Below, one piece after another: positions 1-64,000 of a stretch of DNA of 64,000 bases. The stretch comes from Tubulanus polymorphus (Eukaryota > Animalia > Nemertea): assembly GCF_964204645.1 (NCBI RefSeq), contig NC_134033.1, positions 14,268,655-14,332,654 of the forward strand, in the 5' to 3' direction. The notes under the pieces were generated by a model that worked only from the letters and a program-made list of their open reading frames with translations, had not been told where the DNA came from and ran no database searches. Position numbers and translations under genes: made by a program. Position 1 is the stretch's first letter; each line of letters starts with the position of its first letter.

Positions 1-1465
1 ATATTCGATCGAATTCCGATCGATATTCGCGCGGTCTTCTACACCTGTCAAGCTGTACATGCGTCGTGTATATATTTATAATGCCTAACTAGATATATTA
101 GTTCTGGATCTCTAGTATTTGTACACTTAACATGAGATTAACATACGATGATTTACCGTCGATGTATTCAATTCCTTTTGAATTATTTTGCCGAAAAAAA
201 AGGTATTTCCACCTAAATGTGCGTATAGCCTATCTAGATTCAGTTCACTTAGATATAAAAAATACTAAATTTGTTCGGACCTCACTAATGAATTCATCAT
301 TATGTAGATATCGAATTGATATGATGCGGAATCTTGTTGGCTGAAAAATGGCCTTCATTTCGAATATATACATTTCGTGTTATCGTTTCGTGCATACTCT
401 CATTTCGTAGCGGTACATTGTATCTTGTTTTACATTTTATATAAAGTAAACGACTGTTGCTTTTGTTTCAAGTTAATTAAAATGAATTTTGTGTATCATT
501 CCTGAAAATAATATGTATACTTTCTGTTAAAAAGCTTGGTTTTTTTATTCCCTGTTTCGGTCGTCCGCACCTAAACGTCTGAATCTCGTTGACGTCGTAA
601 GGAGAATGGAAATCGATACAATAAAGCTGGGATTCGAACCTGATAGCACCACTATTAGAGAAACGACTGTCCTACATGCACTATCCCTGCGTTTTAAGCA
701 TATTGTTATTTTTTGTCGAGTAGCGCGGTATTGTTTCTAGAAACAATATTTACCTTAAAAAATCGGAAGAATGCAGATGCTAAACAATAACACATGGGTA
801 TCTAAAGTGATACTCACAGTGTTGAGGTTGTTTATCCACTATGCATGTAAGGTGCCTCGTGCATAACTAACTTATCGACTAATGCGCATGTATTTGATAT
901 CTTTCGGGGCAATATAGCGATGGAACTTCAACAGGCCTTTTATACAATGAATTTCAATTTAGACGGCCGAAGGTTTACGTGGAGTAATCAAACCCTGGCA
1001 AGCGAGGATGTGCGCACAAATAAATAATGATTCGAGCACAGAACACAGTTACTCATCTATGTACGAATCTTTATTGCATTATTTAGAGGTAGGACATTAT
1101 TTTCAGTTACCGGTCAAACCACCGGAGCACGTCTTCTTATTAAGCCTCAGGCGAGCGGCAATCGATGGATAGTTAAAAGATCACATTATAGGTCTAAGAA
1201 AAAGGGCCAATTCCAATATCTGTTGCCAAATTTTGAAGATAACCGATCGGTCGAAACGTCAAATGCTCATTTAGCATTTTCTTTCTATTGTAGGTCTTTA
1301 CTTCAAACTGTCTATGGAAACTAACACGGCAGTATTCAGATATCATAAGCAAGAGCATAGATATCATAAGCAAACCAGCCGACCTGGTTAAGTTGTAACT
1401 TCCCCCCCCCCCCCCAATATATTAGGTGGATGCATTTAGAGAAATGTATAAGGGTATGGCATATA

Positions 1466-1676
1466 GGCTAAAAATGATCCCTTGTTTCCTCCTAATCGGC
1501 CGGGTCATTTTGTGGACCGCAAAAAAAATTCCTGATCAGTACATTTCTGGGGGCGCCTGTTATGGTTAGCCTGACCATCATTGAAAAAGTAATGTGCGTA
1601 CAGGGTAGATAGGCGGTAGGCCGAGTCAACTTGTAAGCTCAACGAAAATGAGAAACAAAGTATCAATTTTTTAGCC
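1466..1676. mobile_element. PIF/Harbinger-type MITE (GGCTAAAA...TTTTAGCC), family A
   Basis: Terminal inverted repeats with a 3-bp duplication (ATA). Homologous copies lie at 37916-38134, ~18520-18643 (partial) and ~47099-47298. Confidence 0.7.
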
Positions 1677-1861
1677 ATATTTTGAGATGAGACAATATGG
1701 ATCGCTGCGATTGTAAGAGCCCGGTGTGGCTCAGTTGACTGGGTATAGAGTAGATCCGACGTAATTCGGGTCTACAGCTCCTATTCCAGTGGTTATAAAT
1801 TATATGCGCTACCCACAAAGCGATCGAAGCGTTTTCTTTCCTGTTGTCAAAAAATATAATA

Positions 1862-2808
1862 TCAGTCGGGTTTAATTTCGGTAGCAACCTGACAGTGGTT
1901 CCCCCTGGTGTCCAAACTACGCGCCAGCGCTCCCAATACGCCTATATAACCGCCGTGACGTAAAAACTTCGGCCGCACGCACCAATCACCGTGCTGAAAT
2001 TCAAAAACATACATTTTGAGTAGTTTCTAGTATGACGAATATCGTATCAAAGTTGATGGATTTTTTTAGATTATTGACCTCAATTCTTACCATAGATATC
2101 TGAGGCATGAGATTCAGGTAAGCGCGTGCTATGTGATTCTGGTTCATGAACGACCCGACGTAGTAAACAGTATGAGTTTTGATTTCTCGAGCCAACAGCA
2201 CGCCGACATTCAGTAGTCCATCGACGACACTGTTCATCAGCGCGCGCGCCAGATCTTCGCGTTCCGGTACAAGTTCATCTAAATTACGATAAATAGGAAT
2301 TGGAATACTGTATGTCACCAGATTTAAAAAAAAAAAACATGAAATCTATATCGCATCCAAATTTCATGGCCCTTAGTGTTACCGATTTTATGGGCCCGCA
2401 TCTATGAAACTCAGCTTCAGGTCTTCGGGTGTAAACTTTCTATCTATTCTCACCAGCACTGGTAAGAAGTGTATGTACCAGCATATCGCGTATCTTATAA
2501 ATTTGTAAATAAATTATTTGAAATATTTCAAGGGGTTCCTTACCCCCCCTTGATTAGACCGAAGCCAAAAATATGTCAGACATTTTGTAAATGACAAAAA
2601 TAGTTCTTTCCTCTATCCTCAAGTCAGGGATTTTACATCGTCATCAACTCATCACAAATATTGTGATTTCATTTACGAAGATCAGAATGTCTTCTCGATC
2701 GATTCCCCAAAATCTTACCGTCTGTGAGTATTCGACCGAAGGGCAACGTTTCCTTCACTTGACAGAGATTGTGTCGATGTTGCGGCGGGTGGCAGTTCGT
2801 CGAAGCGC

Positions 2809-2841
<33 letters not shown>

Positions 2842-5800
2842 CGTTCGCGTTGAAAGTGGCGTATTTCTCTGTGAGGATCTCGTCCAAACAGACGGACAGA
2901 TGAGCGGAATTACCGGCGCCAGCCAGCGACATTAATTCATCGTACGACTAGAAATGTGCAAGAAACGAAGAACAAGAAAACTAACTTAAAAGTTTATTGA
3001 TGCCTCGGAAAATAACACATAGGTTGCATGATATCGTCGACAATGAATGATATATATGAACTATATGATATCATGGATCAATAAAGTTATTTCGTATTTG
3101 AATATATGAATCATTGAATTGAATTGACCGGCAACCAGTCTAGAACCGACATATTGAGCGCTATTGTTATCACAAAATATACGCCAAGATTCGCGAAAGT
3201 TTTTCACCTAAATCTTTGTAAATCTTTCAATATGATTATTTTGATTCTTTCATTTGCGATTTGAATTTCATTAGAACTACACCACTTTTAAAGTCGTTCA
3301 AATAGTTTTAGGCCTATAGCCACTACAACTCGCCGAATTTTTAGTTATTTCCGAAGACTTTCAAATAGCACCTCGCGGGTCACAGCTGTAGATGATTGAC
3401 ATTAACCATGTCAATTGGATATATTTACCTTACATCCAGTCAGCAGTTTGCCCAGGGAATGGAAATATGTGCCACACCGACTGTCGTTGTGTAAATAATT
3501 CCACGTCCCATCAGTTTCTACCTACATAAATGTACATGTATTCAAACAAACTTATTACATTCACTATCTTTTGTATTACAGTGAAACCTCGTTACAACGA
3601 ACTTCGCGGGACCAGAAAACCTGTTCGTTATAACTGATAGTTCGTTAAATTCAGTATGAAAATAATGAAAAATTCGGACAAAATTTTATATTTGTTATAT
3701 CCGATGAATCGTTGTTTCCGAGTTCGTTATAACGAGGTTCCACTGTATTAGAGACGTATTAACGGAAGAAAAAATAATAATTTTGAAATCGGTTATAAAT
3801 TCAAGAAGTTTCTGAATCTTATACGAAACGAAAGAAAGAGGATCGTACGTGTCAGGAAAGCGTGATCATACAAGATAGAAATGTTAGCGTCATTCGAAGA
3901 TTTAGTGGTGGACATCGCACCTTAAGAAAGCTGACAGTTGAACCAGCTACACACAGCAATGCCGGGAACCGCACCGCATTGTCGGCGTCGATTTCGTCTT
4001 CTTCAGGATACGCAATTAGGGAACCATCGTACTCATCGCTAGGGGGCGTTGTCGAGTATTGATTGAGGAGTTCTTCGTCTGACAGGATAAAATGGAAGCC
4101 GCTTGAAAAACAGGTGAATTCGTCTGCCTCGGAGACACTGTAAAATAAACAATCGAATTGAATTTAAGACGCATTGAAGAACAGCGATCCCAATAATACC
4201 CCAAAAACAATAGTACCGGTACATTTTTTTTAGAAAAAAAGACTCGTGAGGTTCATCGACCGAAAAAGCTCTTCGAATGCTCTTTCGTATGGTGCATATA
4301 GATAAAGGCTACGCGGCTCTATATGACGTCATAGTCTGAAGTAGAAACCAGACGAGTATATGTACCGCTATTGTAGAGTGGCTTCAGAAAATACTTATAA
4401 ATATTTTGCCTTTATCCTGATATCACATCTAAAAGTGCTTTAAACTCTGCATATTTGTCTTGCGTTCATGCTCATGTTCGATAAACGGGAATTCATCGAC
4501 TGGGCCGACTCCGCGTTGCATTCAGCGCAGTACACTGTACTTACTATAAAGTGCGCCGAGTTCCCGCGTGCACGATCTTTAGGGGAAAGTTCAACAGCCA
4601 GGACGAACTTCGGTTAACGGAGTTAGTCGACTTAAAGTCGAACTAAGTGAAACCGAATGTCAGTAAGACGGAACTATAGTCCGGAAATGGTCGACCACGG
4701 GAATGAGCGCGGTCGCTATATAGTTAGGACCTAGGTTCAAGATGGCCGACACTATGAAATGCGTTGCGGCCGAACTGCAGTGCGTTCGGTTAGTTTCAAC
4801 CACTAGTCGACTAGCTACGAAAACCGACGAATTTGGCCCTAAAAATACGTACTTGACTCTGAGAGTTTCTCTGATTTTCTGTCTATGTTTCATCGTACCG
4901 ACTCCTAACGTAGTAACGATTAATTTCTTCTTGACCGTCGACTGAATTCTGATCACGTAACTCAAACACTGGTCCAGATCGGCGACCACGAAACTGACCA
5001 ACGTCACGGACGTTTCCGAGGGCTACAACGAAACCGCGATCATTTTTAGTCAGGATGTGAACGTTTTCCGTACAGCCCCGGTTCCTTAATTAAGTTGCAA
5101 ATGCATCGCGTGGTCTATCGAATAATGGATTCGAGCTTCAAAACAAAAGACCAAAATGAAAAGGACCAGAAAATGTATTAAAGAATTTCGCAGTGAAGCG
5201 CATCCAAGTTTTTCTGCGAACAAAATTATTCGTAAAATTTTTTTAAATTTTCACATTTTTCCATATTTTCGTAGGAATTTCAACCTTTGGATTGTTTGAA
5301 CTTTATCACTGTATATCTTGCCGCTGGACGACCGTGAAATGTATGACGATTGGTTTCGTTAACAAGTAACTAGACCCAACCCCGAGTCAGATAATATCCA
5401 CGTCCCTGGGGACTACAATGATATGGGTTAAATCGGGACGCTTTTCGATTTTTATCGTTAAAAAAAAATCTTTTTTACCGATGTTTGTTGGCATTTTTCA
5501 CATGGTTTCTGCCGCGGTTGTTGTTCTGTACACTGTCGATTGTACAAGTGGCCTACCTTGATCAGCGAACAACCTGGAAAATATCGAGTCACGTCCGTCA
5601 TATTTTGAAAACAAGAAACGCAAACATCGCTCTACTTATTCGGTTTTCCCAGATGAATGGATCAATCGGTCGTTGAGCCGTCGTATAGATTACTTACTAG
5701 ACACACAAACAGTAGAATGGCCTATATTCAGTTTTCTGTGTGAAAAACAGCAGCTGTTAATTCCATTTTAAAAACTACATATTTTGATCCGCATATGCAA

Positions 5801-8800
5801 CGTATTCAAGCGCAAAATATATTTTGCTCGATATCTTTAATCCTCGGCCCAGTCTGTTTCAAAAAGCTAGTTGCAATTAATTTCATTGCTGCTGTGTTCA
5901 TCGAGTATAATCGTACATTTTTTGGTGAAACTGGCTCCAGCACTTTAACCCTCAACCCGCCAGTCGGTCGCCAAAACTGCTGTCAACAGGATTTTCGGCC
6001 CGGATCGACGACAGAAGACATGTTGCCGAAAAGCACGCCCGATATTTTATGTGTTTAGTTTTGCCTTACGCGCGTTAGTTACCAACTCCTGACATAGGTC
6101 ACGTGATTATTCATCGGTTCTGTGCGAGTCGATTGTGCGCTACGTCATCAATATTCGCGTTTCAAAATAACGATTACAATTATGAATTTTGGCGTTTATT
6201 TCGTAATCAAATACATTTCATAAATCTTATTTCATTTTTGATAGATTTTGATAATGATTTTATTTAGAGGATGTGCACTACGCCATCAGTATATCGGAGC
6301 CAGACTGGTTGCCGGTCAATTCAATACAATTATCGGTATATTCAAATTCAAAATAACTTCATGGACAATAGATATCAGAACGAAGAGGCTGTCTCTAGCC
6401 TTCTTTGATGGTAAATACTGATACGATGATATGAAACGTATTATGAATGTAAGCTGTTGTTGAAAAGAAATGCCGTATTGTATCTCAAGTCAATAAAATA
6501 AAGTTCCAGCTTTCCTGCAGAGAGACCACCCGTGTTTTTCCAAACACAACGAGTGAAGCAGGTGATTCAATAATGAATGGTTCAGTGGCCGTAGTACAGT
6601 CGAGACGGATACGAGAGTCACTTTCGATCCCTGTTATTGATAAAAATGCCGCCATTTTCCAGTCGTCAACACCGATATCAAATCGAAGTTCTAAGAGCTT
6701 GTCTCGTACAATACTCGACGCGAGTTGGAGAGAATCATTATGACGATGCCGGTTGTAAATTTAGTTGCTGGATGATACATAATGACACTATCCACATAGT
6801 TGCATAAGAGTCTTCAGCTCGACAATCCAACGACGCATAACTTCCGAACATATCGTTAAGGAGAATAACGAGAGAGGCGAACGAACTTTACCACACTTTC
6901 AGCTAGCTGAATTCTAAATAACCACGAATCAGGGGCGCTTTTAGGAACTCCGAATATGGTCGGGGCGGCGGGGGTTGGGTAAAGCGTAGTTTTATAGCCT
7001 ATTATTAGTACGCGAGCAGCCAATACCTTTAAGAACAAAGATTTTTGAGGGTTTGGATAAATTCTAAAATTGTACATAATATTCTGAGCGTGGTTCGAAA
7101 ACAGAATGATTACTAGCAATAATTTGCCCAACTCTTTCTTGAGGCAGGTTGTGAAAATCTTGACAATAAATAAGGGGCCTCCCCTTATTCTGCCCCTCAT
7201 CAAGCTATCCCGTTTAATCCATAGTAGCATGGTGGAATACGTAGATTCTTGAGTTTCGTAAACAGCGCGGATACGAAAAAACGCTGATTGTGTAACAGAC
7301 GGTTCCGCCATTCAAACCGTTAGTTTACAGCATCGTCTGGTTTTCAGAAAAAATATCACCTCATTATTCTCTGCGCGCGCGGTCGATGAACTCTCGACAA
7401 TCGAAAACAAAATACTTTAGGTGCACGCCAGAGGTCACACGTAATGTTTGAACACGCGTCATCAAACTGGACGTCACGTAGCGGGGAACGGTGACTTTTT
7501 ACGTAGCCTACTTCGGTTAACTGCTTAGCGTCCGATATGACACGCTTTGACGTCAGATGCATTAACTAGCTCTATCATCTACGAATACAGCGACCTTCTT
7601 TTTGGGCGGAGGTATCGTCTCAACGGGTCTAAACAGTTAGTTCCAAATCGGCAGGGATGGTCATTGACTCGACCGTTGAAGAATTTGTTTATTTATTATT
7701 TGAGCAACGGAAAGAAACTTGGTCGCGACACAAACGGAAGAAATGCTCCGAGAAGCGTTAGGGTTCGGAGAGTCCTTTGCGGGCGAGCGATTATATCATT
7801 AATCGATGTAGGCTCTGACATTTTTTTGCATATATAACCAAACAGTTCAGCATAAACACAAGTACAATACTAGTACTACGGATATACTATGTAATATTGC
7901 ATGAATCGGTTGTAATTTGCTGCAATGATATATCACCGGCATGATGCGTAAAATAACGACGCAATTCGGACCATATACATATATATATGACTCCATCAAT
8001 CAACCTACATGGTACTATGCACATTACGCTACCTTATCGCATACGGCGCTGGATTTCCTGCGTTAATCCCGCTGGAAATGAATAAAAAGCAGCAAATATG
8101 CTGTTCCGATGTAGTGACAGCCTGGTTTGCGCATACTAAAATGAGTCTGCGTCAAATATACCATATGGCGAATTATGGCCAGGGGCTTTCGAAAACGGCC
8201 TTATCGAAAACATCATTTTTATCAAGCTCAGTTCATTAGAATATTACATCAGAAACTAGGCCTTAATATGTATATTTGTTTTTCACCACAAAGAACGACC
8301 AATAAACTGGCCCGTATTTGGGGGGAGGGGGCTGTCGGGGGTTCGAACGAACGAAGTTCTTTAAATTAAGAAAATCTAAAAATTAATTTTAAAAAAGCAC
8401 TGTATTTGTTTTTGTTCGAAATATCCCTCCACACAAACTTGTTTTGAGGCCAATTTGTAGGAGAAAGGAGCAAAATTTTCACCCCAAATATATGTGCTAG
8501 AAATTGTGAAATTGCTCTATTTGCATCTCATCTTCAAAAGTTTTCTGTGCGAGTACTCTAAGGATTCGACATTTGCTTTGGTACCTTACTTACAGCAAGT
8601 TCTAATCTCATGAAAATCGAACCCCCCTCCCAAAAAATGGCCCGGGTAAGAACCCGCAACCTTTCCATTGAACTAACGGTGCTTACCGGATTTTAAATTA
8701 TTGCAAAGTCCCCTTCCGAAATGCCAGGTCCACAATTTTGAGCCCGCATCGCTTCAAAACTAAGCCTAACGCCGTTAGTTTGCGATTTACCCTAGAAAGG

Positions 8801-9000
8801 TCATTCACCTCGCAAGCATGTATCATACGGTGCTCTGTGGAATACATACCGATGTCAACGGCGAAATACACGCACCCGCAAGTACACGGCAAATACGAAG
8901 GCCACAATTCATCTTCCAGATACAATCCTCTGATATCATCGCATGATTCGATACGATTCCGATGTAGCATATTATGATAGTTTTCAGTTTGTTCTTCCAT
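1862..9000 (-). CDS. Divergent stand-alone pantothenate kinase-like protein (type II/fumble, PANK4-like N-terminal domain), 424 aa, 8 exons
   Basis: Phase-consistent GT-AG exons 9000-8850, 5573-5479, 5022-4853, 4137-3921, 3521-3429, 2947-2719, 2278-2091, 1993-1862 (1275 nt, ATG..TGA). Motifs occur in PanK order: YFAVDIG|CSLIK, TTLGVG, EADEFTCFSSGFHFIL, FPALLCVAGSTVSFLK|VETDG, LGKLLTGCK|SYDELMSLA, REDLARAL, VYYVGSF, KFLRHGGYIGVLGAL. There is no C-terminal phosphatase domain. Confidence 0.85.
2975..3150. repeat. Dispersed unclassified repeat (core GAATTGACCGGCAACCAGTCTAG)
   Basis: Related copies at ~6290-6375 (reverse), ~42640-42830 (same orientation) and ~53015-53170 (reverse). Confidence 0.65.
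3579..3745. mobile_element. Tc1/mariner (pogo/Tigger-like) MITE
   Basis: TA|CAGTGAAACCTCGTTACAACGAAC...GTTCGTTATAACGAGGTTCCACTG|TA. Relatives at ~41007-41170, ~47396-47417, ~49110-49280 and ~53440-53799. Confidence 0.75.
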
Positions 9001-9941
9001 TGATGTTTAGAGCGATCGCTATAACGCAGTCGGTATACTGCGCGATCTGATCGAGAGAGTGGCGCTTCGGTTTACGTCCGTGCGTGGCGCCGCGTTAAAA
9101 ATCACTATCCAGGTTCGTGTACACGCAAAAGTCGCGCGCCGAACCGTCTGTCCTCATTACAAGAAATTGATTCCCATACGACGACGCTGGGAACCACGGA
9201 AACAAGCTACAGGAACATGTTTCCGAGCGTTTCCCTATATCTGCGTGCGAGGGAACGAGAAACACGGTTATGGTAACGCTGTTTCCGAGATCAGATATCC
9301 GGGTGGATACAGGGGGACCAGGGGGGTCCAGTCGCCCCTAAACTTTTTAAGATGCCCTCAAAACTTTTAGGAAAAAAAATGTAAATGATTCCCACACGAC
9401 AGGCATAGCCATAAGATAAGCTTGGAGAACACCAACATTTTCTGACATTTTTTGAGGAAGGGCCCCCTTTTTGATGGCTTCACGCCTTTGGAGCTTGCCA
9501 CGTCGAGGCGCCCTTCACCATTTTAATTTTGTGTCCATCAGTACCCTAGTCCGGGACCCACCTTCCAAAAATCCTGGCTCCACCCTTGTTATCCTGTTGC
9601 CAACATGCAGGATGCCCGGCCGGATGAGGTATTAACCGCAATCATCTCTACACCCATTTTAACGATTAAGAGAAAGTGACTGTGAAATAATACGCGCACA
9701 TACCGAGGTTCGAACCCGGAATGGATATCGGATCTCTCCTCCCCTCGACCGACTAACTCGGGTTCGCGCGGTGTGCGCAGAACATTTTTTTGAAATCTTC
9801 TTTTTTCACAAAGCCTCCGTGCCGCCGCGATAAAATATTAACGACGATTTTACAACAAAATCTGACGGAAAGCGCGTGCAACGAAATAAATCAAAGAATT
9901 TAGAAAGCAATCGGTACCAAATGGCGGCGATGTTTTGCGCT

Positions 9942-9949
9942 TATAAATA
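9942..9949 (+). promoter_or_regulatory. TATA box of the 8-Cys peptide gene
   Basis: TATAAATA lies 71 bp upstream of the ATG at 10013. Confidence 0.55.
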
Positions 9950-10012
9950 CGTACGGCGCTAGGTGGTCTTACTAAGTTTCTGTCTAGTATTCTTGGTCAG
10001 ACGGACGGGATC

Positions 10013-11063
10013 ATGTTCTCATCGAAGGTAAGTCATGCGAAATTGATCCGTTCTTGAACTTATCGATCAGTTTAGATAGCTGTAGTCATGAATATAGGAA
10101 CGCCCTGTTAGCCTAACCGTGGTTGTGGCTTATCCGTGGTAAGGTTAACCATCTCAAAATAAGAGGCCACACGAAGACAATGGTTAGCTAAGAGCGTTTT
10201 CTGCGCATATTATGCCTAACCACCCACGGTTAGCACGAACAGGGTTTTCCTGCGCGGACGCGCGATCGAAATTGCAAGATGGCGTCGCAGCTTCGAACAT
10301 ATGCCAGTATTTTGATGATAAATGGAGAATCTCCCATAATGAAAGATGAAGTTGGAAAAGTTTCCTTAAAGCTATAATAATTCATTGATTCAACGTTTCG
10401 ACTATAACCTAATAGTCATCTTCAGGATTTTTTCGGACTTCACCTTTCTCGTTAGGCTTATTAGTATCCGGAGATTCATAATTTTTTGTAATTTCACGAA
10501 ATTTTCATAATTTCACGAAAAACCACAGGCTTGCAGAGGTGAAGAAAACTTACTATAAAATTTGCAAACTTCTATAACAAGCACGTGTATCAAATAGACA
10601 AATGCTATTTTTGTGTGCAGGCCGACGCTAAATCCTTCCGTCGCAAGCGGGTGAAGGATAAGACCCGCAATTTCATTTCATCATTACCATGATCTCAACG
10701 GGGAGGTTCACTTTAAGGCGCGACACATTCCCAGAAAATCACTACAGGGTGTGATTTTTTGAAAAACATCCCAAGTTCACGCGACTCTGAAAAATAAAGA
10801 TTTTCATCGCGTAGCAAATCGCGTTATTTAACGACTCGTTTCTTATCGTTTTTCAGACAACGATTGTTCTGTTGATCGTCTGCGCAACAGCAGCGATGAC
10901 CTTGACCGGCGCGATTACGGTGAGAGAGGAACGCGAGTGTGACATGCATTGCCACAACGATTGCACGACGGAAAATAGTTGCCTCTCCAGTTCATTGCCG
11001 AACACCTGCTACAGACTGTGTAACGACCTATGTGGTGTTTGCGTCACGGTGCCAACACCTTAG
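10013..11063 (+). CDS. Secreted cysteine-rich peptide precursor (73 aa, 8 Cys in the mature region); toxin/defence-peptide-like
   Basis: Exon 1 is 10013-10027 (MFSSK|gtaagt). Exon 2 is 10857-11063 after tttttcag, in frame: TTIVLLIVCATAAMTLTGA-ITVREERECDMHCHNDCTTENSCLSSSLPNTCYRLCNDLCGVCVTVPTP*. It has a hydrophobic signal peptide, an upstream TATA box and AATAAA at 11100. Confidence 0.8.
10392..10425 (-). ncRNA. Minimal hammerhead-ribozyme-like motif (Penelope-type)
   Basis: The minus strand reads CTGAAGA-T-GACTAT-taggtt-ATAGTC-GAAA-CGT-T: intact core, 6-bp stem II and palindromic ACGT helix III. Stem I is weak. Homologues at 28993-29026, 51903-51936 and 1233-1260. Confidence 0.55.
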
Positions 11064-11379
11064 TTACGTAATTACTCGAATATTAAGTGTATACTTATAA
11101 ATAAATGTTTGGCTGAATTCAATTTCAAGTTTTTCCATTGCACTAATGTCAATCACGGTCGAATATATATTAGTCTGAACAATTGAAAAAATCGTATTCC
11201 ACGGTATGCAAGATGGCCTACATGATCACTGATGGTACACACTTCCATGGTTTATTGTTTCACATTGGTTGAGCTTGGATGTATGCAGAATAGAGGATGA
11301 ACAGGGGTGTCCGTGGTTCGCGCCCAGTGATTACCCTGGCACTGATTCAATACAAACAACAAAAAATTATCTATTTTTC

Positions 11380-11559
<180 letters not shown>

Positions 11560-13066
11560 CACTTTATACTTTTTTGAATACATCGTCTCAGACATTCGTT
11601 GTCTACTTGAAGGAATGAGAACTCCGGACTCAATGAAACCAGTAAAACTGGTATCATCATAGAACAACATTAGGTTTGCCGAATTACATGATTTGATCAT
11701 CCAATGAAAATGTTGCAACAACACCATATACAATCTATGCCGTAAGACGGATCAGTTTCTAATCAGAAATTTTGAATTCACCTTGATTGTATATATATCT
11801 AAGCAATCGGTCAATGAGTGACTTTCCTATTTGAATTTCAATTTACCCTGAGAAGCCGATGAAGCGGCCCGGTCGAGATCGAATTGTTAAATTCATTTCC
11901 CTTTTAAATTCACAAAATTGTCTTTCAAAGTCAGCTTTTCGGTAGTCGGAAACTCAGCTGTCAAGTCAGCCAAAACTTTTATCCCCAAAATAGTTTGGAG
12001 AAAATTGAATACCTGATCAGAAGTCGAAGGTCCTGTTTGTTTCTTTGTTTGTTGCTCTGGACGCGACGTATCGGGTTGACGGGATTTCTTCGCGAAAACC
12101 TGGAGTGAGAAGAATTAGAGACGCCGGAAGTATCATGATGAAGATGATTGCCGTTATAGGGGACTCGGTAAGGGGGCACCTCTAAGCTGCGACGGTTTAA
12201 GCTGCGACGATGTTAGGAGGTCTTTGAAACTCTTGTGTTTAGTGTAAACCGATAACATGGAAACTTTGATGTTGCGGGCTTTGGATTCTGTTGACTTGAA
12301 CTGGGGCAGGATGAGGATAGCACTTTCACGAGCCTATCGAATCGGACGATGAACGTGAAAGATTGACCAAAAAAGAAATCCTCATCTTTAGCAATCAAAT
12401 ACGTAGTCAATACGTGATTTGGTGATTTGTGGTTGATCTTTGCGAGGCAGTCAGAGAGGGTTAAGGGCTTTTGACAAAACGACAAAACTATATTTTCTTT
12501 CTAAAGCATGGCTTTGATTAACTCATGCGATGATCGTATATGGAAAATGAAATGAACTGTGGTTAAAAAGAGACAGGTTCGATAACACCTGCGCGCGTCT
12601 GTCATCAGCCCCCACTCAACGAGAAGTTGTAAGCCTACGAACATTCGATATCAATTTGTCGGGTAAGCGCAAGTAATTACAACTTAAATGCAGGCCTAAT
12701 GTACGATAATGAACGATAAAACAATTTTGCTTTAAAGTCCATGATCAAATTAAGTTTTCTTAATTAACAAAAAAACCTCAGTGATTATTTTGAGAAGAAA
12801 GGGTGACGCTTTGAAATAAAAAAAAAAGTAAGGACGTGCACGGATGTTGTGCAAAGACTACGAGTACCATATGTAGGGTTAGGGAGCATTAAAATAGTAA
12901 TCAAATTGGAAATGAAAGTAAATTCCGATTTTGGGAGTATACCTTTATCTACGTACTTGTGTTTGAAGCAATTACGTGTACTCTGAAATTATCTACGCCG
13001 CCGCGCTTCTTAGATTTTTCATTGGCCACATACCTCGATATTTCTTTCCTTTTTTCTAGTACCTAG

Positions 13067-13210
13067 CCGCGATCACACGAGCGTTTTTGGCCCGAAACAA
13101 CTATTCACACGGGTGCCCAATGGGCCCGTGTCTGTTTGGCCAAAAAGTCGGATCAAATTTGACTCGGGCAATTTTGGCCCGGGCCATATGGTCTCCGTGT
13201 GATCACGTCT
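13067..13210. mobile_element. Harbinger-like MITE (AGCCGCGATCACACG...CGTGTGATCRCG), family B
   Basis: Inverted termini; a longer relative lies at ~49886-50159 (AGCCGCGATCAC...GTGATCGCGGCT). Confidence 0.55.
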
Positions 13211-13483
13211 TTTGTTTCCGCTCATTCCTCCCTCGGGAGTCATATCATCAGATATTGAGAGCCACAGTTTGATTAATTACACCAAAAAAAAAACAGCAGC
13301 TGCAATTTGAAACATTTGAGTGTTGACTTCCGCGAGATCGTTTCAGCTCGTGACGACTAATTACTTCGAAAAGCACTTTAATTGTTTCTTGAATAAATGT
13401 CGGTGCGTCATTAACCGCAATGTCTGTCGTCTGTCTTCCAGAAGCAGCCGACACGACGCGCCTCTCGGTTGAAACCTCTCAGA

Positions 13484-15192
13484 ATGGACGGTCTTCTATT
13501 GGTTACCAGTTTGACCGTGTTAATCACCGCTTCTCTACTCGACGCGATGTCGCCGAAAGGACCAACAAATCAGGCCGGACCACCATCTCCTCCAAAGGGA
13601 CCTCCATCTCCTCCAGCTCCGCCGCCCGAAGTATTTTACGGTCAGATATCACTCGACGGTAAGTTGGTAGTTGAACGTAGAGTTTGTGTTAAGGGGTAAC
13701 GTATAAACTCAGGGGCGGATTTAGGGGGCTGTGTCGGAGGAACCCCTGCTTTCATACAATTCAAAAGATCGTTAAAACCTGCAAATTTTATGCTCGCCTC
13801 ATCCTCTCGGAAATTTCATGTTTTCGGATTTATTCCTCAAAAAGTATACCAGTAGCGAATGACATGACTAATTGAAATTTATTGAATCTAAAACGTTGCT
13901 GCGACTTTGTTTGGGTATATACACATTCATGAATACGTTTAAGCTTAGAAAGGTTGATTTTGAATTTTTGTCCTCATTGAAAACATCAAAGTAACCAAAT
14001 AGCAATTATGCCAATATTTTTGTTTTACCGTTTTCATGAAATTGGACCCTGATTACACCAATACCTGATAAATAGTCGTTAGGAAACCGCCAAAACTTTT
14101 CGGTTCAACTTATGTTTTCAAACATTTTACTCTTCAAATGTATATGATTTCGTACGTTTTGTTTGTTTCGCTGCGATTCTAAGCGTGTTTCAATGACTCG
14201 TATATTATTATAGATATTTCGAAAAAGTGCGTGTACTCAGAAATCTTTGAATCAAGTTGGTCATTGGTCGGCTTATAAACCTTGCTGGAAATGAATGAGT
14301 AATTTTCAGGAATCGTACAAACCAGTGCAGGACTAATGATTGATTTCACAATCTATATACTTAACGAAAAGAAATATGTCAATATCATAGCATATCATCG
14401 TTTACCATGAAAGAAAGCCATAGGCCTATATACAGACAGCCTCTTAGTTTTGATATTTAATGTCCTTTGTGAAGAAGGTGCTTAAAACACCGATTATCCT
14501 TGTCGACTTCAGAGACTGGTTGCAAGAAAATCTTCGGTGACGAAGTCGACGAGGACAGACGAAAGAATTACGGGAAATTTCTGCCCGAACTGCAACTCGA
14601 GGAAAACGGCACACAGTTTGGATGTGTCGAGTGTAAATGTTACCCTAAGAAAATGTTGGGAGCCTGTAAACCGTGAGTATAGTGGCTAGAAAGTGGACAC
14701 GAGCCTTCAATCCGCGGCCTCGACGCCACAACCCCTCAGATCGTCACCACTTCACATGTGTTCAGAACTTCACCAGAGAATAAACTACAAACACCAGACA
14801 TTAGACATTTTATCAGCACACTTTAAAGAACTGAATTATTATTAGATGTTAGACCCACAGTATGGTGGTGAATGTCTGAGGGGTCCAGATTCAAGGCAAC
14901 AGGTTGACGGCTGATGTAAGTGAAATCGGTTGTTTTCTCTTTCAGATGCAGCGAAGGGATGTGGTTTTTCGGAACGTGCGACCGCGTGCGCGACTACATA
15001 CAGCACTGCTACCGCGGCGAACAAGGCTCGGTTCGAACCGACCTGGCGACCTGTTGCTCGAGACCGCGAATTTGCGAAAACAGCGATCACTATAAACAAA
15101 AAGATTTCGACAAATTCCACGCCGAATTCGACGGTAAAAACGTCACCGAAATGTACGAGACATCACAATGCGATCAACAAAACAATAACTAG
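13484..15192 (+). CDS. Secreted Pro-rich and 12-Cys protein (193 aa), possibly VWC/SVWC-like
   Basis: Exons 13484-13658, 14513-14672 and 14946-15192; intron phases 1 and 2 are consistent (582 nt). Signal peptide MDGLLLVTSLTVLITASLLDA, Pro-rich PPSPPKGPPSPPAPPP, then GCKK...GCVECKCYPKKMLGACKPCSEG...TC...HC...ATCCSRPRIC...QC. AATAAA at 15347. Confidence 0.8.
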
Positions 15193-15565
15193 AAGAAAAG
15201 GAAATCACATCTTAAAATCGTTTTAATGTTTTGGTCAAAAATTTTGTGAAAAAAAAAACAGATCTCACAAATTCCATAAATGCAGTTTGTCTGCATACTA
15301 ACACTATTCTAACAAGTGACTTCATTCATATATAATGGAAAACCGCAATAAATTTCACATTTTCATCCTTTACACTACCTTAACTCTGGTTGCATATGTT
15401 CCGATTCCGCATAATCTACCGTATATTTCTAATTGCTTAATTTCCAAAATCGAAGGAGTTTTGAAGAAATTTAGGGCATTTTGCTCGACTTGAAGAAGCT
15501 TCAAGCATTTCAGTTTAGTAAGAGTTTTTTTTTAGGAATCAAGGAGTCTTAGGGACCTGTAATGG

Positions 15566-15622
15566 TTAATGCTGTATCAAATAATTCTGGTCATTGCTAG
15601 CAGTTACGTTATGCATCAGTTC

Positions 15623-15655
<33 letters not shown>

Positions 15656-18600
15656 TTGCATCTCATTATTATTGCACAATACCGCCGACGCCACCTGCTG
15701 CAACTCCCAGAACGCCGGATGATACATCGCGTTATCCGTAATCGACGTAGAGGGCGCCACGACGGCGTCCATCGTTTGAGGCGAAACTTCGCCGATATCG
15801 ATGCAGCCTCCGACGAGTCTCAACGCGTTCAACTGCGCGTTGCTCAAAACGATTTCCGTCGCGTTGTTCGCGTCGAACGCGATATCCGTCTGCTCGACCG
15901 CCACGGCGGCGCCACCGACGACTAGCGATTTCGCCGCTTCTTTGTCGACGTGTTGCCGTTTGAAATGCGCGCGCAGATGGCTGCGGTGGATGAATTTCGA
16001 CGGGCACACCGGACACGCCCACGGCTTGTCGCCGGTGTGGTATCGCCGGTGGTCCTTCAACGCGCTGTTGTTCGTGAACGCGCGTTCGCATTGGTCGCAC
16101 TTGTACGGTTTGATGCCGCGGTGCAGACGCATGTGCAGCCGCAACGACTCGCGTCGCGCGTACGTCTTGTCGCACAGCGCACACGTGTGCGGCCGGTCGC
16201 CCGTGTGCAAGAAAACGTGCTGTTTCAGTAAGTAATTTTTGCCGAAGCCTTTACCGCAAAACGAACACAAAAACGGACGCTCGCCGGTGTGCGACAGTTT
16301 ATGCGAGGTTAAATCGCCTTTTTGCCGGAAGGCGGCGCCGCAGTCGTCGCAGACGTACGGTTTAACGCCGGTGTGCATGAGTTTATGCGTGCGCAGGTTG
16401 CTGGCTTGCGTGAACCGGCGGTCGCACACGTCGCACGCGTACGGCTTGTCGCCGGTGTGAATGCGTTCGTGCGTTGTCAGCGTGCCTTTCGTTTTGAACG
16501 ACTTGTCGCACTGCGCGCACTTGTGTACGCGCGCCGACGAGTGCACCGTCGTTCGGTGACTGCGCAGCGCGTTCGACGTCGCGAACGTTTTGTCGCACGC
16601 GTCGCAGTCGAACGATCGGCTCGGACGATCGTCGACGGCCGCCCGGCGCTCGTCTCCATTCGCTGAAACGATAACATTCGAAATTCAATAATAATAATAA
16701 TAATAATAATAATAATTTACGATAATCATACTTTGTTCAAATATAAACAAGATGATGATATATAATATTCTATAATCACCGGACTGAATGAACTCCAAAG
16801 CGGAGTAAATATTCAAGGCGGTCACATTTTTCCAAGACTATTCCCCGACTTGATCTCTACTAAGAATCCAATCAATAAACGACCAGATCAAAATACGAAA
16901 GACATAAACGGGAACTGTTCGATCCATCGAGCAATCTCAACAAATTACGCTGATTTTTAGCTTTTTTACAAGATTCCCTGATTATTTCGAAGTAAAGGAA
17001 ATTTCCGGATCTAGCAATCCCAACATATTTCCCTGACTTTCCCTGATTTCAAGGTAAGTGCGCCACCCTCCGGATGTCGTAGTCAGGTCTGTCTCTATAT
17101 AGCAGTGCAAAAATATTCTTCAATCCCTTTTTACCTGAAATTCGTTCTTTATCTACAGTTGAGATGTTATCCTCGCATCGAATCGACTGCGGTTCATTCG
17201 TGTTTTTCGAAAAGGTCGTTTCTGTATCTGGAAATAAAACAACATGTTTTCTCACAGTTCGTCTTTAAGAAGAACTACATTCCTCCTCACATAGTTACGA
17301 TATACCGATCATAGATAACACGCTCACTTACGGTTTGTTGTTGCGTTCGTTGTTTTTCGTGGACGTCCTCGCTTTTTCGACCCGTTACGTGCGACCGCAT
17401 CGAGATCTTCACCAGAAACTGAATCGAAATAGAGAAACATTGAAATAATATCGAAATATGGGGAAGCGTCGACGTTCAGTTTTAGAAATTGTGCTGATAA
17501 AATGTCTAATATCTCATGATTGTAGTTCATTTTCAATTAAAAGTGTCTTGACTGAAGTCCTAAACACATGTGAAGTGTGGATGATCAGTTTTTGAACTTG
17601 CGCTGATAAAATGTCTAATGCCTGGTGTTTGTAGTTCATTTCCATAAAAAATGTCTCAGGTGAGTTCTGAACACGTGTGAAGTGTGGATGATCAGTTTTT
17701 GAAAGTGAGCTGATAAAATGTCTAATATCTCATGATTGTAGTTACTTTTCAATTAAAATTGTCCCGGCTGAAGTCCTAAACACATGTGAAGTGTGGACTA
17801 TCAGTTTTTGAAAGTGTGCTGATAAAATGTCTAATGTCTCATGATTGTAGTTCATTTTCAATCAAAAATGTCTAGGGTGAAGTTCTGAATTTAAACTCTT
17901 CCAATTTCCAATTTTTTGTGTTCAGTTTGTTTGATGGAGCGCAGGGTCGAGGCAGCAGATGAAAAAAATTAAATGCCGACATAAAAATATGGCTGAAACC
18001 GTGAAACTATACCTGATGTGTTTGAGATTGGGTCCCGCGCCGCCGCTATCTGGGTCTCCACCGGCCCCGTCCGGGTCCGCGCCGCCGCTGCTCGTCGCGT
18101 GCACGGTTTCCTCGACGATCTCTCCGTTGAATCTCCGAGCCGAGCCGCCATCTGCGGAGTCCAGTCCTCGCTTCGATCGGCGTCGTCTGCGCTTTTGAAA
18201 CGATTCGGTTTTATTTTTCGTTTGTGTTTTTGTCGCCGTTCCTCGGTCCCCCGATCCGTCCGTTCTTCCCCGACGCGACGAGTATCCGTGACAAAATTCT
18301 CATCGCTGTTGAATTTATTCGGTGAATCATCTCCTCGAGGAACGGATGAAAATGATGAATTATCGCTCGGCTCCAGATGGACTTCGTTGTTACCAGTTAC
18401 TGGTGCTGTAAAAATACAGAAAACAGATAATGATGAGGCTTAAATAGATTGAGACCTCATTTTTCCTTTCCCCCCCCCCCCCGAGTGTAAGGCTCAGCCA
18501 GCCACCTACCCTGTACATAACTTTAAAAAAAATCATGATCAAGCTAACAGTAAACAGACCCGGCTGCTATAGAAATTTTATCCCCGTTTACTAAAGTGAC

Positions 18601-19292
18601 CAGGCCGATTAGTAGGAGAAACAAGGTATCATCTTTTTTAGCCTTTGCAACAGTTTTTTAACAACCTCTCAATATCGCAATCGGAGGAAGTTGCTCAAAA
18701 ACATATCAGGACACTGAATCTGAAACGCCCAGCTTACGATTACTCCAAGTACCTGACTTCAGTCGCGCGCTCGTCCACCTGTCCCATGATTCCGCGTCAG
18801 CCGAATCGACCGCCCGATCTAGAATCTCGGGATTATTTTTCAAACAGTCAAAAATCGTCTTGCTCGAAACCTCTATAAAAAAACGAAGCAGATAATGAAT
18901 GCCAATCGGATGTCGATAGCCCGGTCTAGCCGGAGCTACCCACTAGAAATGTAGTACGTTTAGGAATGCTGTAAAAATTAGCCGTGGATCCACTCATTGG
19001 AAAAAGGGATGTTTCCAAATGCGGTGAAGTTTGGAGAAGTTCCCCTGGAGCCACCCATTCAAGAACGCGCAATGATTTGAATATTTCTATGGCGACTCCT
19101 AATAAATACGATTAATGAAAACCAGGAGCCATCCACTAGCATGTGGGATGTCTCCTACATGCTGCTGGGAGAATTGGAGCTGTCCACTAGTGAAAAGGAT
19201 GGCTCCGAATGTTATGGTTTTACCTAATTCTAGATGTATAACGTCACCCGTTTGATCGGTTAGATGTTGAGTTAACGTCACTCTCGGCAATC
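15566..19292 (-). CDS. C2H2 zinc-finger protein (8 Kruppel-type fingers) with AT-hook and C-terminal poly-Gln; 5' end unresolved
   Basis: The last exon, 16662-15566, has 8 CxxC..HxxxH fingers with TGDKPY-type linkers. Phase-1 upstream exons are 17418-17332 (KKRGRPRK AT-hook), 18405-18013, 18872-18753 and probably 19292-19224. The start exon was not identified. Confidence 0.85.
17490..17890 (-). repeat. ~108-bp dispersed minisatellite family, ~3.5 tandem copies
   Basis: GCTGATAAAATGTCTAAT recurs at ~17493, 17602, 17708 and 17818. The same family occurs in the opposite orientation at ~14750-14835, ~25700-26100 and ~34960-35220. Confidence 0.85.
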
Positions 19293-21180
19293 CTGAAATA
19301 TACAACGAATACACCAATCATCAGTCGGATGACAGATCCTTATCGAAAAAATATTCGAACTCAACGACTTTTTTCACCAAAGATTTTCAGCTTCGTATAA
19401 GATCATGGGGAAACCAAAGGTCAGATAGATTCGATTTTCTTAATCATACTCTGCTTAAGTCTATCTATTTTTGATTGTCCACGATCATAAGTTACAGGAT
19501 AAATATGATCTGGTTTGACTGGATTAATTTTCCCTCGTCTTCGATATGACATATTAAAAACGAGATATTACCTAGCGAGAGGACTACCATGATTAACTAC
19601 ACATACACCGTCGGGAGGATCTTTTTTGTATTAAACCACCTATATAACCTACATCCATCAACCTAAAAAAAAAATAGAGGCCTTTTTTTATTTGGGAAAG
19701 GGTTGATTCAGTTTTTGATTTGGGAAATTATTAAAATCAGCGAATAAATTTGTTAGTTGTAACTTAGTAGAGTAAAGGTAAAACAAGAATGATTATTCTT
19801 ACTTTTGTCACATGCTTGACACGAGTTTCTAAAGTCTTCAAAATCGGCGAAAATGTATTCTAAAATACTTTATTGAGTGGACTTTTTTGAATTGACGATG
19901 GAGACCGGTAACCAGTCTACTACACTCTCGGCAAGCGAGGGTAGGCCGAGGCTTATCGGGTTCGAATCCGTATAATTGGAATCGGGCTTTAATCGTTTGT
20001 TCGCAGAATTTGAGCTTTTTTCTTCGATTCTTCAACTGTATCAAGCTGATAACCTCGATGTCATCAATCGCTATTAGTTGATTAATGTAACAGCTGATAA
20101 AACATTTAGCAATCTGGCTGCGGCAAGCGAGGGTGGAATTGGTACTGAAACTCGACGAGTGAGGAGAGAGCGGGTAAAAAGATGTGCCTATTTCTGAACG
20201 GCAAACCGAAATAAAGGTAGGCTACAGAAACCCAAACCCTGTGGCAATCTTTTGGTCGTTTTTGAATTTCGTCCGATTAAATAAGTTTTCTCGATAAAAC
20301 CACTTATTTCCCGTCAAACAGTCAAAAAGGCGCCACCCGTCCAGATCAATTACCTATTGAGAAATAGTGATGCAATTTTGGAGCCCACACCGGTCATTTG
20401 CACTATGAAATTAGTCAGTGCCGTATAACGTGAAAATTCATTAGCCAATATAGAAACTGATTGTGGTGACTGGGGCCCTCTGTTGTGAGGTGAGGTGCGA
20501 GCCAAGGCTGGGGCCTTCAAAAATCCTACCACGCCAGATCAGATGCCGATGGCACAGCAGCCGCGAGCTTCACCCACCCAGTGAGTCCTGTACTGTCTCC
20601 ACGACCACAGTGATCTACGTCGTTCTACAATCCTAGTGGTAGGCTACAACAGACACTAAGGTTCTTTGGACCGTGAGCAGGCCCCTAAAAAACCCAGTAA
20701 TCTATCTGTGGTTTAGTTTCGCAATACTTAGGCTAACGCCTAAGGATAGGACATTTTCATAAACCACGAACCCATCCGATTATTAAAGCTTGACCACCAA
20801 CGATTAGGTAACTAAACTATATCAGAATTATGCAGTAAGACTTCCGTTTTTTGACAGAATTCGGTTTTTTTCATTTTCCTGGTCAAAAAGATAAAAAGAA
20901 AAAAAATACTGAGATAGCATCTGAAAACACTTCAATTTAAAAAAAATCTAGCTCCCCCAGTGTGGCATTTGGATATCGACGATTTTCCTTTTTTTTTCCT
21001 TTGGCCACTAACATCTCTGAACTATAGAAAGCTCTTTGTATCAGGCCTTCATTTGATGCTTGTAAATTGTGCTACCCTCCTCAACCGCAATCTGCCTTTG
21101 TGGCCTTTCTGCATCAGTATTTATTATTGTGTTGAATTCTGTTTGTTTTCAGCAGCAATGTAAAAAACTTTCCTTTTTTG

Positions 21181-24100
21181 ATGGATGAAAAACCCAGAAA
21201 GGACTGTGTGACTAATGATGACCAGCAGAAGAAAAACAGAATGGACTTAAACAGCAATCTACCTACTCCACAGATTTACAGTGATCTACCTACTCCACAG
21301 ATTAACAGTGATTTACCTACTCCAATGATATCCAGTGATCTACCTACTCCACAGATTAACAGTGATTTACCTACTCCAATGATATCCAGTGATCTACCTA
21401 CTCCAAAGATATCCAGTGATTTACCTACTCCAAAGATATCCAGTGATCTACCTACTCCACAGATATCCAGTGATCTACCTGCAAAGATATCCTGTGATTT
21501 ACCTACTCCACAGATATGCAGTGATCTACCTACAAAGATATCCTGTGATCTACCTACAAAGAGCGATCTATCTACGCCAAAGATATCCTGTGATCTACCT
21601 ACAAAAATAACCAGTGATCTACCTAAATCACTGGCTATGAATGAAAACATTTCCGATGACAAAAAAACTGTCGTCAAAAGTGAAGTCATCGATGTCGAAG
21701 ATAAAAAACCAAACTTGAACTACATTGCATCATCAAAAATGAACTTCGACGGTGCCTCGATGCCTGATCAGAAGAATTTTCAACTTTCTTCACCCGGAAA
21801 TGCGAAAAGAGCTAAACAGGACTCGCGTCTGCCGAAATTAGTTCAACCTCAAAGTATTCTACCGACCTCGTCAAAGGTCACCGTTAAAAAGGATTCTACC
21901 GCTGTTCAGGGTGATGCCAGAAATTCAAACGATATGAAGCGTGTTGTGCCAGCACCCGCCGGAAGGGCCGCGTCGACGCCTCGCCCCCGGGTGGACACTT
22001 CGATTGCGGACGACGACGAACGCAAAATGTCGCGCGAAGGAGTCGAGGAGACCGTCAGCGAGGAAGTGTTCTCGAATTATCGACACAACGAGGTCGTAGC
22101 CGGCTGTCGGCCTCATCCGGGCGACATAGTCGAGGCCGGTTCGTTAGCCGCGATCTCTCTCCCGCCGGCGGTTTACGACCTAACCGCGTCCATCCCGGAA
22201 CGCGTCATCAAAGACTGTCTGCTGAGTTCGCTGCAACTTGAGGGCGTTCTTCACGCATGTCAACGTCATCGGGTAATACTACCGAATGGAAATCGCGCCG
22301 GATTTTTCATCGGCGACGGCGCCGGTGTGGGTAAAGGTCGGCAGATCGCCGGCGTTATTTTGGATAATTTCGCGCGCGGACGAACGAAGCACGTCTGGTT
22401 CAGTATTTCGGCCGATTTGATCGTCGACGCTAAACGAGATTTGAACGATATCGGGTGCTACGTGAAAGTGATCGAGGGTTGTAAACAACTCGATAAAGAG
22501 ACCAGGTACGAATTTAGAATTACGAAAATCTAAGGTACTCATAAAAAACCTCGTAAAAGGCCTTAGTTTAAGTCATTGAGGCTTGTTAAAACCCAGGGGC
22601 CGGTTCCATAGTCAGGACTTAAGACCAGTCTTACCAAATCTAACGACTTAAGACCAGTCTCAAGATTAAAGACCGCTTTTGGTCTTAAGTCTATGGAACC
22701 GGCCCTATGTGCTGATATTACGAACTGGTTTTAACTCTTGGTTTAAGTCTTCAACTATAAGTCGATTGAGTTAGCCACTGGGTTTATATTAAGTTAAAAC
22801 CAGTCTAATATCGGGCCTAGGTTGAAATTTAAAACAATGGGGAACTTGGGAAAAGGAGGATTCCGCTTGTGGTAGGATCCACCGTGGTACACGGGTTTCT
22901 TCCTGAAACGAGTACCACTAGTGGTAAGTGAGGATCCCCCAGGTGTCTCTAGTGTGCAGTAGGACATCAACTACTGTGACAGTAGTCTAAAGGATTCCAC
23001 TTATGGCAAGTGAGGATCCACCAGGTGTTGTTGGTGTAAAGTAGGATATCGATTACTGTGGCAATTATAGAGGAATCCACTAGTGGGAGTGAAATCCACC
23101 AGGTGTCGCTAGTAGTAACGTATCGTTAATTTATTGTAGAATATTTGGTCTACCGTCCGGTTTTAAAGATGGCGTTATATTCAGCACGTACGCGACGCTC
23201 GTGTCGTCCGTACAGCGCGGCACGGGCGGCATCTCCGCGTCGAGACAAACTAGACTCGATCAGCTGATCAACTGGTGCGGCGGTAAAGACTTCGAGGGCT
23301 GTCTCATTTTCGACGAATGTCACAAAGCCAAGAATTTCATTCCGGTAAAAATCGCGAGTTTAAATATGTTTTTAAACTAAATTAGCTCAACCGCTCAACC
23401 TTTTCAGTGCTGACCTATTGGTATCTGAACGTACTGGAGATAATTTAAAAATTTAAAAAGATTCCACTCCAGTGTTTTGAAGAACAGAAATAGCGCTTAG
23501 TGCAACTACACCGTGGTGCGATATATGGATTTTTTTCCTTAACCCTTTCAGTGCTGACTTAATAATACCCTATAGGGCTGAAGATAATTTGAAAATTCTG
23601 AAAAATTCCACCCTAGTGTGTTGAATAACGGGATAACCACTATAGTGCATCTACACCGCGGTGCGGCGTATCGTTAGTTACTAGTATTTCAATATGTTTG
23701 ACAGGTGCTGCCATCTTTCAAGAGATAACTATATTTATACGCTGCACTGCGGTGTAGATTCACTGAAAGAGTTAAGCCCCTACAATATAGGCGTTTACAT
23801 TGTTACCTTTTGTTTTCAGGGTAAAGAGCAAAACAGTACGAAAATCGCTTTGGCAGTTACAGAAATTCAGAGGTATTGTTGTTGGTATTATTGAAACTAT
23901 ACACGAAATCAACGTGATAATAAAGAGTGAAAATTTGATTTGTATTTGTAGGATTTTGCCGAAGGCGCGGGTTTTATACTGCAGCGCCACCGGTGTCAGC
24001 GACGTTAAGAATATGGTAAGATATTGAAATAGATGCGGTCCTTCGAATAACAGCTTCAACTATTAGCTTTAAGAATGAACTTTCATTTCATTTAACTCGT

Positions 24101-27100
24101 TGCTGTGGTACTGGATCCTTTCACTGCATACAACTTAGAGAGTTTTTCGGAAATTTATTCTATCGATTCTAGGCGTTTATGGAGCGTTTAGGATTATGGG
24201 GCGACGGCGCGCCATTTCCGTCGTTCGAACAATTTCTCGACTCCGTCCAGAAACGAGGTTTAGGTCAGTATCCCGATGAGACGAGTAGCGCGATGAATTC
24301 GGCGTAAACGACTCGCGCGTGTATGTAACTGTTCGGTGTGTTTATTTTCTGCGCAGGTGTGGCTGAAATGCTAGCTATGGAAATGAAGGCGTCTGGTTTA
24401 TACGTATCGCGAGGTTTGAGTTTCAGACAAGCCGAGGTAAGTGTATTTTCGAATTCATTCTGAGATCGCGGCTGCGTTTGCCGTGATCTTCAATTATCTT
24501 ACAGCGACAGGCTATATCAGAGATTCCTGTAGTCTGGAAAGCCTTTTGACGAAATAAGTCATCGTTTGCTTGGAATGGATGTCATTTTCTATTTATTCAA
24601 TGGATGTCATTTTCAATCTCGGGGTTCGTTATGACCTTAAAACAGGGAATTCTTTTGAATTAAAGAAACCTTTTTCATTCTTGACGATGACGAGTGGGTA
24701 TTGAAAATTGAAGGAGTGGGCTAGTTTGTAGGAGTGGGCTAGTTCGAAAGCATGCAAGTTGTATGTCGGCTTGTTGAATGAGTAGACATTGCTGATTGAA
24801 GGGATATGGGACGGGTCTGCGGCTGAATATCACTGTCCAAGATGTGACATTGTGTATTTTGGCACTGTTATTCAGCCATGGATCATCTCCAAACTTCCTC
24901 CAGTTACATGCGTGAAATGTAAAATATATTCCTAAAAATGGCAACTAATGACACAGACATAAGATTCAGCTGTAATGGTTTCCTTCAACGAAATCGCATT
25001 AAAATCCCGACCTGACTATGACTTGAGTTTAGTTTCTATCCGTAAGAGCTCAGCTACTCCCAAAAATATTCATTTGGAGCTTTCCCTTTCTCGAGTGGCT
25101 GGCTCTGGTGGATTTGGATTTGTTGTCGGCTAAAAATGTTCATCATGGAGACACTGGTTCAGATTCGAATTTCCATTGGAACCATCCCTTTCACTAATGG
25201 GTGGCTCCAGGTGGACTTTTTACTTAGCTCCTGGTTCAGATTCATTGTGTTTTATTTTGCAGTTTCTCAGTTTAGAGTGTAACTTAAGTTCGGAACAGAT
25301 CATAGTTTATGATAACGCGACTCATGTCTGGTAAGATTTGAAAAAAAACTGCCCAGTTCATAACAATGTGTATTGCGAAGATCCGTTTCCTGAAAAGACG
25401 GCTCCATATTTCATTGCAGGAATGAAGTTCGCAAAGCGTTGGAAGTGGCTATAACGCGTACGCGGACTACGAATCAGCGTATTTGGGCGAGTTTTTGGGG
25501 ATGTCACCAACGTTTCTTCAAACAGTTGTGCATGTGTATGAAAGTACCGTCCATAGTGAAAGAGGCCGAGGAAAGCCTGGCGTCCGGACATTGTATCGTT
25601 ATAGGACTTCAAACAACCGGAGAGGTAGGATTGTACCTTGCACCCCCTCACACATTTTATACCTTGTCGCTGTTCTTACAATTTTTGATCATCCACATTT
25701 CCACCACTTTCAGAACTTAACCCGAGATATTCTTAATTGAAAATCAATTAAAAACACCAGAAATTAAACATTTAGCACACTTTTACTAACCGATCATCCA
25801 CGCTAGTTTACGTGTGTTCATAGCTTCACCTGAGACATTTTAACTGAAAATCAACTACAAATACCAGACATTCTATCAGCTAATTTTCTAAAACTGATCG
25901 TCCACACTTCAAATATGTTCAGTGCTTTACCAGAGACATTTTTCATTGAAAATGAACTAAAAATATCAGACATTAGACATTTTATCATCACACATTCAAA
26001 AACTGATCATCCACGCTTCACGTGTGTTCAGATTTTCACCAGAGACATTTTTAATTGAAAATCAACTACAAACACCAGATATTAGACATTTTATCTGCAT
26101 TTTGCAATTCATTGAAATCGATTGTGTTGTTTGTAGGCGAGTTTGGAGAGTGAAATGTCTCGTACGGGTCACAGCGTCACCGGATTCTCGTCGCTGTGTC
26201 GCGAGATTCTCTTCCGATTCATCGACGAACACTTCCCGACGATGATCGAACGCAGTCAACTAGACGACCCCAGAGACACCTGGTGTCTGCAGGCGAAAAA
26301 CATGCTGCTCGAGTTCACGACGAAAATCAACCTTCCCGACAGGTGAATATCGCCGTAACCAGTAAAACTTTGTTCCCTGTTCCACCAGTCAGGGTACAAC
26401 CTCGATTCCTTAAAAACTCCATCTAAATGGGAAATGCTTTTAAAGGCGCTGGAAACTTTTTCAATTGATGCAAAATGCCTGAAACTGCTTTTTAACTCCT
26501 TCAATTTTGTGAAATAGGCAACAAGAGTTTGTAGTTGTATAGCAACTACGCCTAAATCGGTGTAGTTTGGAGTTGGTTACTAAATTAGGCACCGAGTTAA
26601 GGCAGTGTACTTATTATACCCCGGGGGTTGGTTTTATAGACCGGTTATAGCTTTAACTAAATTCATTTTCAATTGAGTTAACCCCTGGGTTAAAGTAATA
26701 CCAGTCTATAAAACGGGCCCTGAATTCTAACGGTTTACTGAGATAAACTGTACCCATTTATTTACGAGGAGTCTTCAGTAACTGGGATATAAAAGGGATG
26801 CAGACGCTTCCTAGAAATTTAAGATTTTCACCTTGAAAACTCCTTACATCCAGAAATGACCGATCTGTTAACGCCACCATTTCATTTCTTCATTCGAATT
26901 GATCGGTTTCAGTCCGCTGGACGAGATCGTCGACCGACTCGGCGGTCCGGATAAAGTCGCCGAGATGACCGGACGCCGCGGTCGAATCTGTCGCCGGTCG
27001 GAGAACGACCGACCGCACTACGAGTTGAGGGAACACGACGGCGGTGTCGATAGTCTCAATGTCAAAGAACGTAATCTGTTCATGGAAGGAAAGAAACTCG

Positions 27101-30100
27101 TCGCGATTATTTCTGACGCAGCTAGTACCGGTAGGTTTTTAACCCTTTCAACTGCGGTGTATACATCAGTGATGGATTTTGCTAGTACACCGCAATGCAG
27201 TGTATTGATGTAATTAGTAATTATCCCTCTTGAAAAATGGCAGCGCGTGTCAAACATAGTGAAATACTAGTAACTAACGTTACACCGCACCGCAGTGTAG
27301 ACACACTATAGTGGTATTCCCGTTGTTCAACACACTAGGGTGGAATTTTTTAGAATTTTCAAATTATCTCCAGCTCTATAGGGTATTAATTAGTCAGCAC
27401 TGAAAGGGTTAACGATATGTTTAGTATAGTTGATCGACAGTCTTTGATCTCGTCTATCTATAGTAAAACCCAACGTGCGCAATACAAGGAGATACAGAAA
27501 CACATTTGACAAACATGTTTGATCTTGAAAACACTGTTTCCTGAAATCTTGTTTCAAGTACCGGGTAAGCGCACACGACACAGGCACATACGCTCTGTTT
27601 CCACGTTTCCGGCGCCCAGTGCTTTGGACTTTACGATATAACTCTATGCTTTAACTCGTCGTAAAATGAACCGGACCCAGTTCCGCAGTTGTGAGTTCAG
27701 ATTCAACTCGGAGCTAAGTAATTAGAAATATTGAATTAACTCTAACTGCGTTGAGTTACCTCTAACTCAAAACTGTGGAACTGGGCCCAGTTGAACTCGC
27801 TTATCTCCGATCAACCGGGATTGGAAAATGTTGTCTGACTTAAACGAAATCCGAATAATGTGCTCTCGTTTGAATAGAAGTAACCTAGAGAGAGGACTGG
27901 AATTTTAGTCCGAAATAAGTGAAAATCGGAATAAAACCGATCGGAATTTAACGCATTTTACTGAACTAACTGGATACTCAAGGATTTAAGTCTCGTTGTT
28001 TTAGGTATATCACTCCACGCGGATCATCGAGTCGGCAATCAACGCAGACGCATTCATTTAACGATCGAGTTGCCGTGGAGCGCGGATAAAGCCGTCCAAC
28101 AACTAGGACGATCGCATCGTTCAAATCAGTCGAGGTGAGCAGTGGTTACTTCGGGGTTCGTTTCCAAGAAAGTTCATTTTTGGTCATTAAGCTATCGGTC
28201 TATCAATGTTTTCAATGAGGACAACAATCAAAACTGAAAAGGGGTTTAAGCTTAAACTTCTGGGGCCGGTTGCATAGTCATGGCTTAGACTTAAGACCAG
28301 TCTAAGACCAACTTAATTCTTCTTGGGAGCCACTCATTCGCATGTGCTCCACTCATCCACATGTATTCCACTCATCCACATGTATTCCACTCATCCACAT
28401 GTATTCCACTCATCCACATGTATTCCACTCATCCACATGTATTCCACTCATCCACATGTATTCCACTCATCCACATGTATTCCACTCATCCACATGTGCT
28501 CCACTCATCCACATGTATTCCACTCATCCACATGTATTCCACTCATCCACATGTATTCCACTCATCCACATGTATTCCACTCATCCACATGTATTCCACT
28601 CATCCACATGTATTCCACTCATCCACATGTATTCCACTCATCCACATGTATTCCGCTCATCCGGTATTGTTTGTCTGTTACAGCGGACCGTTGTATAAAC
28701 TACTAACGACTAATCTCGGTGGAGAGCGCCGGTTCGCTGCGGCCGTCGCGCGGAGATTACTCAGTTTAGGAGCGTTGACTAAAGGAGACCGTCGAGCGGC
28801 TACCGGCGCTGATTTGACTGATTTTAATTTCGACACGCCGTACGGACGGTCGGCTCTACGCACCATGTATAACGCTATAATCAAGGTTCGTTACTCGGCC
28901 AGTTAACAAGAAAATACTAATCCTTGTTGTTAGGATGATTTATAAAGAATCCCCACGATAATGTACCAATGAAAGAATGATATCAAGTCCTCGTGAAGAT
29001 GACTATTAGGTTATAGTCGAAACGTCAAATAAACTACCAGCTCGAGGAAACATTTTCTTACTTAATATAATTTTTTCGTTGGTATTATGGCATTCTCTAT
29101 ATGTTACTCTGCCAGTGTTACTGCGGCAAGCGGTGATCTGCTGGGTTCACCTTTCTGATGTCATATTTTTATTGATAATTGTAGCAGTGGGTCAAGAAAA
29201 CTGCCCACTAAGTTTCACATCGAAATGCCTTTCATGAGAAATGTGGTTAATAGCTTATTCTATAATGTGTCTTTTTCTAAGGTCTCTGCATGGACAGAGC
29301 TGCCAACTGTGAAATACTGATTACAAGAAATACTGATTTGATTTGTTTGAAATATGAAGGATGTTACTGACAGTCTTAATGTTGATATTTGAACATTTTC
29401 TTTCATATTTCAATAAGATGTTACTGAAAAAAATTCGATTTGTTTTCGATGGCACTTTTCAGTGGTTGGCAGCCCTGCATGGATATGTTAACCTGCTCTT
29501 GAAAACGCCAAACAGAATTGTTAAATCATCAACTGTGGGTTTTGCTCAATAACTCTGAAATATTGAGGTTGATTTCAGTCGTATTTACTACATGTTGTTT
29601 ACAGCGAGAACTGCCAAATGGAATCATTGAATCCGAGGTGATCGGCGATTGCGCAGACTTTCAGATATTCTCCGGATTGTTGACGGATTGTTTGCCGTTG
29701 ATGGGTATCGTCGACAGTCAAGGTCACGTCGGGCAGGTTCTGAAGGAGAAAGACTTGAACGACGTCGGCAAATTTCTGAATCGAATCCTCGGCTTGTCGG
29801 TCAGATACCAGAACATCGTAAGTCGTATCCGATATATATATATAAGGGTGGCTCCGAAATTATCCGAATCAGAACTGTTACGATTTGTGACTATAAACGC
29901 TGTTCATAATTTTGGAGAAATTCATACAAATATGGTTCTTACGGGTTTCCGGAAGTTTTGAAAATGGGGATTTTCTTCCAGGCCCTATGAAAAGTTATGG
30001 AATATTTTTTCTCTATGGCTATGGAGAAGGTATGGAAAATCAGAAAATGGTCTCAGAATAGGATTTTCCTACATTACCTGTTCTAGGTTGGGAATGTATA

Positions 30101-33100
30101 GCTTAGGGGTATGGAAAATTTTTAATCCGGGCGTGGAAAAGATATGAAAAATGAAATCGGGAAACCTGTAAGAACCCTGAAGAAATCAATTTTGTCTCAA
30201 GCTTCAAATAATGATGTGTAATTCTCAAATCAAACTCCTTTCCAATAGTTCGGTGTAATTTTTTCGTTGCAGATTTTCACGTATTTTAGTAAATGTCTGG
30301 AGAACGCGATTCAAATCGCGAAGAAAGAAGGGCATTATAACGAAGGCCTCGTTGATCTGACCGCGACGTCTATTAAAATACACGGCGTACCGGAGACCAT
30401 CTTTCAGGACAGTCTTTCAGGAATCGAAACTAAGTAAGTTACACAGGGTTTCGATTGAAATATGGGAAATGCAAATATCGGATATCTGCAATAGAAAATC
30501 GTTTAAAAAATGTGAAATATTTTTTAAAATAAGTGAAAAATGTGAAATACTTCTAAAAATCAGTGTGAATTTATGAAAAAGTGCGAAAAATTTAAGAAAA
30601 GTAAAGTCAAGATAATTTGAAATACTTCGATCCATTTTCAGGCACAAAACGTTGATCGTAGACCGCGGAATGAGTCTCCAGGTGGCGTTAGAGAAGAGTC
30701 GAAAATACACGGGGAAACACGACGGATTCTACGTGTCTCGTAACGAGGTCAGAGGTCATAAGTTCTATCTGTTAGCGATGCAGAGAGAGAACTCGACGCA
30801 CATGTTTAAGATAGCCAGGTGCGCATTCAACAATAGCCCCATTAGCTAGCTGATATTTTATTTTAGTACTTTAACACCCACTAAACCAAGGGGGCTGGCA
30901 AATTATTCCAAAAACTCTGAAATGAAAGAAAAATATTGACACTATATACAGGGCTCTTATAGATTAAGGAGGATTAGGAAATTCCAGATTTATTTTTCCC
31001 TGTAGTTGGAAAATCCTGAAGTCAGGCAATTTTGACTTCAAGGAATTGGAATTTCAGGTGTCTTGTTGTTCTTGCTGGTGACGAGTGGCACAAGGAACCT
31101 CTTGATAAGAAACAGCATCCACTGAAAATATCTTATAATTTCATCAGGGAATTTTATTTTCTGGTTTCTTGTTGTTCTCGCTGGTGACGAGTGGCACAAG
31201 TAACCTCTTGATAAGAAACAGACCCCACTGAGGATATCTTATAATATAATCAGTGACCCCTTTGGTTGAGGGACTTCATGCATTCCCTGATCCGCAAAAA
31301 CCCTGTATACGTATATTAAAACAGAATTAAAAGCCTTCAATCTGTAGGGATACTAAAATCCTTGAAGCCCTCAACAGTTTTATGGTTGGTTTCCATAGAC
31401 AAGTGGCTGTCCAATATCAATAGTAGATAAAAACCCACAATAAAAAGAAAAAACTATCTTGTAGCTTAACGTTTCAACTCAATTCTATGAGCCATTATCA
31501 AAAACTGTTTTTGATAATGGCTCATAGCATTGAGTTGAAACGTTAAGCTACAAGATAGTTTTTTCTTATTATTGTGGGTTTTATCTACTAGTTTTATGGT
31601 GTTATTAAACAAAGCGATGTTTTGTCATTTTCTAGACCGAATACCGGTATGTCGGCGTTCGACGAAGAATTGTCGTGGTTGAATAATAAATATATCAAAG
31701 TCGCGCCGCATAAACTGGAATCGGCGAAGGAAGGATGGAACGAAGCGTACGACAGAATGAAATCAGAATGTATACACGGTCCGTTGTGTAAACACGGCCA
31801 TGATTGTACAGGTAAATAATCCTCTCCAACATAGCTTAGTTACGCGATGTAAGTTGTTGGACCAAAGGGTAACTTCGTTCAGCAATTTGTCTAGGAAATC
31901 ACTCTCATTAACCAGTCACCAGGCTGAATTGTGAATTATTGAGTTGAATGCGTAATACCGCAAATATGTACAGTCTCGATATTGAGTGGGGTAGCCTTCA
32001 GATCGAGCTCATTATGAGTAAGAAACAAAACCCTTATTATGGTACATTGATAGACGCCGCAGTGGTATTCAGCGATTGTCCGAGCGGGAAGGCCGTTAAT
32101 TACAGGTATCTATTTGCAAAGGGGTCACGATAAAGTGCTTGTTGTGATCACTGCTGTTTCAATTCTCTTCTAAGACTAAGAAAATTGATCCGCGCAATGA
32201 ATAACAACAACAGAAAGCTCATCGTCGATAACAATTGTAATTCCGCGCGGCGCGAGATTCAACCATTTGTTTCTCAGAGTTTGTCTAATGCAGTCGTGGT
32301 ATTATTATTATTATTGATTATTTTCAGTCGGCAGTCGATGTTATAAAGTTCATCTATTGTGCGGAGGTATTGTTTCGATGATGGCGTTGTTAGAAGCGAG
32401 CATCGCCCGATTCGGCACTAAACTACAACTCACGTAAGGAAACTTCGCTCGAAAATGATTAATAACCAATCCTAAGATGATGATATTTTTGAAGTTAATT
32501 CATCTAACATTATCGGGGTCCCTCTGAATCCTTAAGAACTCCATCAAAGTGGAAAATGCTTTTAAAGGTGCTCGAGACTCTTTCAATTAGAGCATAATGT
32601 CAGAAACTCCTTCAATTTTGAGAAATAGTCAATTAGAAATTTTTGTCTAGTTCGTAGTTGTACCGAAATCTACGGGTACCACTAAATCCGTACTGTTAGG
32701 ATCAGGCTTGATTTTTACCCAATTAGGCAGTAACCGAATTAGAAACCAAGATATATAGACTACGCCTAAGTCAGTTGAGTTGGAACCAAGATCTATTTTT
32801 GTTACCTGATTAGGTGGTACCATAAATAATAAACCAAATAAAAAACCAAGTTTAGTAGTGTCCAGAATGAATATATGTTTATGAAACGACCAAATTACCA
32901 GTTGTATAGAAAGGCATGTAAACCCACAGTGGAAATAAACAACTATTTTGACTACGAATACCGGTATGAATTTATACAGATTAATATGTGTGACCGCACT
33001 TTAGAACTTATTGATCGAGAGTAAATATGGCACGACTAGCAAATAAATATGAGTTTAGTTTAGGTTTGGCATGATTTAATGTCTAACAGCCTCGGGGTCA

Positions 33101-34595
33101 TTCTTATTACGTACGCATTAGGGGAGGGGGGAGGGGTCAGTGCAATTGCGTACTGTAATGCTTAATGTATATGAAAAAATTTCAAATTTTATGCGTACAT
33201 AATAAATGAATGATCCCCTCCCTGTTTGTTATTTTCCAGCGCAGCCGAGAAGAGTTTACGTGTCGTACGCTGTGAGCTCGACGGCGGCGAACGAATCGTC
33301 GGCGTACGATTCCCCGAAGAGTTGATTCCCGACGTCGAGAGAAGTTTGAAAGAGCGACGACTTTGCGAGAAACTACGACAGAAAGGAGTCAATGTAAGAT
33401 GGTCAAAGAATTGAGAAAAATTAAATTAGAACTTATTCGAATTTTGATTGTGCGATTGTACAATTTAAACAAAATTTTCGATTGAATTAAAGAGATCGAT
33501 ATTGGAAAATTTTTATAAATTTTTGCAAAATTTGTTTGTAAATTTGATTGAAAAATGAAATTTATTTTAAAATTTGTAAAATTTAAAGAAGTTTGTCAAT
33601 TGAAAAAATGGGATTCATATTAGAAAATTTTCAAATTTTGTCAATTTTTGAGAAATTTATTGAATATTTTGTTGAAAAAATAAGATAAAATTTTTTTTTT
33701 TTTTCAGACTAGCGAGCTACCGCCGGGTGTTGCCGCGGCGATGGTTCAACAATTAATGCGTACGAACGCGTCGCTCCTGGATACGAGTAGCGTCGCGCAG
33801 CAGACGATTGAACCGGCCGCGCCCGTCAAACCGAACTGCCTGAAAAAAGCGACCACCGAACCGCCGACGATGCTGTCGTTTTTCAAGGTCGTCGATAAGA
33901 AAACGCACGAGCGCGCCGTCACGACCGGTTTGAAAAACATCCCGACGTCCAACAACGATAACGACGTCACCGGGAAAAAATCCGACGCAAAAAATTTGAC
34001 TAAAAGGCGTAAAATGGACTCGAAATCGGATAGTATCGCGACGAAGGATCCCGATTGGTGCGAATCCGCGGGAAGCCGCGCGCGCAATTCGCCGATTAAT
34101 CCGGCGCGAAAACAGACTCAGATATCCCTGCGGCAACCGACGCCCGTTCCCGTCGAGATCGTCGTGCTTAGCGATAGCGAGGAGGAAACTGAGAACGAGA
34201 AGAAGGAGGAATCGACCGTCGACGAGGGTCGGACGGAATGCGCTGCGACAACCGAACTCGCGGAGAACGACTCATCGTCGTCGTCATCGGCGCAAAGGAG
34301 GAAATCGGCCCGCAAATCTCTGAAACGTAATTACTCGCAGACGTTAGACACGGAGGATGAGGAGAATGAGGAAAATAACGATAACATAAAACGAGGAGAT
34401 GATGATGATGATGGGACTGAGAGCGGCACGTCGAAAATGGAATCCTCGGCGAACTCGTCTTCCGCGCGTAAAAGCAAACGAGGCCGACCTCGTAAAACGG
34501 CGGCAGATTCGGATAAACGAAAAACTAACGCGAACGAGGATTCTTCCTCGCGTGCGAAAAAACCTTGCGGACGCCCTCGCAAATCGAACGATTGA
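21181..34595 (+). CDS. Strawberry notch family (SBNO/FORGETTER1-like) SF2 helicase-like protein, ~1573 aa, 19 coding exons
   Basis: Phase-consistent exons 21181-22505, 23140-23344, 23820-23872, 23952-24015, 24173-24263, 24357-24436, 25263-25330, 25420-25624, 26137-26342, 26913-27130, 28005-28134, 28684-28885, 29605-29817, 30273-30433, 30642-30818, 31636-31811, 32328-32433, 33240-33393, 33708-34595. Motifs: [104 protein letters not shown]. Confidence 0.93.
21250..21624 (+). repeat. Coding 27-bp (9-aa xSDLPTPxI) tandem repeat, ~15 units
   Basis: AGTGATCTACCTACTCCACAGAT.. repeats; shorter 8-aa variants keep the frame. Confidence 0.95.
22856..23115 (+). repeat. ~79-bp degenerate tandem repeat (~3 copies)
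   Basis: CCACTAGTGGTAAGTGAGGATCCACCAGGTGT-like units; a single relative lies at ~46785-46822. Confidence 0.65.
23543..23771. mobile_element. piggyBac-type MITE
   Basis: TTAA|CCCTTTCA...TGAAAGAG|TTAA; preceded by a truncated copy at ~23397-23530. Confidence 0.75.
25700..26100 (+). repeat. ~108-bp minisatellite family, ~3.5 tandem copies, in an SBNO-like intron
   Basis: Repeated GATCATCCACACTTC...GAGACATTTT..TGAAAATCAACTACAAACACCAGACATT. Confidence 0.8.
27143..27408. mobile_element. piggyBac-type MITE (266 bp)
   Basis: TTAA|CCCTTTCA...TGAAAGGG|TTAA; reverse orientation relative to the 23543 copy. Confidence 0.85.
28330..28661 (+). repeat. 19-bp minisatellite (CCACTCATCCACATGTATT) x ~17
   Basis: Near-perfect tandem array ending ~22 bp before the acceptor at 28683. 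Confidence 0.97.
31061..31245 (+). repeat. Direct duplication of ~80 bp (period ~106)
   Basis: TCTTGTTGTTCT.GCTGGTGACGAGTGGCACAAG.AACCTCTTGATAAGAAACAG at ~31061 and ~31167. Confidence 0.85.
31421..31590. repeat. 170-bp near-perfect palindrome containing a hammerhead-like unit
   Basis: Arms of ~84 bp centred near 31506 with a 1-nt loop. The right arm contains TTGATAA-T-GGCTCA-tagcat-TGAGTT-GAAACGTT. Confidence 0.9.
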
Positions 34596-37472
34596 TTGAA
34601 CGCAGTTGCAGTTGTTTCGAAGTGGAGAGATTTGGTGAAATCGGTGGGATTTTCTCTCAGCTCCTCAGTGTATAAACGTGTAGTTCAATGAATCTTAATG
34701 ATCCTAATGCATTTATGTTTTTGTTCATGTCATTTTATGAAGTCGTGTAGAAATGAATTTTTTTTTTTTAGAATGAAAATCGGGAATAACGAAATTTGTG
34801 AACTGTTCTCGATCATGTGTGAAATTCATGTTTTTCAATTGGTGCAATTGGGAGCGTGTGCATTGATAGAAATAGATACGCGGTAACCCAGCTATCAATC
34901 TGCAACCTGGACCCTGCCGCCCCTCAGGCATTCAATACTTAATCACAATTTTGATAATCCATTGTGTTCAGTGCTTCACCTGCGATATTTTGATTACGGA
35001 AAATGAACTACAAACACCAGACATTAGACATTTTATCGGCTCACTTTCAAAAATGGATCCCCCACACTTCACATGTGTACAGCTCTTCACTTGAGACAGT
35101 TTTAGACTTAGTGAAAATGAACTACTAACACCAGATATTAGATATTTTATATATTAGAGCATACTTTCAAAAACTGATCGTCCATTCTTCACATGTTTTC
35201 AGGACTTAGCCTGAGATTTTTGAAAGAACTACCGAGTCATGACTACCAACACATAAATCTTGTGTGTTCCCGGTTCAGGACCTAGCTGGAGAATGTCTGA
35301 ATGGGTCGGTCCAAATCATGTATATATTCGTAACTGATGTACTGTAATATCGCGCTGTTCTCACTCTGATGAATGATGTGTATGCAAAAAGACGGCAATT
35401 TTATTTGATACAATACAAAGTATTTTCTCTTTACAAAAATCAGTTCGTTCTCTTTTCAATCATACAGTTTCTATCGACCATCTCCGAACAGTTCGCCATT
35501 GATACCGATACAGCGTACATGACGTCATAGCGCGTAATGTCGGCCATGAAGCGTAGCGGTCTAAACTGGAGTTTTAAGTCACAGTTGATTGGTCTGGCAT
35601 TGTGACGTAGTGAATGAGACACGTGACGTAGTAACGTCGGTGGTGAATTACTTGACAGGAAGTGACGGCCGAATATACTTTCAATCACATGTTAGTGGTC
35701 GCGATCAAAACAACTCGACAAAATGTGGACGTTTCCGAGTGCAAAAAAAGATCAATGACCATTGAGCGCAATTGAATATCCCGTATCGATATACGGGGGG
35801 GGGGGGGGGTTCAGTCAAATGGGGCCTCGAATGTAACGATTTATATGTTATTACCAACAAAGAATTTCGTCCTAATTAGGACTGATAATCACGAACAGAT
35901 TTTTTGATCCCCTAAATTGTAACGTCACGAGGCCCGTACCACTAAATATACAAGGACAGTCACTGAACTGGGATGCTTAGTTAGACGAGCCCTTCCTTGC
36001 CGGATGTGCTCGGGCATAGATATTCATATTATTTGACGTAAATATAACGCCACACATTACGGAAAATGCCGTCGTTCGAATATTTTTAGACAATCGAACA
36101 TTGATGATGTAATCATTAAGCCTTTAGTGGAGCCACTAATGCGTCTCCCCACGGGGCGAGCTCTTGTCGGTTTTGGTTCATTAGCGAATCGCTGAGCTTG
36201 CTAAATGAAAAATATATCACACTTACGGGAATAGACGTGATGAAAATGAGGGCAATGTAATTTACAAAATAGTCAATTATTAATAATGTAACCGGAGATA
36301 TCCATTAACGCTAATACGATTTAAACTACTTATAGTTCCGATTCGATATTTATCTCATGTATATTTAAAAAGTCGATCTCGACGAACGTTTAATTCATAA
36401 TTTCACAATTTCCTCATTGAATCCCGTGTTCGCGGCTGGCCTTCATCGTGTGGTTGTGCAGCGCGATAAAAACATATGCTACTCGCTCTATGGCTATTAA
36501 AAACCGGTTGGTTTTGCCATTATAGAAATCGGTTTTAAATCAATTTCTAGGGTTTAACCTCAGAGTAATCTCCAAGGTTTTGCATTCATCTGATCGCCTC
36601 GATGCGATTCTTTGACTTGATTGTCAGATCAGGCACGAATTCGTGACGACCAAGGGCAGACGACAGGAGCACAAAGAAACGAGAAGGGCATACATTTCAA
36701 TGGGGCAAGTTTCGACGCAGAGCCAGCGCCAAGCCAAAACAGGGGGCTGGAAAATGTAGAAATTCTTAAGTGCATTTTTTTGGGTAAAATTTGTGGCCCC
36801 TTGAGTGACAAGTGATAAAGCTAATAAAGATAATAAGCTGAATCTGTGCTGCAGAATGCTGTTCTGTTAGTTGTGGGTGGAAAAATTAAAATTGTAGGCA
36901 TAAAAACTCGAGTGTGAAATTTCTTTTTGTTTTCAATTGAAATTTGGAAATTGTCGTTGTTTTCGGTGAGTTTTCTGGCCGATTATAAACGCAGTTTGTA
37001 TTTCTGAGATCTGACTGTGCAGTTTTTGAACTGAGATCCGGAAGAAAATATGTACTTTAGTGTATGAAAGAGCTTCTTTTGTGAAGACGACTGGAGAGGT
37101 TGACATCACCGGGTCATCGTTCGGGCACACTGTTATTATCGTGGTCGCGCGTGCTGTTCTCTCATTTATACCCCGCGTTCCATTTTATTGAGTTCAATCA
37201 CGGTTGATACGCGACAAAAATACGCACGCACGCACGCACGAACGCACCTCGCACGCCGCAGATACTCAGACGTTTTCGTGCTCAGACGATCGGGTCGATC
37301 ATCAGTGTTTAGTGTGAGAGAGAGAGAGTGTGTGTACGGTGTATACAGCGACGGCTGTTCCGATGTTCGATGCTAGGCACTGAGGGAATAATACTATCCT
37401 GCGTTTATACCGTTAACAAAGACTAACGCAGTCTCTACGCGTTAATATATATTCACAATCAATATATTCGAT

Positions 37473-40400
37473 ATGATCGACAAAAATGGAGACGCCAATC
37501 ATAACATACGATTTGATACACAAACAAAAAAACTAGTAAGTGTCACACATGTTATTCGTTGTTTTGGTAGAATTTTCTATTAGTCATATATATCGTTCAA
37601 GCGTCGATTTATTTGAGCTATACAGTCGCAATGAAGTTGTCTTCGGGTGATCTCGGGCGGCGGCTATTGTGAACGGTTATTCCGTGTAATCGATCCGGTG
37701 AAATTAGACACTAATTGCGCCGTTCAATAGAAGCCAAACCGATCGAGGGCGTGTTCCTCCTAATGTAAGATGTTATTCCACACTGGAGCTATAAATATAC
37801 ATTAGCGAGTACCGGTACGGCTGAATACCTGTCGTTGCTGACGTGCTTAACAAGATGATAACATTTGCCCGCGCTTTTCGAGGCGATCATTTTTTCATTC
37901 ACTCGAGTAAAATAAGGCTAAACAAAAATGATACCTTGTTTCTCCGCAGCGGCCGGGTCATTTTTGTAAAATATGATAAAATTTGTAAACAGTTCATTCC
38001 TATAGCGGCCGGGTCTGTTATGGTAAAATTGATCACGATTTCAAAAAAGTAATGTATAGGGTAGATAGGCGGCCGGCCGGGTCAACATTTAAGCTCAGCA
38101 GAGCGGAGAAACAAGGTATCAATTTTTTTTAGCCTAAGATATATAGATTTTCATGCGATTAATAATGCGTATGAAAAATGAGATGTTCGATGAATCATGC
38201 GTCGTTGAGCCTACCAGGAAGTCCCCTGATCTGACGACCATTTCTATAAATGTGATAAAATTTCACCCCGTTTGGTCTTGACGATAATTACCCTTAGACG
38301 CGCCGTGAAAAATTATATAACCCTCGTAAATTATGCGAGTGATTCTCACAACTTCCGCTTTTGGTTGGCGGCGCCACTGTACGGCGTCGAAGGGCCATTG
38401 CCTCATTAGGGATTTAAATGACCAGTGTACATGGCCTTATTAGTTTATTTTCAAGAAATACAGACGAATGCGTATCATGTTATTTTCTGAACTGGTTAAA
38501 GAACGTACGGTCAATTTTACGGTGCCAGGTCAATAATTTAACGTTGACCCGGTGCCGGCAGATGTCAACAACATAAGTCGACCCGTGAGGCATATGTTAT
38601 ATCAAACTTTAGATTGAATATGGGCGGCTTTATCATTATGTAAATCAACAGAATATCCTCCTAAAGACCGCATATAATGCATGGCCTCTCTTTACCTGTT
38701 TACACATACACGTAACACATATATCGATAATATCTAAGTAGCATATATACAGCTGTTCGGAAAGAATGGAACGTTTTGTCAGGATGAAATCTTCATGATA
38801 TGAACTATAACATCGTAATGTACTACTGCTATCACAAGACTCCGCTTAATTTACGTCCATATTTGGATGTCTCACGTTTTAACCTGCAGTTAATATAGTT
38901 CAATCAAAAACAATATGCGACTCGTTGAAGTCCTCTATTCCAACACACGACGCCATTCACGCAGTTCGGGCTGGGATTTTTAACGATGCTTCGATGATTT
39001 ATTTGACCGTCACTATATGGTACGTGTATAATTGCAAAATGAAAAAAAAAAACGAATAACTCGATCGTGATTTGGCACCCGGGTCGAATAGTAAACCCAC
39101 TCTATTTTCCGCTGGAGTCATACGTGATCCGGGACAGCTGTCGTTGTAGCGTTGTATTTCCCTATATCATTGATAATAATACTTTCACCGGTTGATATTA
39201 TGTTTTTGTTCGAAACCTACATTTTACAGCGATTAGAATGAGTGTATATGTTTTGAAAGAAAAAATTCGCGATATTCAGGCTTAACGCAAGCCTGCATGT
39301 ACACGCTTCTCGTACCTACGTTTGTATTGATATGTCAAGGACCCGAAGAACATTATTCATATCAGCGACTACTGAATATTGTTTACCTAACACAAATCTA
39401 CCCTTGAACTTGATATACAAGTATTGAATAAATATATATCGCATTCGAAAAACCGATATCTTCCTCTTCGTATTCGCGTAGTAACATGTGAAGTAATTAA
39501 CTATACGAAAAATTCATGAACCAGAATAAACGATTTATCAAAACGTGACTAGAGAGCTGAAAAGGGAGTCTCAGACAGTTATTTGTTACTTGCTCCTCGC
39601 TTGTCAAATCAGTTATGAAAATGTCTCATAGTTGAGTCTAAATAAACTTCACTGCTCTCTTATGAAAATGGCTCTTGAAATTAAGACTAAGCGTCACAAC
39701 TCTCTTAGTCTTGAAAATGGCTCATAGAATTGAGTCTAAACGTCACTCTTTCTTAGTTTTGAAAATGGCTCATAGAATTGAGTCTAAACGTCACAACTCT
39801 CTTAGTTTTGAAAATGGCTCATAGAATTGAAGTCTATACGTCAAAACTCTCTTAGTTTTGAAAATGGCTCATAGAATTGAGTCGAAATGTCACTATTCTC
39901 TTAGTTTTGAAAATGGCTCATAGAATTGAAGTCTAGACGTCACAACTCTCTTAGTTTTGAAAATGGCTCATAGAATTGAAGTCTAGACGTCACAACTCTC
40001 TTAGTTTTGAAAATGGCTCATAGAATTGAGTCTAAACGTCACAACTCTGTTAGTTTTGAAAATGGCTCATAGAATTGAGTCTAAACGTCACAACTCTCTT
40101 AGTTTTGAAAATGGCTCATAGAATTGAAGTCTATACGTCAAAACTCTCTTAAATTTGAAAATGGCTCATAGAATTGAGTCGAAATGTCACTATTCTCTTA
40201 GTTTTGAAAATGGCTCATAGAATTGAAGTCTATACGTCAAAACTCTCTTAGTTTTGAAAATGGCTCATAGAATTGAGTCGAAATGTCACTATTCTCTTAG
40301 TTTTGAAAATGGCTCATAGAATTGAAGTCTAGACGTCACAACTCTCTTAGTTTTGAAAATGGCTCATAGAATTGAAGTCTAGACGTCACAACTCTCTTAG

Positions 40401-43400
40401 TTTTGAAAATGGCTCATAGAATTGAGTCTAAACGTCACAACTCTGTTAGTTTTGAAAATGGCTCATAGAATTGAGTCTCAACGTCACAACTCTCTTAGTT
40501 TTGAAAATGGCTCATAGAATTGAAGTCTAGACGTCACAACTCTCTTAGTTTTGAAAATGGCTCATAGAATTGAGTCTAAACGTCACAACTCTGTTAGTTT
40601 TGAAAATGGCTCATAGAATTGAGTCTAAACGTCACTACTCTCTTAGTTTTGAAAATGGCTCATAGAATTGAGTCTAAACGTCACAACTCTGTTATTTTTG
40701 AAAATGGCTCATAGAATTGAGTCTAAACGTCACAACTCTCTTAGTTTTGAAAATGGCTCATAGAATTGAGTCGAAATGTCACTACTCTATAACTTAGTTT
40801 TCATCATTTAGTTGTGGGTACAGATTTTGTAAACAGTTTGAGACTATTTCAAGTCTTGAATATTATTGAGCGAGAACCCAAAATAGGAATCAAAACAACA
40901 ACTGTTGTGATGTATTTTGTAAACCACTATTGTAACAGTTGTTGTTCGTTTTCGCAGTTTAGACTTGTCTATTGGAAACCAACATTACCAGGTGTCGTTA
41001 TGAATACAGTGGAACCTCGTTAAAACGATCTCATATTCGATTTATCTGTTTTTACTAACATAGAATTTCATCGCAAATATGATTATTTTGATAATCTCAT
41101 ACTGGATATAACGAACTATCGGTTATATTTAACGAGAATATATTTACTGGGTTAAGCGAGGTTCCTCTGGATGAACCTGTTTTTTCTTTGAATGACTTTT
41201 TTTCAAAGAGTGTACTCAGTCATGGGTGGATCTAGCCTTGGTTTTTGAACTGCTTACACTGTGGAGGGACACCTACGTATATAGTAGCTTAATACGGTGA
41301 ATTGTTACGGCTCTGAGATGCAATCTGAGCACATTTGGGGTATCAAATATGTGATATATCCCATCCATTCATAAAATATGCAATTTCGACCTAAAGGAAA
41401 TATCATTCATAAAACAAATAATAAAAACTTGCCAAAATCACGCGATATCTCTGATCAAAGTCAGATCAACTCATCGATAATGACTCACTTGCCAGAGGCA
41501 TTTCATCCAAGTAAAACTGGATTTTTTCACGACGAACTTGCAAAATAATAAAAGGACACCTGAGTACCGCTGAAGCGGAGCCTGAATCTGTCCCACTCAG
41601 ATGAACGTGTTTTAATGTGTATAGTTAACGGTGAAATTGTATTTTGATACTCATAATAATCACGCTAATAGCTCAAATTTACTGAAGAAAGAGACTTCGA
41701 CAACGATATTTGAACGGTTCATTTCGTTTCTTTTCAGTCGAAATCGACAATCGAAGAGTTGGAGTCGAAATTCTACGAAAGTTTTGAAGAAACTCCGCTC
41801 GTCTCGGCAATAATCACCTACATCATCTATGGAATGCTCGCCATCTTCGGGCATTTCCGGGATTTCCTTCGTAGAAATGGCTACGAGAAAAATCAGTCGG
41901 CCACCGAATCAACTAAATATAAGGTACATGGATACGATTTTCATTTCGACGGAAGCGTCATTTGGCGACGTGAGATAAAAACTATCGTTGGAATTAATTC
42001 TGGCTTGATATTATGTTTCGAAATAAAATCGCCAAACTTTGCAATTTAATCGAAAGCATTTTTCTCTGAGCGGCATTTTGTCGGGATTATTTCTAATTTG
42101 TTTTAATCAATGAGTATTCCTACTACCTGCAGTTGTCCTGGGGATATTTCAATCGAATGAAACGTTTCTTGAAATCTTTTTATCTCACGTCCCCAAGGCG
42201 CTTATACGTACGTAACCACTATGATAAAAATGCTACAACACTTTCTTTGTTTTGTTCTTTTGTCTTGCGTTCTATTTTTGTCTTTCAGTGCTGACTAATT
42301 AATACCCTATGGTGCTGGAGATAATTTGAAAATTTTAAAAAATTCCACCCTAATGCGTTGAATTACGGGAATACCACTATAGTGCGTCTACACTGCGGTG
42401 CGGTGTATCGTTAGTTACGAATATTTCACTATGTTTGACAGGTGCTGCCATTTTTCAAGAGAGATAATTACTAATTACTAATTACATCAAATACACCGCA
42501 GTGCGATGTACTAGCAAAATCTTTCACTGATTTATACACCGCACTGCGGTGTAGACGTAGTGAAAGGGTTTAAGCTGAAATGCTAAGCTGTTTCGATTTT
42601 GTTTTGTTCGTGGTGCGTCAATTTACGTAAAATGAAACCAGAAAACTTAACTTGAATCTTTATTGATGCCTTGAAAAATAGCAAACATATCGTTTCATAT
42701 TGTCGACAATAAATGATATAGTATAAAGTTTATAATATAAAAGATCAATGAAGTTATTTTGGATTTGAAGATATCGATAATGGAGAATTGAATTGACCGG
42801 CAACCAGTCTAGTTCCAAAATATTGATGACGCACAACCCCTCAAAATAATCATTGAAATTTATCAAAAATAAAATAAGAGCGAATAATGAAATCTATTCA
42901 ATTACAAAATAAACACCACAATTCACAATTGTTATTGTTATTTTGAACGCCAAAATTGATGACGCAGTACACTAACTCAACTAGGTGTTAATGTATATGA
43001 ACATTATTGTTACGATTTTTACTGCGTCAAAAAAGAAAAAAAGAATTAGTTCATAAATTAGTCAGGCATGACTCCATAGATTCATGTCATCTAACTGATT
43101 TGTTTTGTAGGAATTCGTACCGTTGTATTCGAGTTTTGAGAGTTTTTTCACGCGTAACATCTACACGCGAATCAGGGATTGTTGGAATCGACCGATATGC
43201 TCAGTGCCCGGAGCCCGACTTCAATTGTTAGAAAGATACACCGAAGACTACGGATGGACTTTCAAGTAATTCTAAAAGCATTATCCGTATAGAAACGTTG
43301 TGTTAGCTCTTGGTGGCACAAATTGTAACCGATGGATCTAGTTGATATTTTGTTATTTGGAAGGAAAAGGGGTTGGAATCAATGTGGAAAGTTTCGTCCA

Positions 43401-46400
43401 TCAGCTCTAAGCCGTTCAGAAGTACTGGGAGAAAATAAGCAAAAATTCAATGAAATTTTCCTCTTTCTACAAATCGATGTTCGACCTTGTTTCACGATAA
43501 TGACATCACTGGGATAGCCTTCAGCGTCCAGGTTCAATATCGGATACTGAAGGGTTTTCATTATCGACGTCATTATTTTGGCTTAAATTTCCTTATGAGT
43601 GAAATTGTACTATGAAAATAATCCCGTGCTAAGATACCATGATAAAAACGTAATTCTTCAAACGTAAAGCGTTTGCGTTTAATGGGTTGCCGCATGCTTG
43701 GCGACATTACCCCGATTCATGCTGTCGGCAGGTATCTAGCGTTACGATGTTACCCGGCGGCATTGTACGCTCGTATTGTAAAGGCCGCTTACCCGCCACG
43801 CGACGAAATATCCCGACGTTGCCGTGGACTACGTCGTCGAAAAAAATCCGTTATGATTAATCGATGCAGTTCGTTTCTGATTAAAATTCATTTCAACGTG
43901 TTTGTCTGAGTATCTGGGTATCGACTGGCGGACTAAATGAACAACAGTCTATAGTGTGTCTCATGAGCCCGGTCTAGCTTTGGGCTTACTGTAGCTATTC
44001 TGAGCTGTAACGAAGTAACCAATATCTAAGCCTGGAGCCAAATCTTTTGATGCCATTAAGAGCCTTAAATCTTGAATTGAGCGCTGAATTCAAATATTCA
44101 AATTTAACGGCGACACTGGTTAATAGAATCCGCCCTTTGAATCTATACTCAATTCAATTCACACTTAATTCATCGACGTTCTCGTTCCTATCAACGCGCG
44201 CACAAGTTAAATGGCGTCTTTTTCAACGCACGAACACATTTTCAATTTGACTATAGTAATCGATCGAAAATGCACTAAAATCAAAATTATATTCTTATTT
44301 CGAATAGGTACACGGGCAAAACGACCGAAGCCGTAAATATGGGTTCGTACAACTATCTAGGATTTGCCGAAAACGACGGACCTTGTTCTCACGAAGCCGT
44401 CGCCGCGACGAGGGAATACGGAGTTGGAGTAAGCAGTTCACGACAGGAGCTAGGTCGGTATTAATACGAACGGGCTCGTTTCGTTCGGCACGATGACACT
44501 TGTGGTACCCGATTTTTTGTCTCTCGTATGAAAGGCCCAATTGAAAACTGGTTTAGTTCACGGTCATACGTACATCGGAATCATGATCAAACATGTCTTG
44601 TACGCGCGCGTGATTAATCGAATGGTTTTTCATTCGTTTGTGTTTCAATGACGATAAATTCCCTGTAGAATCATTGACATTACTTTTTCTTCAAAAATTA
44701 TTTTAAGGCTCTTACGAAATATATTACATCTAACTCGGATATCAATCTGGCGTTCACAACCCCGCAAGGTCTGACTAGAGCGGAGTAGGGTCAGATCGAG
44801 GGGGATTTGAGAGACTTGTACGAGTACATCAAATATTTTTGAGTGCCTTTTTCTATTTTGTCATCAAAGATAATTGGTGCATTTCAGTGCGGTAGTGCCC
44901 CTTGTATTGCATGTGTGGACATCAAAGTGCCCTTTTGGGATGTGACTAATTCTTCGAAACTGGCCCCTGAGGATCCGTCCCAGCTGTGTCAAACAAAACC
45001 CAACCTAGTCATATATCGTCAACATTTTTTTTAAAACGTACTTCATGACGCCTCTAGAGCTTTCCAATGCGTGAATATTCGCCTATTATTTCCGTTACAA
45101 GTACTAGCGATGCAGACGTACTTTTACAAGCGTTTGAATGAAGCACGATGTATTATGTATTATGAGCGTTTTGTCGTTGCAGGTAATTTAGACATACACC
45201 GCGAGCTGGAGAGGAAAGTGGCGCAATTCGTCGGTAAAGAAGCCGCCATTACGTTCGGTATGGGCTTCGCTACGAACTCGATGAATTTGCCGGCTTTAGT
45301 TGGCAAGGTAAGGAGGTCACGTGGTGTCCGGGAACACGGTTTACAGCACTGACGATTGTTGATTCGGGCGTTTATTTTTCATTTCAAAACAAATTAATCG
45401 ATGCGAGTTTAACATTTTCTCCCTATCCGAGGATTGAGATTATTTCAAAGTTAAAAAAAGAATGTTTTTTTTTCGTTATTTACAGGGTTCATAGCGAGTC
45501 TCCTTAATGCGTAAAAGTGCTTTCTTTCGAACAAAAAATTAGTAAGGCCCTTAAAAGTGTTGAAGTTTCACAAAATTTCAAAAAGTGCTGTCGAAGTGTT
45601 TGCTTTTGGTGTCGCAAATAGTCAACATTTTATGTTGTGGATTAGGACGGCGGTCTTAAGTGATAAGAAAAGTTCTTACGCTCCTACAAAAATGCTTAAA
45701 CATTTACTTTTACTTGTACTACGCATCACAGCTGCTTACTTTTACTTTAGCCTTATACGAACTACTATGAACCCTGTATTTGCACTCTAATTTACAACTC
45801 TAATTCACAATGCGATAATTGTTCACGATAATGTTTTACGTGTTTGATTGACTAACATCTAGCAATACATATTACAGGGTTGTCTAGTTTTGAGCGATAC
45901 GCTAAACCACGCCTCGCTCGTGCTGGGCGCACGTTTAACGGGAGCCACGATTCAAACTTTCAAACACAACGGTTAGTAATCCATCGCCAAACGCTCGCAG
46001 CAGGCCTAGAGCCGGCATCCTCGCTTGCCACCGCAGGCTTCAAATGCTCCCGGCAAGCTCTTACCCGTCTCATAGAACGGTTTAAAGTTCCATTAGTCGT
46101 AAGAACGCAATCTTTAAGAAACTTAATGAAACGCAAGTTGTCTGTATTAACCATCGCTGTCCCCAGGATTTTTAAGGGGACAGAGGGTTCAATATCTCTC
46201 GAAAATGGCAAAGAAGTAAAAGAATATTCAATATTTCAAAACTGGAACTCTGACCCCTTCTCGCGGACGCCTATATAATGGTGCGTATAAACGGAAATTT
46301 TGTATTTCGTCAAATCAAGGCCAAAATTTTTCCTCGACTTGTATGTCATGCCGATATCTTAAGATAATTCCGATGGCGTTGATTTCAGTTTAGTTTCTTT

Positions 46401-49400
46401 CTTTTTTTCTGAAAGTTCCTCGACAAAATGTCAAGTAGTTTACCCGCTAAAGCTTTGATCGTTTTGACGATAAAAAATCCTTAAAATAAAATAGTCATCT
46501 GCTCAATTGTCTGTTGATAAAACGACATTATCTTTTCAAAGTCCGCAATTGATATTTCGCGTAAGAATAGAAGTTCTCTAACCATTTTCGAATATTTCTC
46601 AGCCAGGCGACGCCGTATCTCGAAGTTCCAGTAAAAAACACATTTTCTTCTAAAATATTTCCTTTTTCGATACGGAAAATATAATAAGGTCAATCAAGTA
46701 AACGCCGTGGAGAAAGTAGTTGCAACGAATTGAGAAATAGATTAACGGAGGATTTACTCAAATTTCAAGCCGCGCTACCCCGCTAACTGGCAAGCGAGGA
46801 TTCACCAGGTGTCGCTAGTGTGTCGAGTCGGAAATGGTTGGAGTGTAATAAATATTCATACACGTATTCGTATAGCGCGACTTTTCCCATAGCCTACGCC
46901 GTATTCAATGTTCGATATTGCGGCATAGATATTCTTGTTCACGAATAACGTGGTATTTCGAGCAAACAGCTGACAATATTTGCTCGTTTTTTTTTCAATA
47001 TTACCTCAGTCTATTCCAGACGACTGTTCGAATAAGACTAGGTAAACATAGACAAGCGACGAAATCAATTTCGACTCGTAGTGTATGATGTAGTTCGAAG
47101 CCAAAAAATCATACCTTGTTTAATCATGATCAGCCGGGTCGTTTTTGTAAACCGGAGTAATTCATTTCTAAAGCTGCCCGGTTATTGTTAACTTGATCAT
47201 GATTTAAGGAAAAGTTATGTACTGGGTAGATAGGCGACCGGCCGCGTCAACTTTCACACTCAGCAGAAATGAGAGAAAATATATCAATTTTTAGTCTAAA
47301 AAGCGAAAAACATTGACGAACAATGACTAAAAGATCCGTTCACTGACTGCAGAGATTTCAAAATGACATTTTAAACAAATTCCTGAAGATGGATACAGTG
47401 GAACCTCGTTATAACGAATGCGAATCACTTTTTCGGATCTGCGTAATTTCTATATACCCTTCACGGTAAACCGAACTATTCAAAAATTTAGTAAATTATT
47501 TAATTCGAATGATGGAAATGTGTTGTTTAATGAGTGGGTTTTTCATGTACACAGACAGAACGTTTTATCAGAAAGCCTGGGAAAGGAAGCAGATGTTTGT
47601 CTGCATTAAAAATGTGAACAAGAATTTATGAAATTTTGAAAATTTTATCGGTCTATTTTCAGATATGGAACATTTAGAAGAGAAACTCCGTAACGCGGTA
47701 ATTAACGGACAACCTCGCAAAAATCGAGCTTGGAAAAAAATTTTGATAATCATTGAAGGCGTCTACAGGTAAAATATGAAGTTAGATTCACTTGACGTTG
47801 GGTTTAACGCACGTATAGGCGAACTGAAATATCACCGATTATTCTAGCATTACTCGATGTATGCGCCGCGGGCTATCGGAAAACTGTCGAGTGGTTAATT
47901 GGAATCATTTAAGTCAATCGATAAAAACAAACAAGATTCCCCGGTGGACAGCAGACGAAATGTAGTCACGCAAAACGAAATAACGAACGAAAGACGTAGT
48001 TTTTGTAACAGCGCTGACTCGAAACGTTTTCCTCGAATATATGCAAACAGAGCCCGAAATAATCAGGCGTGAAACTCCACGCATTTCTATTGCAGGGTTA
48101 TCTGATTCACTTTATCTATTTAGATATATAGTTTAATAGTTTAGCAATACATTCTATACATTATTGAAAACTGTAAGTTGACACATCGATAGCCGCGATT
48201 TAACCTTCTATAACATAAATCATATATCGTCATTACATAAATCGTTTTTTTACGTGTTTCTATATCGCGAACAAAGCGCGTTTTGCCCCGAGAGACGATA
48301 GAATGTGTTCATGATTATTTTCAAATGGATTTGAAAAAGATTTCAAATTACTAGGGCTACCCAGAGTTGCAAAGTGGCTGATCCTAGTTTATTCCGCTTA
48401 GGTCTATATGAGAACTCCTCAGTTGTATACAGTCGCGTCTGAAGTCCACAAGTAGTCTTAGATTTCATGAATGATCTTAATTTGTTAGATTGGCTATGGT
48501 TGTCCCGATGACGGTCTTACGTAGTCAAATCTAAAATCTAAGCCCTGCTTGCGTAACGGGCTCCTATTGTAACTAAATCCTAGGCCAGTGTTGACCGAAG
48601 CCTTAAAATGTCCCATTTAGGGACAAATACGTTATTTTTTTGCCTGTTTGTTTTTCAGCATGGAAGGCTCCGTCGTAAGACTGCCCGATATTATACGACT
48701 GAAACGTAAATACAAGGCGTACGTCTATTTAGACGAGGCTCACAGTATCGGTGCGTTAGGGCGCACCGGACGAGGGGTCGTCGAGTATTACGGTCTGAAC
48801 CCGGACGACATAGACGTCATGATGGGAACGTTCACGAAAAGTTTTGGCGCCGCCGGCGGTTACATCGCCGCTTCGAAGGTTCGTTAACCCCTGAGGACCG
48901 GGTCCGCGCTCATGACTTTGACTTAAGACCACCACCCAGTTTTATAGCCAATCATTTATAAACAACTTAAGACTCATCTTAAGATTTAAGACTTTCAACT
49001 TAAGTCTTGGCTATGGAACTTGCCCCTGGAGATATTACTGGTAACCCGATTGTTCTCTCTACAACGAACGTTGCGAATTGTTAGGTGGAGAGATTTTTGG
49101 GACCCGATTAGAACCTCGTTACAGTGAATTTCTAAAGACCAGAAAATCCGTCGGTCATAAACGATTGTTCGTAATCTATTGTGAAATTATTGAAATCGTC
49201 CTATTTGGGACGAATTCTAGGTTTGCAATGGCCGTAAAATCGTATTGAATCACGAGGTCGTTATAACCGGGCTCAACTGACGATCAAACCTTGATTTATT
49301 CGATATAGTTCTATAAGTGAATTTTGAAATTACATTAAATCGTTGATTTGAAAAATTCCGTTTAATATATACATGAATCGGTAGTTACCGTTCTTTTCTT

Positions 49401-52095
49401 CATTTTCAAAGAATTTCTAAATGAATCCTGAAATTGATTGAATGAATTTGAATATTTTCCAGCAAGTGATATCACATTTGCGGGCGCATTCGCACAGCGC
49501 AGTATACGCGTGTAGTATGCCGGCACCGGTTGTGCAACAGATTCTGACGAGCATGCGCATTATAACCGGCGAGGACGGTACCGACGAAGGTATTGAATAC
49601 GTTTATTCCAATTTAACTCGACTCGAAGTAAATCCATCAAAGCGTCGATAAATATAAAAAGAAAATTGCTGCGAATATTTTTAAGCACGGCAGTTGTAGT
49701 CGTTATAAACCCTTTATTAACGACATGAGGAACTGTAGGTGTACTGTGTTGCTGGGTAAATACCTATAATCCCCTAATAAATCATCATTTCTCGATAAGC
49801 TCTTATTAGCAGTCTGCAGTTGAACCAAAACCCATAATCAGTAGATGATCAGTAAGCGTTAAGCCCGGAATTCAGAACTGTTATGAGCCGCGATCACGGC
49901 CCGGGTCAAATTGGCACGGATCAGGCTCGAGCCAAATTTGGCCCCAAATTGTAATCAGAGAGCGCGTTATAACACATAATTCTCTAACTTGTTACAAATG
50001 AAATGCTATCATAATGATGTTGTGGTAAGCGAGGTGAATCACTTCCGGAACCGTTAGCACTCAGAGGCAATAATTTGGCCCCTGTCAAACAGTCGCGGAA
50101 CCATTTGGCACCAGTATGAACGCTTGACCCGGGTAAAAAAGCTCGTGTGATCGCGGCTATATTTTTAGCCGTCTTTCTGATAGTCGATTTGTTAATTCAA
50201 ATTATATGATGCGTGTTTCCAATATTTAAACGTGTTTATGATTTACCTCGTTTACAGGTTGTAAAAGAATTCGACAGTTAGCTTGGAATGTTCGCTATTT
50301 TCGCCGGAGATTGCAGGAAATGGGATTCATAGTTTACGGAAACAAAGACTCGCCGGTTGTGCCTTTAATTATATTCATGCCTACGAAACTGGCGTAAGTG
50401 AATTCATCGTTATCATCTCCAGGGACCAGTTCCACAGTTCCGAGTTATGATTTAACTCTCAGTTAAATATTCTTGCTTTCTATAGGGCTATCCTTCACTA
50501 GATATTATAACATCTTGTCGACTCTTTATTCATATTTATATGAAATGTTATGCATGACCATCTGTTATAATTTCTCTTGAAAATAAACTATATATATATA
50601 ACCCACAACTGTGGGACTGGGTCCAGTTTATAAACACGGACATTTTAGTAACCACCTAGCAAGGCCAGCAGCCAGTTGCGCAGTCATTGTTTAGATTCGA
50701 GACCAGTCCGAGACCGTCTTAGTTCTATCATCAATCTAACAACATAAATCTAGTCTAAAGTTTTGAGACCACTTTTGGACTTAAGTCACGACTGGCGCCC
50801 AGGTTCTTTTTTATCAGAAATACTTAAAAGGACAATAATGAAATATAGAATCATTCTTTGAAACGAGGATGTTCGTACAAGTGCATTTTCCCTAAAATCA
50901 TGTTCTTCGAATATTTAAACATGCCAAAAATGCCATTTAAACATGCCATTTTTTCATAGTTCCATTTCGTGCCATTCGCCGCAGCAAATTCCATAAGCGG
51001 CATGTATAAACAACGCTAAGGAATTTCTAGCAATATTTCATTATATAAGGCATGATAATAGTCTCTGGCCTGGAAATCGAACCCAGGTGTGGATAAGCGC
51101 CACTGTATTATCGAGGATTTTCTACATTTCAGCGCGTTTTGTCGTGGAGCGATGAAACGTGGTTTGGCTACAGTCGTCGTCGGGTTTCCAGCGACACCTA
51201 TCATCGAAGCGAGGGCCCGTTTTTGTCTTTCAGCTGCTCACACACTTGCTGATTTAGATACGGTAATTGCCAGTCTATAAAATGAAATTGAATGTTGGTC
51301 ATGGAGTAATTATCTTGAGAAGACAATTATTGCAAGATTGAATTAATTTGAGATACGTAGAAGGATTCCCGTGATGCAATTGTTAAGCTATGATTGGTCA
51401 TGAGACAATTTGCTGAACTCTGATTGGCCAGTAGGTTTTGTGACGATGGAGATGTCCCAGACGTGTTGTTTATAATTTCATATTCTATTTATAAAGAAAA
51501 AACTCATTTCACGATTTTACAAATATGATAATATTTGATCGCTTGCAGGCATTGTCAATAATTGACGAATTAGGAGACGAGTTACGTTTGAAATATTCTC
51601 AAATTCGTTCCGTACCATTTTCGGAATCGGACAACGATTTCTTCGCCGCGAATTTGGTAAGTAACGCGTTACTTTGGTAAGTAACACTTTTTAGTTGTAA
51701 ACGATAATTTAAAAATCTCGCACTTAAGAAAAAAGTTTGGTGTCCGAAATGTCTCTTTGAGCGACTAGTTTCGAATATATCATCTCGACAGACTAAAAGT
51801 AAGCAATGAAATCTAGTAATATTATTATTACCTAGGTTTTGATCATATATAGATAAATTGGTCTCTGTTCTGGATTGTATCTCATAATTTCTCATAATAA
51901 TCCTGAAGATGACTATCAAGATAACGTGGAAACGTTGAATAAACTACCGGCTCAGGGAAACATTTCCGACTCAACGTATTTTCCATTCGTTAAGAAAAAA
52001 AACCGAAATTCTTAGTGATCAATTTTCAGACGAATGAAAGTCGACGGCGGGTGAAGAAGACCGCGCCGACCAGCAATGGATCGGTGCACCTTTAA
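37473..52095 (+). CDS. SPTLC2: Serine palmitoyltransferase long chain base subunit 2 (LCB2), ~553 aa, 13 exons
   Basis: Exons 37473-37535, 41738-41923, 43111-43265, 44308-44453, 45183-45307, 45878-45971, 47663-47768, 48659-48878, 49463-49589, 50258-50393, 51133-51262, 51549-51656, 52030-52095. Motifs: [50 protein letters not shown]-lysine motif [34 protein letters not shown] at ~52379. The first and last exons are less certain. Confidence 0.95.
37916..38134. mobile_element. PIF/Harbinger-type MITE, family A, in SPTLC2 intron 1
   Basis: TAA|GGCTAAACAAAAATGATACCTTG...CAAGGTATCAATTTTTTTTAGCC|TAA: TIRs flanked by a TAA target-site duplication. Confidence 0.75.
39615..40800 (+). repeat. 49-50-bp minisatellite x ~24; the unit resembles a minimal hammerhead ribozyme
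   Basis: Unit GAAAATGGCTCATAGAATTGAGTCTAAACGTCACAACTCTCTTAGTTTT with recurring variants; located in SPTLC2 intron 1. Confidence 0.97.
42282..42568. mobile_element. piggyBac-type MITE copy
   Basis: Near-identical internal sequence to 27143-27408 (reverse complement); ends TGAAAGGG. Confidence 0.75.
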
Positions 52096-52539
52096 AGAGA
52101 GGGCACAGGTGATTCGTGATCCAGTACCACAGCTATGACCGAGGCTTTAACTTTGAAGAGTCTATTATTACTAGAAAATGAACTGAATTTTGACTCTCGC
52201 GCATCGAATTGTTCCGTAGGTCGTGTACTCATTCGAGTGGGTTATATCAGCCGATTTATTCGGTACTTAGCCATTCCCAAGTCAAATGAAATGATGATAT
52301 TTATTATTGATGAAAACAAAAGTCTTTTTATCGTTCTTTATAAAATAATGTTTATAGTAATTTTTGTATAGACAAAAGAATAAATTTTCAGATTTATCAC
52401 AAATTGACTGTTACGGCTTTTTTTACTTTTTGTTTCTATCGTAAATGGGTTCGAATGCTGGTCGATCGTGTGGTGAAGGGTTAGGTGTTCATTATTTCGG
52501 AATACACCGGACTTCAGGATTTAATTGTTCTTGGGTCGT

Positions 52540-52790
52540 TTTCTCCAGCCTTGTATTACAGCAGTTGACAGTCAAGACCGAAAGCTCTCGCTCTGGGTCA
52601 CAGAACCTCCCAGTTTCCCAGTTACAACGCCACCACGATATTTTCCCACATCATTCTGACGAATAGCTCGAGATATTTCCTATTCAAGTCATCATCACCT
52701 GTTTCCGGGGAGCATCTTTGATGATAGCTTTCTACTTCTCAAAGACGTTATACAAATGCACAATCCAATCCTCTTCCATTTTTATCGACC
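52540..52790 (-). mobile_element. Possible degenerate LINE (RTE-like) endonuclease relic
   Basis: The minus-strand translation with stops (LYNVFEK*KAIIKDAPRKQVMMT*IGN...CGK) loosely resembles the apurinic-endonuclease region. The evidence is weak. Confidence 0.25.
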
Positions 52791-54813
52791 TGCATTTGTG
52801 GAACCCCTCGAGCCAGAACCGATTTGGTCAGGATTTACCGAACACCTACGCTTATTTATACTCCTCATTTTTGACGCTGTCAAAACCGTTAAAATGATGT
52901 TGGCGTTTCAAAATAGCGTTTATTTTGAAATTATATATATTTCATAACTCCTATTTCATTTTTGATAAATCGTGATAACCATTTTTTAAAAGGATGTGCA
53001 TTATACGTCGTGTATCGGGGCTAGACTGGTTGTCGGTCAATTCAATTCAATTACCGATATATTCATACCCACAATAACTTTATCGATAATATCTACATCA
53101 CATTATTTATTGTCGACAACATTACGCAATGTGTTATTTCTACATAAACTTTCAAGTTAGTTTTCTTGTTCATCTTTCGCTTACTCCGTAAGCGTCAACG
53201 TTGCCTGCGGTCGTCGACGTATGATGATGATTAATAGCAAACGTTTTACGGCTGCTGATAAAACAACGATTCTACAAAATACTCACCGCTGAAAAACACG
53301 TTTTCCGACCCGAAAATATTAGAACAACGTGTTCAAGATGAGGTACGTTACTGGCTGCACGTATTCAGAAAACGTTCTCAGATCCAAGTCGTTTTTACCT
53401 GTGTTTTCTAAGATTGATAATTCAAGTATTCAGTTTGTACAGTGGAACCTCGTTGATACGAACTAGTACTTGGGGCAATAGGGAATTATTCATATAAACG
53501 AGAATAACATGAAATCCATCGTAAATTTCTCGCTAATAGGTGTGCCAATATGTCCGTGATACAGATATATTATGAAATATTCATTTTTAGAAATCTATTC
53601 ATTCATTTGCACTGATATACTAGGGAAATGAGACATATAGGGCCGGACCATCAATTTTCATCGTTTTCACAAATTTTTCGTGTTCGAATGAAACTGATTT
53701 TTTACCAGTGATTTGCACTACATTTAGACGGACATACGACACTCATAGTTAACCAGCGAGTTTCGTAATAAGCCGTCTCGTGTTAAGGAGGTTCCACTGT
53801 GTTCAGGAGCTTCTGGCCCGACAAATCCGACCTTTTTGGTCGGTAAGGACGAAATGCAATCCTACGTAGTATATTTGTTTCGTTTAAGTAAGAAATTCAT
53901 GTCAGGCTAAGGCTAGGAACCGCGCAGAAATGTAACGTATATTCAGTGCAGATCCTTGGGTCTCAGTGCAATCAACGAGCAATTATCTCAACCGTTGAGA
54001 TAATCGCTCGTAGATGTACCGAATTTCAATGGGTACAACCGTCGCGGAGGCGTCATTGCCCGCGTTCTTCTTAGCAATTTTGACGTTTTCATCGAACAGT
54101 TTATGAGGAAGAAAAAACAAGAAAAGAATGAATTGTTCATTTAACAGTTTAAACAGAAGAAAACAAGAATTTTCGCGCAATAAAATGAATTTTTCATTTG
54201 ACATTTAGCAGTTTTGAAGAGAAGAAAAAATAATAATCGTGCAATAGAATAGAATAAATGATATAAACGGAGACGGTGGAAATTTCTCGATTTTATCATC
54301 TAGCGATAAATGCGCATGTATTTCAGAGGGCCTGGTGCACTTATGATGTCGGCACAGGTGCCATTACATTAAAGGCTAATAATAGCAAAAATAAACACGC
54401 ACACGTATATAAACATGTTTTACCTGTACCCGAGTACTAGCTTTATGATGCTGCATATATTATGCGCTGCTGCTGCCGCTGCTGCTGATGGCATACCTGT
54501 ATATGATAAACATGGCGGCACGCAAGAACAATATTCCACGCGGAGAGGTGGGCAAAACAGAAACTGCGCCATAACTGATCGTAACCGTCGGTTTCATTAT
54601 TAAGATAAATTTGATTCATTTCCCGATGCTTTAGGATTCATGCAAAAGGCCATTGACCTTTGGCCATCCTTTTTAGCGAGCTTTTAGTTTCACTTTTCTT
54701 CACAGAATACGTCAATACTTAAATCCCCCCTTTTCAAAGAACCAAAAATGTATTTCTAACGGAATCGTCATCAAAATTTGCGTTTCCCTTACGAACCCAC
54801 TACACCTACCGGG

Positions 54814-54913
54814 AGCGAAAGAAAGGGTTTGATTTTGAAATCGGAAATCGAAGTACAGATATAGCGAAAGAAAGGGTTTGATTTTGAAATCGGAAATAGA
54901 AGTACAGATATAG
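54814..54913 (+). repeat. 49-bp direct tandem duplication
   Basis: AGCGAAAGAAAGGGTTTGATTTTGAAATCGGAAAT.GAAGTACAGATAT occurs twice. Confidence 0.9.
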
Positions 54914-55500
54914 GGCTTTGGTCGGTATGTTTAACGTCGATTCTAATTTGAAATATCGAGAAATCTATTCGTAGCCTTTTTACACTGAATATCCACCGAG
55001 TTACGAATTTCTTTGCGAGTGCAAAATAGCAGTGAAATATTTGTAAATTAATCTTTTAACCAAACCTAGATATAGTTCTTACGTATGCTGAATATCTATA
55101 CATTCATGATATATGGATTTCTATACGAAAGCATTAAATATGAGAGAACAGGTGAAGTCTATAATATACAGCGTATCCATATCTATATCTCGATAGCTCT
55201 TTTTGTTCTTTCCCTCTCTCCCTCTCTCTCACTCTCCGGGGGTATAAAAATAACGTCCTATAGCAGCAGCAACGGCGAATATTTCTCACAGATTCCTGGA
55301 ATAGATAGCCGTTCATCATAAGCAGCCGGCTTTATCAAATCTTTGCTTCTTCTACGTACAAAGTACAACGTATCTATGAATTATTGATACATAGCGACCA
55401 CATAAAAGAAAAGACTGGGGCCTTATTTCCAACTACCAAAATACACAAACTGGGTGTCTTTTATACAACGTATGTCTACATGATCATCGATTAATGATTC

Positions 55501-55640
55501 GGGGGCCAGTTGCACAGTCGTGACTTAAGTCCAAAAAGGGTCTTAAATCTTAAGACTGGTCTTAAGTTGTTAGATTGGCTATAGAACTAAGTTGGTCTTA
55601 GACTGGTCTTAAGTCTAAGCCATGACTATGCAACCTGCCC
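55501..55640. mobile_element. Harbinger-like MITE (GGGGCCAGTTGCACAGTC...GACTATGCAACCTGCCCC), family C
   Basis: TIRs with internal CTTAAG/GACTGGTC repeats. Relatives at ~22596-22705, 27674-27788, 28262-28320, 48893-49026, 50422-50624 and 50660-50800. Confidence 0.65.
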
Positions 55641-56641
55641 CAGATGTATAAGCATGTTAAAATCATGTATAGCATGTTAAAATCATGTTTGTCGAAAGAC
55701 GAATGCCGCAAAACATGGAACATGGAGATTATCAAATCCTGTTAAGGATCGGGTGGCTGCATGTAAACCGGAAATGAACGTCGCGGTATTTTGGGATGGG
55801 GTTCGAACCCGCCTTAATTTGTGACGCGTGACGTCATTTCTTCGGGAATCGAACCGACCATCAAAACCGTCCCGTAAACTCTTCTCGTCGGGCCTAGAAA
55901 TTTACTGAATTACCGATTAAAATTTTAGAAGTATTTCACACATTTCGATATGAAATTGAGGAACCACGTTGCAGATTCTTTTTGCTTTTATTGTAGTTAA
56001 AGAATTTCGTTGTTCATCCCGCAGAAACACAGACCACGTTTAAAGTGTATCTTTATAGCATAGTTTTTATTGCGAAATAATGATTTTATCGCTGCGTAGA
56101 ATTCTCTGTTCTCAACACTAGAGGTGTACACCAGTATATATCTTTGATAAATATAGTATATAGGTATACATTATAATATTAGCTACAGCACGCGCGCCGT
56201 ATAGGAGTCAGATCGCGAGCGGTGAATCCAGGATCAAATTTCAGAGACGGAGTTTCCTTTGTAAACAGCACCCGATCGTTTCATCCGCGAACGGTAGGGA
56301 TCGCAGCATCCCACGCCCCCGACAGACGACACCGCGTTCGTCGACGCGCCGGTAAATCCGCCCGCCGGCGATTCGCAAAAAACGTCTGCCCTCGAATTTC
56401 GTACTCGGGCGGTCCGGTCCCTGACGCAGACGCGTAGCCTTGAATATCGACGCATTATCAACCGCGCAATCTACAACCCCTTTTCGATATCGTGGACGAG
56501 TCCGAGGAGGTCCGAACGACGCCCTCTGGTGTCGCAAGGTGGAGCATAAAATTCTTATCATTCCGGTAAGACGAAGAGATATCACAGTACGGCATAGACA
56601 TCAGTACTTCTCTGTTGAAGGAACTCGGATAGATACATAAA

Positions 56642-59600
56642 ATGGTAAGCACGTTTTCATCTGTACTGAAATTTATTTCGTTATCATTTTCATTCGCGAT
56701 GAATTCAATTAATGTTTTTAAGAATAGAAGAAACTTTTAAAGGTTTCTTTCTGTCTATTCGAAATGAATTTCTTCAAGAATAAGTACTTTCTTTATGCAA
56801 TAATCTATCAAATCGTTTGAGAAGATTTTCTTTTCTATTTACCAAGTCATTTATTTGAAAGTCTTAAGAACATTTTTGTTTGTAAAATTATTGTCTTCTT
56901 TCTTGCATTTCCCTTGGGATTTCATTTTAAGGTAATTAGATTGCAGATCATGGGTTTTTATCTTACATTTTCCATCCATCGAAATAACAATGGGTCCATT
57001 ATTTCTTGTATAGTCTAAAAGAATTATCAGTTTCATTTTTCCTGCGTTTTCAAAATATGCGAAATAAAATGTCGGAACTTCGGAAAGCTATCTCGAAGCA
57101 GCCAGCTAATCCGCATGGCAACCGAATCCGGATAATCTGAATCCTTTAATCCGCCTAATCTCGCAAACATATCCCTGTTAAGTAGCTGTTACAGGATACG
57201 CGAATGTAGCGGGAGACAAATTCTTTTTCAACAAATTATATGCGTTTTGAGCTGAATTTGATGTTCTGAGAAAGCCATACTTAGATCATATCTAACCATT
57301 CTATACGTGTAAGAGAACCACAACAGAGCGTGGTTGATTTGAATAAATTCCTCACAATCTCTGATTCCGAAAAGCGATAAGTTCGTATTTCAACTCACTT
57401 TCTTTCAATTTGTATAATATGTACTCATAGGTAGAGTTTTTCAAATATTCAGTCATGTACACGCAGCCAAACATTTCCTGAGGTGTTTGTTCAGTAAAAT
57501 TGAATTGCTATTCACAATTCTTTTGCAAAAAGTCGATACATTCGGGTTATCTTATCTCTTTACAGGCAGACTTATCAGCTGACGAAATTGATGGTAAGTA
57601 CATGAAAAGGAAACATTCTGGAAACATATTGAAATAAGGGTCTTAACTACGTATAACATCAAACACATAGAAATGAGTTAAGAAATGAAAAATAAAACCG
57701 AAGAAAATTTGAGAAAAAACTGAGGAAAACTCCATAACTGAAAGTGGAAAATGTAACTGTTGATGGTGAGGGTGAAAAGTCAATTTTGTATAAAAGGGGG
57801 AAATTCTTTGAGACTTTAAAAGTTGGATAATGATACGCTACGTCGATTAACACTAACGGTTCTCAGGTTCGCGGTAACTAAAAGCGAATGAACCGGTCAG
57901 TGAGTGCATCGTGTAGCCAAACATAGTTCTACATCTTACTATTACCTTACAACCGAACCGAAATAGTTTTAATAAATCTACGCAAGCCAGTGTAGGAAAA
58001 TCGTTCTAAAACTAGCCCCCCTCATATCGAATATCGAGAAATATAAAATCAGCATATCGCAGAAGGGTAGGTCTGTATGTTATGTTACGGAGATGAAAAG
58101 TAACCGTTTATCTTCACTTCAGAAGCCGTGACGGCTTGTCTAACAACAAACTTCTCTTAGTTTTAAGAAATACAATACGACCGCACACCTAGACGCTTTC
58201 ATCTCTCCGCGAATAAATACAACTTATTTCGGGGCCTTTTTACGGGCTTCATGATACACTGAAACTCTGTTATATGTATCTATATATAAAAAACGGCGTC
58301 AAATCTCGAATCGAAATCGAGTGTTACATAAGCAAAACTTCAACGACGTATTTTATCTTCTTCAAAGCGGTTTTTCGTTGCGGAAAGATCTATAAACTTA
58401 TCAATATACTCGCGCCGCGGGCTTTGATAGCGAACAGTTTTCACTCCTTTGAATAAACTATACGCGCATTTTTTCTCAAAGATTCCTTTCGATGCCAAAT
58501 TATTTCTGTTCTGCATTCAGCATTATTCTGATTGACATACACCGATTATTACGAAACGAAACATATATAGGCATTGTATTTTTTCCTGGCGATGATTTAG
58601 CGAAGGCCTTGCTTTGCACATACGTTTAATTGACGCTCATTCGTTAGTTCGAATTTGAAACTAACGACTTTAGAACCGCGTTAACCTTTACAAATCTAGT
58701 TTTCAAATAGTCTTTCTTTTGATTGGTTTGTAGAACATTTTTTCCTTTAAAACATGCGTCATAATTAATGGCGGATCCCCCAGAAAGAAGCTAAATTTCT
58801 CGATTTCCGTTGGTTTGAGACGCAGTAGGTCGCGTATCGATACGTAGATAGCGGTATGATATCGAAGCGCGTCTGCTAGACTTGATCAAAAAACAAATCC
58901 AGGTACGGTTTAGCGTAACGTAAAACCGATAGTTACCGGCGATGGCGCGTACGTGCGTAATACATGTGTTCAATTTAACGTTAAAACAACTTCATTCATA
59001 TCGATGATGATTGACTTTCATTCGTTCCGCAGAGAGAGAGAGAGAGAGTAAAGTGCCGAGCATTCTTCGTATAGGTTATAGTAATGTGTATAGCGGGAAT
59101 GACGAATGAGCCCTCGTAACCTTAAACCGGTGTATTTGCACCTGATAGCGACGCGAGCATGATGCATCAAACCCGATGTCAATCAGCCCTTCAAAGTCTG
59201 CCCCTCTCACTCACTCTCTCTCCTCTCTCTCTCTCTCATTCACCGATTTGATAATGTTACAATGAAATTTATTTTCTTTCCGCGTCTGAAAGCGTTTTCG
59301 TAAGTTTAAGAGTTTAAGAAATATCTTATCGATAATTTGCCAAGCGCTGAAAGACTTTTTTTACATCTTCAATTTTCGAATTCAGTTGGCAACAATTTCC
59401 AACGCGGCCGTAAAATAAAAGTGTAATTTGTAGATGCATCATTCTTCGAGTTTCGAGATAATCGAAATTGTATCAGTTAGAAAATATAAGCTACATCGTT
59501 CATTGAACTGTTTCAAGGAAGATGTTTTGGTCAGCTTCGGAAAGTTTCCAAGCTCAGATACATATTCGATTGGAATGTAGATAATATACAACCTTGTGAT

Positions 59601-62600
59601 TCCCCCAAAATTCTGATTATTATACACTGTTCGTAAAGACTGTTCGTATTGATTTCTTTTCTTTTAATTTGAATGTTGAATCGGGGAGAAATTGATATCA
59701 GCATATAATAGAATGGAATGGAAATTTATTTCATTAAGATGTTAAATTGTAGGACATTATTATAAAAATATGGGATAAGGATAAAAAAGTAACTCGATAC
59801 TAAAAAGAAATTCTAACATCCGTGTTGTGATGTACATGGTTATATGTATTTCTGACTGCAGAAGGGCAGGGGGCAGCTGGGGCCTTGAATCGAGCATACA
59901 AATGTTTGATAAACATGTTGCATAAACATATACCGCGCATAAATAAGTCGATGGATAGGTGATATATATTCTTCAAACCTTGGCGCGGCGATATCGGTAC
60001 CAGCGAGCACACTGCACCACCTTCTCGTTGTATTATTGTTACAGGTCTGTGGTATAGGGTTACTGCGCGCCAGAGCTATGCTTAGTAAACGTATAAACTC
60101 TAAACATATCCATAATTGGTACATTATAATGCTCCCCCTACACCACACCGCGCGCTCGCAGCCACGAGTACGTCGATTCGTTGGCGCTAAACACTTTTAT
60201 CTCTCGGGATGCTCTGGCATGTTTCGCTGTTGCTTTTTTTCGTCTAAACGTCTGTCATAATATAATTGTATATAAAAGAAGAATACGTATATAAACCGCC
60301 AGCAGATGGCGCTCATTTAACACCGAACATATTTCAATATCAATTCCGTCAAATTGTAGTCAGTACATTTCCATTCATTGAATGCCGTAAATTCTAGTAT
60401 CAATTTTTATTTCACTGAATTATTTTACAGATGTTAAGAATTGAGCTTTAGGCTTCGGTCTTTTAATGAGATCCTCTCTTTGAACTTTTCCCGTACATTT
60501 AAACCCACGAGTTCATATCCTCTGGTGAGAAAGTGCTCGTAGAGCAACCATCGTTGAATAATTTATTTCAACGACCAGACAACTTTTTTTTCGTTTTACA
60601 TCATTAAGTTACGATCGTATTGCTGGATAGATTTTGGCAGAATTTTGTAGAACCTTCAAATTTTCTGGTCGATACGAAATATGTACGGCAGGGATCTAAC
60701 ACGAGCCGTAGTAATATATACCCGCTATCGGGTCCACGTCGTTTCGTGTTAACCGTACAAACATACCGGTGTTGTGAATCACTGTTTTAGAGCGCGCCGA
60801 CAGCTGTAACCAATCGACGAGCTCGTCTGACGGTCAGTTATAAGTTGGTAATTAACAGCACGGACCGACGATCGATTTAACGAACGGTAACCACGTGTAT
60901 GTGTATATTGCAGCAAAACGTGATAACTCGCACTGTTAGTCAAGTAATAAACGTAGAGCAGTTATTTATAATATATCTAACCTACTACAGGCTCACTACG
61001 TAACTCATTATCCAAATTGTATAATGTATTCGGCCTGTGGCTCAGTGGCGATAAAAAAGAATAATAATCATCCATTTCGGGTATAGTTTTAATTGTTTCA
61101 GAATTTTGAGTATGCCTTTAAAAATCGCATTGAAATGTTGCTCAATGGCGATACCTACCGTACTCGATTAACAAAAAAACACACATATCGCGTATAGTTT
61201 CAATTGTTTTCAAAATTTTCGTTGTACATAATTAGTTAAGGGGCCTGAAAACTAGAAAATAATGTATTTTCGCCTATAATGGAGGCCGACGTACATTCAC
61301 TTTTTGAAGCGAATACTACGGTGCCATCTTGCGAATCGTTTACACATCATCCCTATAACTAATAAGCAAGCTATCGCGTCGGTAGTACACTAGGTGGCGT
61401 ATGAGTACATTTCCGCGGCTACTTTTAGTTCATCGAATTTCATTTTAGTTCATCGAATTCCCACAAGATGTCCGTAGGGTCGGTAAGTCGGTGAACTTTT
61501 AGTTTAGCCGATCACCGATAAGTGGCGCCAGGGTCAGTTTCCGGTGCGCTTGAATGCTGGAAACTTAGATCGCGATGAGGCATACAGCCGTATTTTTAAA
61601 AATTCTTTGCTAAAAATAAAGCGCAGCATCTTCACTCTGAAATACCTCATAAGCGAATGTATATGACTTCAACGCACGCGGTTCTACTTCCAATTGAAAT
61701 GAGAAAAGATTTTTAAAAACTCCTCTTTCTCGATAGTATAAATATGTCTCAATATGTCTGTGGCTATTGTGTAGGGTTAGTAGTGAAAAGAATGTTACAT
61801 ATGATAGGTGCAGCTGAATACCATAGATAAACTTGATAAACATATAGACATAATGGAATGGAGGACTAATAGGTGGCCAGCAGTGAGTTGTCGGGCTACG
61901 AAAAATCATTAAGTAGCCACTAAAAGCATTTCCAAAACCGAAAATATCTTAACAATTTCTCCCAATTTTTCCGATGCTGAATAAGTATTTAGATATATGC
62001 GAGATTATTTTCTCAATCCCGACAGTGGTTTGTGAAAAGCATATTCGTATCCCTACGGCGGCGGTATGATATGCGGGTAAACACGATGTACGGAACATTC
62101 TGTTTGCCTGCAACATTGCCAACGTTGAATCATCAACATTTATTTATATCTTACACCACAGTATAAGACAGCGGTAACCGAAGTTCGGAGGAATTTATTC
62201 TTCATACGATAAAATATAGCATCCCTTCTCCCAGCGGTGATATGTAAACAACCCTAGATGATCGCTCGCACATATAGGCCTACACTCACATACACCATCA
62301 TTCCCAGCCAAATCCCGTTATTAGGATATCAAGAGTCATGGTCAATAATTTTCATTATCATTATTGCTAAAATCCAACTTCAACTAGTTTGCGGATATAA
62401 TGACATTCGATAGAATAATGAAGCTTTCTTTGGATAATTAACGAACCGGTCCCAACCGCCCTCATACCTCTCAAGAAGATGAGAAATAGCAAATCTGTAA
62501 ACGAACAAGTCTAAGAAATCAGCGAAACTATGAATAAGTCGCAGAAGTTGGGTCCATTAAAAAATTAGATATTTTTCCTAAACTTTAGAGGCATGCATTG

Positions 62601-63762
62601 GAGGCAGTCCGACGTGCTCAATTCGTTTGTGAGATTTTGGGCATTGCTTATGTACGAGAAGGACCCTCCAGGAAGAACTGATGAGCTGATAGGGCGGAGG
62701 GAGTTACAGTATGGCCACATTGTAATCATTTGTATTAAGATGTGTGATATTCGTTGTATATTTCTAGACGTTCGTGACGTATTCGACTTATTCGATTTCT
62801 GGGATGGTCGCGATGGAATGATCGACGCTTTCAAGGTCGGCGACCTTCTCCGATGTATCGGCCTGAACCCGACGAACGAGGAAGCCTTGAAACATGGTGG
62901 AACGAAAAAGATGGGTACGCCTTGTCCTATGCAGCCCTCATCCTCAATGACCTCATTAACTACATAACTATCAAAGTTATGCAAGATATTATCTCCATTT
63001 TGTGATTTACTCGAGACGGTTTTAAACCTGTTCTGTATATTAATTATGCAAACTTCGTCATTTCAGGAGAAAAACAATACAAATTTGAAGAGTTCCTTCC
63101 AATATACAAAGAGCTCGGTGGTGCAACCGATACCGGAACTTTCGCAGACTTCAACGAAGCTTTCAAAACCTTTGACAGAGAAGGCCTTGGTTTGATATCC
63201 TCCGCAGAATTGCGACACGTGTTAACATCTCTCGGTAAGTATTTCGAGTCTCCACTTCGCAAAATGTGAATCACATAAGTCGTTTCCGGACGTTCCAAAT
63301 CGCTGACACTATAAGTAGTAGAATAGCCACACCCAGACGTGGAAAAATGTCGAAAAAGATTAAAAACGAAATATTTATCAAGATTAAAAGACACCTTTGA
63401 GGGAAATTACACTAGATTGCATCCTGTCGAAGGAAAACTTGTTTATTCAGGTCTTACGAATCTTGTTTACTCTAAAGGTCTAGTTTGCCAATTTTTGCTT
63501 ACTATATCGCATTACCGGCAAATCAAGTAATATACCTGTCTTTTAATACGATTTACCTTCCTTATAATTGTCATATATCTAAAAGATATGTTCTTTTTCC
63601 CCACATCTCGGAACTCCGGTGCCACTATCTTTTCATTTTACCTGGATGTGTATTCCATTCATTTTTTGTCTACAGGCGAACGATTAACGGATAAAGATAT
63701 AGACAATGTGATCACATGGACGGAAACTCATGAAGATATTGATGGAAATGTTAAATATGCCG
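56642..63762 (+). CDS. Myosin essential light chain (mollusc/lophotrochozoan type), 3'-partial
   Basis: ATG-only exon 56642-56644|gtaagc, then 57566-57593 (ADLSADEID), 62768-62914 (DVRDVFDLFDFWDGRDGMIDAFKVGDLLRCIGLNPT), 63067-63234 (GEKQYKFEEFLPIY...FKTFDREGLGLISSAELRHVL) and 63676-63762 (GERLTDKDID...DGNVKYA). The final exon is beyond the window. Confidence 0.95.
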
Positions 63763-64000
63763 GTCAGTATCGAGAACATGATAATCGCTCAATGAAACGC
63801 CCACTGTTCGTGTTGTGACGATAGTATTAAATCCCACACAAAGTATTCCTAAGTATAATTGGAGATGACTCTCCAGATATACTGTAGTTAGCCGAACAGT
63901 GGAATGAACTATAACTCATAGGATAATTTTCGGATTACATTGTTATCAATCTTAGACGGGATTTTATTACCATTGAAAACTGCAATATATGATCCTATTA

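What the first reader, a model, noticed from the sequence alone, without database searches (positions are those of the whole stretch)
39615..40800. Minisatellite built from ~24 tandem minimal hammerhead-ribozyme units in SPTLC2 intron 1
Seen: each 49-bp unit parses as TTGAAAA-T-GGCTCA-tagaat-TGAGTC-(G/T)AAA-(C/T)GT-C. That is a hammerhead-like core, a 6-bp stem II, a GAAA box and a GUC triplet. Known: Penelope-like elements carry minimal type I hammerheads whose tiny palindromic helix III (ACGU) works as dimers, and a U3-A8 pair can replace C3-G8. The unit's TTGAAAA is that compensated variant. Only four units keep the catalytic G12 (GAAA at ~39884, 40181, 40280, 40773); the rest have T there. 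Variants recur in higher-order blocks (A-A-B-C-D-D-like). Inference: this is a ribozyme-derived satellite far shorter than described retrozyme monomers, lying on the sense strand of a housekeeping pre-mRNA and mostly inactivated. Stem I pairing is weak and needs a bulge.
Basis: partly seen in the sequence, partly recalled or inferred. Interest (0 to 1): 0.8.

Follow-up and report, generated by a model that had tools for sequence, protein, structure and literature searches.

The report
Dead Penelope-type hammerhead satellite, 49 bp
This 1.2-kb repeat in a ribbon-worm gene is a tandem copy-up of a tiny self-cutting-RNA (hammerhead) motif from a Penelope-type jumping gene, but every copy here has lost bases the cutting reaction needs, so it is most likely an inert relic.

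Summary
The window is from a ribbon worm, not human.

- The same unit sits once per arm in a ~200-bp foldback element. One copy lies at 31388-31589 in this window and at least 40 more are dispersed in the genome.
- That element has the insertion signature described for Penelope-like elements (PLEs): ~12-bp target duplications, head-to-head arms, a 33-nt tail at one end only, and tail-anchored truncated copies.
- Its motif passes a PLE-type minimal-hammerhead descriptor (U3-A8 core, bulge after A9, 6-bp helix II, GAAA, palindromic CG, 4-7-bp helix I).
- The motif is 25/31 identical to one just downstream of a GIY-YIG reading frame of an abundant ~2.86-kb repeat in this genome.
- G12 is ancestral: 22% of array-edge units have it, against 1.2% of internal units.

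No unit of this array is a competent hammerhead. Twenty lack G12, the four with G12 have a non-palindromic helix III, and none has helix I.

"Intron 1" of the SPTLC2-type gene is likely, but exon 1 was not located. Cleavage and expression are untested. The scan had already noted a different 69-bp Penelope-derived hammerhead satellite in this genome.

The parts
39615..39710 (+). Two decayed leading units of the 49-bp array
   Evidence: Unit dissection. nhmmer with the unit profile starts here.
39711..40796 (+). 22 well-formed 49/50-bp units (types A, B, C, D, with the block B-C-D-D-A'-A duplicated). Each is a relic of a Penelope-type minimal hammerhead. Twenty of the 24 array units have U at position 12.
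   Evidence: TRF, unit list, per-variant parse, no descriptor hit.
39858..39906 (+). Type C unit with G12. Positions 15.2/16.2 are UG (not palindromic) and helix I has 1 bp.
40155..40203 (+). Type C unit with G12, same defects
40254..40302 (+). Type C unit with G12, same defects
40747..40796 (+). Last (edge) unit, G12 type, next to the terminal module
   Evidence: listed as WIN 'last' with G.
40797..40823 (+). Remnant of the element's terminal module (TTTTCATCATTTAGTTGTGGGT), homologous to the outer arm of the compact element
   Evidence: The last unit plus its right flank aligns with the compact arm: score 64 against a null maximum of 32 in 2,000 shuffles. The same motif flanks many other arrays.
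40824..40880 (+). Possible decayed tail with a small hairpin (GAGACT/AGTCTT) ending in GAGAACCC. Uncertain.
   Evidence: Read from the sequence by eye against the family's tail. The terminal-module profile did not hit here.
31388..31589 (-). Compact, array-less copy of the parent element. It has a 33-nt tail (31388-31420) and two head-to-head arms (31430-31505 and 31507-31582, 97% complementary), each carrying one hammerhead-type unit. The inferred RNA sense has the tail at the 3' end, which is the window's minus strand.
   Evidence: Terminal-module profile hit, E 8e-8. Sequence and inverted repeat. At least 40 dispersed copies at 88-97% identity. Alignment of 23 copies.
31376..31386 (.). Left copy of the target-site duplication AGTTTTATGGT of the compact element, followed by one extra T at 31387
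31590..31600 (.). Right copy of the target-site duplication AGTTTTATGGT
31511..31548 (+). Min-HHR descriptor hit in the right arm: U3-A8 core, bulge U, 6-bp helix II, GAAA, CG, U16.1, U17, 4-bp helix I
31463..31501 (-). Min-HHR descriptor hit in the left arm on the opposite strand, with a 5-bp helix I
41738..41923 (+). First recognisable coding exon of the SPTLC2-type serine palmitoyltransferase gene. It starts at the acceptor tttcttttcag|TCG, has no in-frame ATG, and ends at the donor AAG|gtacat.
   Evidence: Later exons on the + strand include the [11 protein letters not shown]-lysine motif at about 48.65 kb.

Best explanation
The array is a tandem amplification of the 49-nt hammerhead-bearing inner segment of a small non-coding retroelement that was spread by Penelope-like element (PLE) machinery.

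The basic mobile unit is one arm of about 120 nt: a minimal hammerhead, a ~40-nt outer module, and a 33-nt tail with a small hairpin. It usually inserts as a head-to-head pair with the tail on one side only and ~12-bp target duplications.

In one lineage the segment from hammerhead position 3 to the start of the outer module was multiplied into arrays of 5-37 units. The multiplied unit carries U instead of the catalytic G12 and has lost helix I. Units at the array edges often still have G12.

The copy in this window lies in the sense orientation about 1 kb upstream of the first recognisable coding exon of an SPTLC2-type gene, most likely in intron 1. It then grew locally by block duplication.

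Shown here: the anatomy, the genome-wide family, the PLE-type insertion signature, the descriptor match of the parent, its similarity to the motif downstream of a GIY-YIG frame, and the ancestral state of G12.

Inferred: mobilisation by a PLE reverse transcriptase, how the tandem copies arose (template switching at insertion, or unequal exchange later), and that the array RNA does not cut itself. The last point follows from established knowledge that G12, A13 and A14 are essential core positions.
For: - Array anatomy.
- Genome-wide family: at least 215 matches on at least 8 contigs. U12 motif: 340 exact matches against 0 for the control, all in tandem.
- Arrays carry an inverted head unit and a shared terminal module.
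- The compact copy in this window is a 76-nt-arm foldback, with at least 40 dispersed copies at 88-97% identity. All partial copies are anchored at the tail end.
- All 23 examined copies have flanking duplications, modal length 12 bp, against 6 bp or less for nearly all mismatched-flank controls.
- These features match the PLE hallmarks in PMC8557442, PMC3846280 and PMC11167929.
- Min-HHR descriptor: 22 real hits in 266 kb on both strands, 0 in 40 dinucleotide shuffles, and 3 in 46 Mb simulated with none having helix II of 6 bp or more.
- One hit is independent of the family. It lies about 115 nt downstream of a GIY-YIG frame (Pfam 18.9 bits across the whole profile; atlas neighbours are GIY-YIG families). 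The repeat holding it has copies at 99-100% identity, a uniform 3' end, and tandem spacing of ~2,860 bp, which equals the spacing of the 817-841-aa GIY-YIG frames.
- That motif is 25/31 identical to the array's G12 unit.
- 153 G12 motifs genome-wide (control 0) form a continuum between the two types, with helix II kept paired.
- G12 occurs in 17/79 edge or inverted units against 5/411 internal units, p = 9e-11.
Against: - No Rfam hammerhead model hits the array or the compact copy, even at E <= 10. Rfam may simply not model helix-III-less PLE variants.
- The autonomous partner sharing this family's arm and tail was not found. The PLE whose motif is similar has a different 3' end, and outside the hammerhead the similarity is not significant.
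- No compact copy or array lies next to a listed GIY-YIG hit.
- The GIY-YIG Pfam score is below the curated cut-off, and no reverse-transcriptase sequence was examined.
- Within arrays, helix II changes mostly break pairing, and positions 3/8 never vary.
- A transcript through both arms of the compact element would fold into one long hairpin of -115.6 kcal/mol and could not form a hammerhead.
- The target duplications are fairly uniform at 12 bp, which by itself would also fit a cut-and-paste enzyme.
- No RNA or cleavage data.
Confidence: 0.75

Rival explanations
1. Ordinary minisatellite whose resemblance to a hammerhead is a coincidence of a short hairpin plus A-rich flanks, with no ribozyme ancestry.
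For: No Rfam hammerhead hit. No unit passes the descriptor. Two-unit RNA is no more stable than shuffles, z about -1. Array variation does not preserve helix II. A relaxed descriptor is expected to hit a 268-Mb genome some tens of times by chance, extrapolating from 3 hits in 46 Mb.
Against: The same unit in its parent element passes the full descriptor with a 6-bp helix II, which never occurred in 46 Mb of simulated sequence. It is 25/31 identical to a motif downstream of a GIY-YIG frame. Intermediates link the two types. The parent has the PLE insertion signature, which was found independently of the motif. G12 is enriched 18-fold at array edges.
Confidence: 0.06
2. The family is a cut-and-paste DNA transposon (a MITE or foldback element) that carries an internal satellite. 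The inverted arms are terminal inverted repeats, and the hammerhead-like motif is incidental or captured.
For: Long, near-perfect inverted arms. Dispersed short copies with target duplications of fairly constant length, 12 bp in 14 of 23. Arrays sit between inverted terminal modules. This was my own working idea until.
Against: The extreme ends are not inverted repeats, because the 33-nt tail is on one side only. All partial copies keep the tail end and stop at variable points, and solo arms exist. There are 1-3 extra T at the tail junction in 13 of 23 copies, and the other end varies. From my own knowledge, no cut-and-paste superfamily makes 12-bp duplications. No transposase partner was seen.
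Confidence: 0.1
3. A working ultra-small retrozyme: the array is transcribed within the SPTLC2 pre-mRNA and cuts itself, through the G12 units acting as dimers, into 49-nt multiples that circularise.
For: [quoted passage not shown] The array is in the sense orientation in a gene that is probably widely expressed. Four units have G12.
Against: Twenty of 24 units lack G12, and the B and D units also lack A13 or A14 and have a bulged helix II. The four G12 units have AUGU instead of the palindromic ACGU, are never adjacent to each other, and have 1 bp of helix I. Even intact PLE min-HHRs cleave poorly in vitro (PMC4209133). Cutting in the sense strand would destroy the host pre-mRNA.
Confidence: 0.03

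Closest known systems
Minimal hammerheads (min-HHRs) of Penelope-like elements, including the U3-A8 core variant (Cervera and de la Pena 2014, PMC4209133)
   Same: U3-A8 core, an unpaired nucleotide between A9 and 10.1, a 6-bp helix II, a 4-7-bp helix I, no real helix III with a palindromic CG at 15.2/16.2, paired motifs on opposite strands, and a position near the 3' end of a GIY-YIG element in the same genome.
   Different: In this array the catalytic G12 is U in 20 of 24 units and helix I is gone. The main compact type has G10.1-U11.1 instead of the usual G-C. The motif sits in a ~200-bp non-coding foldback and in 49-bp arrays, not in the pLTR of a coding element.
Non-LTR retrozymes: tandem repeats with type I hammerheads in animal genomes, such as newt satellite 2 and coral, mussel and axolotl repeats (PMC7229834). 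A 2026 preprint proposes they are non-autonomous derivatives of PLE pLTRs (10.64898/2026.07.22.740005).
   Same: Tandem head-to-tail repeats in which every monomer carries a hammerhead-type motif. Low GC, dispersed arrays of variable copy number, and a probable PLE origin.
   Different: Published monomers are 150-450 bp with canonical, active type I hammerheads and make circular RNAs. Here the monomer is 49 bp, is little more than the motif itself, is of the minimal PLE type, and is catalytically disabled. Expression is unknown.
The 69-bp Penelope-derived hammerhead satellite of the same genome
   Same: Same genome and same kind of thing: a PLE 3'-end hammerhead amplified in tandem and scattered. 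These are AI notes and were not re-tested here.
   Different: Different period (49 vs 69 bp) and, as far as I can tell, a different family. The 69-bp units are described as genuine motifs, whereas the 49-bp array units have lost G12.
PLE insertion architecture: pLTRs, an inverted 5'-truncated copy, a one-sided 30-40-bp tail, short target duplications, and trans-mobilised solo pLTRs (PMC8557442, PMC3846280, PMC11167929)
   Same: Head-to-head arms with a palindromic junction, a 33-nt tail on one side only, tail-anchored truncations, solo arms, and flanking duplications.
   Different: The whole element is only ~200 bp with no coding part. Duplications are ~12 bp, against 8-10 bp in the rotifer examples. 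The autonomous partner is not identified.

Membership tests
Hammerhead ribozyme, PLE minimal type (tested on the array units, 39615-40796) | G12-A13-A14 of the catalytic core | tested here: not met
   20 of 24 units have U12. B units read UAUA and D units read UAGA. Only 4 units read GAAA. Genome-wide, 96% of array units have U12.
Hammerhead ribozyme, PLE minimal type (tested on the array units, 39615-40796) | C3-G8 or compensated U3-A8, with U4 G5 A6 A9 | tested here: met
   UUGAAAA in all good units. The pair never varies, so there is no covariation evidence.
Hammerhead ribozyme, PLE minimal type (tested on the array units, 39615-40796) | Helix I of at least 4 bp flanking the core and the cleavage site | tested here: not met
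   1-2 bp in all four unit types. No descriptor hit with helix I >= 4, even when G12 is not required.
Hammerhead ribozyme, PLE minimal type (tested on the array units, 39615-40796) | A15.1-U16.1 with palindromic 15.2/16.2 for dimer formation, and H17 | tested here: inconclusive
   ACGU-C in the U12 units, but AUGU-C (not palindromic) in the four G12 units.
Hammerhead ribozyme, PLE minimal type (tested on the parent compact element, 31388-31589, and its copies) | Full min-HHR descriptor: core, optional bulge, helix II 4-8 bp, GAAA, palindromic insert, U16.1, H17, helix I >= 4 bp | tested here: met
   21 hits in the compact family, often on both strands of one copy. Null: 0 in 21 Mb of shuffles and 3 in 46 Mb simulated, none with helix II >= 6 bp.
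Hammerhead ribozyme (any type) | Site-specific self-cleavage | not testable with these tools
   No RNA or biochemical data. Known PLE min-HHRs cleave weakly and only as dimers in vitro (PMC4209133).
Rfam hammerhead families (Hammerhead_1, _3, _II, HH9, HH10) | Covariance-model match | tested here: not met
   No hammerhead family among matches up to E = 10 for the array or the compact copy, and none at gathering score in the window. The whole-genome RF00163 search found nothing, but its control also found nothing anywhere, so it is uninformative.
Penelope-like-element-derived non-autonomous retroelement | One-sided 30-40-bp tail, an inverted 5'-truncated copy, 5' truncation, and short target duplications | tested here: met
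   33-nt tail on one side in all 23 copies. Head-to-head arms. Partial copies all start at the tail end. Duplications 9-15 bp, mode 12. Definitions from PMC8557442, PMC3846280 and PMC11167929.
Penelope-like-element-derived non-autonomous retroelement | Shares its 3' end (or pLTR) with an autonomous RT/GIY-YIG element of the same genome | tested here: inconclusive
   Only the hammerhead is shared (25/31) with the one PLE 3' end I could read (L007). The rest is not significantly similar. Intermediates exist genome-wide. Other PLE loci could not be fetched.
Non-LTR retrozyme | Tandem monomers of 150-450 bp, each with an active type I hammerhead, expressed as linear and circular RNA | tested here: not met
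   The monomer is 49 bp and the motif is disabled. Size range from PMC7229834. Expression is not testable here.

The most novel reading that the evidence does not exclude
The U12 arrays are not just local decay. Loss of self-cleavage may be what allowed multimeric RNAs of a 49-nt hammerhead unit to survive and be copied by Penelope machinery as whole arrays, while G12 units kept at the edges mark the original element ends. That would make this a natural experiment on what the PLE hammerhead does: it would limit template length. It would also be the smallest hammerhead-only repeat family described. What I observed: dispersed arrays on many contigs share the same U12 internal unit, and G12 is 18-fold enriched at their edges.
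Probability: 0.15. Interest if true: 0.6.

Novelty: new variant of a known kind. Interest (0 to 1): 0.4.

Why it matters
Hammerhead-bearing tandem repeats (retrozymes) and Penelope-element hammerheads are known, and a recent preprint argues the first derive from the second. This family shows that link inside one genome, in miniature: a ~120-nt arm, then a ~200-bp foldback, then 49-bp arrays.

Three things stand out:
- The monomer is about three times shorter than any published retrozyme monomer.
- The amplified unit is the catalytically dead U12 form, while edge units keep G12.
- The array sits in the sense strand of a housekeeping gene, where an active self-cutting RNA would be harmful.

It is a useful case for asking what the Penelope hammerhead is for, and whether losing it promotes array formation or tolerance inside genes. 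By itself this array is most likely inert.

Tried and rejected
1. My first reading was an ordinary minisatellite in which G12 is a rare local mutation. It rested on Rfam silence, no conserved flanks among nine loci, and 96% U12 with no covariation in 416 units. I abandoned it after finding the compact parent element, the PLE motif, and the G12 enrichment at array edges.

2. A MITE, foldback or Helitron/Helentron carrier was considered when inverted head units and terminal modules appeared. It was set aside because of the one-sided tail, tail-anchored truncations and junction T's.

3. The whole-genome search with Rfam RF00163 found nothing, but the control genomes also gave nothing, so it is uninformative.

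4. A genome search with a 74-nt terminal module found only 3 places, so it was too insensitive. A local profile worked instead.

The autonomous partner therefore could not be sought directly.

6. Comparing coordinates by eye showed no compact copy or array within 10 kb of a listed GIY-YIG hit.

7. Similarity between the PLE 3' end and the compact arm outside the hammerhead is not significant: score 21 against a null mean of 16, p = 0.06.

8. Folding is uninformative for the array (z about -1). For the full compact element it argues against a hammerhead fold.

9. Exon 1 of the SPTLC2-type gene was not located.

10. A look-up of the PLE motif in the scan's notes by sequence gave a blank.

11. 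A formal pair count on the genome-wide motif variants was left out because those short strings have no reference. I only read them by eye.

The window is not human, so that restriction did not apply.

Full report
**Origin of the window.** The window carries invertebrate-type genes: a strawberry-notch-like ORF, a C2H2 zinc-finger gene and an SPTLC2-type gene. Earlier notes of the scan name the genome as a ribbon worm, Tubulanus polymorphus (not checked by me). It is not human, so the restriction on human contigs did not apply.

**The observation.** Tandem Repeats Finder reports one array at 39663-40788 with period 49, 22.8 copies and 91% matches, plus an equivalent 99-bp period. Cutting at a fixed anchor gives 24 units from 39615 to about 40796, the first two decayed. 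Each good unit reads TTGAAAA-T-GGCTCA-TAGAAT-TGAGTC-(T/G)AAA-(C/T)G-T-C followed by about 15 nt. There are four unit types, and a six-unit block (B-C-D-D-A'-A) occurs twice, so the array grew partly by block duplication.

**First tests went against the hammerhead idea.**
- Rfam found no hammerhead family in the window at gathering score, nor in the array at E up to 10.
- The 49-mer is not private to this locus. It forms arrays of 5-37 units on at least eight contigs, with no conserved flanks at first sight.
- In 416 near-full units from 29 arrays, the 'G12' column is T in 96% and G in 1.2%.
- Positions 3 and 8 are invariant T and A.
- The commonest changes in helix II break pairs, for example G.T to T.T in 40% of units.

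On this evidence alone the array would be an ordinary satellite with a small hairpin.

**The family has a parent element.** Many arrays carry one inverted unit at their head. On one or both sides they also carry an outward-facing terminal module ending in a small hairpin and GGAAACC. A profile of that module hit the window itself at 31388-31443, E 8e-8. That position holds a compact, array-less copy of the element: two head-to-head arms of 76 nt (97% complementary, one base between them), each containing one copy of the unit, plus 33 extra nucleotides on one side only.

This compact element is a dispersed family with at least 40 loci at 88-97% identity. All partial copies start at the tail end and stop at variable points (118-154), including single-arm copies. 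All 23 copies examined have flanking direct repeats, with a mode of 12 bp and a range of 9-15. Nearly all mismatched-flank controls gave 6 bp or less. There are often 1-3 extra T at the tail junction, and the other end is variable.

The literature describes exactly this combination for Penelope-like elements (PLEs):
- heavy 5' truncation, an adjacent inverted 5'-truncated copy, and a 30-40-bp tail at one end only (PMC8557442);
- 8-10-bp duplications, palindromic head-to-head junctions, and pLTRs that suffice for mobilisation in trans (PMC3846280);
- a tail that results from internal initiation of reverse transcription and is called unique to PLEs (PMC11167929).

They also mean that Rfam silence is weak evidence.

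I wrote a descriptor from that text and ran it on the 266 kb I held, on both strands. It found 22 hits. It found none in 40 dinucleotide shuffles, and 3 in 46 Mb of simulated sequence, all with the minimum 4-bp helix II. Twenty-one hits are the compact family, often on both strands of one copy.

The remaining hit, in locus L007 at 2502-2541 on the minus strand, has a different sequence. It lies about 115 nt downstream of the end of a reading frame with a GIY-YIG match (18.9 bits, below Pfam's 22.6 cut-off but spanning the whole profile; nearest atlas clusters are GIY-YIG families of animals). It sits in a repeat whose copies are 99-100% identical, end at the same 3' position, occur head-to-head and in tandem about 2,860 bp apart. 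That spacing equals the spacing of the genome's many 817-841-aa GIY-YIG frames. I take this to be the 3' end of an autonomous PLE.

Its motif (core UUGAAAA, bulge G, GACUCG/UGAGUC, GAAA, UCGA, U, C) is 25/31 identical to the array's G12 unit, with score 32 against a null maximum of 28. A genome-wide pattern search finds 153 such G12 motifs against 0 for the reversed control. They form a continuum between the PLE type and the compact type, including mixed forms. Nearly all keep helix II paired through A-U, G.U or G-C (read by eye).

**Direction of change.** G12 is present in 17 of 79 edge or inverted units but in only 5 of 411 internal units (Fisher p = 9e-11). Edge units are the least homogenised, so G12 (in the context GAGUCGAAACGUC) is ancestral and the amplified internal unit is a U12 derivative. 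The U12 motif has 340 exact genome matches (control 0), essentially all in tandem at 49-50-bp spacing.

**What this array can and cannot do.** None of its 24 units passes the descriptor.
- Type A lacks G12.
- Types B and D also lack A14 or A13 respectively, and have an extra A in helix II.
- Type C has G12 but AUGU instead of the palindromic ACGU.
- All have only 1-2 bp of helix I.

From established knowledge of the hammerhead core (G12 as general base, A13 and A14 invariant), these units should not cleave. Two-unit RNA is no more stable than shuffles. For the compact element, a transcript through both arms would form one hairpin of -115.6 kcal/mol. Only a single-arm RNA could adopt the hammerhead fold.

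**Gene context.** Exons of an SPTLC2-type serine palmitoyltransferase lie on the + strand from 41.7 to 51.3 kb, including the [11 protein letters not shown]-lysine motif. The first recognisable exon (41738-41923) starts at a good acceptor. It has an in-frame stop upstream and no ATG in between, so at least one exon lies further upstream. I did not find exon 1.

**Comparison and verdict.** The closest known things are PLE minimal hammerheads and the non-LTR retrozymes, whose monomers are 150-450 bp (PMC7229834) and which a 2026 preprint derives from PLE pLTRs. The scan's own earlier notes describe a different 69-bp PLE-derived hammerhead satellite in this genome. I read them after reaching the PLE link, and they agree with it.

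The present family differs in three ways: its 49-bp monomer, its dead core with live-type edges, and its ~200-bp foldback parent. I file it as a new variant of a known kind, of moderate interest. The autonomous partner, any expression and any cleavage remain untested. I could not fetch more genome loci.

Noticed in passing
window 31388-31589: A compact ~200-bp foldback retroelement lies 8 kb upstream of the array. It has 11-bp target duplications and a minimal hammerhead motif on each strand. It sits among exons of the strawberry-notch-like gene. Rfam gives sub-threshold matches to plant MITE-derived miRNA hairpin families (MIR9563, 78.9 bits against a gathering score of 90), which only reflects the long hairpin.
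   Followed up: yes
L007 2435-3152 (minus strand) = G000:C8:2528959-2529676: The 3' end of a very young, abundant Penelope-like element: a GIY-YIG frame, then a U3-A8 minimal hammerhead about 115 nt downstream, then a uniform 3' end. Genome copies are 99-100% identical, occur in tandem about 2,860 bp apart and head-to-head, which suggests current activity.
   Followed up: partly
G000:C6:21615000-21635400: A block of about 4.9 kb containing a 49-bp array is itself repeated in tandem at least four times (arrays at about 21619, 21624, 21629 and 21634 kb).
   Followed up: no
genome-wide: The U12 arrays lie mostly in the distal few Mb of contigs (for example C1 30.6 Mb, C2 31.2 Mb, C3 1.1-1.4 and 26.3 Mb, C6 21.4-21.6 Mb, C8 0.2-2.5 Mb). 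The G12 single motifs are spread along the contigs.
   Followed up: no
flanks of arrays in L009, L014, L023, L037: A second, unrelated tandem repeat family (period roughly 47 bp) recurs next to several 49-bp arrays, so these are repeat-rich neighbourhoods.
   Followed up: no
window 40883-40956: A ~20-bp-arm inverted repeat (AACAACAACTGTTG...CAACAGTTGTTGTT) lies just beyond the array's right end. It gives only weak, sub-threshold miRNA-family matches (mir-6, 19.9 bits).
   Followed up: no
window 28323-28906: All three + frames are open through a tandem repeat encoding reiterated [19 protein letters not shown]-like peptides. It is probably a non-coding minisatellite.
   Followed up: no
L007 1975-2088: A perfect 43-nt inverted repeat with a 28-nt spacer lies next to a 49-bp array. 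It may be another small foldback element.
   Followed up: no
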